Shown here: positions 1 to 39,624 of the stretch, in pieces
How positions within the stretch are numbered: the stretch's first letter is position 1
Layout of the letters: the number at the start of each line of letters is the position of its first letter
Origin: Clostridia bacterium
GTDB lineage: Bacteria; Bacillota; Clostridia; Christensenellales; UBA1242
Direction: 5' to 3'
DNA length: 39,624 nt
Assembly: GCA_045538225.1 (NCBI GenBank)
Contig: JAZSQY010000005.1
Coordinates: forward strand, 1 to 39,624
Made by a program: the position numbers and the translations under genes
Notes under the pieces: model-generated
Told to the model about the DNA's origin: nothing
The model's input: the letters and a program-made list of their open reading frames with translations, nothing else
Database searches by the model: none

Positions 1-2358
1 ACAGTTTTTGCTAAAATAACTTTGTTTACGACTGGCATAAAACAAAATCCAAGCCCGCATTAAACGACCATTTGTTATTTGATTTTCCTTTAACCATTCA
101 CGCCATACATCTAATAATGGTAATTTTTGATTTTGATCAGCGAACTGCCAATAATATTGTACATTCCCAACCAAGATTGTTTCACCTTGTCGATTCACAA
201 ATGTATCTGTTTTATGCACTTCAATCAATCGGGACAACGAAACTAAATCAGAACAGGCACAAATTAAATTTTTGGAAAATTGCTTACTTGGTTTCCCCAC
301 TTTTTTACCACGAATTAAATTTGGTAAGTGCGAATCAGGGAAATATTCTTCCCAAATTTTAACATATTTTTCCATGTATTCCGCGCTAAATTGATTTGGT
401 ATATATTTATCTGTTTTCAAAAACAATGTCTTGGTTTTTGTTGATGATTCTTCTACCGTTACTAAACTTTCTAATAAAATTTTTTCTTTGGCTGGTAATT
501 TATCTGATTGTAATCGAGTAGTTAAAAATCGTTCAAACCTGCCCACCAAATTATTCCGCTCTTGACCTTTTTTCAACTGCAAAATTATATCTAAACCACC
601 TAATCGAACTTCTTCGGTTTTATGTTTTAACAAGCGTTCAATACTTTTTATCAAATCGTCATCGTTTTGCTGCAATAAAAGACCCGTAATATTTTCACGG
701 ATATCTGCTGCTTTAAAGCGTAAATGTTCTTCAATTAAACGATATTCATCAGTTGACAACTCTAATTGCGAAACTATCTTACAAGCTTCTGCACGCGTAA
801 ATGATTCTTTATCAACCAAACCATGAAGTACTGTTTGCCGCTGCATTAATGTGGTTGGATTACTTAATAATGCTTGAAAACAATTTGACCGTGAATCAGC
901 ATTACACTCCTTAATTAACGCGCAACATTCATCAATCATTGTCGTATCTTCTGCCAAAGCAGCTAAAGTACACAATACTTCAGCGAGCGCACTTTTCTTA
1001 ATTTCAACTACAAACCACGGGAAGACTGAATGCGTAAAAGTTTTCGTTTTAACATTAAAACTTGCATAGACAGTTTGGAAAATTTGATAATATGTCTTGA
1101 TTTCCGCTTGATTATCAAACCATTTTTCTTGACTAAATGCCTTATAATTTTCACTTAAAACTTTATGAATAGTATAAATTTTTCGCGGCAAAAAATTAAC
1201 CAACCAAACAGCTAATAATTCTTCTTTCGCGTAGTGTTGCTTAATTACAGGTTTTGCAAATTGGTGTCGCACTTCCTGATCTTCGGTATTATAAGTAAAA
1301 TACCCTGCCACCCATATTTGATGATTCGTGCCACCATGAACCAGTTCTTCAACTTTTTGTTTTGCAACACTAATATCATCAACACCATAACTCCACAAAG
1401 CAATATACAACTGCATTGCGTCTTCTGATTTTAAATCATCACAGCGTTGTTTTTCATCAACTAAACATTGCAACATTAAATCTAAACTCTTCTGTGTAAT
1501 CCGGTCGAAATCTTTAAAATTAGCTACAGAAAACCCTAGCCAACAGCCGATTGCGCGTTTTACCGATGAAAAACGCACTAAATTGTTTTCATTGATAACT
1601 TTTAAAAGAGAAATGAACCCAGCCTTTGTTCCGAAATCAGCATTTTCACAAATTGATTGTCGTAACCCTTCTTGCAATCGAGCAGCTAATAACAGCTTGC
1701 CCAACAACTCATAAAAATCCTCGCGATGACTAATCAATATGCCACGAATTAACTCAGTTGTCATTTGTGACGAACTGTTGGCTTCGGTTAATATTCGGCG
1801 TACAGCTTCTTCAACTTTAACATCATGATGGTCTAAAGCATACGCAACCTGCCAAGCACTATAACCACAACCCCGCCAAGCATTTTGCTCTAAAAAAGCT
1901 TGTGCATCATTTGGTAAACTTCGATTCAAAATTTGGTCTAATGGAGCATCAACCATATAAGAGTCAATTGCATGCCTCTTAATCATTTGTGCAATTTGCC
2001 ACGCATAAACATCTTTATTTGTAGAACGGAAAGAACGGCGTCCACTTCCATGCGAGTAAGGATATTCTTGTATTATATCCGCAAAATACAAGATGACATC
2101 TTCAATATTTGTAATTGCGGCATTCTCAAAAAACCACGCAAAATTTTTCTTAATATATTTAGAGACTATCATCTTTGGGTTTTTTAAATCCTCTTCAAAT
2201 TCAGCATAAATTTTTGATCTTGTAACATACCGTAGAAAATTATTTTGATCTTCTGTTAATAATTTCTTAACAGCATTTACGCGTTCACCCAATTTACTCT
2301 CATACTGTGCCGCCAACTGCTTTTTAAAAGCTTTTTCATCAAATGTATTTGCCATCAT
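1..2358 (-). CDS. Large alpha-helical repeat protein, N-terminal 786 codons (3' end lies beyond the window start); tentatively DUF5724/DUF4132-like
   Basis: Absent from the supplied ORF track. Plus-strand triplets read in register 1-3, 4-6, ... contain no tta/cta/tca until tca at 2392-2394. The minus frame is therefore open from the window edge to the tandem ATG-ATG at 2358/2355, preceded by AAAGGAGAA. The translation MMANTFDEKAFKKQLAAQYE...KTEEVRLGGLDIILQLKKGQ...LDVWREWLKENQ is helix-rich with HEAT-like segments. The family name is a recollection, not a search result. Confidence 0.8.
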   Translation of the reverse strand, partial: MMANTFDEKAFKKQLAAQYESKLGERVNAVKKLLTEDQNNFLRYVTRSKIYAEFEEDLKNPKMIVSKYIKKNFAWFFENAAITNIEDVILYFADIIQEYPYSHGSGRRSFRSTNKDVYAWQIAQMIKRHAIDSYMVDAPLDQILNRSLPNDAQAFLEQNAWRGCGYSAWQVAYALDHHDVKVEEAVRRILTEANSSSQMTTELIRGILISHREDFYELLGKLLLAARLQEGLRQSICENADFGTKAGFISLLKVINENNLVRFSSVKRAIGCWLGFSVANFKDFDRITQKSLDLMLQCLVDEKQRCDDLKSEDAMQLYIALWSYGVDDISVAKQKVEELVHGGTNHQIWVAGYFTYNTEDQEVRHQFAKPVIKQHYAKEELLAVWLVNFLPRKIYTIHKVLSENYKAFSQEKWFDNQAEIKTYYQIFQTVYASFNVKTKTFTHSVFPWFVVEIKKSALAEVLCTLAALAEDTTMIDECCALIKECNADSRSNCFQALLSNPTTLMQRQTVLHGLVDKESFTRAEACKIVSQLELSTDEYRLIEEHLRFKAADIRENITGLLLQQNDDDLIKSIERLLKHKTEEVRLGGLDIILQLKKGQERNNLVGRFERFLTTRLQSDKLPAKEKILLESLVTVEESSTKTKTLFLKTDKYIPNQFSAEYMEKYVKIWEEYFPDSHLPNLIRGKKVGKPSKQFSKNLICACSDLVSLSRLIEVHKTDTFVNRQGETILVGNVQYYWQFADQNQKLPLLDVWREWLKENQITNGRLMRAWILFYASRKQSYFSKNC

Positions 2359-2365
2359 TTCTCCT

Positions 2366-2803
2366 TTACCACATACGTCCCGCCAGCATCGTCAACTTTA
2401 CAAAAGTGAAAACATCACCCGCATTGACGGTGATTTTATCATCGATATTAATTATTTCTTTATCGCCTTGAAAGACACGAACCAACCCATCTTTCACTGC
2501 GTTTAAAGCCGTTAAAACTGCCTGTGCTTCATCAATATGGTTTTCGTTGTAATGAACTCCAAAAGTAAACTTACCGATTTCTTGCATACTTGCAAACTGC
2601 TCATCGGTCATAGATGTTAGACTCTTTGCGCGTTCCGCCCGTTCACGAAAAGCTCTTAAACACGTGCGCACACTTTCTTCTATAAGTTCTCGCAAAGTAC
2701 CGGGGACAGTAGACAAGATGAAAGGAAATTCCTTAACCTTTTTGGCAAAATTTCCCAAGTGTTTTAAAGCAATTCGGATTTCAATACCGCCCTTATTTTC
2801 CAC
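2366..2803 (-). CDS. Hypothetical 145-aa protein, tightly coupled to the downstream large helical protein
   Basis: ORF with a GTG start at 2803 preceded by GGAGG. The stop at 2366 lies 7-10 nt before the next gene's ATG. No recognisable motif. Confidence 0.6.
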   Translation of the reverse strand: MENKGGIEIRIALKHLGNFAKKVKEFPFILSTVPGTLRELIEESVRTCLRAFRERAERAKSLTSMTDEQFASMQEIGKFTFGVHYNENHIDEAQAVLTALNAVKDGLVRVFQGDKEIINIDDKITVNAGDVFTFVKLTMLAGRMW

Positions 2804-2831
2804 AGTCCTCCATAAAAAAATGGTCTATTAA

Positions 2832-2860
2832 AGTATAGTTTAAAACAATCTTTCCCGCAA
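2832..2860 (-). promoter_or_regulatory. Putative sigma-70 promoter, TTGCGG-17-TATACT, for the 145-aa / large helical protein operon
   Basis: -35 at 2860-2855 and -10 at 2837-2832, read on the minus strand. GGAGG SD downstream. Confidence 0.4.
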
Positions 2861-2904
2861 GATTATTCTATTTTTAAATATTTTTTAATAAATAATACAA
2901 ATAA

Positions 2905-3645
2905 TTAAAACTTTAATTTTTGAAATTTTCCATGATAAATATTCAAGACAGAACAATTTTCGTCATAATCAAAATCATCATAAAACTCTGCTGGTAAATT
3001 TAAAATATTCATCAACATACATTTGTTAACATTTTTGTGTGCAAAAATAACAACTGTTTCAATGTCGCTTTGCTGGAAGATTTTTTCAATAAAATCTATT
3101 ACTCCATTTAATCTTGTTGAAACATCTATTGGTGATTCACCCAAGAACTGAGGCTTAAAAAATGATATTGTGTTTTTCTGACAATTCTCGTAAATAGTTC
3201 CATACTTTTGTTTCTTGATTTCTCGATCAATCATGTGAAAAGCACCATAAGCTTGTTCCCTAAGCGCATTCAAAACAAAAACATGATCGGAATCATTATC
3301 AAAGTGTAAGCTTTCATTCGCATACTCATAAGTTGCCCTGGCTCTTTGATAAGGCGATACCAAAACAAGTGTTTTATCTTTATCAATACCGTTTGTCGTG
3401 AGATAATCAAATAATTTCTTACCAATTTCTCTCGACTGCGCTACTCCCTTTTCGGTTAAGTCTATTTTAGCGTCTTCAATAACTTGATCTTCATCTAAAA
3501 AAACATTTTCACTTTTCAGTTTTGTTCTTAGTGCATTTGACACAGACTCGCCGTGCCTTACCAGAAACACATTTAATTTTTTAAATAACGCATAAGGAGA
3601 CCGTACTTTGTTTAAAATCTCTAAACCCTCATATCTGTAATACAT
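2905..3645 (-). CDS. Histidine phosphatase family protein (phosphoglycerate-mutase-like)
   Basis: RHG catalytic motif (FLVRHGESVSN). AAGGAGAA SD 7 nt upstream of the ATG at 3645. Confidence 0.8.
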   Translation of the reverse strand: MYYRYEGLEILNKVRSPYALFKKLNVFLVRHGESVSNALRTKLKSENVFLDEDQVIEDAKIDLTEKGVAQSREIGKKLFDYLTTNGIDKDKTLVLVSPYQRARATYEYANESLHFDNDSDHVFVLNALREQAYGAFHMIDREIKKQKYGTIYENCQKNTISFFKPQFLGESPIDVSTRLNGVIDFIEKIFQQSDIETVVIFAHKNVNKCMLMNILNLPAEFYDDFDYDENCSVLNIYHGKFQKLKF

Positions 3646-3683
3646 AAAATTTCTCCTTTATTTTTTTTGTTAATCCCAAAGCC

Positions 3684-4826
3684 TTACAAACTACCTGCAA
3701 CAATCTTTCCACTTGTCCACGCCCACTGTAAATTATATCCGCCACACATACCATCAACATTAACAACCTCACCAGCAAAGTATAAATTATTAACACGTTT
3801 GTGTTGAAGGTTTTCATCCAAGTCATTTAAATCAACCCCACCTGTATGAACTTGGTTATTATCCGAATAACCAACAAAATTTACTGTGAAATTTTTCATA
3901 AAATGAACTAACTGCTTAAAATCATTATCCGTACAATCTTTAGCTAACTTTTTATCCAAAGAAAGTTTTTCCAAAATGTTTTTGGCTAAGCTTTTGTGTA
4001 AAAAACCCTCAACAATATCGACTAACAAATAATCAGGATTATTTTGCACACTTGTTTGAACCATATCAAACACAGTTCTTTGGTCCAAACCAGATAATAA
4101 ATCTATAGTTATTTTCCCTGTACCAATTTTGTTTCTTGCCAAATAAGCAGACAAATTAAAAATTACAATTCCACTGACTCCGTCTTCCTTAAACAAAATT
4201 TCCCCAGTTTCTTTGAAATCATTAAAACTTACTTTGACATTGCTGACACGAACACCAGCCAGTCCTTTATTTTTCGTAGTTTTTAATCCCACCAAACTTG
4301 GCTTAAAACCCACGTATTCAACATGCAATTGTTTCAAATATTCAGTGCCACTGTTACCACCTGTCGCAATGACCAATTTGTTACATACATAGGTTCTATT
4401 TTGAGTTGTAATCGAAAACATGTCCTTAACCTTGGCTACCGAAAGCGGTATTGCATTAACAATAGTTCTTACATTCTTTTTTAAACTAAGCGCCTTTAAC
4501 AGTAAATCCAACACCGTATTCGCACTATTCGAAAGCGGATACCTGCGACCTTCTTGATCGGCGAATGTATGTATACCTAAACTTTCGAAATATTTTAACG
4601 TCTGCACATTGTCAAACTTATCAAAATACTGATTAACCAAAGGTGTATTATAGCACGCAGCCTTAATGACATCATTTGTCATGTTACATTTACCATTTCC
4701 TGTTGCTAAAATTTTTTTTCCAATCCTGTCGCTGGACTCAATCAATAATGTACTTTTGGTTGTGTTTAAGGCACACATAATTCCGCTGGCACCCGCACCA
4801 ATAATAATTACTTCATATTTTTCCAT
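3684..4826 (-). CDS. NAD(P)/FAD-dependent oxidoreductase, HI0933/BaiN-like flavoprotein
   Basis: N-terminal Rossmann motif VIIIGAGASG. C-terminal YFAGEVVNVDGMCGGYNLQWAWTSG is typical of the HI0933 family. The likely start is the ATG at 4826 (AAGGAGAA SD); the track's GTG at 4829 is one codon upstream. TGATG overlap with the U32 stop. Confidence 0.85.
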   Translation of the reverse strand: MEKYEVIIIGAGASGIMCALNTTKSTLLIESSDRIGKKILATGNGKCNMTNDVIKAACYNTPLVNQYFDKFDNVQTLKYFESLGIHTFADQEGRRYPLSNSANTVLDLLLKALSLKKNVRTIVNAIPLSVAKVKDMFSITTQNRTYVCNKLVIATGGNSGTEYLKQLHVEYVGFKPSLVGLKTTKNKGLAGVRVSNVKVSFNDFKETGEILFKEDGVSGIVIFNLSAYLARNKIGTGKITIDLLSGLDQRTVFDMVQTSVQNNPDYLLVDIVEGFLHKSLAKNILEKLSLDKKLAKDCTDNDFKQLVHFMKNFTVNFVGYSDNNQVHTGGVDLNDLDENLQHKRVNNLYFAGEVVNVDGMCGGYNLQWAWTSGKIVAGSL

Positions 4827-7000
4827 CACATTCTCCTTAAATCAAAAATTTTACCAGCACCAGTTACCTTTTCATATTTTTCTTCACTAAACAACTCAAA
4901 ATAACAATGTTTGATTTTTATTCTTCTTATCCTATAGCGATTGTTTTTTTCATCTTGGTAAATCAATACGGGACTATAACCACACTTAGTACAATCACGG
5001 CGATACACCTCACGAAACGGACAGTGACACAATGTCATCAATGTCGGATATCCACTAACCAACGCACTTCCACAATTTGTCGCCTGGTCTTTCTCAATCG
5101 ACCAAATGACATTTGCACAACCTAAATCTAACAGCGCTTGCGCGGTATAACGATTATAGACATTTAATCCAATTCCGGCAATTGTTGTATATTGTTTAAC
5201 CCATTTCAAATGTGCATAATTATTCGCAATTATTCCGATCTTCTGTTGATGTAAAATATCATCAAGAATTTGCATCTCTGATTCGGTCGATACAATGGGC
5301 AAATTAAGATACAGCGATGCCTTATTAACTCCTTGCTTGATTAAATCCGCAATTAAATTATTAATGTATTCTGCACTATATTCGGTAGGTGAAATTATAA
5401 CCTCAAAATCATTTAACGCAACGGCTTTTAAGTTGTCTACATTGGATATAAGATAAAAATTCTTTTTTGGAATATCTACAACGGGTTTATAGTTTTGATT
5501 AACTTCACATACTACCGGCAATGTCGAATTGTATTTTTGAAGAATCGCGCTTTCTAATTCAGTAATTGCCTTACGCCTTAAATCATTCATTTCCGACACT
5601 GTCATAAAAACGTTATCTAAGACGCACTCCAAATGGTTTAAGCGAAATTTTGTATCGTTCAGTTTGCTAAATTGCTTCTGAACTTGATCATAGGTCACAG
5701 CCACCGTACGTGCTTTTTCCAACACCTGTTCACTAACTATGGATACGGAAACATCCCGGTAATTAGCAATTAATTGTGCAGGTTGTCCTTCATGCGCCAC
5801 GAAATAAAAATCGACTAATAAATATTTTTCATAATCACTAAGCAATCTTTCTTTGGCTTCACTTTTCAACAAAAACACATCATACCCAGCCGGAACATTC
5901 TGTGTTGAAAAAATTTCTACTAAACCATTGCCTAAAACATTGACATTACCCACACCAATACTTAATTGATTTTTCCCGTGTACCAGGCGTATCGCATCAT
6001 TCAGTCCAATTGTTTCGTTTAATTGTAAAGTAATTTTATAAATGTTTTTAAATTTAGTAGCCGATACAACGCGACCAATTTTCTTTCCCTTATGATTACT
6101 AATTTGCGGATTAATAATATTAAAATTATGCTTCAAATAAGCATCCTCGTTAAAATCTCCGCGCGAAAATAAATCACTTATTTTCGCTTTTTCTTTTGCC
6201 ACATTAAGCGTACTAAAACTATCTATTGCTTGACGATAGGTCCTCGTTACTTGGGCCACATAACTGGCACGTTTTAATCTTCCCTCAAGCTTTAAACAAT
6301 CGACGCCTGCCTCACGCAGTTCTGGTATGCGGTTGATTAAACATAAATCTTTTGCGGATAAATAATACCCTTCCGTCAACAAATTTGAACCATTATATAC
6401 TTTGTAAGGCAAACGACATAATTGTAAACACTTTCCCCTATTCCCACTGTTCCCGTTTTTTATTGAACTCAAATAACAATTTCCCGAAAAAGATACACAT
6501 AAAGCACCTTGCGCAAAATATTCAATTTCTAAATTAGTGCGGGCTTTTATCAGTTTAATATCGGCTAACTTTGTTTCCCTTGCCAAAACAACTCGCTTAA
6601 AACCAAACCTTTCTAAAAACATTGCACCGCTTAGATTATGAATTCCCATTTGTGTACTAGCATGCAAAACAATATTTTGAAAATTATCTAACAGCAATTT
6701 CGCCATTCCCAAATCCTGTATGATAAAGGCGTCTACATGCGCACGCACACAAGCGCGGACAGTTTCTAAAAACTCATCTACTTCACTGTCCTTAATTAAA
6801 ATGTTAATTGTGACATAAACTTTGACATTGTAAATATGCGCGAAATCAACAATTTGTTTAATGTTGTCCGTCGTAAAATTATCCGCTTTGATTCGCGCAT
6901 TAAAAGACTTCAATCCTAAATAAACAGCATCGGCACCATTATAAACCGCTGCATAAAAACTTTTCAAATCACCAACAGGTGCTAACAATTCCATGTCCAT
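4826..7000 (-). CDS. Peptidase U32 family protein (long form, collagenase-like / RlhA-TrhP-type)
   Basis: N-terminus MELLAPVGDLKSFYAAVYNGADAVYLGLKSFNAR and ExGxDxxxxQD-type U32 core. 724 aa with a Cys-rich C-terminus. Confidence 0.85.
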   Translation of the reverse strand: MDMELLAPVGDLKSFYAAVYNGADAVYLGLKSFNARIKADNFTTDNIKQIVDFAHIYNVKVYVTINILIKDSEVDEFLETVRACVRAHVDAFIIQDLGMAKLLLDNFQNIVLHASTQMGIHNLSGAMFLERFGFKRVVLARETKLADIKLIKARTNLEIEYFAQGALCVSFSGNCYLSSIKNGNSGNRGKCLQLCRLPYKVYNGSNLLTEGYYLSAKDLCLINRIPELREAGVDCLKLEGRLKRASYVAQVTRTYRQAIDSFSTLNVAKEKAKISDLFSRGDFNEDAYLKHNFNIINPQISNHKGKKIGRVVSATKFKNIYKITLQLNETIGLNDAIRLVHGKNQLSIGVGNVNVLGNGLVEIFSTQNVPAGYDVFLLKSEAKERLLSDYEKYLLVDFYFVAHEGQPAQLIANYRDVSVSIVSEQVLEKARTVAVTYDQVQKQFSKLNDTKFRLNHLECVLDNVFMTVSEMNDLRRKAITELESAILQKYNSTLPVVCEVNQNYKPVVDIPKKNFYLISNVDNLKAVALNDFEVIISPTEYSAEYINNLIADLIKQGVNKASLYLNLPIVSTESEMQILDDILHQQKIGIIANNYAHLKWVKQYTTIAGIGLNVYNRYTAQALLDLGCANVIWSIEKDQATNCGSALVSGYPTLMTLCHCPFREVYRRDCTKCGYSPVLIYQDEKNNRYRIRRIKIKHCYFELFSEEKYEKVTGAGKIFDLRRM

Positions 7001-7070
7001 TTCTTATATTCATTATTTGATTAAACAATTGATAAGTCAAGAGGATTATCCCTTAATAAACATTATCGCA

Positions 7071-7099
7071 TAGACTTGAAACAAAATACTGTATATAAT
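7071..7099 (+). promoter_or_regulatory. Putative promoter, TAGACT-17-TATAAT, for the PHP gene
   Basis: -35 at 7071-7076 and -10 at 7094-7099, followed by the AAGGAGAAAAA SD and the ATG at 7121. Confidence 0.4.
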
Positions 7100-7120
7100 T
7101 AGGTTAAAGAAGGAGAAAAA

Positions 7121-8023
7121 ATGTTACCGCAACAAAAAAATAAAATAGACCTACACATTCACTCAAACTATTCGGATGGGACCTTATCACCGCATGAGAT
7201 TATTGACTTCGCAGTAGGACATGAAATTACAACAATCTCGATAACCGACCATGACAGCACGAACGCTTATTCAAAAGAAACAATATCTTATGCCAAAGCA
7301 AAAAATGTTAATTTAATAGTTGGAGTCGAAATATCAACCAAACTTACCACTGGCTTTCATGTCCTTGGCTATAATTTTGACTTAAACAACGCAGTATTAC
7401 AAACAACTTTACAAAGATTACGTAACGCCCGCATTGATTACCTTTATGCTGTTTGTAAAAAACTTAATGAATTAGGTTATGTGATTAACCCCAACGATTT
7501 AAAAGATATTCCATCGGTTACTAAAGCTCATATAGCAACTAACATAGTTACTAATTCCGCCAATCAAAATTTATTGCAACAAATATTTGGCCACATACCA
7601 AACAAAGGTGAATTTATCGAAACCATCATGAATGAAGGCTGCCCCGCCTACGTCGAAAAATTTAGCATCACCCCGAATGAAGCCAGCAACATCATTCACG
7701 AGGCAGGTGGCAAAGTCGTCTTGGCGCATCCTGTGTGTTATGGTCACGAAGATGGTGTCAGCAGAGAAACAATCAAAAGTATTGCGACACAGATGCAAGC
7801 CGACGGCATCGAAGCATACTATTTATATGTTAATTACAAAAACCAACTTATTGATGAAACGGCCGAATGGAATCAAGTTGCCAAAGATTTAAATGTTTTT
7901 ACGACAATCGGCAGTGACTTCCACTCACCCGACCCGCTTCGCCCAATGATTGGCTTTACCAATACCAACTTCAAAATATCCTCAGACGAAAGTACAACAA
8001 TTTTAGATAATTTAAAATCATAA
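7121..8023 (+). CDS. PHP domain phosphoesterase (TrpH/YciV-like)
   Basis: IDLHIHSNYSDG PHP metal-binding motif, HDS, and AHP...GSDFH C-terminal motifs. Strong SD AAGGAGAAAAA before the ATG. Confidence 0.85.
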   Translation: MLPQQKNKIDLHIHSNYSDGTLSPHEIIDFAVGHEITTISITDHDSTNAYSKETISYAKAKNVNLIVGVEISTKLTTGFHVLGYNFDLNNAVLQTTLQRLRNARIDYLYAVCKKLNELGYVINPNDLKDIPSVTKAHIATNIVTNSANQNLLQQIFGHIPNKGEFIETIMNEGCPAYVEKFSITPNEASNIIHEAGGKVVLAHPVCYGHEDGVSRETIKSIATQMQADGIEAYYLYVNYKNQLIDETAEWNQVAKDLNVFTTIGSDFHSPDPLRPMIGFTNTNFKISSDESTTILDNLKS

Positions 8024-8033
8024 CAAACTTTTT

Positions 8034-9146
8034 TTACTTACCTTGTTCTTGTTCGTTTTTGGTTGCTCTTAGTTTCATAAATAATTGGATAAATTGTGAT
8101 TTCTTTTTTTGTGTTTCTACATTATTTGTAGACGCGACTTTTCCGGCAGTTTGTTGCATAGGGACAACATTTTTTGTTTCGGTACTTTGCTCTGTTTCTT
8201 TAAGGGCATCTGCTCTTTCTTTTTCAATTAAATTTTTTTGAACCTTGACAAGAATTTTATTTACGTCATAACCACTTGTCGCTAATTTCCCCAAAAAATC
8301 ATTGAAAGACTTTTGCATCAATAATTCCATCGCCAAGCATTTGCGTAAATCATTGTCACCAAAAAATTTACTTTGCATAAGATGAGAAATTAAATGTATT
8401 TGCCACTCTTTATCCACCTTTCCATTCTCGTTAAAATACAAAACTTCGGGGTTTAATAAAGTTGTCACCTTTCCTTCAGGATCTTTGCGGTCAAAATTGA
8501 TAAATTTAATCATTGAATTTTCACCTGCATCTAACAAGGCAGAAAAATCTTTAACTAAATCTCCATTGTTTAAATGTTGGTTGTAATGATTATTTTGATT
8601 AATCATTTCTTCACTTTCGGCGTCTTTTTCTTTCCCTGAATGCGCCCTATATGTGGTGCTTAAAAATTGATAAACATCATGCATTGCTGCTATTTGCAAC
8701 AAATATTCCGATTCTTTCTTAGTTGCCGGCTTGCCACTTTTTTCATTAATTTCTTTAATTCGGTCTTCAGTAATTTCAAACTTTTTCAAACGATTACCTA
8801 TCATTTGTTTATAATTCAACTGCAAGTATTTAGTGTTTTGATTCATGCACCCAACTAAATTAACTAAATCGTCAACAATCTTATCTTCACTAACTTTTGT
8901 TATATCGGTCCCGTAATCAACAGATAAACCTTTCAAATAATCATTTTCAAGTTTAGCGTCTACTACTTGTTCAAACACCTTTTCATAATGTTTACGTAAA
9001 TTTGCATTTTCAGGAATGTTAGGAATTTGATTTAACGCAGCACTTAAATAAGCAGTTAAAAAACCACCGCTTACCACAAAAATTATTACGGATTCGTAAC
9101 TGTTAAAGACATTATTCTCCATATAATCGCTCATGAATGGTATCAT
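8034..9146 (-). CDS. Hypothetical membrane-anchored protein (one N-terminal TM, charged low-complexity C-terminus)
   Basis: 370-aa ORF with a hydrophobic segment ESVIIFVVSGGFLTAYLSAAL. No recognisable catalytic motif. Confidence 0.55.
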   Translation of the reverse strand: MIPFMSDYMENNVFNSYESVIIFVVSGGFLTAYLSAALNQIPNIPENANLRKHYEKVFEQVVDAKLENDYLKGLSVDYGTDITKVSEDKIVDDLVNLVGCMNQNTKYLQLNYKQMIGNRLKKFEITEDRIKEINEKSGKPATKKESEYLLQIAAMHDVYQFLSTTYRAHSGKEKDAESEEMINQNNHYNQHLNNGDLVKDFSALLDAGENSMIKFINFDRKDPEGKVTTLLNPEVLYFNENGKVDKEWQIHLISHLMQSKFFGDNDLRKCLAMELLMQKSFNDFLGKLATSGYDVNKILVKVQKNLIEKERADALKETEQSTETKNVVPMQQTAGKVASTNNVETQKKKSQFIQLFMKLRATKNEQEQGK

Positions 9147-9192
9147 ACCATAAACAATTAAGTTAAATCAATATCATAAAAAATTTCTTATA

Positions 9193-9669
9193 TTACTGAC
9201 CAACGCAATGACTAAGGTTATCAAATTTATCTTTCAAGATTAAATTTTTAATGAATTCCGGACGAATATCAATTTTTTCCATTTCTTCACGATTCACCCA
9301 ACGGATTTCATTTTTGATCATTTTGGTTCGACCTTTTTCCATACGAACAAAATTTTCTGTCGACACTTTTTCTTTTGGTTTCGCTAAAAAATAAAAAATT
9401 ACCGAATGAATATCGATGCCATTCTTTTTGTAAAACTCCTCACTAATCACCGCCAGTTTTTGGATAACAACTTCAATACCAACTTCCTCCAAAATTTCAC
9501 GCATTACCGCTTTTTCACTGGTTTCGCCAATTTCAACGTGACCACCGGGTAAATGATAATACGGCGCATCATTAACACAAATTAACAAAAACTTATTATC
9601 TTGCTCCACAATCGCACGCGCACAATAATTAAACATTGATGCACTCTCAGTTTTAATTTTTACATCCAT
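9193..9669 (-). CDS. NUDIX hydrolase
   Basis: Nudix box GGHVEIGETSEKAVMREILEEVGIE. Confidence 0.85.
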   Translation of the reverse strand: MDVKIKTESASMFNYCARAIVEQDNKFLLICVNDAPYYHLPGGHVEIGETSEKAVMREILEEVGIEVVIQKLAVISEEFYKKNGIDIHSVIFYFLAKPKEKVSTENFVRMEKGRTKMIKNEIRWVNREEMEKIDIRPEFIKNLILKDKFDNLSHCVGQ

Positions 9670-9704
9670 ATCTTATGATAACATTTTTCGACACACTTGT
9701 CCAC

Positions 9705-10289
9705 TTATTTAACAGTCAATCTCGCTTGATACCATTTGGCAAAATCATCCAAAGCAGTACCCCAATATTTTGCTTCTTTTTGATAATCTTGTTCTTGCAA
9801 TTCAGATAAAGTTTGCCTTTCTCCATCCGGTATATAAAACTTTGAATGCCAACGTCCCAAGTTGCCCCGACTCTCAAAAGCAATTGTTCCGGTACTTCCA
9901 CCACTAAAGACAATTGGGTCCTTTCCCGGTTCGCAATATGCAAAACAATGTTCCAAACGTGCCTTACGATTACTTTCGTTTTTTAACAGTTCTAGAAACT
10001 TCTCAACACCAATCTGTTTATCAAAGTACGCATTATAAGGCCCTGGCAAGCCGCCTAACGCATCAACATATAATCCGCTATCAGATTTCAACACCGCACA
10101 CCCCAGTTTTTCGGCGGCATATTTAGCACTAAAACCAGCGACCTCCGCACACGTTTTTGCCTGTATCTCAAGAATATCAAAATCGGGATTTACTATTTCC
10201 ACGGCGAAGCCATAACGTTGTTTTAAGAACCGATTTACCTCTTCAACCTTGTGTGGATTAGTCGTTAAATAAATTAATTTCTTATTCAT
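9705..10289 (-). CDS. rdgB: Non-canonical purine NTP pyrophosphatase (RdgB/HAM1 family)
   Basis: Ham1-type N-terminus LIYLTTNPHKVEE and SGLYVDALGGLPGPY motif. SD AAGGAGAGGAA. ATGA overlap with the upstream Nudix gene. Confidence 0.85.
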   Translation of the reverse strand: MNKKLIYLTTNPHKVEEVNRFLKQRYGFAVEIVNPDFDILEIQAKTCAEVAGFSAKYAAEKLGCAVLKSDSGLYVDALGGLPGPYNAYFDKQIGVEKFLELLKNESNRKARLEHCFAYCEPGKDPIVFSGGSTGTIAFESRGNLGRWHSKFYIPDGERQTLSELQEQDYQKEAKYWGTALDDFAKWYQARLTVK

Positions 10290-10840
10290 TTCCTCTCCTT
10301 TTTTTTGTTTTTAATTATACGTTCCAATCCCTCTTTTACTGCCTGTTTATAACAATAAGGATATGGAATATAATCATTTTTTTCTTTCATAAATTCAGTA
10401 ATAAACTTTTCATAAGGAACATACTTAACATCAGCAACCTCATTTAACGGCAAACGTAATTGAGTTAAGTCAATTTGTTTTTTTATAAAATATAAATACA
10501 AAAACTCTTTGGCTGGTTGTCCATTCTCAATGGTTCCACTTTTTAACATAATGTCACACTGTATACTTTCCACATTCCAAACTAATCCAAGTTCTTCTTG
10601 GTATTCCCGTTGTAGCGCTTGCAAAGGAGTTTCACCGGCATCAACATGTCCTGCAACTGAAATATCCCACTTGTTCGGAAAATACTTTTTTTCTGGGGAC
10701 CTTAACTGCAACAAAACATTTTTTCCATCTGTAATCCACAAATGTACACTTTTATGCCAAAAACCCTTTTTATGGGCAATATCTTTTTCAAGTTTTCCTA
10801 GATAATTCATTGACTCATCATAAATGTCAATTTCTGCCAT
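10286..10840 (-). CDS. NUDIX hydrolase (IDI-like subgroup)
   Basis: WHKSVHLWI ... AGHVDAGETPLQALQREYQEELGL Nudix box. Confidence 0.8.
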   Translation of the reverse strand: MAEIDIYDESMNYLGKLEKDIAHKKGFWHKSVHLWITDGKNVLLQLRSPEKKYFPNKWDISVAGHVDAGETPLQALQREYQEELGLVWNVESIQCDIMLKSGTIENGQPAKEFLYLYFIKKQIDLTQLRLPLNEVADVKYVPYEKFITEFMKEKNDYIPYPYCYKQAVKEGLERIIKNKKKERK

Positions 10841-10846
10841 TACGAT

Positions 10847-10875
10847 AATTTAACATATAACATTAATGTTATCAA
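10847..10875 (-). promoter_or_regulatory. Putative promoter, TTGATA-17-(TGt)TAAATT, 6 nt upstream of the ATG at 10840 (leaderless candidate)
   Basis: -35 at 10875-10870, TG at 10855-10854, -10 at 10852-10847. No SD in the 6 nt before the ATG. Confidence 0.55.
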
Positions 10876-10889
10876 ATAAAATGCTTACA

Positions 10890-12854
10890 TTAACAATTAA
10901 CTTGGTATTTTTTTATCAACGTTTCAAATCTTTGATTAAATTCATTAGAATCGAAAATTTCTTTGTCGTACTCCTCTTCTGAATGTTGGACAAACTTTTT
11001 TTTATTTACTGCCACTGTTTTAATAATGTCATCGGTATTTAAATTAAGATTTCCATTTCGCGATAACAAAAGATACCCATCTTCAAACTTTTTTAAGTTC
11101 AAGACAATGTTCTGATTTTTCAAAGCATAAACAACACTTTGGGTCATTGGAACTTCTTTCGGTGTTGAATCAAAATCACATTGCATATAATCCTTAATTT
11201 CCTGATAACATTTAGCTAAGGCTTCTTGTTCACTTACTCCGACCCCCACAGCGTGTCGCCAATCCCCAAACTCATCTTGAAACAATATATTGCTTTTTGC
11301 GGTATAGATTAATTTTCTCGTATTTTTACTATAAGATAACTGAATAAATAGTTCTTGATTGCCGACATTAATACTTAAAAACTTGTAAGCATATTCATAA
11401 TTAAATTGTTTTTTTAAAAATGCATGTTTAATATCTTGCAAGAAATTTGCTACCAGCCTGTCCCTTACAACCAAAATCGCTAACAAATAAATTACAAACC
11501 CCACTGCTATAATCAGCAAAGTGTTGAAAAAACTTGGGGCCAGATAAGAACTTAACGGTCCAATCACTAAACACATCGCAACACTAGCGACTAACGGTTT
11601 TAATGATGACCCAAAAATCCGCTTCAGTGATAACTTTTTCGCCACCATACATAACATTACCAATAATATTACAAACTCAGAAATAATCATTGTTACCACA
11701 GCACCAACAGACCCAAACCAATAGATTAAAGGAATATTTATAATAAAACTAAGAAACACACCAATTAAAATTGCCCAAACATATTGTTTATCATTTTTAT
11801 TTGGCAGTAAATATTGCTCACCCAGTACAGTACTTAATGCAATTAATAAAATTAAAACAGACATTAATTGCAGTAACAAAATACTTTTATGAAAATTCTC
11901 ACCCAAAAACCATGGAATAAAATTCCCTGCCACAAAAAACAAACCACAAACAACAGGCATTCCCAAAAGCCATATAAAGTGCATGGCCTTATAATTATTT
12001 TCCTTAACACGATTAATATTTCCTCGGATGACTTCGCTTGAATTATGAGGCAACATCACGATGCTGACACAATTTATAAAGACTATAATATCCTTAACAA
12101 TTTTTTCGGCTTGCGCATAGAAACCATTTTCAGCATCGGATTGTACAATAATTCCAAGAAAAAAATTATCACACAAATTGTAAACACTTAAAGCTAAGGT
12201 TGGAATAAATAAAATTAACGCTTTTTTTAAATGTCGATATGGTTTAAGATCTTTCAATTTAACTTTTACTAAATTTTTCTTAAGAAAGAAAAATAAACAT
12301 AAATTTGTACATATTGCAACCAAAGAATTTAATAAAACCAAAACCCATGTATCGTTCGGGTCCTTAACAAAAATGAAAATTCCTAAAACACTAAAAATTT
12401 TAACTAAGAGATTTATGAAAATAACTTTACCAAACTCTTCATTCCCGTAAAAAAAGAAAGAAATATCAATAGCAACAGACAAAATATCTAAAACAAAAAT
12501 TAAAATCAAATTTGAATAACTTCCATAAACTCCACTAAACAACAAAATAAAATTAACAGCTAATACTAACACAACACCAGTCAATCTACATAAAATAATC
12601 TCATAAAAGACCTTACTTTTTTCTACAAGATTATCTCTATGTTTAGCAATTTCTCGCCTCGCAAAGATATTAAAACCCAACGATGCAAAAATAACCCAGT
12701 ATGAATTAGTCGTATAGGCAAAACTATACTTACCTACACCATTTTCACCTAAAATTTTTGCAATATACGGAACAGAAATAATACTTACCGTTACCAAAAT
12801 AATTTGATATAGCATATAGAAAATCGTATTATTTTGCACCTTTGACTTAGACAT
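10890..12854 (-). CDS. Wzx-type polysaccharide flippase (MOP superfamily) with a soluble C-terminal extension of about 180 aa
   Basis: About 12-14 hydrophobic segments over the first 480 aa or so, typical of oligosaccharide flippases. The ATG at 12854 (MSKSKVQ) has GGTGGAAG upstream; the track's longer start is 12872. It overlaps the stop of the upstream gene. Confidence 0.75.
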   Translation of the reverse strand: MSKSKVQNNTIFYMLYQIILVTVSIISVPYIAKILGENGVGKYSFAYTTNSYWVIFASLGFNIFARREIAKHRDNLVEKSKVFYEIILCRLTGVVLVLAVNFILLFSGVYGSYSNLILIFVLDILSVAIDISFFFYGNEEFGKVIFINLLVKIFSVLGIFIFVKDPNDTWVLVLLNSLVAICTNLCLFFFLKKNLVKVKLKDLKPYRHLKKALILFIPTLALSVYNLCDNFFLGIIVQSDAENGFYAQAEKIVKDIIVFINCVSIVMLPHNSSEVIRGNINRVKENNYKAMHFIWLLGMPVVCGLFFVAGNFIPWFLGENFHKSILLLQLMSVLILLIALSTVLGEQYLLPNKNDKQYVWAILIGVFLSFIINIPLIYWFGSVGAVVTMIISEFVILLVMLCMVAKKLSLKRIFGSSLKPLVASVAMCLVIGPLSSYLAPSFFNTLLIIAVGFVIYLLAILVVRDRLVANFLQDIKHAFLKKQFNYEYAYKFLSINVGNQELFIQLSYSKNTRKLIYTAKSNILFQDEFGDWRHAVGVGVSEQEALAKCYQEIKDYMQCDFDSTPKEVPMTQSVVYALKNQNIVLNLKKFEDGYLLLSRNGNLNLNTDDIIKTVAVNKKKFVQHSEEEYDKEIFDSNEFNQRFETLIKKYQVNC

Positions 12855-15354
12855 CTTGTACTTCCACCACATTATTATTTTTTATAAATGTCTTAATGGC
12901 ATTGGCAATTCTATATATAACCTTCCAAGTAAAATTGAAAAACGGGAAACAAAATAAAAATACTTTTAGTTTCAAAAATTTTAATAATCTACATTCAAAC
13001 TTCATATACAATGAAGAATATTTACTTTTAATTATATAATTACATAAATCATTATCAATTAAATCTTTCGAAAGTAAAAATATCTCCTTTCTCTTTTTTT
13101 TATTCATTAATCCCCAGCCTAAAACCAAGTTGAAAGATACTAACCGCATACTGTATTTAGAATACTGAAACTCACTCGAATATTGACTTTCTAATGTGTT
13201 TTTTTCTGATTCTGTTAAATGGTCGAGTAATTTTATGTGATCTGTTACTTTGTTTAAAAAATCAGGTGATTTAGTCGCGGATGTAGCGTGCCTTACATAA
13301 TGATATAAATCTTCATTAACAAAAACTGTTTTTTCGGCTTTCAAAGCCACTTTTAATTGATATAACCGATCCTCACCAATCTTCATACCTTCTTCAAATT
13401 TGATACTTTTTGCAAGCTCCGCTTTGTAAATTGAATTCCAAATTGTATTATTTATTTTATTTTTTAAATTTAATTTGATTGTTTCGGATTGATCTATATT
13501 ATTTAAATTCAATAATCGTCCTGTTCTAGAAACTTTTTTCCCTTTTAAATTGATATCATCATATTGACACATACCAACATCAGCATTTTCATTCAACATT
13601 TTAGTTAAAATTTTCTGATGCATTTGCAACTCAAAATCATCGTCAATATCTATAAAGGAAATATAATCACCGCTTGCATACTCTAAACCTAAATTTCTGG
13701 CATGCGAAACTCCTTTATTTTCTTCTAAATTAATTAACACAATTTTATCACTATACTCTTGCAAAAGCTCCAATGATTTATCGGTTGATCCATCATTGAC
13801 AACAATAACTTCCTTTTTCAATGGAATTTGCAATACTTTCTCAAGGCATGTCTTAATAAATCTTTCACCATTAAAGACTGGTACAATAACTGATAATTTA
13901 ACGTTAGAAAGCAAGGCTTCATCAATTATATTTTTTTGCAACTCTCTATTGTTTTTTTCATTAGCCCTACGCGATAAGTTATCAAGAAAACCAATAGCAG
14001 CCAACACCAGCACCAGTCCAGCAAAATCAAAATATAAAATTTCAACCAGCAAGAACATAAATAAAGGAAGTATCAAAATCACTGAAGATAAGTAATTTTT
14101 AAAATTTTTAAACTTTTTCCAATTAATCGCGCCTAAAAACATTAAAAGATAAAAGACAAAGCCAATTAATCCATTTTCCCACAGTTTTTGCACCAAAATG
14201 TTATGGGAGTTCAAATTACCTATTTCTCTTCTGGAAATTCCACGACCCAAAAGAATTGACATTGGTGACGATGACCAATCCATCAAGTAGTATTTAATCA
14301 TATCTGTTCTACTAAGTGCTGCTGGAAGATTACCCGCTAATAATTCCTTTAAGATGCTTTCGTCATTTATACCCGGGACAAGCCCCGGAATATAAGACTC
14401 GTAATATGCCATATCGAACCGCACAAAAAATGTATGCGTCACATCATTAAATACCAAAGCCACAACTCCGATGATTAAACCCAATATAAATAAAAGCGTT
14501 AACGACGAAATTATATGTTTTCGCTTTAGTAATTCAAAAATCATATATAAAAACATCAATACAGCAATTGTGATAACAAAAGTTCTCGAAATGGTTAAAT
14601 ATCCAAAAATAAATACAGGAATAAACAATATTAAAAATTCTAATAAAGAAATGTTGTTTTTATGTTTCATAAGCACCAAAGCTGAAACGGCAACTAAAGC
14701 CAATCCAGCAAGTTGCATCGGATGAGTTGTTAAACCTTGATAACGGATCATACCTGTTTCTGATAGTGTTATCTGAATATATGAAGCAATAAAAGGTGAT
14801 ATTTTATAATACAAACCAAAGACGCATGAAATTATAATTCCTGAAATGAAAACACGAACCAAGTAGCCAAACTTAATTTCTTTCCTTTCTTCAAAAACTA
14901 CATACAAAGCCAAAAATGAAGCTACCTCATGAACTAAATCCAGCCATTCACATACATGAAATGGTAAAGCGAGATAAACCAAAAACAAAATTAATGGGAT
15001 AAATATTTTTAGATTGATTTTTCTTTCTTTTCTTATCACGCGCAATAAATATAATAAGAAAACAGATATTTTTAATGCATCTAGTATAAAAAACAAAAAA
15101 CTAGAAAAAAAAAGTACTCCGGCTATATGCACAGATACTGTACAGATTTGAAATGTTGTAAAAAAACAATAAACAAATAAAATCAAACCAAGAATCTTGG
15201 TTTCATTACGCAAAAAGAAAGCAAACAGAAAAATAAAGATTGACGCAAGAAACGCAAATGGAGCCGAAAAACACGCACCAAAAATTAAAATTGATAATAT
15301 TACGTAACCGGCAACGTCCGGATTATTTTTAATTATCGTCCACAGTTTCTTCAT
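12847..15354 (-). CDS. Fusion protein: O-antigen ligase/polymerase-like (Wzy_C-type) polytopic membrane domain plus family 2 glycosyltransferase
   Basis: The N-terminal 470 aa or so are polytopic membrane. They are followed by the GT2 signature LSVIVPVFNGERFI...VVNDGSTDKS...NKGVSHARNLG...YISFIDIDD. Confidence 0.8.
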   Translation of the reverse strand: MKKLWTIIKNNPDVAGYVILSILIFGACFSAPFAFLASIFIFLFAFFLRNETKILGLILFVYCFFTTFQICTVSVHIAGVLFFSSFLFFILDALKISVFLLYLLRVIRKERKINLKIFIPLILFLVYLALPFHVCEWLDLVHEVASFLALYVVFEERKEIKFGYLVRVFISGIIISCVFGLYYKISPFIASYIQITLSETGMIRYQGLTTHPMQLAGLALVAVSALVLMKHKNNISLLEFLILFIPVFIFGYLTISRTFVITIAVLMFLYMIFELLKRKHIISSLTLLFILGLIIGVVALVFNDVTHTFFVRFDMAYYESYIPGLVPGINDESILKELLAGNLPAALSRTDMIKYYLMDWSSSPMSILLGRGISRREIGNLNSHNILVQKLWENGLIGFVFYLLMFLGAINWKKFKNFKNYLSSVILILPLFMFLLVEILYFDFAGLVLVLAAIGFLDNLSRRANEKNNRELQKNIIDEALLSNVKLSVIVPVFNGERFIKTCLEKVLQIPLKKEVIVVNDGSTDKSLELLQEYSDKIVLINLEENKGVSHARNLGLEYASGDYISFIDIDDDFELQMHQKILTKMLNENADVGMCQYDDINLKGKKVSRTGRLLNLNNIDQSETIKLNLKNKINNTIWNSIYKAELAKSIKFEEGMKIGEDRLYQLKVALKAEKTVFVNEDLYHYVRHATSATKSPDFLNKVTDHIKLLDHLTESEKNTLESQYSSEFQYSKYSMRLVSFNLVLGWGLMNKKKRKEIFLLSKDLIDNDLCNYIIKSKYSSLYMKFECRLLKFLKLKVFLFCFPFFNFTWKVIYRIANAIKTFIKNNNVVEVQDV

Positions 15355-15377
15355 CTTTTTACTTCAACCTACATAAA

Positions 15378-15406
15378 TTATTAGCACAAAAAAAACTTTT
15401 TAGCAA
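15378..15406 (-). promoter_or_regulatory. Putative promoter, TTGCTA-17-(TGc)TAATAA, for the Wzy/GT2-wzx module
   Basis: -35 at 15406-15401 and -10 at 15383-15378 on the minus strand. Confidence 0.35.
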
Positions 15407-15423
15407 GTTAAGGATTAAAACGT

Positions 15424-15876
15424 TTAAGCTTCATCATTTAAATGTTCTTGCGCACGTGCACAACCACAACAGTTTCCCGAGCAAAATTGCATAGTATTGT
15501 TAGTGATTCCGTGCTTATCATAGTAATCCTTAATCGCGGCCTTAATTGCCTCTTCCGCCAAGACAGAACAATGGACTTTGTGCGCTGGCAAACCATCTAA
15601 AGCCTCTACAACGGCTTGGTTTGTCAAAGTAAGTGCTTCATCTAAAGATTTACCCTTTACTAATTCTGTTGCCATAGAACTGGTAGCAATGGCACTTCCA
15701 CAACCAAATGTCATGAACTTTACATCAGTGATGATGTTATCTTGCACTTTAATGTACATCCTCATAATGTCACCGCATTTAGCATTCCCAACTTCCCCGA
15801 CACCATCGGCATCAGGAATTTCACCCACATTACGTGGATTACGAAAATGGTCCATAACTTTTTCACTATAAAACAT
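15424..15876 (-). CDS. iscU: Fe-S cluster assembly scaffold IscU/NifU-like
   Basis: [11 protein letters not shown]...GNAKCGD...FGCGSAIA...HCS conserved Cys ligands. SD GAAAGGAGTAAG. 11-nt overlap with iscS. Confidence 0.9.
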
Positions 15877-17059
15877 GTTTTCTTACTCCTTTCTTTAATT
15901 GATCCCAAACGGGAGACATTTCACGTAAATAATCTACAATTTCAGGAACCTTGCTTATCACATAATCAACTTCTTCTTCAGTCGTATATTTACTTAGAGA
16001 CAAACGCAATGAACCATGGGCAACCTCATGCGGTCGTCCAATTGCTAATAAGACATGCGATGGATCCAAAGATCCCGAAGTACATGCACTACCGGATGAA
16101 GCGCAAATTCCAACATCATCCAGCAAAAGTAATAAACTTTCCCCTTCGATGCCTTCAAAACACATATTAAAATTGTTTGGTAACCGAGATTCTCTGTCGC
16201 CGTTAATTGCACTATGTGGAATTTTACTCAATGCACAAAATAACTTATCCCTCAATCTTGCTTCCACTGCGGCAACTTTTTCTAATTCAGTGATCGCATC
16301 TTGCAAAGCAACCGCCATTCCAAAAATCGCCGGTAAATTTTCCGTACCCGCACGTCGACCACGTTCTTGCGCTCCACCTTCAATTAAATTTGACAAAGCA
16401 ATTCCTTTGCGGACATACAAAGCGCCTATCCCTTTGGGGCCATGAAACTTGTGTCCGGATAAACTAAGCATGTCTATGCACATCTGATCAACATCGATTG
16501 CTACATGACCGACAACTTGCACCGCATCCGTATGGAAAATAATATTATTATCGCGACAAACTTTCCCAATTTCGCTTACTGGTTGAATAGTTCCAATTTC
16601 ATTATTCGCGAACATAATTGTTACCAAACAAGTATCTGGTCGTATTGCCTCTTTTAAATCTTCAATGCGAATTAACCCATTACTGTAAACAGGTAAATAT
16701 GTTACCTCAAAACCCTGCTTCTCTAACATTTTTAAAGTATGTAAAACAGCATGATGCTCAAACAAACTTGAAATAATATGTTTTTTATTTTGACGAATGC
16801 CAATTTGCGTTGCAGCATGAATTGCCCAATTATCACTTTCACTTCCCCCAGACGTAAAATAGATTTCGTCTGGTTTTGCATTTAAACATTTTGCAACCAC
16901 ACCACGCGCAATTTCCAACTTTTCTTTTGCTTGTTGACCAAAAGCATACATGCTAGAAGCATTACCATAAAATTCGTCAAAAAACGGCAACATGGCTTGT
17001 TTTACATTTTCACTAACTTTGGTCGTAGCGGCATTATCTAAATAAACTCTTGGCTGCAT
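15866..17059 (-). CDS. iscS: Cysteine desulfurase (NifS/IscS type)
   Basis: [19 protein letters not shown] (PLP lysine) and SSGSACTS (catalytic Cys) motifs. Start set at the ATG at 17059 ([19 protein letters not shown] upstream). The track's 40-codon extension overlaps the Rrf2 gene. Confidence 0.9.
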
Positions 17060-17129
17060 ATCATTTCCTACCTTTTTAGTATGATATATTATATCGAAAC
17101 GTATTCCCATTGTAAAGTCGTTTTTAAAT

Positions 17130-17525
17130 TTAATCAGCCAACAATGCAGATAAAGAAATATCTTGCAAATAATTATCAATTAAAATATTTAATTTATCCC
17201 AGCATTTGCGAACACGACAATGACAGTCATTGCCACAAGCGTGTTTATCCATACAAGTCACAACAGATAAACTACCTTCTGTTGCGCATAGAATCGCTGC
17301 CACAGTTATTTCAGAAGGGGCTTTTGCTAATTTATAGCCACCACTTGCTCCGCGAAAGCTAATCAACAAACCGGCTTTAACCAATCTTTGCACAATTTGC
17401 TCTAAATACTTTAAAGAAATATGATGCGATTCTGCAACGAATTTCAAAGATAAAACTTCGTCTTCGTGTTCCGCAAATTCAACCATCACTTGTAAAGCAT
17501 AACGACCTTTTGTTGATATTTTCAT
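17130..17525 (-). CDS. Rrf2 family transcriptional regulator (IscR/CymR-like) with a Cys-rich C-terminal region
   Basis: [18 protein letters not shown] winged-helix N-terminus, then [18 protein letters not shown]. First gene of the iscS-iscU operon. Confidence 0.85.
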
Positions 17526-17533
17526 ATATCATT

Positions 17534-17542
17534 AATATAGCA
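17534..17542 (-). promoter_or_regulatory. Extended -10 element TGcTATATT, 8 nt upstream of the Rrf2 ATG (leaderless candidate)
   Basis: TG at 17542-17541, TATATT at 17539-17534, ATG at 17525. No SD. Confidence 0.45.
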
Positions 17543-17583
17543 CATTTATCCTGGTTTGACCACTTTAAGTTCCATAAAAGTAT

Positions 17584-17611
17584 TTGGTTTTTGATTAATC
17601 GCTTGTATAAT
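17584..17611 (+). promoter_or_regulatory. Putative promoter, TTGGTT-16-TATAAT, 7 nt upstream of the comF ATG (leaderless candidate)
   Basis: -10 at 17606-17611, ATG at 17619. No SD. Confidence 0.4.
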
Positions 17612-17618
17612 TTGAAAT

Positions 17619-18245
17619 ATGAATTGGTTTCCTAATTTTACATGTATGGCTTGCGGTACAGAGATTCAATCTACCAGCAATATTTATCTTTGCCCAAAAT
17701 GTATGGACAACTTGCCAATCATGTCAGAAACACAAACCACACACTTTTCGCCATTTAGCTACGCAGAACCAATTCGCAGCATGATTTTAAGTCTGAAATA
17801 CAATGATAATGGTTTTATCGCCAAAGCACTGGCACCATACTTAGCCGCCGTTTACCTTAAACAAATTGAAAAGTTTTTTGATAAACCGCCAATTATTATA
17901 CCTATACCACTACATCGATCGCGACAAAATGAACGCGGTTATAATCAAAGCGAAGTACTTGCTCGCGAGTTAGCATCATATCTAAATTTAACAATAAATC
18001 CAAACATTCTCATTCGTAAACGCAAAACAGTTATTCAAAAACAAATGGATGCTAAAACACGCGAGATGAACTTGCGTGGAGCTTTTGATATTTCGACAGA
18101 TGGAACAAACCACATCAAAAATCAAAATGTTTTGTTGTTAGATGATGTCTACACAACTGGTGCAACCACTAACGAATGCAAATCAGTTTTACTAGCTAAC
18201 GGAGCTAATAAAATCGTTATCTTAACAATCGCTAGTGTTATTTAA
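17619..18245 (+). CDS. comFC: ComF family protein (phosphoribosyltransferase domain)
   Basis: N-terminal CxxC...CxxC zinc-finger-like pairs and the PRPP-binding motif VLLLDDVYTTGATTNE. Confidence 0.8.
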   Translation: MNWFPNFTCMACGTEIQSTSNIYLCPKCMDNLPIMSETQTTHFSPFSYAEPIRSMILSLKYNDNGFIAKALAPYLAAVYLKQIEKFFDKPPIIIPIPLHRSRQNERGYNQSEVLARELASYLNLTINPNILIRKRKTVIQKQMDAKTREMNLRGAFDISTDGTNHIKNQNVLLLDDVYTTGATTNECKSVLLANGANKIVILTIASVI

Positions 18246-18271
18246 ACCCATTATAGCGCCTACAGTCAAAA

Positions 18272-19354
18272 TTAACGGTTATTAATAACATAACGCGCCA
18301 TTGCATTCAATGTATTTTCTGGGTATGTTTCATCACCCGAAAGAACATCTTTACACTTGATAATCGTACGATCACAAGCATTAGCAAACACATTTGTCGC
18401 GCCATAAATACGATCAAAATTACCACCCGATAAATAAATAATCCGAGCCGTTTCACAATTATTTAAGCGCTCAGCAAAATCATTCAAATGCCCCATCACA
18501 AATTTATTAAACACACTTGCTGGTATTTGTTTACCATTCGCCGAATATTTTTCTTCTAACAAAACTTCAAATGTTGGTGTACATTCTGTTAACAATTGTA
18601 ATGCAGTCTCATAATCAACATTGAAATAATTTACTATTTCCCCAATCAAATAACCTGCGCCTAAATTAAAATGTGACAACTGAGTTACGCCATCACCCAA
18701 AATATTCGCCATAGATGTTGAAAAGAAATCACTGCGCACCAAAGTACAACCTGCATCACGAACTTTAACTGGAATCATATATAACTCACATGCCGCAATC
18801 GAAATAAACTTATAATCCATAAAACCAGCACGACGAATTGAATTCAAATCAAACATTTGCCTAAACTCTTGATTAACCGTCAAGGCAGTTGCAACCATCT
18901 CTACACCTTTGGTTTGAGAACCCAAAACATCAATCAACACTTCATCGTATTCTTCTAGTTTATAGTAAAGAGCTTTTTTCTTGATGATGTAAGCATTGTT
19001 TGTATTAAACGCAATTTCACTCCATAAAGTATCAATGTGGTGTCGATTAATCTTTGTCACATGGTCGAAAGCAATCGCGCTTGACTGTGTTTGCACTTGG
19101 CAAAATTGATTTGAAACGCCAATGTGAAGCGTCATGGGAACATGACTAACCCCTTTTGACATTTCCATTATGACCGCATTAGCAGTTGCCATAAAATCCA
19201 CAGGGTCATTAAAATTACTTTCCATAATCCCTGTATATTCTTTGCGCACTGTGACCAAAGGAGTTACACTTTCCCCACAATTAACACGCACAATCCTTCC
19301 AATTATTTGCATATCATCAAAATACAAAATTGCAATCAAATTATCATTTTTCAT
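18272..19354 (-). CDS. ftsA: Divergent FtsA-like actin-fold protein (nucleotide-binding motifs degenerate)
   Basis: Lies immediately downstream of ftsQ. Collinear by eye with FtsA (GCTLVRSDFFSTSMANI vs G.ALIDIGGG.T; IIYLSGGNF vs .VLTGG.A). The ATG at 19354 is preceded by GGGGGTGA; the track's GTG start is 19369. Confidence 0.6.
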   Translation of the reverse strand: MKNDNLIAILYFDDMQIIGRIVRVNCGESVTPLVTVRKEYTGIMESNFNDPVDFMATANAVIMEMSKGVSHVPMTLHIGVSNQFCQVQTQSSAIAFDHVTKINRHHIDTLWSEIAFNTNNAYIIKKKALYYKLEEYDEVLIDVLGSQTKGVEMVATALTVNQEFRQMFDLNSIRRAGFMDYKFISIAACELYMIPVKVRDAGCTLVRSDFFSTSMANILGDGVTQLSHFNLGAGYLIGEIVNYFNVDYETALQLLTECTPTFEVLLEEKYSANGKQIPASVFNKFVMGHLNDFAERLNNCETARIIYLSGGNFDRIYGATNVFANACDRTIIKCKDVLSGDETYPENTLNAMARYVINNR

Positions 19355-20138
19355 TTTTGTATATTTCACCCCCTACAGCCGTTTGCACAATGTTATCTTT
19401 ATAACTAGTAAAATAATAACCATTGGCTTGATTTAGTTCCTGCTTAAAAATTTGGTCAGTATATTGCAATGCATATAAAAAGTTTTCCCCGTTTTTGAAA
19501 TTAATTTCAATTTCAAAAGTCACCCCAGATTTAATATTCAAAACAGCTCTCACGCGTTCTGCACCTATTTCTTTTTCATCATTTTTATATGTTATTTCAA
19601 ATCCAGCCAACGATGGAAAATAACTTGCGATAATTTTTAATTGTTCAATTTTTTGTTGATCTTGCTTATTTTTCCCTGTTACCACATCACCAACTGCAAA
19701 ATCATCCCGCGCCAATTCTAATGCTGCACCAGTAATATCAATGCAACCAGGAACAGGATTTTGACTCACAACGCACATTTCCGCGTCAAAGTACATCTTA
19801 TTGTTTTGATCGCAATAAATCGGCACACGACGAGCAACTTTTAAAATTACACGATTCGGGAATTTTGCGGTTATCGATTGCAATTTTATTATTGGATTAT
19901 ACGATTTAATTTCTTCCGCAATTTTATCTTTGTTTAAATTAAAAAGAATGTTTTTACCCTTCACACCACATTGATTTATAATTTCATTTTTTTCTTCATC
20001 GGAAAATGGTTCGGCCGCAGCTACCGTTAAATCCTCAATTTCAACATCACGTACAACAAAAATAGTGCCACATGTAATCCAAACAAATGACAAAACAATG
20101 AAGACAATTAACATTGTTAGTAAAACACGATTCTTCAT
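19344..20138 (-). CDS. ftsQ: Cell division protein FtsQ/DivIB-like
   Basis: Single N-terminal TM (VLLTMLIVFIVLSFVWITCGTIFVV) followed by a POTRA-like segment VRDVEIEDL. Position between the mur genes and the ftsA-like gene. Confidence 0.7.
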   Translation of the reverse strand: MKNRVLLTMLIVFIVLSFVWITCGTIFVVRDVEIEDLTVAAAEPFSDEEKNEIINQCGVKGKNILFNLNKDKIAEEIKSYNPIIKLQSITAKFPNRVILKVARRVPIYCDQNNKMYFDAEMCVVSQNPVPGCIDITGAALELARDDFAVGDVVTGKNKQDQQKIEQLKIIASYFPSLAGFEITYKNDEKEIGAERVRAVLNIKSGVTFEIEINFKNGENFLYALQYTDQIFKQELNQANGYYFTSYKDNIVQTAVGGEIYKNEK

Positions 20139-20146
20139 GCCATTAT

Positions 20147-20175
20147 ATTATAAGTCACACCATAAACTAGGTCAA
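20147..20175 (-). promoter_or_regulatory. Putative promoter, TTGACC-17-TATAAT, 8 nt upstream of the ftsQ ATG (leaderless candidate)
   Basis: -35 at 20175-20170, -10 at 20152-20147, ATG at 20138. Confidence 0.55.
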
Positions 20176-20182
20176 ACATAAT
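20154..20182 (+). promoter_or_regulatory. Putative promoter, GTCACA-17-CATAAT, 8 nt upstream of the murA ATG (leaderless candidate), interdigitated with the ftsQ promoter
   Basis: -10 at 20177-20182, ATG at 20191. No SD. Confidence 0.35.
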
Positions 20183-20190
20183 ATGAATTA

Positions 20191-21525
20191 ATGTCTCGCA
20201 TTCAAATTATTGGCGGCAAAAGCCTCTACGGTAAAATTCATATAGATGGAGCAAAAAATAGTTTGCTACCAATTATGGCTGCCTGCCTTATGATACCCGA
20301 GGCAGTTTATTTAAACAGCGTCCCCAAATTATCTGACTTGTCGGAAATGTTACATATACTTGCACGTTTGGGTTGTACAGTAAATCGACAAGGCACTACC
20401 GTAAAAATTGAAGCAAAAAACATACATACACATATAATCGATAACCAAGCCGCACTTAAAATCAGAGGCAGTATTTTTATCATGGGAGCACTACTTTCAC
20501 GACTGGGCAAAGTCCAACTACCACTGCCAGGTGGTTGTGCCATTGGCAACCGACCAATTGATATACATTTAACTTTGTTGCGTCAAATTGGTGTAAAATG
20601 TCACTATCACAACAATAATATTATTGCGAACTACACAACCCACCGTCATCGAAAACCCATTGTTTTAAGCTTAGATTTTCCCTCTGTTGGGGCCACCGAA
20701 AACATCATTCAAGCAACAACAATTGGTATTTCAGGTAACACATATATTATTCACGGCGTAGCCAAAGAACCAGAAATCGTCGACCTATGCAACTTTTTAA
20801 ATCAATGCGGAGCGCGCATTACGGGTGCTGGTACAGACGTAATTACAATTGACAGTGTCACACGGCTACACGGAACGATATACACACCAATTCCGGATCG
20901 CATTAATACGGGCTCATATTTAATCGCTGTTGCGGCAACTGGTGGCGACGTAACATTAACTAACACCACACCCGAACATCATATAAATCTTATCTCTAAA
21001 TTAAAAAACCTCGGTGCCCAAATTACCACTACTCAAGACACAATTCGTATAGTAATGCAACAACGACGCCCCTTCAATTTTAACATCCACACTGCACCAT
21101 ACCCCGGATTTCCCACCGATTTGCAAAGTCAGTTTTGCGCGCTTGCGACGATTACACAAGGCCATTCAAGCATAACCGAAAACCTTTTTGAAAACCGCTT
21201 CCGTTACGTACCCGAACTTATCAAGTTAGGGGCCAAAATCGACGTAGAATGCAACCAAGCCCATATCAAAGGCGTAAAAACACTATCTGCTGTTCAAACC
21301 CCAAATATTTGTCCAAGTTCATACCAAATTCCGAGTACAGAAAACTGTAACGGAACAATTGTCACAGCACACGATTTACGTGGTGGCGTTGCCCTTGTCA
21401 TCGCAGCACTTGCAGCACGCGGTACAACAACAATTGAGAATGCAGAATACATCTATCGCGGCCACCAAGACATTGTTAAAGACCTCCGTCAGTTAGGGGC
21501 AAATATTGTGGCACTCGACCAATAA
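20191..21525 (+). CDS. murA: UDP-N-acetylglucosamine 1-carboxyvinyltransferase
   Basis: IIGGKSLYGKIHIDGAKNSLLPIMAA, catalytic-Cys loop LPGGCAIGNRPIDIHL, and DLRGGVALVIAAL. Confidence 0.9.
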   Translation: MSRIQIIGGKSLYGKIHIDGAKNSLLPIMAACLMIPEAVYLNSVPKLSDLSEMLHILARLGCTVNRQGTTVKIEAKNIHTHIIDNQAALKIRGSIFIMGALLSRLGKVQLPLPGGCAIGNRPIDIHLTLLRQIGVKCHYHNNNIIANYTTHRHRKPIVLSLDFPSVGATENIIQATTIGISGNTYIIHGVAKEPEIVDLCNFLNQCGARITGAGTDVITIDSVTRLHGTIYTPIPDRINTGSYLIAVAATGGDVTLTNTTPEHHINLISKLKNLGAQITTTQDTIRIVMQQRRPFNFNIHTAPYPGFPTDLQSQFCALATITQGHSSITENLFENRFRYVPELIKLGAKIDVECNQAHIKGVKTLSAVQTPNICPSSYQIPSTENCNGTIVTAHDLRGGVALVIAALAARGTTTIENAEYIYRGHQDIVKDLRQLGANIVALDQ

Positions 21526-22789
21526 ACTCTTGCACAATTTTACGAAATTCATCCCCGCGATGTTGATAATTAATAAATGAATCAAAACTACTTCCACTGG
21601 GACTAAACAAAACCACACCAGGTCGAGGCAAATATTGCATCGCATTTTTGACAGCATCTTTCAAATCAAGAACACTTTTCACATGTTTAAAACCCAATGT
21701 TTTTGCAATGCTAAGCACTTGTGCTTGAATCGAACCAAACACCAAAACCTGAACCACATGAGTTGGCAACTGTGACATTAATTCGTGATAATCTTGTCCT
21801 TTACTTAAACCACATAAGATTAAACAAACTGGCATTTTAATCGCAGACACCGCAGCTAATGTCGCCGCCATATTAGTAGCTTTACTGTCGTTATAAAAAG
21901 CCACGCCTTCGAAATCCGCAACCAATTCCATCCGGTGTTGCTGCGGCTTATATTCACACGCTTGCCAGATTACAGTAGTAGAGAAACACAAACGACGCCC
22001 CACCGCAATGACGGCCAATGCATTTGAGATAACATGCTCCATCGAACCAAAACACGCAGCACTGCCTAAATATCTGGCACGTCGACCTAACTTTTCCCAA
22101 ATTTCACCATTTTGCAAGTAATAGCCACTTACCGCTTCGCGTGTGCTATACCAAACCACTTTTGTCTTTTTTAATCTTTCAATTGTCATGCCTAACATCC
22201 GTGTGTGTAGATTGTCCCAATTAATGACCAGACAATCACCACGTGTTTGTTGTTCAATAATGCGCGCCTTGCACCGTATATATTCTTCCATTGTGTGATG
22301 CCGATCTAAATGATCCGGTGTTATATTGGATATCACTGCAATTTGCGGATGTAATAAGTTGGTTTGTTCCAACATAAAAGATGAAACTTCCATAACCACC
22401 ATTGCTTTTTGTAATTGCTTCGCCACACTTGTAATCGGAATCCCTACATTTCCACATAAAACGGATTTCTTTTTGGCTAAAGTAATCATACGATGAATTT
22501 GATTCACAATTGTCGTTTTACCGTTCGTCCCTGTCACAGCGATTAAGCAGCGCGGTCTTAACTGTTTTTCACAATAAAAAGGTAGCTCAACTTCTGGCAC
22601 AATTGAAACAACTTCATCTTTTAAATCTTCCTGCGGCACTCCAGGCGACACAACACAAAAATCATAATCACCAGAAACTTTTTCTTTCGCATCGGCCACT
22701 ACAACAGTTTCGACACCTCTGGCTTCTAAATAGCTTTCTGCCGCCTTTCCACTTATTCCATATCCAATTATTTTTGCTTTCATAGCCAT
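21476..22789 (-). CDS. murD: UDP-N-acetylmuramoylalanine--D-glutamate ligase
   Basis: Mur ligase P-loop VTGTNGKTT, and the N-terminal GYGISGKAAE motif characteristic of MurD. Sits downstream of mraY. Confidence 0.85.
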   Translation of the reverse strand: MAMKAKIIGYGISGKAAESYLEARGVETVVVADAKEKVSGDYDFCVVSPGVPQEDLKDEVVSIVPEVELPFYCEKQLRPRCLIAVTGTNGKTTIVNQIHRMITLAKKKSVLCGNVGIPITSVAKQLQKAMVVMEVSSFMLEQTNLLHPQIAVISNITPDHLDRHHTMEEYIRCKARIIEQQTRGDCLVINWDNLHTRMLGMTIERLKKTKVVWYSTREAVSGYYLQNGEIWEKLGRRARYLGSAACFGSMEHVISNALAVIAVGRRLCFSTTVIWQACEYKPQQHRMELVADFEGVAFYNDSKATNMAATLAAVSAIKMPVCLILCGLSKGQDYHELMSQLPTHVVQVLVFGSIQAQVLSIAKTLGFKHVKSVLDLKDAVKNAMQYLPRPGVVLFSPSGSSFDSFINYQHRGDEFRKIVQEFIGRVPQYLPLTDGGL

Positions 22790-22807
22790 GTTTATGAAAA
22801 AGATAAA

Positions 22808-23788
22808 TTAAACATACATCACAGATAGAACAAGTACAATTCCCATAATGATGGTAACCACGGCATATACGGTCACAATCTTTGACTCGTGCATACCAGA
22901 CTTTTCCAAATGATGATGAAAAGGTGCCATGCGAAAAACTCTTTTTCCTTTTGACAATTTAAAACAAACTACTTGTATAATCGTACTTAAAGCCGACCAA
23001 ACAAAAACAACACCTAAAAAAAGTAACGCAAAACCAAGACCACTAAACAAAGATATCATCGCAATAAATCCGCCCAAAAACAAGGAACCGGTATCTCCCA
23101 TAAAAACCGAAGCTTTCTTCGTATTAAAAATCAAGTACCCCAACAAACCACCAATTGCAACGGCAATTAAATTTCCAACTGTCGTAATTTCCGCCCCAAC
23201 ATCGGTTAAAGCAATCATTACATAGATAAAAACCAAGTAGATTAACGACGTTGTCCCAGCTAACCCATCTAAGCCATCGGTTAAATTAACCGCATTGGTT
23301 GTTGCAATTAAAATTAACAACGTCAAAGCAAAAATACCAACTCCACCTATTTGCCAAAAAATATTCAGGAAAGGAACCCAAATTTCCCCGGAAGGATTAC
23401 TACGCAAATAAAAAAATGCAACTAAAAAAGCAACACCTAACTGTCCAATAATTTTCTGATAAGGTCGTAACCCTAAATTTTGGTGATTTTTAATTTTCAA
23501 AAAATCATCTAAAAAACCAACGATTCCATAACAACAACTTGCGACAATTACAACCAAACACAATGGTGTGTCCCAATTAATAAAAATTGCACCCACTAAA
23601 ATAATCGGTAAAATAAAAATTAAGCCCCCCATGGTTGGCGTTCCAGCTTTGGCCGCATGCATGTCCACATATTTTAAAATTGATTGCCCTGCCTTTATCC
23701 GACGTAACCAAGGGATTAAAATTAATCCAGTAATCACTGCCATCACAAAAGCAATCAATACAAGCCATAAATCTGCCTTATAATCCAC
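22808..23788 (-). CDS. mraY: Phospho-N-acetylmuramoyl-pentapeptide transferase
   Basis: Polytopic membrane protein with GFLDDFLKI, NAVNLTDGLDGLA, MGDTGSLFLGG and APFHHHLE motifs. Confidence 0.92.
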   Translation of the reverse strand: MDYKADLWLVLIAFVMAVITGLILIPWLRRIKAGQSILKYVDMHAAKAGTPTMGGLIFILPIILVGAIFINWDTPLCLVVIVASCCYGIVGFLDDFLKIKNHQNLGLRPYQKIIGQLGVAFLVAFFYLRSNPSGEIWVPFLNIFWQIGGVGIFALTLLILIATTNAVNLTDGLDGLAGTTSLIYLVFIYVMIALTDVGAEITTVGNLIAVAIGGLLGYLIFNTKKASVFMGDTGSLFLGGFIAMISLFSGLGFALLFLGVVFVWSALSTIIQVVCFKLSKGKRVFRMAPFHHHLEKSGMHESKIVTVYAVVTIIMGIVLVLSVMYV

Positions 23789-25274
23789 ATTTCCCCCGTA
23801 AAATATTATCTAACACTTTGCTATCCATATACGGAATTTTTTGATAGTTTATTTCGATGTAATTTTCATGTCCTTTGCCAGCAATTACCACAACATCACC
23901 TACATCAGCATGGTTAACAGCGTATTGAATAGCTGTTTCACGATCCACAATCCGTAAATATTTTTGATTCAAATTTCCATCTAGATATTTTTCTAAGGTA
24001 AAAGTATCCGCGGTAATAATACCACGTTCAATTTCATCAATAATTGCATTTGGTTCTTCGGTCCTTGGATTATCACTGGTTAAAACAACATGATCTGCTA
24101 AATGATAAGCAACTTTTCCCATGATTGGACGTTTACCACGATCACGATCTCCACCACAACCAAATACCACCCAAAGTTTTGCATCGGTTGACATAATCAA
24201 TCGCACATTTTGTAATAATTGTGTTAATCCGTCCGGAGTATGTGCAAAATCAATAATTGCGTTTACGCCACAAATATTGTAAAAATTAAATCGACCTGGA
24301 ACGGGTTTCATCGTTGCTAAACCCTGTTTTAAAGCATTAACCGAAACGCCATACCGTAGAGCCAATAAAGCGGCCCCCACCGCATTACTAATATTATATA
24401 AACCTGGTAAAGACAAATGGCATTCCCCAATCTTGCTTAAATTAAAATCACTACCGCTAATACACATTTTCACATGGTCGACAAAAGCCCATTGATTTAC
24501 ACCGGCCATTAAATTATTTTTTAAAGAATATGACACACTAAAAACATTTGTTTGTCCACACAAGGCATCAACTACCTCTTTCCCGTATTTATCATCTGCA
24601 TTAATAATTACATTTCCACCACAAAGCTGGCGAAAAAAATTAATTTTTGTGTTTTTATATTTTTCAAAATCACCAAAAAAATCTAAATGGTCCTGTGTAA
24701 TATTCGTAAATATCACACCTCTAAAATTAATTCCATCAATTTTACGATAATAAATAGCATGCGCGGAAACTTCCATAACCACATCACGCACACCATTTTG
24801 ATACATGTCGGCCAACGCACGATGTAAATCAATTGGGTCTGGCGTCGTTAAAGTACTAATTCCTTCCCAATCTTTACCTGCATTAAAAATCCCGTTAGTC
24901 CCAATCAAACCAACGGGTTTTTCGAAAGCGCGTTCCAAAATTTCACGCAAAATATAACTTGTCGTCGTTTTACCATTGGTGCCTACTACTCCCGAAATAC
25001 GCAGTTTGTCCGCAACATTGCCATAAAACTCTTTTGCTGCCAAAGCCATAGCAGAACGAACATTTATCACAAAAATTTTCACCACATTATCGGGTAAAAT
25101 AATTGACGTATCATTGGTTACGATAGCAACTGCACCATTTTGTACAGCTTCATTTACATACCGACAGTCACGTAACGCAAAATACATCCCTCCGGGTTTT
25201 ACTTCTCTACTGTCATGATACAAACCACTTACTTTTACTAAGGTATCAGCGATTTTTACACTACGAAAGCACAT
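23778..25274 (-). CDS. murE: UDP-N-acetylmuramoyl-L-alanyl-D-glutamate--2,6-diaminopimelate ligase
   Basis: GVVGTNGKTTT P-loop. The DNPR motif (LTSDNPRTEEP) is the signature associated with meso-DAP-adding MurE. The ATG at 25274 is chosen over the track's TTG at 25280. Confidence 0.85.
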   Translation of the reverse strand: MCFRSVKIADTLVKVSGLYHDSREVKPGGMYFALRDCRYVNEAVQNGAVAIVTNDTSIILPDNVVKIFVINVRSAMALAAKEFYGNVADKLRISGVVGTNGKTTTSYILREILERAFEKPVGLIGTNGIFNAGKDWEGISTLTTPDPIDLHRALADMYQNGVRDVVMEVSAHAIYYRKIDGINFRGVIFTNITQDHLDFFGDFEKYKNTKINFFRQLCGGNVIINADDKYGKEVVDALCGQTNVFSVSYSLKNNLMAGVNQWAFVDHVKMCISGSDFNLSKIGECHLSLPGLYNISNAVGAALLALRYGVSVNALKQGLATMKPVPGRFNFYNICGVNAIIDFAHTPDGLTQLLQNVRLIMSTDAKLWVVFGCGGDRDRGKRPIMGKVAYHLADHVVLTSDNPRTEEPNAIIDEIERGIITADTFTLEKYLDGNLNQKYLRIVDRETAIQYAVNHADVGDVVVIAGKGHENYIEINYQKIPYMDSKVLDNILRGKCGL

Positions 25275-25322
25275 AACCAAAATTATGCCGATTCCGTATT
25301 AAAAATTTGTCAAAAGCAAATT

Positions 25323-27071
25323 TTATTCCAATGCAATAACATAGTAATAAATATTTTGACCACCGTTAACAACGGTAACATCAACCATTGGGAATTTATT
25401 TTGAATCTTTTCCGCCACCGCTTGTGCATCAGATTCTTTCACATCTTCACCAAAATAAATTGTGATTGAACCCATTGAATCTTTGTACAAGATTTCACAC
25501 AACTTCATTGCTACTTCGTTTGGATTTTTACCTTTTGCAATAATAGCTTTTTCATCCAGACCAATGGTATCACCTTTTTTAATATCAAGATTATCCATTT
25601 TGGTATCACGCACTGCATAAGTAACAGATGCAGAAACCACATTTTCCATAGTTTGCAAGAATGTTTGCGTATTTTCGTCAACACTTGCATCTGGCGAGAA
25701 AGCAATTGCCGCCGAAATACCTTCACAAACACTCTTCGTAGGAATAATTACAATATTCTTTTTGGTCAATGATTGAGCATTCATTGCCGCCAATGTAATA
25801 TTTTTATTATTCGGGAAGACAAAAACAGTTTTCGCATGAACACGGTCACATGCAGTTGCAATTTCTTCCGCACTTGGATTACTGGTTTGACCACCCTTAA
25901 TAACAAAGTCGACACCTAAATCACGCAATAAGTTACAAATACCTTCACCGGTAGCAACTTGAACCATACCTTGTTCTTTATCTGGAATGTTACGGTTATT
26001 ACGTAATTCACGGTTTTGTTCCAACATATTTTCAATCTTGATTTTGGTAATTTCACCTAATTCCAATGCTGCACCTAAAGCCAAGTTTGGTGTATTTGTA
26101 TGAACATGGACTTTAACCATTGTTAAGTCACCAACACAAATAACACTATCACCTATTTCCATCAAACGAACACGGAATTTATCGATACTTGCCATGGTTG
26201 TAGTTTTCTTAATATTAACAACAAAGAATTCGGTACAATAAGCAAATTCAATTTCGCCAATGTCTTCAATTTCAGCAACTTCATCAGCTGTATCACGGAA
26301 AACCATTGTATCCGTATCTTTTTTCAATTCTTTAACTTCTAAATTACCTTCTAAAGTAGCCAACAATCCCATAAAAATAGTAATAATACCGCGGCCACCC
26401 GAGTCCACAACTCCAGCTTTTTTCAAAACAGGCAACATATCAGGCGTTTTTGCCAAAATAACTTCACCAGCATCAACAACTTTTTGTAAGAATAAAATAA
26501 AATCAGTCGTGTTACGCGCAATTTTTTCTGCTTCTTCTGCCATCACGCGAATAACTGTCAAAATTGTACCTTCTTTTGGCAAAGTAACCGCCGCATAAGC
26601 GGTTTTTGCACCTTCAGTCATCGCTGCCGCAAAAACACGAGTGGTAATTTTAGCACTGCCAACCTTACCAATGACAGACATCATACCTTTCAAAATTTGG
26701 CTCGTAATAACACCGCTGTTACCACGTGCACCTTTCAAAGCACCACGTGCGATACCTTCCGTTAACTCAATCAAATTACTGCTACCAACATTCTCAATCT
26801 CGGTCATTGCTGAACGGAAAGTCAAGCTCATGTTTAAACCTGTATCACCATCCGGCACAGGGAAAACATTCATACTGTTGATATATTCTTTGTTTTTATC
26901 TAATAAATTGTAAGCACCAAGAAACATACGTTTCAACATTGCGCCTGTAAGATTGGTAATTGGGTTTTTTTCCCCGGTATCACCTACAACTTTTGCTTTT
27001 GTTGTTGTTTTACTAGTTGTTTTTGAAGTAGATTTAGTCGTAGCTGTTTTTTTCACTGTAGTTTTATTCAT
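25323..27071 (-). CDS. yloV: DAK2 domain fusion protein YloV with a Lys/Thr-rich N-terminal tail
   Basis: LNVFPVPDGDTGLNM DAK2 motif plus a C-terminal DegV-like/Fak half. Sits downstream of asp23, as in Bacillota. SD GAAAGGAAT supports the ATG at 27071. Confidence 0.85.
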   Translation of the reverse strand: MNKTTVKKTATTKSTSKTTSKTTTKAKVVGDTGEKNPITNLTGAMLKRMFLGAYNLLDKNKEYINSMNVFPVPDGDTGLNMSLTFRSAMTEIENVGSSNLIELTEGIARGALKGARGNSGVITSQILKGMMSVIGKVGSAKITTRVFAAAMTEGAKTAYAAVTLPKEGTILTVIRVMAEEAEKIARNTTDFILFLQKVVDAGEVILAKTPDMLPVLKKAGVVDSGGRGIITIFMGLLATLEGNLEVKELKKDTDTMVFRDTADEVAEIEDIGEIEFAYCTEFFVVNIKKTTTMASIDKFRVRLMEIGDSVICVGDLTMVKVHVHTNTPNLALGAALELGEITKIKIENMLEQNRELRNNRNIPDKEQGMVQVATGEGICNLLRDLGVDFVIKGGQTSNPSAEEIATACDRVHAKTVFVFPNNKNITLAAMNAQSLTKKNIVIIPTKSVCEGISAAIAFSPDASVDENTQTFLQTMENVVSASVTYAVRDTKMDNLDIKKGDTIGLDEKAIIAKGKNPNEVAMKLCEILYKDSMGSITIYFGEDVKESDAQAVAEKIQNKFPMVDVTVVNGGQNIYYYVIALE

Positions 27072-27088
27072 TTTAAATTCCTTTCTTA

Positions 27089-27430
27089 TTATTTACGAAT
27101 ACCCATGACACGGATATCAACAAATAACACTTCCATACCACTGAAGTTTTCGACGTTATACTTAATTGTGTTACGTACTGAATTGATAATCTCATCAACG
27201 GGCATACCAAAGCAAATAATTAAGTCAATATAAATACCGACTTTGTTTTTGCTGGCCCAAACACGAACGCCATTGCGCAAACGAATTTCACTAGCCGAAT
27301 TACGTACGATGCGCTTGCGACCGACACCCCAAATTCCATAACATTCTAAAGCCGCGATGCCCGCAACTGTGCGAATGGCCTCGCGTGAAACAGCAATGTT
27401 ACCATATAAATTTGAAGTACTAATAGCCAT
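27089..27430 (-). CDS. Asp23/Gls24 family envelope stress protein (YloU-like)
   Basis: Typical Asp23 length and pattern (IAVSREAIRTVAGIAALECYGI...). rpmB-yloU-yloV synteny. The ATG at 27430 lies one codon inside the track's TTG start. Confidence 0.8.
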   Translation of the reverse strand: MAISTSNLYGNIAVSREAIRTVAGIAALECYGIWGVGRKRIVRNSASEIRLRNGVRVWASKNKVGIYIDLIICFGMPVDEIINSVRNTIKYNVENFSGMEVLFVDIRVMGIRK

Positions 27431-27436
27431 CAAAAA

Positions 27437-27625
27437 TTACCCAACTTTATTTAAAGTTTTTTTGCATTTAGTACAAACTTTTAAAGTTACTTTTGCACCA
27501 TCATCAAATGTAAGTGTTTCCTTTTGTAAATTAGGAATACTTTTCTTTGGTGCTTTACGGTTACTGTGAGAAACAGTATTACCTGCTAATTTGTCTTTTC
27601 CACATAAATCACAAACTCTGCTCAT
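27437..27625 (-). CDS. rpmB: 50S ribosomal protein L28
   Basis: MSRVCDLCGK...GNTVSHSNRK; 62 aa. Confidence 0.92.
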   Translation of the reverse strand: MSRVCDLCGKDKLAGNTVSHSNRKAPKKSIPNLQKETLTFDDGAKVTLKVCTKCKKTLNKVG

Positions 27626-27631
27626 GCGAGC

Positions 27632-27660
27632 ATTATATCACAGTAAATTTAAACATGCAA
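27632..27660 (-). promoter_or_regulatory. Putative strong promoter, TTGCAT-17-(TGa)TATAAT, 6 nt upstream of the rpmB ATG (leaderless candidate)
   Basis: -35 at 27660-27655 (inside the rpe 3' end), TG at 27640-27639, -10 at 27637-27632, ATG at 27625. No SD. Confidence 0.6.
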
Positions 27661-28293
27661 CAACCTATTTATACCTTGTTCGAATTCACCATTTTCACTG
27701 CATTTTTTTGCATAATTGCCAACGACGGCAATATCAACACCCGCTTTTTCCAGCAATTTTATGTTTTTTTCATTCACACCGCCATCAATAATTACAGTTG
27801 CTGATGGATTAATGGCAAAAATTTCATCAACAAGAGGCAAAGCCGACTCATGAAAAGTTTGCCCCGACTTTCCACATTTAACCGACATTACAATAATATA
27901 CGGAGTTTTCTTAATTAAGTCCTTATAATCCGCAACACAATACCCCAAATCAAGTACCAACCCACGTTTTTCATCCGCAACCATATCCATGTTAGATACA
28001 AGTTCAGTCTTTTTTCGTTCTTTTAAATCTTTAACATCAAAAGATACGGACCGAAAACCTTCTACCGATTTTACCGGCTCTTGCATAAGATGTAAATCAA
28101 TACTAATTTCTGACGTATAGTTTTGAACCACATCAAAAACTTCTTGATTGCTTTCAAAATAATCAAAGTGCAACGAAATTTCATGACCGAACAATGACAT
28201 TTTACGGCTTAATTTAATAATATCCTCAATGTACCCTTGCAGTTGTTTTTTTTCTGCTGCTAAATACGGTTCAATAGAAATCGAAATTTGCAT
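27649..28293 (-). CDS. Divergent ribulose-phosphate 3-epimerase-like TIM-barrel protein
   Basis: Collinear with Rpe motifs: HFD (HxD), DLHLM, MSVKCGKSGQTF (vs M.VNPGFGGQ.F) and IIDGGVN. Syntenic position upstream of rpmB. Confidence 0.6.
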   Translation of the reverse strand: MQISISIEPYLAAEKKQLQGYIEDIIKLSRKMSLFGHEISLHFDYFESNQEVFDVVQNYTSEISIDLHLMQEPVKSVEGFRSVSFDVKDLKERKKTELVSNMDMVADEKRGLVLDLGYCVADYKDLIKKTPYIIVMSVKCGKSGQTFHESALPLVDEIFAINPSATVIIDGGVNEKNIKLLEKAGVDIAVVGNYAKKCSENGEFEQGINRLLHV

Positions 28294-28361
28294 TTTTACC
28301 TACTTTAAATTATAACACAACAAATAAAAACATAAAATAGATTTCTTTCATACATAAAAAT

Positions 28362-29144
28362 ATGAATTTTTTGACGCAAATCCACCCATTTGTATTATTA
28401 CTGCTAGCGTCACTATTCACATATCTTTTAACAGCGTTAGGATCTGCCGTGGTTTTTTGTTTTAAATCAATTCACAAAAGACCATTAGATGTCATGCTTA
28501 GTGTTAGCGCGGGACTCATGACTGCAGCTTCAATATGGTCCTTAACAACGCCAGCCATAGTTCTTGCCGACGAACTCTGGCAAAACCCATGGCTACTGCC
28601 CGCAATCGGTTTTTTATGTGGCGGACTTTTTATTATCATAAGTGGTATTATTATTGATAAAAAGTTACCCAACGCCATCGAGAAAAAACGCAGCTTACTG
28701 ATTATCGGCGTAATGCCATTACACAATATTCCCGAAGGTTTTGCTATCGGCGTCGGCTTTAGCGGTTTTGCCATCGGCATGAATGGCTGTACGTTAACCG
28801 GAGCTTTGATGATTGCGCTTGGTATCGGTATCCAAAATATCCCCGACGGCATTGCAGTTTCCATTCCACTATATCGCGACGGCATGAGCAAGCGTAAAGC
28901 TTTTCTCATCGGACAATCCAGTGGTATTATGGAAATTATCGCAGCTATCATTGGCTATTTCATTACAATTTCAATTCGCAGTATTCTACCATTCTTTTTC
29001 ACTTTTGCCGCCGGCGCCATGATTACGGTCGTTATCAGTGAATTAATTCCGGACATCGCACCCGAAAATCGCAATCTTGGCGTACTCGGTTTTATTATCG
29101 GATTTGTCGCGATGATGATTCTTGACTTAGCTATTACAATTTAA
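28362..29144 (+). CDS. ZIP family metal cation transporter (ZupT-like)
   Basis: Polytopic membrane protein with the HNIPEGFAIG and QNIPDGIAVS ZIP signature pair. Confidence 0.85.
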   Translation: MNFLTQIHPFVLLLLASLFTYLLTALGSAVVFCFKSIHKRPLDVMLSVSAGLMTAASIWSLTTPAIVLADELWQNPWLLPAIGFLCGGLFIIISGIIIDKKLPNAIEKKRSLLIIGVMPLHNIPEGFAIGVGFSGFAIGMNGCTLTGALMIALGIGIQNIPDGIAVSIPLYRDGMSKRKAFLIGQSSGIMEIIAAIIGYFITISIRSILPFFFTFAAGAMITVVISELIPDIAPENRNLGVLGFIIGFVAMMILDLAITI

Positions 29145-30202
29145 TTGGCTTCTGTTTCTAAATGTCGTAAACGCAGTTGGCCACACGCACCATCAATATC
29201 GTCACCTTTGTTTTTACGCATTGTACAAGATACACCACTTTTGATAACAGCATCCATAAAAGCCATTGCAACTTCGCGACTGGGTGGAGTTAAAATCGCA
29301 TTTTTATCAAAATTCAAAGGATTTAAATTTATCAAATTTATATGCGATTGAAACCCGCGTACCAAATTAGCTAATTCGCGCGCTTGCGGTACAGTGCAAT
29401 TAAACGGTTGACCATCTTTCATCATTAATGAATATTCAAAAATCACACGACGATGCGTTTGTTGAAAATAATACTTTGCGGCATCAATTAATTCTTTAAC
29501 TGAATAACGTTTAGCCACTGGCATAATTTGTTGACGCAATTCATCGTTTGGCGCATGCAAAGAAATACACAAATTAACCTGTGTTTTTTCATCAGCAAAC
29601 TTTTTAATCTGTGGGACCAACCCAGATGTCGACAAACTAATATTGCGTGCACTGATATTAATACCATCCGAACTACTTACTAACCGCAAAAAGCGCATTA
29701 CATTTTCATAATTATCCAATGGCTCACCTGACCCCATTAACACGATATTGGTCACACCGCGCGTTTTATCCGTTGCATTCAAGCGATTAATTAACAAAAC
29801 TTGTGCCAAAATTTCACCCGCAGTTAAATTGCGCACCAACCCATTTTTTCCACTTGCACAAAAACGACACCCCATACGACAACCAACTTGTGTTGATACG
29901 CATAAGGTATTCCCATAATTTTGGCTTAATAAAACACACTCAATTAAATCTGTTTTTTGATAAGCTAATAAATATTTTTTTGTTCCATCTTTAGAAATTT
30001 GTTCTCTAACAATTTCCGGCAAACTAGAACCAAATTGTTCTTTTAACCAAGAACGTAAATCCTTCGGAATGTTTGTTATGTTCTCAACGGCTATACCTTG
30101 GTGCAAAGCACTATAAATCTGGCCCGCACGAAACTGCGGCACGTTTAAGGGTTTTAGTACATCTTTCAATTCTTCTAAAGACAAATCGTAAATATATTTC
30201 AT
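29141..30202 (-). CDS. rlmN: 23S rRNA/tRNA (adenine-C2)-methyltransferase RlmN (radical SAM)
   Basis: Radical SAM CRMGCRFCASG, GSGEPLDN, and C-terminal DIDGACGQL. SD GGAGTAATT. Follows fmt. Confidence 0.9.
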   Translation of the reverse strand: MKYIYDLSLEELKDVLKPLNVPQFRAGQIYSALHQGIAVENITNIPKDLRSWLKEQFGSSLPEIVREQISKDGTKKYLLAYQKTDLIECVLLSQNYGNTLCVSTQVGCRMGCRFCASGKNGLVRNLTAGEILAQVLLINRLNATDKTRGVTNIVLMGSGEPLDNYENVMRFLRLVSSSDGINISARNISLSTSGLVPQIKKFADEKTQVNLCISLHAPNDELRQQIMPVAKRYSVKELIDAAKYYFQQTHRRVIFEYSLMMKDGQPFNCTVPQARELANLVRGFQSHINLINLNPLNFDKNAILTPPSREVAMAFMDAVIKSGVSCTMRKNKGDDIDGACGQLRLRHLETEAN

Positions 30203-30204
30203 AA

Positions 30205-31119
30205 TTACTCCACTTCCATCGAACTCAAATCACGTCCATTGCAAAAGTCTTTTCCTGCCACAACCTTTTTACCAGCCACCTGCAAAATATCAATACGCAA
30301 CAATCCATGACCACAACCAATAATTAAACCATCACGAGCATTACTGTGTACCACTTTACCGGCAACAGCTTCCCCTTCCAATGCCGTCGCTTGATAAACT
30401 TTTACTACTTCATTGTTTATTTTGAAATACGCAACCGGCCAAGGATTCAAACCCCTCACTAGATTCATTAAATCAACAGCACTCTTTGACCAATCAATGC
30501 GCGCCATTTCTTTGCTTAACATCGGAGCCACAGTGGCTTCACTTTCTTCCTGTGGAATAAATTGAGCCACGCCTTTTTCGATTTGTGCCAGCGCTGTTAA
30601 TAATGCCTGTACGCCAACCGGAACCATAGCTCGCAACACCTCTCCCGCAGTCGCAGTCGGTTCAATTTGCATTGGCAATGAATAAATCATCGGTCCACTA
30701 TCTAAACCCAATTCGGTCTGTAAAATAGTTACACCTGTTTCTTTGTCCCCATTAATTACAGACCACTGAACAGGCGCTGCTCCACGATAACGCGGCAATA
30801 AACTGCCATGAACATTAATTACACCGTACGGAGCCGCATCCAAAACACTTTGCTTTAAAATTTGACCAAAGGCACAGGTGACGATAATATCCGCTGGATA
30901 ATCTTGCAACAAGTGTGCTTCTTTACTAATTTTCTCTGGCTGTAATACAGGAATATTGTGCTCCACAGCGAATTGTTTTACCGGATTAAAACGCATTTGG
31001 TGACCACGCCCAGCCGCAGCATCCGGTTGCGTTACCACACAAACAACTTCATGATGCTCAATGATGCCTGCCAACACATCGGCAGCAAACTTCGGTGACC
31101 CCATAAATATAATTTTCAC
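30205..31119 (-). CDS. fmt: Methionyl-tRNA formyltransferase
   Basis: (M)KIIFMGSPKFA, VVTQPD, INVHGSLLPRYRGAAP. The only start giving the conserved N-terminus is the GTG at 31119. Confidence 0.9.
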   Translation of the reverse strand: MKIIFMGSPKFAADVLAGIIEHHEVVCVVTQPDAAAGRGHQMRFNPVKQFAVEHNIPVLQPEKISKEAHLLQDYPADIIVTCAFGQILKQSVLDAAPYGVINVHGSLLPRYRGAAPVQWSVINGDKETGVTILQTELGLDSGPMIYSLPMQIEPTATAGEVLRAMVPVGVQALLTALAQIEKGVAQFIPQEESEATVAPMLSKEMARIDWSKSAVDLMNLVRGLNPWPVAYFKINNEVVKVYQATALEGEAVAGKVVHSNARDGLIIGCGHGLLRIDILQVAGKKVVAGKDFCNGRDLSSMEVE

Positions 31120-31125
31120 AAAAGT

Positions 31126-31153
31126 AATATATCACAAAACCACGATAAACCAA
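31126..31153 (-). promoter_or_regulatory. Putative promoter, TTGGTT-16-(TGa)TATATT, 6 nt upstream of the fmt GTG start
   Basis: -35 at 31153-31148, -10 at 31131-31126, GTG at 31119. Confidence 0.4.
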
Positions 31154-31192
31154 ACGACTTTAATTTTTAAATACAAACGAAAACCATTTACA

Positions 31193-31222
31193 TTGGACAA
31201 AAATCAAAAAATTTTATATAAT
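31193..31222 (+). promoter_or_regulatory. Putative promoter, TTGGAC-18-TATAAT, 8 nt upstream of the def ATG at 31231 (leaderless candidate)
   Basis: -35 at 31193-31198, -10 at 31217-31222. Confidence 0.5.
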
Positions 31223-31230
31223 GGATGATT

Positions 31231-31674
31231 ATGGCTCGCTTAACAATTATTAAACAAGATAACCCTTTAATTCGTAAACACAGCAAACCCGTAGAGGACT
31301 TTTCACCACGTCTGCATACAATATTAGATGATATGCATGAAACACTTCTACATGCTAACGGTATCGGTTTAGCAGCAATTCAAGTCGGCATTCTTTATCG
31401 TATGGCCATTGTTATGACACAAGAACACGGCACACTGGAAATCATCAATCCAGTCATTAAAACCGCAAAACGCCAACGCACGGACACCGAAGGATGCTTA
31501 TCTTGCCCTGGTATCAGCGGCCGCGTTCGTCGTCCACACTTTATAACTTTGGAATATCAAGATCGCCACGGCAAAAAACACACAAAGGATTTCCATGGCA
31601 TTGATGCTGTTTGCTGCTGTCATGAAATTGATCATATGAACGGCATTTTATTTATTGATAAAATGGAAAAATAA
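31231..31674 (+). CDS. def: Peptide deformylase
   Basis: GIGLAAIQVG, EGCLSCPG and HEIDHMNG metal-binding motifs. The ATG at 31231 (MARLTII) is preferred over the track's 31225. Confidence 0.9.
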   Translation: MARLTIIKQDNPLIRKHSKPVEDFSPRLHTILDDMHETLLHANGIGLAAIQVGILYRMAIVMTQEHGTLEIINPVIKTAKRQRTDTEGCLSCPGISGRVRRPHFITLEYQDRHGKKHTKDFHGIDAVCCCHEIDHMNGILFIDKMEK

Positions 31675-31685
31675 TTTAATTAATA

Positions 31686-32456
31686 TCAGTTAGATATCAA
31701 GTTTTCAATCATTTCTAGTCCGGTGTAAGTATCGGCTAAAAATTCTTGTATTGGTTCTGATTCATCTTTGTTTTTGACTTCTGCACTTAAAACAATGTCA
31801 GGTAAATTTTTTAAACCCAAAGCAATTTTTCCCCAATCAATGGTCCCTTTACCACAAATTAAGTGTTCATCGTTAACACCATGATTATCATGCAAATGTA
31901 ATACTTCTACGTAGTTTGAATATTTTGTTAACATTGGTAACTTAGGTGTCAAAAAATGTTGATGTCCTGTATCAAAACAAATCCTTAATTTGTCGTGTTT
32001 TATGTGTCGAAAAATGTAAGGAATTTCTTTATCCAAATAAAGATTTTCAACACATAAATTAATATTACATTGCTCACAAACTTGTAAAATTTTCTTTAAA
32101 CGTAATAAACCATACTTACTCTGTTTTTCTTTTTTACTACCATTTAAGTGAATAACAAAATTCTTGGTCAAGCCACGACAACTTTCAATTTGGCGGCAAT
32201 AATCATCGCAAACCATATCACCATTTTCACCACGTTCCCAAAAGTAATGTAAGCGTTCTCCATCATACAAACAATGAATCATTGTGCATTTAAGCCCCAA
32301 ATTAGCCGCATATTGAACGATATCACTTAAGTTACTATCTTTACCCCCATCGCAAACGCCGCAATAAAACTCGTCGAACCCAGCTTCCTTAATCGCGCTT
32401 ATCCGCTCTTTGTACGAAATATTATAACCAAAATACAGATTTACTGACTTCTTCAT
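31686..32456 (-). CDS. Sugar phosphate isomerase/epimerase family protein (xylose-isomerase-like TIM barrel)
   Basis: Length and pattern typical of the AP-endonuclease-2/TIM barrel family (CFDTGHQH, LHLHDN). Has its own promoter. Confidence 0.6.
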   Translation of the reverse strand: MKKSVNLYFGYNISYKERISAIKEAGFDEFYCGVCDGGKDSNLSDIVQYAANLGLKCTMIHCLYDGERLHYFWERGENGDMVCDDYCRQIESCRGLTKNFVIHLNGSKKEKQSKYGLLRLKKILQVCEQCNINLCVENLYLDKEIPYIFRHIKHDKLRICFDTGHQHFLTPKLPMLTKYSNYVEVLHLHDNHGVNDEHLICGKGTIDWGKIALGLKNLPDIVLSAEVKNKDESEPIQEFLADTYTGLEMIENLISN

Positions 32457-32477
32457 TTTTCAAATTCCCCGACGAAT

Positions 32478-32505
32478 ATTATACCTGAGAATTAAAAATC
32501 AGCAA
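32478..32505 (-). promoter_or_regulatory. Putative promoter, TTGCTG-16-TATAAT, for the TIM-barrel isomerase gene
   Basis: -35 at 32505-32500 and -10 at 32483-32478, with a GGGGAA SD-like element before the ATG at 32456. Confidence 0.45.
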
Positions 32506-32523
32506 CCCCTTACAGCTTAATTA

Positions 32524-34101
32524 CTAATCATTTCCCAAAAAATGTCTACCGCACTCTTCCAAACTTGGAACTTCAAATTTTTCTAGTTTAAGGCCATAAC
32601 GCATAAATCTATTACCACATTTCCTTAGTTTACGCGCACTGAAACTGTGCAATTTGTTATTGCACGTGAAGAAATCGTTACCACATTCTTGTAAATTTCC
32701 CGCATTGAAACTTGTAATTTCTTCATTACTGCACATAAAGAAATCCCCACATTTTTCTAATTTTTCGAAATTAATATACTTTATGGTTTTGTTCGTAAAC
32801 AAGAAAGCATCTTTGCATTTCCTTAAACGAGGTAAAACTACGCTTGTTAACTGTTCATTACAGTTTAAGAAAAACGAACCAACCTCTTCCAAATTCGGCA
32901 AGTTGATATCTTCCAAAACTCTATTCTGATACAAAAACTCATCACCGCATCTTACCACATTTTCCATCGTTAATTTTTTTAAACTTGTATTGTTGCTCAT
33001 AAATTTACTTTTACAATTCTTAATACTGTCATCCGCATACTCTATAATTTGATTATTCTTATTAACTTTTATGGTTGCATTTCCACCATCTTGTTTTTTA
33101 ATATGAACAACCCCTTTTTCACCGAAATTAATTTTTTCAAATTTACTTAATTCATTTGGAAAAGGATCTTCATTTTTAATATCGTAAGCTTTAACAGTTT
33201 TCTCCTTACAATCGACAATATAACTATCCGCCAAAATTTGATGTTCCGGTAATTTAATAACATTATAATTATCGATAATGATATTATTTGGGCAATAATA
33301 AATATTGTTAATCTCCATGTTATAACGATAATATTTACCATCATTTGCACGTACGTAATTTTCTAATTCAAGATCATTAAATTCTCTTTTTAATTTTTCT
33401 TTTACACCAAAATCCCTTTCAAAAGCATTAGATAAACCAGAAATGATGTTATCTAAATTACTGTTAAATAGATTATCTGGATTATTGACACTATGATTAT
33501 ACCTACTTTTAATTGATACTGTTGAAAATTTATCTTTAGTAAATTGAATGCTAATCACACTTTTATTATATTTATCGTTCCTATCTGGCTCTGGGAAATC
33601 ATCTCTGTTCAATACTTCCGCATCTTTATGTACTGCAAACCAAACACGACACGTATCTAAACGATCGCCTCGAAAAGTACAAAGTTCTTCTCCATTATTG
33701 GATTCAGGTTGATACCCTTCTTGATAAACAGGAGTTGGACGTCCATCAGCTCTTTTGTAATAATGACGAAAAGATTGAATATCTGCTTCCGTTTGACATT
33801 CAGGGTACAGTGTATACCCAGCTTTCGCCATTAATTCGACAGCAGACTTGTCATTGTCGTTTAAATCGGTCGTCTCTTCTCTGAAGATATTATCTACTTT
33901 TTGATAGATAAAAGCTTTGAATTCACTTTCTTTTCCTTGGTTAATAATATCTGAAGCAAGCACACGACTTTTACAGAAATTTTCTTCCAAGAGTTGCGGC
34001 AATAAACCTTCCGTTTCTAAGATACGTTGGAAATCTGCCCGACATAACCTCATCATTTGTTCGCCAAATTTTTGCTTAATAATTTTTAAATCCTTTTCCA
34101 T
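32524..34101 (-). CDS. Paralogue 1 (525 aa): conserved uncharacterised N-terminal module plus about 8 Cys-Gly LRR-type repeats
   Basis: Collinear with the three upstream paralogues (EELCTF, RVWFAV.KD, SIQFTK, RYNH, NLDNIISGLS.AFERD.GV, YYCPNN). No signal peptide or TM. SD AAAGGAAAA. Confidence 0.85.
   Translation of the reverse strand: MEKDLKIIKQKFGEQMMRLCRADFQRILETEGLLPQLLEENFCKSRVLASDIINQGKESEFKAFIYQKVDNIFREETTDLNDNDKSAVELMAKAGYTLYPECQTEADIQSFRHYYKRADGRPTPVYQEGYQPESNNGEELCTFRGDRLDTCRVWFAVHKDAEVLNRDDFPEPDRNDKYNKSVISIQFTKDKFSTVSIKSRYNHSVNNPDNLFNSNLDNIISGLSNAFERDFGVKEKLKREFNDLELENYVRANDGKYYRYNMEINNIYYCPNNIIIDNYNVIKLPEHQILADSYIVDCKEKTVKAYDIKNEDPFPNELSKFEKINFGEKGVVHIKKQDGGNATIKVNKNNQIIEYADDSIKNCKSKFMSNNTSLKKLTMENVVRCGDEFLYQNRVLEDINLPNLEEVGSFFLNCNEQLTSVVLPRLRKCKDAFLFTNKTIKYINFEKLEKCGDFFMCSNEEITSFNAGNLQECGNDFFTCNNKLHSFSARKLRKCGNRFMRYGLKLEKFEVPSLEECGRHFLGND
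32527..33036 (-). repeat. Coding array of about 8 x 22-aa (66-nt) LRR-type repeats in paralogue 1
   Basis: aa 356-525 parse as x(L/F)PxLxxCGxxF(L/M)xxNxxLxxh units. Confidence 0.75.
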
Positions 34102-34137
34102 TTTTATTATTTTCCTTTATTTTGCTTTTAAGATTTT

Positions 34138-36435
34138 TTACCATGCATACCCATATTCCCCTGGATCAATTCCAGGCATTAATCGATGATCACCATGCAT
34201 CAGGTGTTTATTTTTCTCCAAAGAATTTCGCCCCAAATTTTCCAAAAGTGGTGCATAGAATTTTTCCAACGTTGTGTTATACCGCATAAAACTATGTCCA
34301 CAATTATTCAACCAAGGCAACATTAAATATTTCATTGAATCATTGCATAAAAGAAATTGGTTTCCGCACTGATGTAACCATTGTAAATTCACTTCAGATA
34401 GTATTCGATTCCAAGGCATAAAATCTCTTCCACAAACCGACAGCTGCGGTAAATCTAATATTCGCATACGCCGATTATTGTACAAAAAGTTATCCGCACA
34501 TCGGCTTAGTCGTGGGAAATACACCTCACTTAGAATTTCATTTTTGTACATAAAATCATCCCAACATATTTGTAAATTTGGCATTTCAATTTTTTTCATT
34601 GTCATGTTTTGACGCATAAATCCATCACCACATTCTTTCAATGATGGGAAACATGCTTGCGTTATCGTATTATTAGCACTTAAAAAATCATTACTACATT
34701 CCACCAACTCTGGAACATCTACACATTCAATCTGCTCATTGTTTCGAATAAACGAATGACCGCACTCTTTCAAACTTGGAAAAGAAACATATTTCAAAGC
34801 CTTATTATTAAGTAAGAATTCATCTTTACACTCTTCCAGCATTTTCAAATTAATCATTTCCAAACCTTGATTTGCTGACAAAAAACCCGCACCACATTTG
34901 CGCAACTTTTCCAAAGTTAAAAAACGCAGACTTTCATTTGCTGCCATAAATGAATAACCGCACTCTTCTAGAGCCGGTAAATAAACTTCATTGACTCTTT
35001 TATTTTGAGCAAAAAATTGCTTTTTGCATTCACGAAGCTTAGGAAAAGAAATCTGTTCTACACCTAAATTACAAAACATAAACCCATCACCAACACTTAA
35101 TAACTCGTCTGCATTAATGTGCTTTAAACCTATGTTGGAAAGCATGAAATAATCCCCACATTTTTTCAATTTTGGCAAATCCATGCTTTCCAAAGATTTA
35201 TTTTGGTACAAAAACGAATGATCACATTCTTCCAAGCTCGCTAAATTTATTTTTAACAGATCATTATTTTCGTACATAAAATCAAAACCACAACTCACAA
35301 CATTGGGTAAATTTAAACTCTTTAAAGCCTTATTATAACGCATATAGTTATTACCGCATGTTTTTAAACTTTTATCCTCAAAAGCAATGATTTGCCGACG
35401 CTTATCTAATTTTAAAGTCGCTTGTTCGCCATTTGATTTTATCACTATAATTGACCCGTCTTTATTAGGAATAATGCTCATATTCTCTGCTAAATCGTGA
35501 ACAAAACTATCATGAATATATTTATCATAAAGGCTGATTGTACTTTCTTTAAAGTCAATTACATAATAGTCTGCCAAGATTTGATGTAATGGCAATTGTT
35601 TCGGTTTAAAATTTTCAATCACTACATTATTTGGGCAATAATAAATATTATTAATCTCATGATTATACGGATAATATCGCCCATCATTTGCCAATGTATA
35701 ACCCTCTAATTCGAAATTAGATTTACCACAATGACTTCGGTCTCGCACACCGTAATCTCTTTCAAAAGCATCAGACAACCCACTAATGATATTATCCAAA
35801 TTGCTATTAAAAGTATTATCTGGATTAATCACCGTATGATTGTAACGATTTTTAATCGACAAGGTCGGATACTTTCCTTTGGTAAATTGAATACTAATCA
35901 CACTGGTGCCATATGCATCTTGCCTCATCGGATTTTTAAAATCTTCCCTGTGAATTTTATGTACATCTTTTTTAACCGCGAACCAAACCCGGTCTAAGTT
36001 CAAACGCCCTCCGTTAAATGTACATAGCTCTTCACCTACGCGTAACTCTGGTTGTCCACCATGATAGACTGGCGTTTCAGAGTATGGGCGATAATAATAA
36101 TGCCGAAAAGATTGAATGTCTTCTTCTGTTTTACATTCTGGATATAAAATGTATCCGGCTTGATCTAATAATTCCTTTGCGGACTTATTAATGCTAATTT
36201 TGATTTCATCGCGTTGAATAACTACCTTGGAAAAAATAAATTCTTTAAAATCATCCTCTTTACATTGATTAATAATGTCTTCCGCCAGATTTTTATTTTT
36301 TATAAAATTTTTTTGTAAAATCTCAGGTAAAAGACCTTCAACTTCCAAAATCCGTGCAAAGTTTCTACGGCAAAGATGCATCATTAATTCGCCGTATTTA
36401 TTTTTAATCCACAATAAATCTTTATTATTGTACAT
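34138..36435 (-). CDS. Paralogue 2 (765 aa): conserved N-terminal module plus about 18 Cys-Gly LRR-type repeats
   Basis: Same N-terminal module. aa 351-745 parse into 22-residue units such as NLPNVVSCGFDFMYENNDLLKI and DLPKLKKCGDYFMLSNIGLKHI. Confidence 0.85.
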   Translation of the reverse strand: MYNNKDLLWIKNKYGELMMHLCRRNFARILEVEGLLPEILQKNFIKNKNLAEDIINQCKEDDFKEFIFSKVVIQRDEIKISINKSAKELLDQAGYILYPECKTEEDIQSFRHYYYRPYSETPVYHGGQPELRVGEELCTFNGGRLNLDRVWFAVKKDVHKIHREDFKNPMRQDAYGTSVISIQFTKGKYPTLSIKNRYNHTVINPDNTFNSNLDNIISGLSDAFERDYGVRDRSHCGKSNFELEGYTLANDGRYYPYNHEINNIYYCPNNVVIENFKPKQLPLHQILADYYVIDFKESTISLYDKYIHDSFVHDLAENMSIIPNKDGSIIVIKSNGEQATLKLDKRRQIIAFEDKSLKTCGNNYMRYNKALKSLNLPNVVSCGFDFMYENNDLLKINLASLEECDHSFLYQNKSLESMDLPKLKKCGDYFMLSNIGLKHINADELLSVGDGFMFCNLGVEQISFPKLRECKKQFFAQNKRVNEVYLPALEECGYSFMAANESLRFLTLEKLRKCGAGFLSANQGLEMINLKMLEECKDEFLLNNKALKYVSFPSLKECGHSFIRNNEQIECVDVPELVECSNDFLSANNTITQACFPSLKECGDGFMRQNMTMKKIEMPNLQICWDDFMYKNEILSEVYFPRLSRCADNFLYNNRRMRILDLPQLSVCGRDFMPWNRILSEVNLQWLHQCGNQFLLCNDSMKYLMLPWLNNCGHSFMRYNTTLEKFYAPLLENLGRNSLEKNKHLMHGDHRLMPGIDPGEYGYAW
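34201..35385 (-). repeat. Coding array of about 18 x 22-aa LRR-type repeats in paralogue 2
   Basis: aa 351-745 (395 aa) parse into 18 consecutive 22-residue units with Cys-Gly at a fixed register. Confidence 0.8.
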
Positions 36436-36462
36436 ATTAAATAATGTTAAACCTTTGCTTTT

Positions 36463-36491
36463 ATTTTACACCTTTGTTGTATTGATTTCAA
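36463..36491 (-). promoter_or_regulatory. Putative promoter, TTGAAA-17-TAAAAT, for LRR paralogue 2 (and probably 1)
   Basis: -35 at 36491-36486 and -10 at 36468-36463, then a 27-nt leader containing AAAGG before the ATG at 36435. Confidence 0.55.
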
Positions 36492-36517
36492 GGGTCTACT
36501 AAAAAATTAACCAGCAA

Positions 36518-38275
36518 CTACCTCGTTCCGATAGTCGACACATCACAGCAACTAACTTTATTTTTTAATTTAAAAGCACGTTCTAAACATACTTGAAAAT
36601 GCCTTAACAATTTTGAGGGCTTTTGGCGTAAAGGTTCTTTACTTAAAGTATTATGATATAAAAAATTTTCACCACATTGTAGTAATTTAGGTAAAGATAA
36701 TTCTGTTAAGGATTTATTCCATGCCATAAATCCATTCCCACACATTTGTAATCTCGGCAAGGTTAAAACTTCAATTTTCTCGTTGTGATGTAAAAAATCA
36801 TCACCGCAAATTTTTAAATTTGGGGCTTCAAATTTATTTAAAAAATTATATGAACCCAAAAAGTTATTACCACATTCACGTAACCTTGGAAAATTAACTT
36901 CGGTCAAATTTGGCGAAAAATATAAAAAATCATGACCACATTTTTGTAATTGCGGCATCTTAACAAATTTTAAATTGTTCGAGTAAAAAAAGCTGTCACC
37001 ACATACCAGCAAACTCGGGAGATTTATCTGCGTTAATACTTCATTACTATACATAAAAAAATCATAGCACCGACGCAGTTTTGGCATCTGAAGAATTTCG
37101 ATTGAATTGTTATAATACAAAAAACCAGATAAACATTCTTGCACTTCAGGTAAGTTTATTTCTTTTATGTATTGACTTTTTGCTAAGTATTGCTCCCCAC
37201 ATTGACGCAAGCTATCATCTTTAATTTTCTCAATCTGATTACGGCTATTGAAGGTAATCGTGACAACTCCGCCATCTTTTTTAGTAATTTTAATAACCCC
37301 ATTTTTTTCAATTTTAATAGATTGATTTTCTCCAAGAACGTCGATAAAACTATCATAATGACTATTGTCATACATTCTCACTTCTTTAGTTTTTAAATCA
37401 ATAATAAAGTAATCAAGCAAAAACTGATGCGTTGGTAAAGGTTTAACTTTATTACTATCAATAATGATATTGTTTGGACAGTAATAAACGTTATTAATAT
37501 TATAATTATATGGATAAAATTTACCATCACTTGCCATTACATATCCATCTAATTCAAAGTTGCATCTTTCAGTTTGCATTTTATCAGAAACTCCATAATC
37601 ACGTTCAAAAGCTACAGATAATCCAGGAGAAATATTATCAAGATTATTATTAAAAGTATTATCTGGATTGTAAACAGAATCATTATAGCGATTTTTAATA
37701 GAAAGCGTTGAATATTCGTTCTTTGTAAATTGAATACATAAAACACTTGTCCCGTATTTATCTTGTCTTTGTGGATTTGTAAAATCTTCACGTTTTAGTT
37801 TTTCAGCATCTTTATGAATCGCGAACCAAATTCGATTGCCCAATAGTCTCCCACCGTTAAACGTGCAAAGTTCTTCTCCGACATGATGCTCTGGAACTTC
37901 ACCTTCGTTGTATCTAAGTTTTTTCCCATCTGGTCTATAAAAATAATGGCGAAAGGATTGAATATCTTTTTCTGTTAAACATTCCGGGTAAAGATGATAA
38001 CCTTTTTCCGCTAAGATTTCTGCTGCTTTTTTATTTCTGTCTACATTACACTTTGTTTCTGTTAAATTAGCTTTGTTATATAAAAAATCTTTAAAAGATT
38101 GAATGTGACTTTGTAGGATAATATCCTCTGCCAAAAATTTTTGCTTAGCAAAATACTGATCTAACAACTTTGGTAACAATCCAGGAACTTCTAATAATTT
38201 ATAGAGTTCATCACGACAAAGTTTCATCATGCGCTCACCAAATCTATATTTAATTACATCTAAATCGTTTTTCAT
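36518..38275 (-). CDS. Paralogue 3 (585 aa): conserved N-terminal module plus about 9 Cys-Gly LRR-type repeats and a basic C-terminal tail
   Basis: Same module and repeats. Own TTGAAA-17-TATAAT promoter. Confidence 0.85.
   Translation of the reverse strand: MKNDLDVIKYRFGERMMKLCRDELYKLLEVPGLLPKLLDQYFAKQKFLAEDIILQSHIQSFKDFLYNKANLTETKCNVDRNKKAAEILAEKGYHLYPECLTEKDIQSFRHYFYRPDGKKLRYNEGEVPEHHVGEELCTFNGGRLLGNRIWFAIHKDAEKLKREDFTNPQRQDKYGTSVLCIQFTKNEYSTLSIKNRYNDSVYNPDNTFNNNLDNISPGLSVAFERDYGVSDKMQTERCNFELDGYVMASDGKFYPYNYNINNVYYCPNNIIIDSNKVKPLPTHQFLLDYFIIDLKTKEVRMYDNSHYDSFIDVLGENQSIKIEKNGVIKITKKDGGVVTITFNSRNQIEKIKDDSLRQCGEQYLAKSQYIKEINLPEVQECLSGFLYYNNSIEILQMPKLRRCYDFFMYSNEVLTQINLPSLLVCGDSFFYSNNLKFVKMPQLQKCGHDFLYFSPNLTEVNFPRLRECGNNFLGSYNFLNKFEAPNLKICGDDFLHHNEKIEVLTLPRLQMCGNGFMAWNKSLTELSLPKLLQCGENFLYHNTLSKEPLRQKPSKLLRHFQVCLERAFKLKNKVSCCDVSTIGTR
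36635..37225 (-). repeat. Coding array of about 9 x 22-aa LRR-type repeats in paralogue 3
   Basis: aa 351-547 parse into 22-residue units (one unit of 21). Confidence 0.75.
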
Positions 38276-38294
38276 AACTGCTAACCTTTATTAA

Positions 38295-38323
38295 ATTATA
38301 ACTTTACAAAAAATCAATTTCAA
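38295..38323 (-). promoter_or_regulatory. Putative promoter, TTGAAA-17-TATAAT, for LRR paralogue 3
   Basis: -35 at 38323-38318 and -10 at 38300-38295, then a 19-nt leader containing AAAGG before the ATG at 38275. Confidence 0.6.
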
Positions 38324-38341
38324 GAGCCATTCATAATATTA

Positions 38342-39624
38342 TTAAAAAATTTTATTTAGGTGATTTTTCAAACTCGACACTGCATGTTTAAAATCATTTT
38401 TCAAAACTGTAAGTTTAATCTTAAACGGAGAACAACCCTCATTCCTCCATTCTTTCATTACAACTTTTGAAACGTTAAGTTTTGTAATATTGGGATTCCA
38501 TCTCATAAAATATCTATCCAGTTTTTGTAACTTAGGTACATTAAATTCTTCCAATGAGTTTTGTTCAAACATAAAACGTTTTCCACATTCTTCCAAAGAA
38601 GGTAAATCTATTTTTTTTAACTGTGCGCTAAAATAAAAAAACATTTGACCACACTTTTTTAACTTAGGAGCTTGAAAGGTTTTTAATGATTTGTTCATAC
38701 TTAAAAAACGATCTGAACAAGATTCAAGTGAAGGTAAATTTAAATCCTCTATGGTTTCATTATTAAACAAAAAATAATCCCCACATTTTTTCAAATTTGG
38801 TAAATAAATACTTTTGATAGCCTTATTTTTAAACAAAAAAGAACTTCCAATTTTTTTCAAGTTCGGAAAGCTTGCCTCATTAAGTAACAAATTGTTATGC
38901 AAAAAACCCCATCCGCATTCTTGTAACAAAGAAACATCTATCTTATTAATCAAACTGGCACTCTTTAGAAAGTCATTTCCACATATTTGCAAATATGGAA
39001 AATTCGCTTCCATTAAGCAATTATTATTCTCTAAAAAGTTATCACCACAAATCTTTAAATTTGTTAAATTTAAATCAACCAAGACATTGTTTTTACACAT
39101 AAAGTTATGCCCGCACTCTTGCAAACTTTCATCTTCAAGACCGACAATTTCTCTTTTCTGATTTAATTTTAAAATTGCCACATTACCGTCTTGCTTGGTT
39201 ATTTTCAAGATACCGCCTTTTTCCGCAAGTATCTTTTGGTTAACTCCATACTCAAGCACAAAAGCATCACGTATCTTTTCATCATACAATTTAATCGTAT
39301 GTTGGTTACAATCAACAATATAATAATCAATCAGCATTTGATGGTTCGGTATTTTTATTACCTCTAACTCTTGGTTAATAATGATATTATTCGGGCAATA
39401 ATATATCTCTTTTATTTCATAATTGTATGGGTAATATTTTCCATCATTTGCTTGCACGTATCCGTCAATCTCAAGTGTCGGCCCACACTTTGCCATCTTA
39501 TCACGGACACCAAAATCTCTTTCGAAAGCATCGGTCAGTCCTTCAATAATATTATCTAAATTACTGTTAAATGTATTATCCCCACCAACGGCACGATGAT
39601 TATAACGACTCTTAATTAATAAGA
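38342..39624 (-). CDS. Paralogue 4 (partial; 5' end beyond the window): about 10 Cys-Gly LRR-type repeats
   Basis: The frame stays open upstream of the track's Met (39496) to the window edge. It reads ..LLIKSRYNHRAVGGDNTFNSNLDNIIEGLTDAFERDFGVRDKMAKCG.., which aligns with the middle of the N-terminal module of paralogues 1-3. Confidence 0.85.
   Translation of the reverse strand, partial: LLIKSRYNHRAVGGDNTFNSNLDNIIEGLTDAFERDFGVRDKMAKCGPTLEIDGYVQANDGKYYPYNYEIKEIYYCPNNIIINQELEVIKIPNHQMLIDYYIVDCNQHTIKLYDEKIRDAFVLEYGVNQKILAEKGGILKITKQDGNVAILKLNQKREIVGLEDESLQECGHNFMCKNNVLVDLNLTNLKICGDNFLENNNCLMEANFPYLQICGNDFLKSASLINKIDVSLLQECGWGFLHNNLLLNEASFPNLKKIGSSFLFKNKAIKSIYLPNLKKCGDYFLFNNETIEDLNLPSLESCSDRFLSMNKSLKTFQAPKLKKCGQMFFYFSAQLKKIDLPSLEECGKRFMFEQNSLEEFNVPKLQKLDRYFMRWNPNITKLNVSKVVMKEWRNEGCSPFKIKLTVLKNDFKHAVSSLKNHLNKIF
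38477..39142 (-). repeat. Coding array of about 10 x 22-aa LRR-type repeats in paralogue 4
   Basis: aa 119-340 of the track ORF parse into 22-residue units. Confidence 0.75.

Follow-up and report, generated by a model that had tools for sequence, protein, structure and literature searches.

Leucine-rich repeats (LRRs) of the BspA/TpLRR type (PF13306) are found in BspA of Tannerella forsythia, LrrA of Treponema denticola, HupY/LrrG of Streptococcus agalactiae and families of Ca. Mycoplasma girerdii and Trichomonas, which we take to be the nearest comparators for the locus described here. In the IpaH/SspH/SlrP group of NEL E3 ubiquitin ligases from enteric bacteria, the LRR selects the substrate and a domain with a key cysteine acts; these type III-secreted proteins of Gram-negative bacteria carry the LRR at the N-terminus, and their NEL domain is all-α. 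LRR sensors are also part of NLR/STAND immune receptors, including the plant and animal NLRs and the bacterial Avs/bNACHT proteins. Giant multidomain phage proteins encoded in the structural/packaging module form a further group, of injected ‘polyvalent’ or internal virion proteins. A BspA-like paralogue family of at least 28 copies, described as surface proteins, has been reported from the wall-less relative Ca. Mycoplasma girerdii (PMC5476646).

The window analysed here is an entire NCBI contig of 39,624 bp from a Clostridia bacterium, and ends in a head-to-tail, minus-strand array of four paralogues: products of 525, 765 and 585 aa and a 426-codon fragment at the contig end, where an assembly break therefore interrupts the array. 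An earlier note on this DNA had described four consecutive minus-strand genes, and the ORFs bear this out, with 426 codons in the partial fourth. Each paralogue consists of an N-module of ~345 aa and 8–17 repeats, and the four are 41–52% identical; in a collinear alignment with the 765-aa protein, the other three products show 52, 47 and 41% identity. The shared module is likewise confirmed as collinear, with every motif that had been quoted for it present (YPEC.TE.DIQSFRHY, EELCTF, SIQFTK, SIKNRYN, NLDNI..GL, YYCPNN). The array is laid out as follows.

32524..34101, minus strand: paralogue 1, 525 aa (ORF, alignment and repeat register)
33067-34101, minus strand: N-module of paralogue 1, aa 1-345
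32527-33039, minus strand: LRR of paralogue 1, 8 units of 22 residues each
34138..36435, minus strand: paralogue 2, 765 aa (ORF, alignment, repeat register and AlphaFold models)
36220-36435, minus strand: helical head of paralogue 2, aa 1-72
35716-36192, minus strand: α/β core of paralogue 2, aa 82-240
35386-35715, minus strand: β-hairpin stalk of paralogue 2, aa 241-350
34261-35382, minus strand: LRR of paralogue 2, aa 352-725, 17 units, then a 40-aa non-repeat tail
36518..38275, minus strand: paralogue 3, 585 aa, N-module and LRR (ORF, alignment and repeat register)
36635-37225, minus strand: LRR of paralogue 3, 9 units, then a C-terminal tail of ~40 aa that is not LRR-like
38342..39624, minus strand: 3' fragment of paralogue 4, 426 codons and a stop, without a start in the window; what remains is the end of the core, the β-hairpin stalk and 10 LRR units (38480-39139), the 5' part lying beyond the contig end
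36436..36517, minus strand: spacer with a promoter-like site, TTGAAA-17 nt-TAAAAT at 36491-36463 (10/12 matches); this site and the next are consensus matches only, and the region has no more such sites than shuffled sequence does
38276..38341, minus strand: spacer with a promoter-like site, TTGAAA-17 nt-TATAAT at 38323-38295 (11/12 matches, the region's best)

The reading that we favour, while rating it as somewhat less than probable, is one of cytoplasmic proteins whose repeats would pick a target for action by the constant module, which is probably catalytic.

The repeats that follow the N-module are leucine-rich in type, as had been noted, and keep a strict period of 22 residues in all four proteins, with 8, 17, 9 and 10 units in paralogues 1, 2, 3 and 4. 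By position, the counts are L6 (38/42), C9 (38/42), G10 (31/42), F13 (42/46) and N17 (36/46). The designation ‘Cys-Gly’ in the earlier note describes this array well (Cys 38/42, Gly 31/42), but the Cys is lineage-specific and the family consensus is Ile-Gly, within a repeat that reads LPN...IG..FL..N.SL. The regular pattern of PF13306-type repeats, L.(I/L)P....(I)G..(A)F...(C/N)..L over ~22–25 residues, is present in all four proteins. Paralogues 3 and 4 score 33.7 and 35.9 bits against PF13306, over the gathering cut-off of 27.7 bits; the 765-aa protein, at 23.4 bits, is under this cut-off, and the 525-aa protein gave no PF13306 hit in the Pfam scan. E-values for PF13306 lie between 1e-5 and 1e-9 in the window proteins and reach 7e-39 among phage relatives, and PF13306 is in the precomputed annotation of many family relatives. 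As judged by sequence, the repeats are of the known BspA/TpLRR class (PF13306, LRR_5) and not of a new type. The family shares with BspA proteins this repeat class (22–23 residues, L.LP....IG..F...N..L), an origin in host-associated organisms and a tendency to multi-copy paralogues (PMC5476646). The known members, however, are surface or secreted proteins with leaders and anchors, both of which the window family lacks, and they have no 345-aa N-module, whereas the LRR here is C-terminal and follows a conserved, probably catalytic domain.

Neither the four window proteins nor 120 relatives contain a signal peptide, transmembrane segment, lipobox or LPxTG motif, as scanned with Kyte–Doolittle hydropathy and motif searches rather than SignalP. 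The maximum 19-residue mean in the window proteins is 1.06 against a threshold of 1.6, and a neighbouring secreted-type control protein reaches 2.77 on the same scale, so the earlier statement that targeting signals are absent holds. The gaps to the preceding genes are only 36, 82 and 66 bp, too short to hide an overlooked leader. Cysteine is depleted in the proteins that Gram-positive bacteria export; it makes up 3.3% of the paralogues, 1.84% of the 13 other window proteins and, as a median, 1.7% of the family. From these properties we infer that the paralogues and family members are cytoplasmic.

This location bears directly on a competing explanation that we regard as distinctly unlikely, in which the proteins would be adhesins of the BspA kind, displayed on the surface or secreted, that attach to host, mucus or other bacteria and use a cryptic export route, the N-module anchoring or presenting the repeats and the array forming an adhesin repertoire. 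The BspA-type repeats (PF13306), weak NCBIfam matches to the streptococcal adhesin HupY/LrrG, the origin of all named sources (uncultured gut Firmicutes, from gut or rumen MAGs) and the BspA-like surface paralogue families of Ca. Mycoplasma girerdii (PMC5476646) are consistent with adhesins. The β-hairpin stalk is rich in aromatic residues (DGKYY.YN.EINNIYY) and, in our own reading and with no Pfam hit, recalls cell-wall-binding repeats. However, an export or anchor signal was found in 0 of the 124 members, although ordinary Sec signals can be picked out in genes nearby in these genomes; the N-terminus is hydrophilic, its conservation extends to the first residues, and cysteine is at or above the cytoplasmic level. 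Phase-variation repeats, another feature that sets the BspA proteins apart, are also absent from the window family: repeat tracts of dinucleotides or longer units do not occur, and the sole homopolymer of at least 8 nt is a T8 at 38611. Secretion genes are missing from the recurrent families among 118 immediate neighbours, and the module is found in phage proteins that have no LRR. The ‘host or surface interaction’ offered in the earlier note is disfavoured by the lack of export signals in 124 members and the cysteine-rich composition.

The N-module consists of a helical head, a loop-rich α/β core of ~160 residues and a β-hairpin stalk. The AlphaFold model of the core is highly confident (pLDDT 94.1, pTM 0.89). 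Described previously as unassignable, the module indeed has no match in Pfam, NCBIfam, PADLOC, PHROGs or PDB sequences, or by Foldseek against the PDB and BFVD. When 20 divergent members were scanned against Pfam with an E-value limit of 5, no single family recurred in a second member, and the best E-value against PDB sequences (phmmer, and a bacterial-plus-phage profile) was 0.26. Foldseek searches of the PDB and BFVD with the 350-aa model returned only β-propeller noise (E ≥ 0.08), and the core-only model against the PDB gave a best E of 2.8 with TM ≤ 0.23. Between bacteria and phages the N-module is 23–29% identical, with 17 invariant and ~19 nearly invariant residues, mostly polar and located in loops; C138 is the one universally conserved cysteine. 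These invariant residues fit no assignable motif, and neither a catalytic activity nor a ligand can be named from sequence. Walker A, HExxH and GxGxxG motifs are absent from the window proteins, in agreement with the earlier remark that no P-loop or nameable catalytic signature is visible.

Several enzyme classes were considered and rejected. A papain or NlpC/P60-like arrangement would place C138 at a helix N-terminus with H200 62 residues on, but has no structural match, and C101 of the YPEC motif, relevant to a papain-type reading, is not conserved in phages. For PD-(D/E)xK, ADP-ribosyltransferase, GIY-YIG and HNH enzymes the motif order or spacing is wrong and Foldseek is silent. The resemblance to the NEL ligases, including the possession of a universally conserved cysteine, is one of design only: the order is reversed, with the module N-terminal here, and there is neither a Pfam hit to NEL or any enzyme nor a Foldseek match in the PDB.

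The earlier description of a constant module joined to variable repeats is supported by syntenic single-copy orthologues, in which the N-module is 88% and the LRR 64% identical. Repeat number ranges from 5 to 16 among these orthologues, and recent internal duplications are seen in L068. In the single-copy lineages, 56–81% of aligned sites differ at repeat positions 11, 12, 15, 16 and 18, and 0–2% at positions 13 and 14. At the hypervariable positions dN is 0.4–1.0, which is 1.6–4 times the dS of the N-module of the same gene. Values of ω in the single-copy lineage are 0.11–0.23 for the N-module, 0.38–0.70 for the LRR and 0.03–0.09 for the adjacent pcrA, where the raised dN and dS of the LRR may partly reflect alignment of non-orthologous repeats.

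The window paralogues were compared with those of a sister species, whose contig L001 carries a syntenic array at 82% nucleotide identity. The 765-aa and the 525-aa copy each pair one-to-one with an orthologue there of exactly the same length: paralogue 1 corresponds to L001 11551-13128 (79% identical) and paralogue 2 to L001 9224-11521 (likewise 765 aa, 76% identical). The sister-species gene nearest to paralogue 3 encodes 719 aa, with more repeats and 66% identity over aa 2-564, and the paralogue 4 fragment is 69% identical to aa 196-619 of a 619-aa gene in L001. The region is thus neither mobile nor strain-specific, contrary to its earlier description as an accessory island. Against their sister-species orthologues the window paralogues show ω of ~0.08–0.17 with saturated dS, as under ordinary purifying selection; LRR divergence is no greater than that of the N-module, and there are no hypervariable positions. 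Purifying selection and the lack of hypervariable positions in these LRRs make it less likely that an arms race is now under way in the lineage of the window. The combination of a constant module with a variable LRR, tandem paralogue arrays, hypervariable exposed repeat positions and a probable intracellular location is reminiscent of NLR/STAND receptors, but Walker A is absent from 124 members, there is no NACHT/NB-ARC match in Pfam or PADLOC, and the window family does not lie in defence islands.

The housekeeping identity of the neighbours def, fmt and rlmN, proposed earlier, is confirmed by PDB sequence matches at E 1e-29 to 1e-74, and the immediate neighbour at 31686-32456 encodes a xylose-isomerase-like TIM barrel. 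At 74 family loci elsewhere the surroundings are again housekeeping genes. The recurrent families among their 118 immediate neighbours include no mobile-element, secretion or defence genes, and PADLOC found solely generic UvrD-helicase matches in the 118. The only recurring neighbour is pcrA, at ~10 loci that resemble a single lineage. Family genes also lie inside core operons, between pcrA (10 loci) and ligA (6 loci), and elsewhere in the xseA–xseB gap. Copy number ranges from 1 to at least 11, with single copies at 52 of the 74 loci and tandem expansions of 6–11.

Such contexts could also suit proteins without catalytic activity that serve as adaptors or scaffolds in a housekeeping process peculiar to the lineage, such as DNA repair or replication, and in which the N-module binds or oligomerises, the LRR recruits a cellular partner and the phage copies are captured host genes. 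We consider this unlikely. The embedding in core operons (pcrA/ligA and xseA/xseB; fmt, def and rlmN here), the predominance of single-copy loci, purifying selection with one-to-one sister-species orthology and the lack of an enzyme motif all agree with it, yet the hypervariable LRR positions and the spread of 5–16 repeats among close species are unexpected for a fixed partner, as is, in genomes of small size, an expansion to 6–11 tandem copies. The loci with pcrA seem to come from a single lineage, which leaves the DNA-repair flavour without statistical support. Moreover, ~20 invariant polar loop residues, retained down to 25% identity, suggest a pocket and not a mere interface.

A gene for a ~95-aa partner accompanies the LRR gene at 48 of the 74 loci, on the same strand and abutting it or overlapping by a few nucleotides, in either small–large or large–small order. 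The partner ends in R-x-Y-G, and this C-terminal R and G are its sole invariant residues. It is absent from 26 of the 74 loci and none is visible in this window; in arrays it is scarce, with 1 per 6 LRR genes in L001 and 0 within 17–21 kb in L024 and L070. A relation to the anti-CRISPR AcrIIA2 was rejected, the profile match (E = 0.21) being non-significant. A ubiquitin-like role, suggested by the C-terminal Gly, was also set aside and is a lead only: no E1-like gene is nearby and the sequence looks all-β.

Tight coupling of two genes in either order raises the prospect of a toxin–antitoxin or abortive-infection pair, in which the N-module would be a toxin, the tail of the partner would plug its pocket and the LRR, on sensing a phage protein, would set the toxin free. 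Scattered, unrelated housekeeping contexts, variable copy number, phage homologues, the position of the invariant partner residues at the extreme C-terminus and the weak AcrIIA2 match all fit such a pair. We nevertheless judge it quite improbable: partners are far fewer than LRR genes in the arrays and missing at 26/74 loci, the protein has no PADLOC match, and the neighbours hold no defence genes beyond the generic UvrD-helicase matches.

Clustering at 50% identity divides the family into at least 816 groups, and species genomes contain at least 543 stretches with it. The possibility, raised earlier, of an already annotated and widespread family holds for the spread; annotation goes no further than ‘leucine-rich repeat protein’ or ‘hypothetical protein’. 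Literature searches turned up no account of the family, and the earlier failure to tie the architecture to any described system stands. Searches for plasmid or known-phage carriage (tblastn against GenBank phages and PLSDB) gave no match. Distant relatives do occur in gut phages (IMG/VR contigs), at 25–31% identity to the window module. The whole head–core–hairpin–LRR cassette lies within proteins of 3,550–3,741 aa on six IMG/VR contigs, and in five of these cases one or two HExxH motifs accompany it. In L096, the sole case checked, the giant gene is located between genes for a virion structural protein and the terminase large subunit. On phage contigs of 100–200 kb the module is fused to a different C-terminal half, and some phage proteins carry it without any LRR. 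The giant proteins of L096 and L111 matched only PF13306 at E up to 0.01 and no polyvalent-protein Pfam domains, and L114 had no PHROG match. The full cassette and the terminase-adjacent gene in L096 recall the giant injected or internal virion proteins of phages, but the window genes are free-standing, chromosomal and only 525–765 aa long, and module identity is only 25–31%.

Returning to target recognition followed by action of the constant module, we envisage that the C-terminal BspA-type LRR solenoid would bind a macromolecule, most likely a protein, with specificity set by five exposed positions per repeat (11, 12, 15, 16 and 18) and by repeat number. The conserved N-module would supply a constant output. 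Its core most likely contains a catalytic or ligand-/metal-binding pocket by which the target, once bound, would be acted on or reported, with E135, C138, T139, R144, R171, D173, Y175, T177, S178, Q183, K195, N196, R197, Y198, N199, H200 and D206 as candidate pocket residues. In most relatives the translationally coupled partner may cooperate as a regulator, inhibitor or adaptor. This genome would encode a fixed set of specificities, at least four and probably six in number; lineages with a single copy would instead vary their lone LRR. Because phages carry the module, some of them the whole cassette beside terminase, the likeliest arena would be phage–bacterium or other intracellular conflict; the location of the genes outside defence islands and mobile elements runs counter to this. 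For the family, we infer catalysis, a protein target, a role for the partner and a conflict setting. A more specific version, which seems to us doubtful, has the N-module as an unseen enzyme fold aimed by a hypervariable LRR, with the R-x-Y-G tail of the partner in its pocket. It would constitute an NTPase-less intracellular recognition system, immune or protein-modifying, deployed by gut Firmicutes as single hypervariable genes or paralogue repertoires and captured by phages, including in virion-gene-linked proteins.

Few bacterial LRR proteins are retained in the cell, and these are poorly understood. The family described here is confined to abundant, uncultured gut Firmicutes, and its confidently modelled core resembles nothing solved. 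Its two evolutionary modes, a lone hypervariable gene versus a conserved paralogue repertoire, provide a natural experiment on recognition diversity. Should the proteins prove to be adhesins instead, they would point to an unrecognised export route. If the N-module proves to be an enzyme that the LRR directs, the few bacterial designs known to combine recognition with an effector would gain a new output domain, and phage–host biology would become more accessible in lineages with no cultured members.

The array consists of four consecutive paralogues on the minus strand, separated by spacers of only 36, 82 and 66 bp:

32524-34101, minus strand: complete paralogue ORF, 525 aa
34138-36435, minus strand: complete paralogue ORF, 765 aa
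36518-38275, minus strand: complete paralogue ORF, 585 aa
38342 to window end, minus strand: fourth paralogue, open frame of 426 codons with no start

Their products can be aligned from end to end in the same order, with identities of 52, 47 and 41% to the 765-aa protein, which confirms the tandem array described in the earlier note. The window is the entire 39,624-bp NCBI contig, and the array is therefore cut by an assembly break. The neighbours named previously (def, fmt and rlmN) are indeed present, encoding peptide deformylase, Met-tRNA formyltransferase and RlmN, together with a xylose-isomerase-like TIM-barrel protein; the rest of the window is devoted to ordinary chromosomal functions (murein synthesis, FakA, an EPSP-synthase-family protein and polysaccharide synthesis). 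The array contains no simple-sequence tracts able to drive phase variation. The total of sigma-70-like sites in the region is not above that of shuffled sequence, and the two best on the coding strand (38323-38295 and 36491-36463, minus strand) sit exactly in the short spacers ahead of the 585-aa and 765-aa genes, a hint that each paralogue might be transcribed separately. Elsewhere, the lowest-GC stretch of the window (10890-15354, 27-28% versus ~35%) encodes a polysaccharide-biosynthesis protein of the flippase type and a second protein, of 835 aa, that contains a family-2 glycosyltransferase domain. This stretch could represent a locus for surface polysaccharide with a distinct origin. At E up to 1e-5, Pfam gave no match for two ORFs, at 8034-9146 (minus strand, 370 aa) and 17619-18245 (plus strand, 208 aa).

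The first ~345 residues of the paralogues form the conserved N-terminal module (N-module), which has no match in Pfam, NCBIfam, PADLOC or PHROGs. Searches of Pfam with 20 divergent members at E up to 5, and of PDB sequences with a single sequence and a profile, were also without match. An AlphaFold2 model of the whole module, built with a 65-sequence alignment (pLDDT 87.5, pTM 0.53), divides it into three parts:

residues 1-72: helical head
residues about 82-240: alpha/beta core
residues 241-350: beta-hairpin stalk leading into the leucine-rich repeats (LRRs)

Modelled alone (pLDDT 94.1, pTM 0.89), the core is predicted to comprise a sheet of four strands, accompanied by short helices and by loops that are long and well ordered. 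Foldseek found no PDB match for the whole-module or the core model (core best E 2.8, TM at most 0.23) and no BFVD match for the whole-module model. The module, earlier judged unassignable, remains so, and we provisionally regard its modelled structure as having no known fold in the PDB (both models) or BFVD (whole module). Bacteria and phages share seventeen invariant residues (K11, G94, E135, T139, D173, Y175, S178, Q183, S193, I194, R197, Y198, L213, G219, L220, Y265 and D294) and eight that are nearly so (C138, R144, R171, K195, N196, N199, H200 and D206); the cysteine of the YPEC motif is not conserved across them. A Cys/His/Asp/Glu set (C138, H200, D173/D206 and E135), lying in a domain so rich in loops, would be compatible either with nucleophile-based catalysis or with metal binding. 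The alternative that the protein is a non-catalytic, lineage-specific adaptor seems to us doubtful.

The C-terminal parts are strict 22-residue repeats with the pattern phi-x-L-P-x-L-x-x-C-G-x-x-F-L-x-x-N-x-x-L-x-x, numbering 8, 17, 9 and 10 units in the 525-, 765- and 585-aa proteins and the fragment, respectively. They are of the known BspA/TpLRR class (Pfam PF13306), with a score above the curated cut-off in two of the four proteins, below it in the 765-aa protein and absent in the 525-aa protein. The Cys-Gly LRR arrays of the earlier note thus stand for the window, but the class is not new and the family-wide counterpart of 'C-G' is 'I-G', so that the repeat cysteine is specific to the window lineage. 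The cysteine content of the paralogues is 3.3%, versus 1.84% for other window proteins.

A search with residues 1-350 yielded 2,762 clusters (90% identity). Coverage of the module is 85-100% among the best 120, which are 47-62% identical to it, and no name is attached other than 'leucine-rich repeat protein [Clostridia bacterium]'. HMMER, run exhaustively on 1.84 billion representatives, gave 1,296 clusters (50% identity) at E up to 1e-3 and 816 at E up to 1e-30, the latter being the safe count because the profile held some repeat columns. The module starts within the first 20 residues in 149 of the 150 best HMMER matches, which are 369-857 aa long. Relatives are encoded in at least 543 stretches of GTDB contigs (one genome per species). 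Where a source is named, it is nearly always an uncultured gut or rumen metagenome-assembled genome under the label Clostridia, Bacilli, 'Tenericutes', Christensenella, Catabacter, CAG:914 or Onthoplasma, the exceptions being one Bacteroidaceae and one simply 'bacterium'. Within 21 kb, copy number is one in 52 of 74 related loci and rises to 5-11 tandem copies in some others. GenBank phages and PLSDB plasmids contain no match, and we found no description of the family in the literature.

A contig of a sister species (L001) shares synteny with the window, the two being 82% identical in nucleotide sequence. It carries six copies, of 612, 619, 719, 693, 765 and 525 aa, with a 98-aa gene ahead of them.

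Correspondence between window and L001 copies
window 765 aa: L001 765 aa, 76% identity
window 525 aa: L001 525 aa, 79% identity
window 585 aa: L001 719 aa, 66% identity
window fragment: L001 619 aa, 69% identity
no window counterpart: L001 693 aa

The counterpart of the 612-aa copy would lie beyond the window contig end. This one-by-one orthology indicates that the copies are old, each being maintained in its own right; now and then a copy has been lost or gained, or the number of repeats has changed. Pairs of orthologues give dN/dS values of 0.08-0.17, although with saturated dS, and divergence in the LRRs hardly exceeds that in the N-module. At its C-terminus the 585-aa copy has a non-LRR-like tail of ~40 aa (…SKEPLRQKPSKLLRHFQVCLERAFKLKNKVSCCDVSTIGTR, window 36518-36640), its 719-aa counterpart has more repeats, and the next L001 copy (693 aa) is the one missing from the window. 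Together these features of the tail and the adjoining 36436-36517 spacer suggest a deletion that would have removed repeats and one whole gene.

The LRR is hypervariable among six syntenic single-copy orthologues located between pcrA and ligA. Mean identity is 88% in the N-module and 64% in the LRR (averages that also take in two further orthologues truncated by contig ends), and omega is 0.11-0.23 and 0.38-0.70, respectively, against 0.03-0.09 for pcrA. Aligned sites differ in 56-81% of cases at repeat positions 11, 12, 15, 16 and 18 and in 0-2% at positions 13 and 14, and dN at the former is 0.4-1.0, which amounts to 1.6-4 times the N-module dS of the gene concerned. These hypervariability figures may be too high if non-orthologous repeats have been aligned with each other. 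Repeat number ranges from 5 to 16. The 16-repeat orthologue (L068:9998-12190) includes identical 22- and 44-residue units, such as IELPNVTNIGEGFLYGNNSLTS three times; very recent tandem duplication within the LRR has thus enlarged it.

None of 124 family proteins has a hydrophobic leader, transmembrane segment, lipobox or LPxTG motif, in line with the lack of targeting signals first noticed in the window. BspA-like repeats might point to exported adhesins, a reading that this absence of any export signal makes unlikely. Among 118 immediate neighbours, the only recurrent one is a PcrA/UvrD helicase (~10 loci, apparently one lineage); the rest are housekeeping genes, and no secretion, mobile-element or defence genes occur among the recurrent families. 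A classical defence system is disfavoured by these housekeeping neighbourhoods, by the lack of any PADLOC match and by the ordinary purifying selection on the window's own paralogues. In some lineages the LRR gene and the small partner gene described below lie inside conserved DNA-repair pairs, xseA/xseB (one lineage, one locus) or pcrA/ligA (another lineage), a placement that may reflect function or simply sites where insertion is tolerated:

L121:3289-6912, L040:7887-11846, L052:6989-15040: LRR gene and partner within DNA-repair pairs

In 48 of the 74 loci, a ~95-aa ORF on the same strand abuts the LRR gene or overlaps it by a few nucleotides, an arrangement that suggests translational coupling. 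This partner lies upstream of the LRR gene in loci of the Clostridia type and downstream of it in those of the Bacilli or RF39 type:

L001:723-1019, L002:9709-9993, L006:9699-9992, L027:9585-9875 and others: partner gene
L043:11013-11351, L062:6442-6900, L043:13288-13860: second small ORF family

Pfam does not recognise the partner, and each of the 67 homologues found is a protein on its own. The C-terminus reads ...L-K-R-x-Y-G, with R and G the only invariant residues, and the profile match to the anti-CRISPR AcrIIA2 is non-significant (E = 0.21). The window lacks the gene, which the gene order of L001 would place past the end of the contig, upstream of the first copy. The second small ORF (112-152 aa) adjoins the partner in some Bacilli-type arrays and is fused to it in one case as a 190-aa ORF. 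That the two form a toxin-antitoxin or abortive-infection pair, in which the small protein would be the antitoxin, is a quite improbable account of this coupling.

Distant relatives (25-49% identity) occur at 43 IMG/VR phage loci and are of two kinds:

L075:9692-11428, L110:9665-11419, L116:9797-11473: ~570-aa phage proteins
L096:5435-16171, L102:5204-15877, L111:4052-15277, L114:5183-16060: giant phage proteins

The ~570-aa proteins, from contigs mostly of 100-200 kb, combine the head, core and hairpins with a C-terminal half of ~270 aa that is unrelated and has a coiled-coil-like region at its end; this family comprises 426 clusters, all labelled 'hypothetical protein [Caudoviricetes sp.]'. 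The giant proteins (3,550-3,741 aa) enclose the whole head, core, hairpin and LRR cassette, with 12-24 repeats. Pfam recognises nothing in them but LRR_5; one or two HExxH motifs surround the cassette in five of six, and the L096 gene is flanked by genes for a virion structural protein and the terminase large subunit. Because phages attach the module to other C-terminal domains, it is an autonomous unit, and the full cassette has moved between cellular and phage genomes.

The repeat domain and the design of a constant module joined to a variable LRR are already known; the N-module, the partner and the phage connection appear to be undescribed. We regard the family as a solid lead rather than a discovery, since its function is only inferred. 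The data fit a cytoplasmic two-part protein in which a rapidly adaptable LRR surface would choose the target and the strongly constrained N-module, with its pocket of invariant polar residues, would perform a constant job, often with the small coupled partner taking part. The autonomy of the module and the movement of the cassette between cells and phages lead us to favour, tentatively, an intracellular role of the 'recognise and act' type, with phage-host conflict as its probable setting.

Follow-up and report, generated by a model that had tools for sequence, protein, structure and literature searches.

A 22-residue, cysteine-register variant of the BspA/TpLRR leucine-rich repeat in tandem paralogues of a Clostridia bacterium

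Leucine-rich repeats (LRRs) of the BspA/TpLRR type (Pfam LRR_5, PF13306) have a 23-residue unit with the pattern IPxxVxxIGxxAFxxCxxL, and solved examples include 4FS7, 4CP6, 4GT6, 4H09, 4FDW and 4FD0. In the surface-anchored Listeria protein InlJ, a cysteine replaces a hydrophobic residue of each LRR and produces a cysteine ladder (Bublitz 2008, as cited in PMC5915736 and PMC9525666). The FNIP/FGxxFN repeats (PF05725), represented by CroV588 (6NYR), occur in proteins of giant viruses and slime moulds (PMC9525666). Finally, the CC class of LRRs, with the pattern LxxLxLxxCxxL, has one conserved Cys per repeat in the conserved segment (consensus patterns quoted in PMC9525666).

The DNA examined here, referred to as the window, is a 39,624-nucleotide stretch of contig JAZSQY010000005.1 from a Clostridia bacterium (assembly GCA_045538225.1). 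An initial annotation of the window had drawn attention to a repeat at positions 34201-35385, which correspond to residues 351-745 of the 765-aa minus-strand ORF at 34138-36435. This ORF is paralogue B, one of four tandem paralogues, A to D, each of which consists of a conserved N-terminal module of ~350 aa followed by 22-residue repeats (Table 1). The C-terminal tails of the paralogues are short and lack conservation, and that of paralogue C was checked for remnants of frameshifted repeats without finding any. The genes next to the array in the window are def, fmt, rlmN and a gene with an AP-endonuclease-2 fold. Orthologues of A and B were found in the arrays L001 and L004. Those of A are 78-79% identical and equal in length, and those of B are 76-77% identical and likewise have 765 aa. 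The orthologue of C, P0002, has 717 aa and exceeds C by 132 aa, or six units. D shares 69% identity with the second gene, of ~620 aa, in each of these two arrays.

Table 1. Paralogous repeat genes of the window and their parts.
Feature	Coordinates	Strand	Description
Paralogue A, whole gene	32524..34101	-	525 aa; ORF list and register parse
Paralogue A, repeats	32527-33039	-	7 full units and 1 truncated unit
Paralogue B, whole gene	34138..36435	-	765 aa; ORF list
Paralogue B, repeat array (subject of this study)	34195..35382	-	Residues 352-747; 17 regular 22-residue units and 1 degenerate unit
Paralogue B, N-terminal module	35383..36435	-	Residues 1-351; alpha/beta part, then beta-hairpin part
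Paralogue C, whole gene	36518..38275	-	585 aa; ORF list and register parse
Paralogue C, repeats	36635-37225	-	9 units, one of them 21 residues long; then a 38-aa non-repeat tail
Paralogue D	38342..39622	-	Truncated at its 5' end by the end of the contig; frame open to the window edge
Paralogue D, repeats	38480-39139	-	9-10 units

The repeats were parsed with the Cys as anchor, which gave the consensus hxhPxLxxCGxxFhxxNxxLxx for the window paralogues. Column composition was determined from 38 window units. Position 13 is Phe in all of them (100%), position 6 is Leu in 92%, position 9 is Cys in 34/38 (89%), position 17 is Asn in 84%, and positions 4 and 10 are Pro and Gly, respectively, in 71% each. 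The spacing from one CG to the next is always a multiple of 22 residues, with a single exception of 21. The Cys-Gly register that the initial annotation had read from the translations is therefore real, and its copy numbers of about 8, 18, 9 and 10 agree with the parse, which counted ~8 units in A, 17-18 in B, 9 in C and 9-10 in D.

Such a uniform register could have arisen by concerted evolution, through units that were recently duplicated, slipped or converted, and not by selection. In keeping with this, the ladder residue does not change from unit to unit of a protein or from paralogue to paralogue of an array, and the six-unit difference between C and its orthologue implies that gain or loss of whole units occurs. 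At the DNA level, however, Tandem Repeats Finder detected no 66-nt array, and recent slippage was rejected on this ground. Between units, nucleotide identity is 49%, with a maximum of 70%, and amino acid identity is 32%. Neighbouring units, or units of one gene, are no closer to each other than units of different genes. The Cys codons are mixed (TGT 25 times, TGC 10 times), and the Cys is kept although dS between orthologues is saturated. Concerted evolution is already largely refuted for this window, and we regard it as extremely improbable. The data support the earlier proposal that the units and the differences in array length are old; the equal length of the A and B orthologues, at saturated dS, fits as well.

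An AlphaFold2 model of paralogue B, built with 114 sequences, has a mean pLDDT of 91.7, with 95-98 in the repeats, and the repeats form a solenoid. Strict 22-residue periodicity is seen in the model, with positions 22-1-2 of each unit forming a strand and positions 8-9, the latter being the Cys, a two-residue bridge. Foldseek searches of the PDB placed six LRR_5 entries at the top, 4cp6 (PcpA), 4fs7, 4gt6, 4h09, 4fdw and 4fd0, with E values of 2e-8 to 2e-5. The family profile also matched 4FS7 (E = 2e-17). In that alignment position 9 falls on the Ile of the IG motif, positions 13/14 (F-h) on A-F, and Asn 17 on the LRR_5 Cys, while 4FS7 carries one extra residue per unit after the Pro. These results confirm the BspA-like character that had been suspected from the pattern, as well as the shorter unit and the two substitutions. 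The predicted structure shows the repeat to be a 22-residue variant of the BspA/TpLRR (LRR_5) LRR with the fold of a regular beta-solenoid. In each turn, the presumed binding face would carry the strand 22-1-2, and positions 8-9 would form a second, short strand.

Both repeats share the motif order hxhP...(I/C)GxxF...(C/N)xxL. The window repeat differs from LRR_5 in having 22 instead of 23 residues, the missing residue lying between the Pro and the next core residue, in having Asn for the LRR_5 Cys, and, in this lineage, in having Cys for the Ile of IG, accompanied three residues before it by Leu where LRR_5 has Val. In addition, an N-terminal module of ~350 aa without known relatives is joined to the window repeats, and the proteins have neither a signal peptide nor a surface anchor. 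The 22-residue period is a property of the wider family, in contrast to the 23-residue pattern: across the 1,513 units of the 120 nearest homologues it was found in 1,345/1,397 steps.

Pfam recognizes the window copies poorly. Against the LRR_5 gathering threshold of 27.7 bits, C and D score 33.7 and 35.9 bits, B scores 23.4 bits and A has no match, so that two of the four copies fall below it. Ile- or Val-ladder members of the same family, taken at full length, reach 95-154 bits, compared with 0-36 bits for the Cys-type copies of the window, which indicates a single family whose divergent margin is formed by the Cys type. Through these relatives, and thus by transitive homology, the family as a whole can be placed in LRR_5. 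LRR annotation is affected, since Cys-type copies slip under the Pfam threshold.

Of the other systems, InlJ offers an analogy of design, a stacked ladder of core cysteines, and the window repeats match it at the frequency given above for position 9. This is not internalin homology. InlJ is an adhesin of the internalin LRR class; its units have 21 residues, and it carries a signal peptide and an LPXTG anchor. Apart from common membership of the LRR superfamily the sequences are unrelated, and the likeness is one of the ladder as such. Internalin B gave weak PDB profile matches (E ~3e-4) within the repeats only, and neither an internalin cap nor LPXTG was detected in the window paralogues by Pfam search and register parse. 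FNIP repeats share the 22-residue unit, a hydrophobic-Gly dipeptide (FG in FNIP, C/I-G here) with a Phe of a buried spine two residues after it, and an Asn ladder shifted from the classical position. 6NYR was among the Foldseek matches of the B model, at ranks 24 and 28. The window motif is CGxxFhxxN, however, not FGxxFN, with one Phe spine instead of two, and Pfam FNIP had no match in the window paralogues at E <= 1. In the CC class, the Cys occupies position 9 of the conserved segment, the Asn-ladder position, according to the patterns quoted in PMC9525666; the window repeat has Leu there (unit position 6), and its Cys lies three residues later, adjoining the Gly.

The residue at position 9 was then classified in each of the 120 nearest homologues. 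The ladder was all-Cys in 62 proteins, all-Ile in 42 and Val/Ala in 16. Among sampled representatives of clusters at 50% identity, Ile ladders (47), mixed aliphatic ladders (44, including two all-Met ladders) and Val/Ala ladders (29) outnumbered Cys ladders (5). The ladder residue is common to all paralogues of an array. Cys is retained in 500/534 (94%) internal units of Cys-type proteins; Ile ladders are as pure, and Val/Ala ladders are mixed. Covariation was calculated for 2,612 distinct units. Mutual information between positions 9 and 6 was 0.49 bits, compared with at most 0.13 bits for any other position. Leu 6 accompanied Cys 9 in 631/663 units, Ile 9 was mostly paired with Val 6 (658 units), and Ala 6 occurred almost exclusively with Ile 9 (102/105 units). 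Position 6 is thus Leu where position 9 is Cys, Val or Ala, and Val or Ala where position 9 is Ile, a pattern that implies compensation of side chain volume. Its residue spectrum marks position 9 of this family as a core slot for aliphatic residues in general.

We consider it likely that the Cys register is a core-packing variant in a buried slot of a BspA-type solenoid and not a displayed or reactive row of thiols. Burial of the sulfur at position 9 is suggested by the 4FS7 alignment, the residue spectrum, the covariation of positions 9 and 6 and the predicted secondary structure. Cys 9 would point inwards, in the slot that the IG motif of LRR_5 fills with Ile, and stack on the Cys 9 of neighbouring turns, forming a buried cysteine ladder beside which the Phe spine (position 13) and the Asn ladder (position 17) would run. 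The small Cys 9 would be matched by the large Leu 6, in place of the Val or Ala of Ile-ladder relatives. The ladder would then be a structural variant maintained by purifying selection. The purity of Cys ladders relative to the mixed Val/Ala ladders could hint at a benefit specific to Cys, although Ile ladders are equally pure.

The initial annotation had instead pictured a ladder of thiols along one face. Exposed or semi-exposed cysteines at position 9 might bind metal, form disulfides between turns or sense redox state, and several observations are compatible with this: the 94% retention of Cys within Cys-type proteins, a pN of only 0.02 at position 9 between orthologues, the single ladder type of all paralogues in an array, and hosts that are gut anaerobes, in which free thiols are stable. 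Most of the family, however, has Ile, Val, Ala or Met at this position, so that chemistry specific to thiols is dispensable for the function of the family. Position 9 also aligns with a core Ile of LRR_5 and covaries with position 6 by side chain volume. Neighbouring turns of a beta-solenoid are ~4.8 Å apart, and with a single conserved Cys per turn this spacing is too far for undistorted disulfides. A functional row of thiols is therefore very unlikely. The metal or disulfide stapling that had been suggested is not called for, because position 9 is a generic core slot, and for the same reason the Cys reveals little about cellular location. The argument that a Cys ladder would be unusual in an exported protein, and hence points to a reducing location, has a counterexample in InlJ, a sortase-anchored surface LRR protein with a core Cys ladder. 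The Cys register should not be taken as a sign of redox or metal chemistry.

Loss of the Cys register in orthologues had been named by the initial annotation as a refutation, and the outcome is split. In close orthologues the Cys is kept, with 96% identity at position 9, while in the wider family it is replaced wholesale. For the Cys ladder, the best tree of the N-terminal module needs at least 4 changes, and the Cys clades differ in unit consensus. The ladder may thus have originated more than once, or only once, as a single Cys-type clade was not rejected by the AU test (p = 0.28). Diversifying selection, which the initial annotation had proposed to look for, was not seen. Compared with the L001 orthologues, whole-domain dN/dS was 0.05-0.10 for both domains, pN was 0.02 and pS ~0.9 at position 9, and no unit position had pN > pS; with dS saturated, these are weak tests, on which positive selection was rejected.

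A missing signal peptide had also been reported, and this was borne out. No signal peptide, lipobox, transmembrane segment or anchor was found in any of the four copies, and the N-terminal hydrophobic stretch is absent. The Kyte-Doolittle maximum over 19 residues was at most 1.06 in the paralogues, versus 2.43 for a ZIP transporter of the same window. Pfam and NCBIfam searches found no anchor domain (LPXTG, choline-binding or Por C-terminal). The proteins are most likely cytoplasmic, a view that depends on the absence of recognizable export signals. They might alternatively be BspA-like surface adhesins with an incidental Cys ladder, exported by some route that needs no classical signal peptide. 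The nearest solved structures are indeed surface or cell-wall proteins (PcpA, Bacteroides cell-surface proteins), tandem arrays of up to 11 paralogues of variable length resemble adhesin repertoires, and NCBIfam gave weak matches to HupY/LrrG (18-24 bits against a cut-off of 1250). Besides the lack of export signals, the charged N-terminus of the family consensus argues against this, as does the start of the N-terminal module at residue 1-3 in nearly all family proteins. Strong purifying selection and unit numbers conserved between orthologues are unlike fast-evolving surface antigens, and the arrays are not adjoined by secretion genes, the neighbours in the window being def, fmt, rlmN and the AP-endonuclease-2-fold gene. 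We judge an adhesin role quite unlikely.

The N-terminal module of paralogue B had no match in Pfam, NCBIfam, PADLOC or PHROGs, and a profile search of PDB sequences gave nothing significant. Its model is of good quality (pLDDT 90.4), and Foldseek against PDB and BFVD returned nothing at E <= 0.001 (best E = 0.14-0.18). Nine residues are invariant in 110 N-terminal sequences: C101, C138, R144, D173, Y175, S178, Q183, R197 and N270. The cysteines C22 and C267 are also conserved. Two assignments were tried and rejected. An ADP-ribosyltransferase-like R/S/E reading found no fold match and its second acidic residue is not conserved, and a Cys-His protease reading found no invariant His in the 110-sequence alignment (A2). 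The His of the RYNH motif is conserved in at least 90% of these sequences and is Asp in paralogue C (RYNDS). The module, possibly enzymatic or metal-binding, is fused to an LRR arm, which by analogy with other LRR proteins may be a binding arm. The most variable repeat positions, 22, 19 and 2, are at the surface. Old paralogues differ at these positions and in the length of the arm, which ranges over the family from 7-19 turns, and each copy would thereby have its own binding partner.

The direct importance of the finding is limited, in that the striking Cys register appears to be a packing variant of a known repeat class. Nevertheless, the family constitutes a natural experiment in solenoid core design, in which Cys, Ile, Val/Ala or Met serves as the ladder residue throughout an array and in all paralogues of a genome, with a compensating Leu/Val switch three residues away, and this pattern informs the engineering of repeat proteins. 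The analysis also brings to light a large, unnamed family, confined to uncultured, mostly gut, Bacillota, whose N-terminal module lacks a relative in sequence or fold. Clustering at 50% identity gives ~1,300 clusters with the module, and species-representative genomes contain at least 499 loci, with tandem arrays of up to 11 paralogues. A look for sequencing runs informative on expression or habitat found none listed.

A small gene of ~97 aa often adjoins the family genes but is absent from the window. Searches of Pfam, PADLOC and NCBIfam with its product gave no match, and PDB sequences gave nothing significant. The LRR proteins and this small protein might together form an undescribed cytoplasmic system, with a new enzymatic or metal-binding head, target-picking arms and possibly redox-sensitive stability, a proposal we put forward as speculative and unlikely. 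The head would act on, or together with, the C-terminus of the small protein, the variable arms of 4-11 tandem paralogues would pick different targets, and the buried thiol ladder of the Cys-type lineage might make the stability of the fold sensitive to redox state. The small protein ends in an invariant R-x-Y-G, and its conserved gene gives experiments a way in to what these abundant proteins do.

The ORF list places four successive ORFs, all on the minus strand, between 32524 and the contig end at 39624 (see table; L001 and L004 are two related metagenome genomes with syntenic arrays). The C-terminal halves of A-D were parsed in a 22-residue register anchored on Cys, which gave the unit consensus hxhPxLxxCGxxFhxxNxxLxx. 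Phe13 is present in 100% of the 38 window units, Leu6 in 92%, Cys9 in 89%, Asn17 in 84%, and Pro4 and Gly10 in 71% each. The Cys-Gly repeat reported in the initial annotation is therefore real, as is the roughly twofold spread of copy number among neighboring paralogues. The window spans the entire 39,624-base contig, which ends inside D; the assembly probably breaks within the paralogue array.

Features of the paralogue array in the window and of a small gene in two related genomes
Feature	Position	Strand	Length	Repeat units or remarks
Paralogue A	32524-34101	-	525 aa	7 full + 1 truncated
Paralogue B	34138-36435	-	765 aa	17 + 1 degenerate
Stretch first noted	34201-35385			B residues 351-745
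N-terminal module of B	35383-36435	-		equivalent parts in A and C
Interval between B and C	36436-36517			692-aa paralogue of L001/L004 missing
Paralogue C	36518-38275	-	585 aa	9, including one of 21 residues
Tail of C	36518-36634	-	38 aa	non-repeat, after 9 units
Paralogue D	38342-39622	-		9-10; reading frame open to window edge
Contig end	39622-39624			inside D
Small gene, L001	1557-1850	+	~97 aa	upstream of first paralogue
Small gene, L004	723-1016	+	~97 aa	upstream of first paralogue

The structure of B was predicted with AlphaFold2 using 114 homologues, with a mean pLDDT of 91.7 and values of 95-98 in the repeats. Every unit contains a strand of three residues (22-1-2) and a bridge of two (8-9), the latter including the Cys. 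The fold is LRR_5-like; the six best Foldseek entries in the PDB are the LRR_5 (BspA/TpLRR-type) proteins 4CP6 (PcpA), 4FS7, 4GT6, 4H09, 4FDW and 4FD0, and CroV588, a 22-residue FGxxFN protein, follows at lower rank. The family profile matches 4FS7 with E = 2e-17. In this alignment position 9 falls on the I of "IG", positions 13/14 fall on "AF" and Asn17 falls on the LRR_5 Cys, while 4FS7 has one residue more per unit, after the Pro. The proposed likeness to BspA proteins, with a shorter unit, Cys for Ile and Asn for Cys, is borne out. The window copies score 35.9, 33.7, 23.4 and none against Pfam LRR_5 (cut-off 27.7); homologues of full length whose position 9 is Ile or Val reach 95-154 bits. 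The repeat belongs to a known LRR class, of which it is a new 22-residue variant, with the Cys type as the divergent edge of a genuine LRR_5 family.

The orientation of the thiols was inferred from four independent lines, namely alignment, residue spectrum, covariation and modelled secondary structure. First, the residue opposite position 9 in the alignment is the Ile of the LRR_5 core. Second, position-9 residues are aliphatic across the family and rarely polar. Of the 120 closest homologues, with 1,513 units and a period of 22 in 1,345/1,397 steps, 62 have essentially all-Cys ladders, 42 all-Ile and 16 Val/Ala. Cluster representatives at 50% identity, a less biased sample, gave Ile 47, mixed Ile/Val/Ala 44, Val/Ala 29 and Cys 5. 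All-Met is a fourth ladder type, seen in the homologues P0176 and P0238 (e.g. MMMMMMMIMMMMML) and counted within the mixed class. Third, among 2,612 distinct units the mutual information between positions 9 and 6 is 0.49 bits, compared with ≤0.13 for all other positions. Leu6 accompanies Cys9 in 631/663 units and is the companion of Ala9 and Val9 too; the partner of Ile9 is mainly Val6 (658 units), and Ala6 is nearly confined to Ile9 units (102/105). The coupling can be followed unit by unit within single proteins, for example in L051, where IIIIVVV at position 9 stands over VVVLLLL at position 6. Such pairing of small residues with large and of large with small is what two side chains packed into one cavity would show. 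Fourth, the Cys of the B model lies within a β-bridge beside the conserved Gly. A face of displayed thiols on the solenoid, as first suggested, is very unlikely on these four lines. Rather, the ladder represents a core substitution that is specific to the lineage and compensated at position 6, and we infer that its thiols are buried.

Listeria InlJ offers a precedent: in this sortase-anchored surface adhesin Cys takes the place of a hydrophobic residue in each LRR, giving a core cysteine ladder (PMC5915736; Bublitz 2008, as cited in PMC9525666). The ladder alone is therefore uninformative about compartment, and the reducing location, or metal or disulphide stapling, initially read from it is not supported. 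No hydrophobic N-terminus or membrane segment was found in A-D, where the highest 19-residue hydropathy is ≤1.06 versus 2.43 for the neighboring ZIP transporter, and in the representative search the N-terminal module starts at residue 1-3 in nearly all proteins. A cytoplasmic location is the default reading of these sequences; a less likely alternative is that A-D leave the cell by an export route of another kind.

All paralogues of an array have one ladder type in common, as 0/27 multi-copy loci mix Cys with Ile or Val/Ala. In the N-terminal tree A, B and C sit in a 19-member all-Cys clade, each nearer to an orthologue elsewhere than to its array neighbors. The best tree requires at least four Cys/non-Cys changes, and the Cys clades are unlike each other in secondary unit features. 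Cys ladders may have arisen once or several times: a single Cys clade was not rejected by the AU test (p = 0.28). Against L001 orthologues position 9 has a pN of 0.02 and a pS of ~0.9, and Cys occupies 94% of internal units in Cys-type proteins, so it is upheld by selection. A single base change in TGY gives Tyr, Ser, Phe, Arg, Gly, Trp or stop, all ill suited to a core. Mutational isolation of Cys codons may thus contribute to Cys upkeep. Single-step changes do link Ile, Val, Ala, Thr and Met, in line with the mixed aliphatic ladders.

Diversifying selection on the repeats, also raised initially, found no support in a coarse test with saturated dS: the N-terminal module and the repeats alike have a dN/dS of 0.05-0.10, and no unit position has pN > pS. 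The positions most variable between orthologues are 22, 19 and 2, on and before the first strand, whose face is the usual binding face of LRR proteins.

Tandem Repeats Finder detected no 66-nt array in the DNA. Units are 49% identical in nucleotides and 32% in amino acids, identity within a gene or between neighbors is no higher than across genes, and both Cys codons are in use. The L001/L004 arrays consist of a small gene followed by genes of ~612, 620, 706-717, 692, 765 and 525 aa, with an AP-endonuclease-2-fold gene, def, fmt and rlmN downstream, syntenic with the window. A and B are exactly equal in length to their orthologues there, at 76-79% identity. The initial view that the length differences are old, and not the product of ongoing slippage, is thus supported. 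The closest orthologue of C, P0002 (717 aa), exceeds it by exactly 132 aa, or six units. The C tail holds no frameshifted repeat remnant, so the difference is a clean whole-unit deletion or gain. Paralogue content also differs among close relatives, since the window lacks the 692-aa gene. Whole units and whole genes are therefore gained and lost, slowly.

A more interesting lead than the Cys ladder is the family itself, with its novel head domain, R-x-Y-G partner, tandem expansion and restriction to gut Bacillota. Searches of Pfam, NCBIfam, PADLOC, PHROGs and PDB sequences gave no match to the ~350-aa N-terminal module, and its model (pLDDT 90.4) has no fold relative in the PDB or BFVD. In the module a helical start and an alpha/beta part are followed by a β-hairpin part leading into the repeats. 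C101, C138, R144, D173, Y175, S178, Q183, R197 and N270 (B numbering) are invariant in 110 sequences, and C22 and C267 are kept in at least 90% of them. This conservation suggests an active or metal site, and the module may represent a novel domain with an enzymatic or metal-binding role.

Flanking ORFs were clustered across 81 loci, and one recurrent neighbor emerged, a ~97-aa protein on the same strand (median gap 14 nt) with an invariant C-terminal L-K-R-x-Y-G-stop. Nothing in Pfam, PADLOC or NCBIfam matches it, and among PDB sequences no match is significant. The gene is present in 48/81 loci (L001, L004 and 46 others) and in 39 of the 57 arrays flanked by 600 nt or more on each side. It was not found in the window, probably because the contig ends inside D; it probably lies just past that end.

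The module forms ~1,325 clusters at 50% identity and occurs at no fewer than 499 loci in species-representative genomes. These are labelled as uncultured Bacilli, Clostridia, Mollicutes/Tenericutes, Christensenella-like bacteria and Erysipelotrichaceae, and come from human, rabbit, ruminant and chicken gut, with some from sediment. The largest array seen, L031 in a rabbit-gut Bacilli MAG (CANRAA010000001.1), has 11 module genes in 22 kb, with ladders that are all Val/Ala or Ile/Val.
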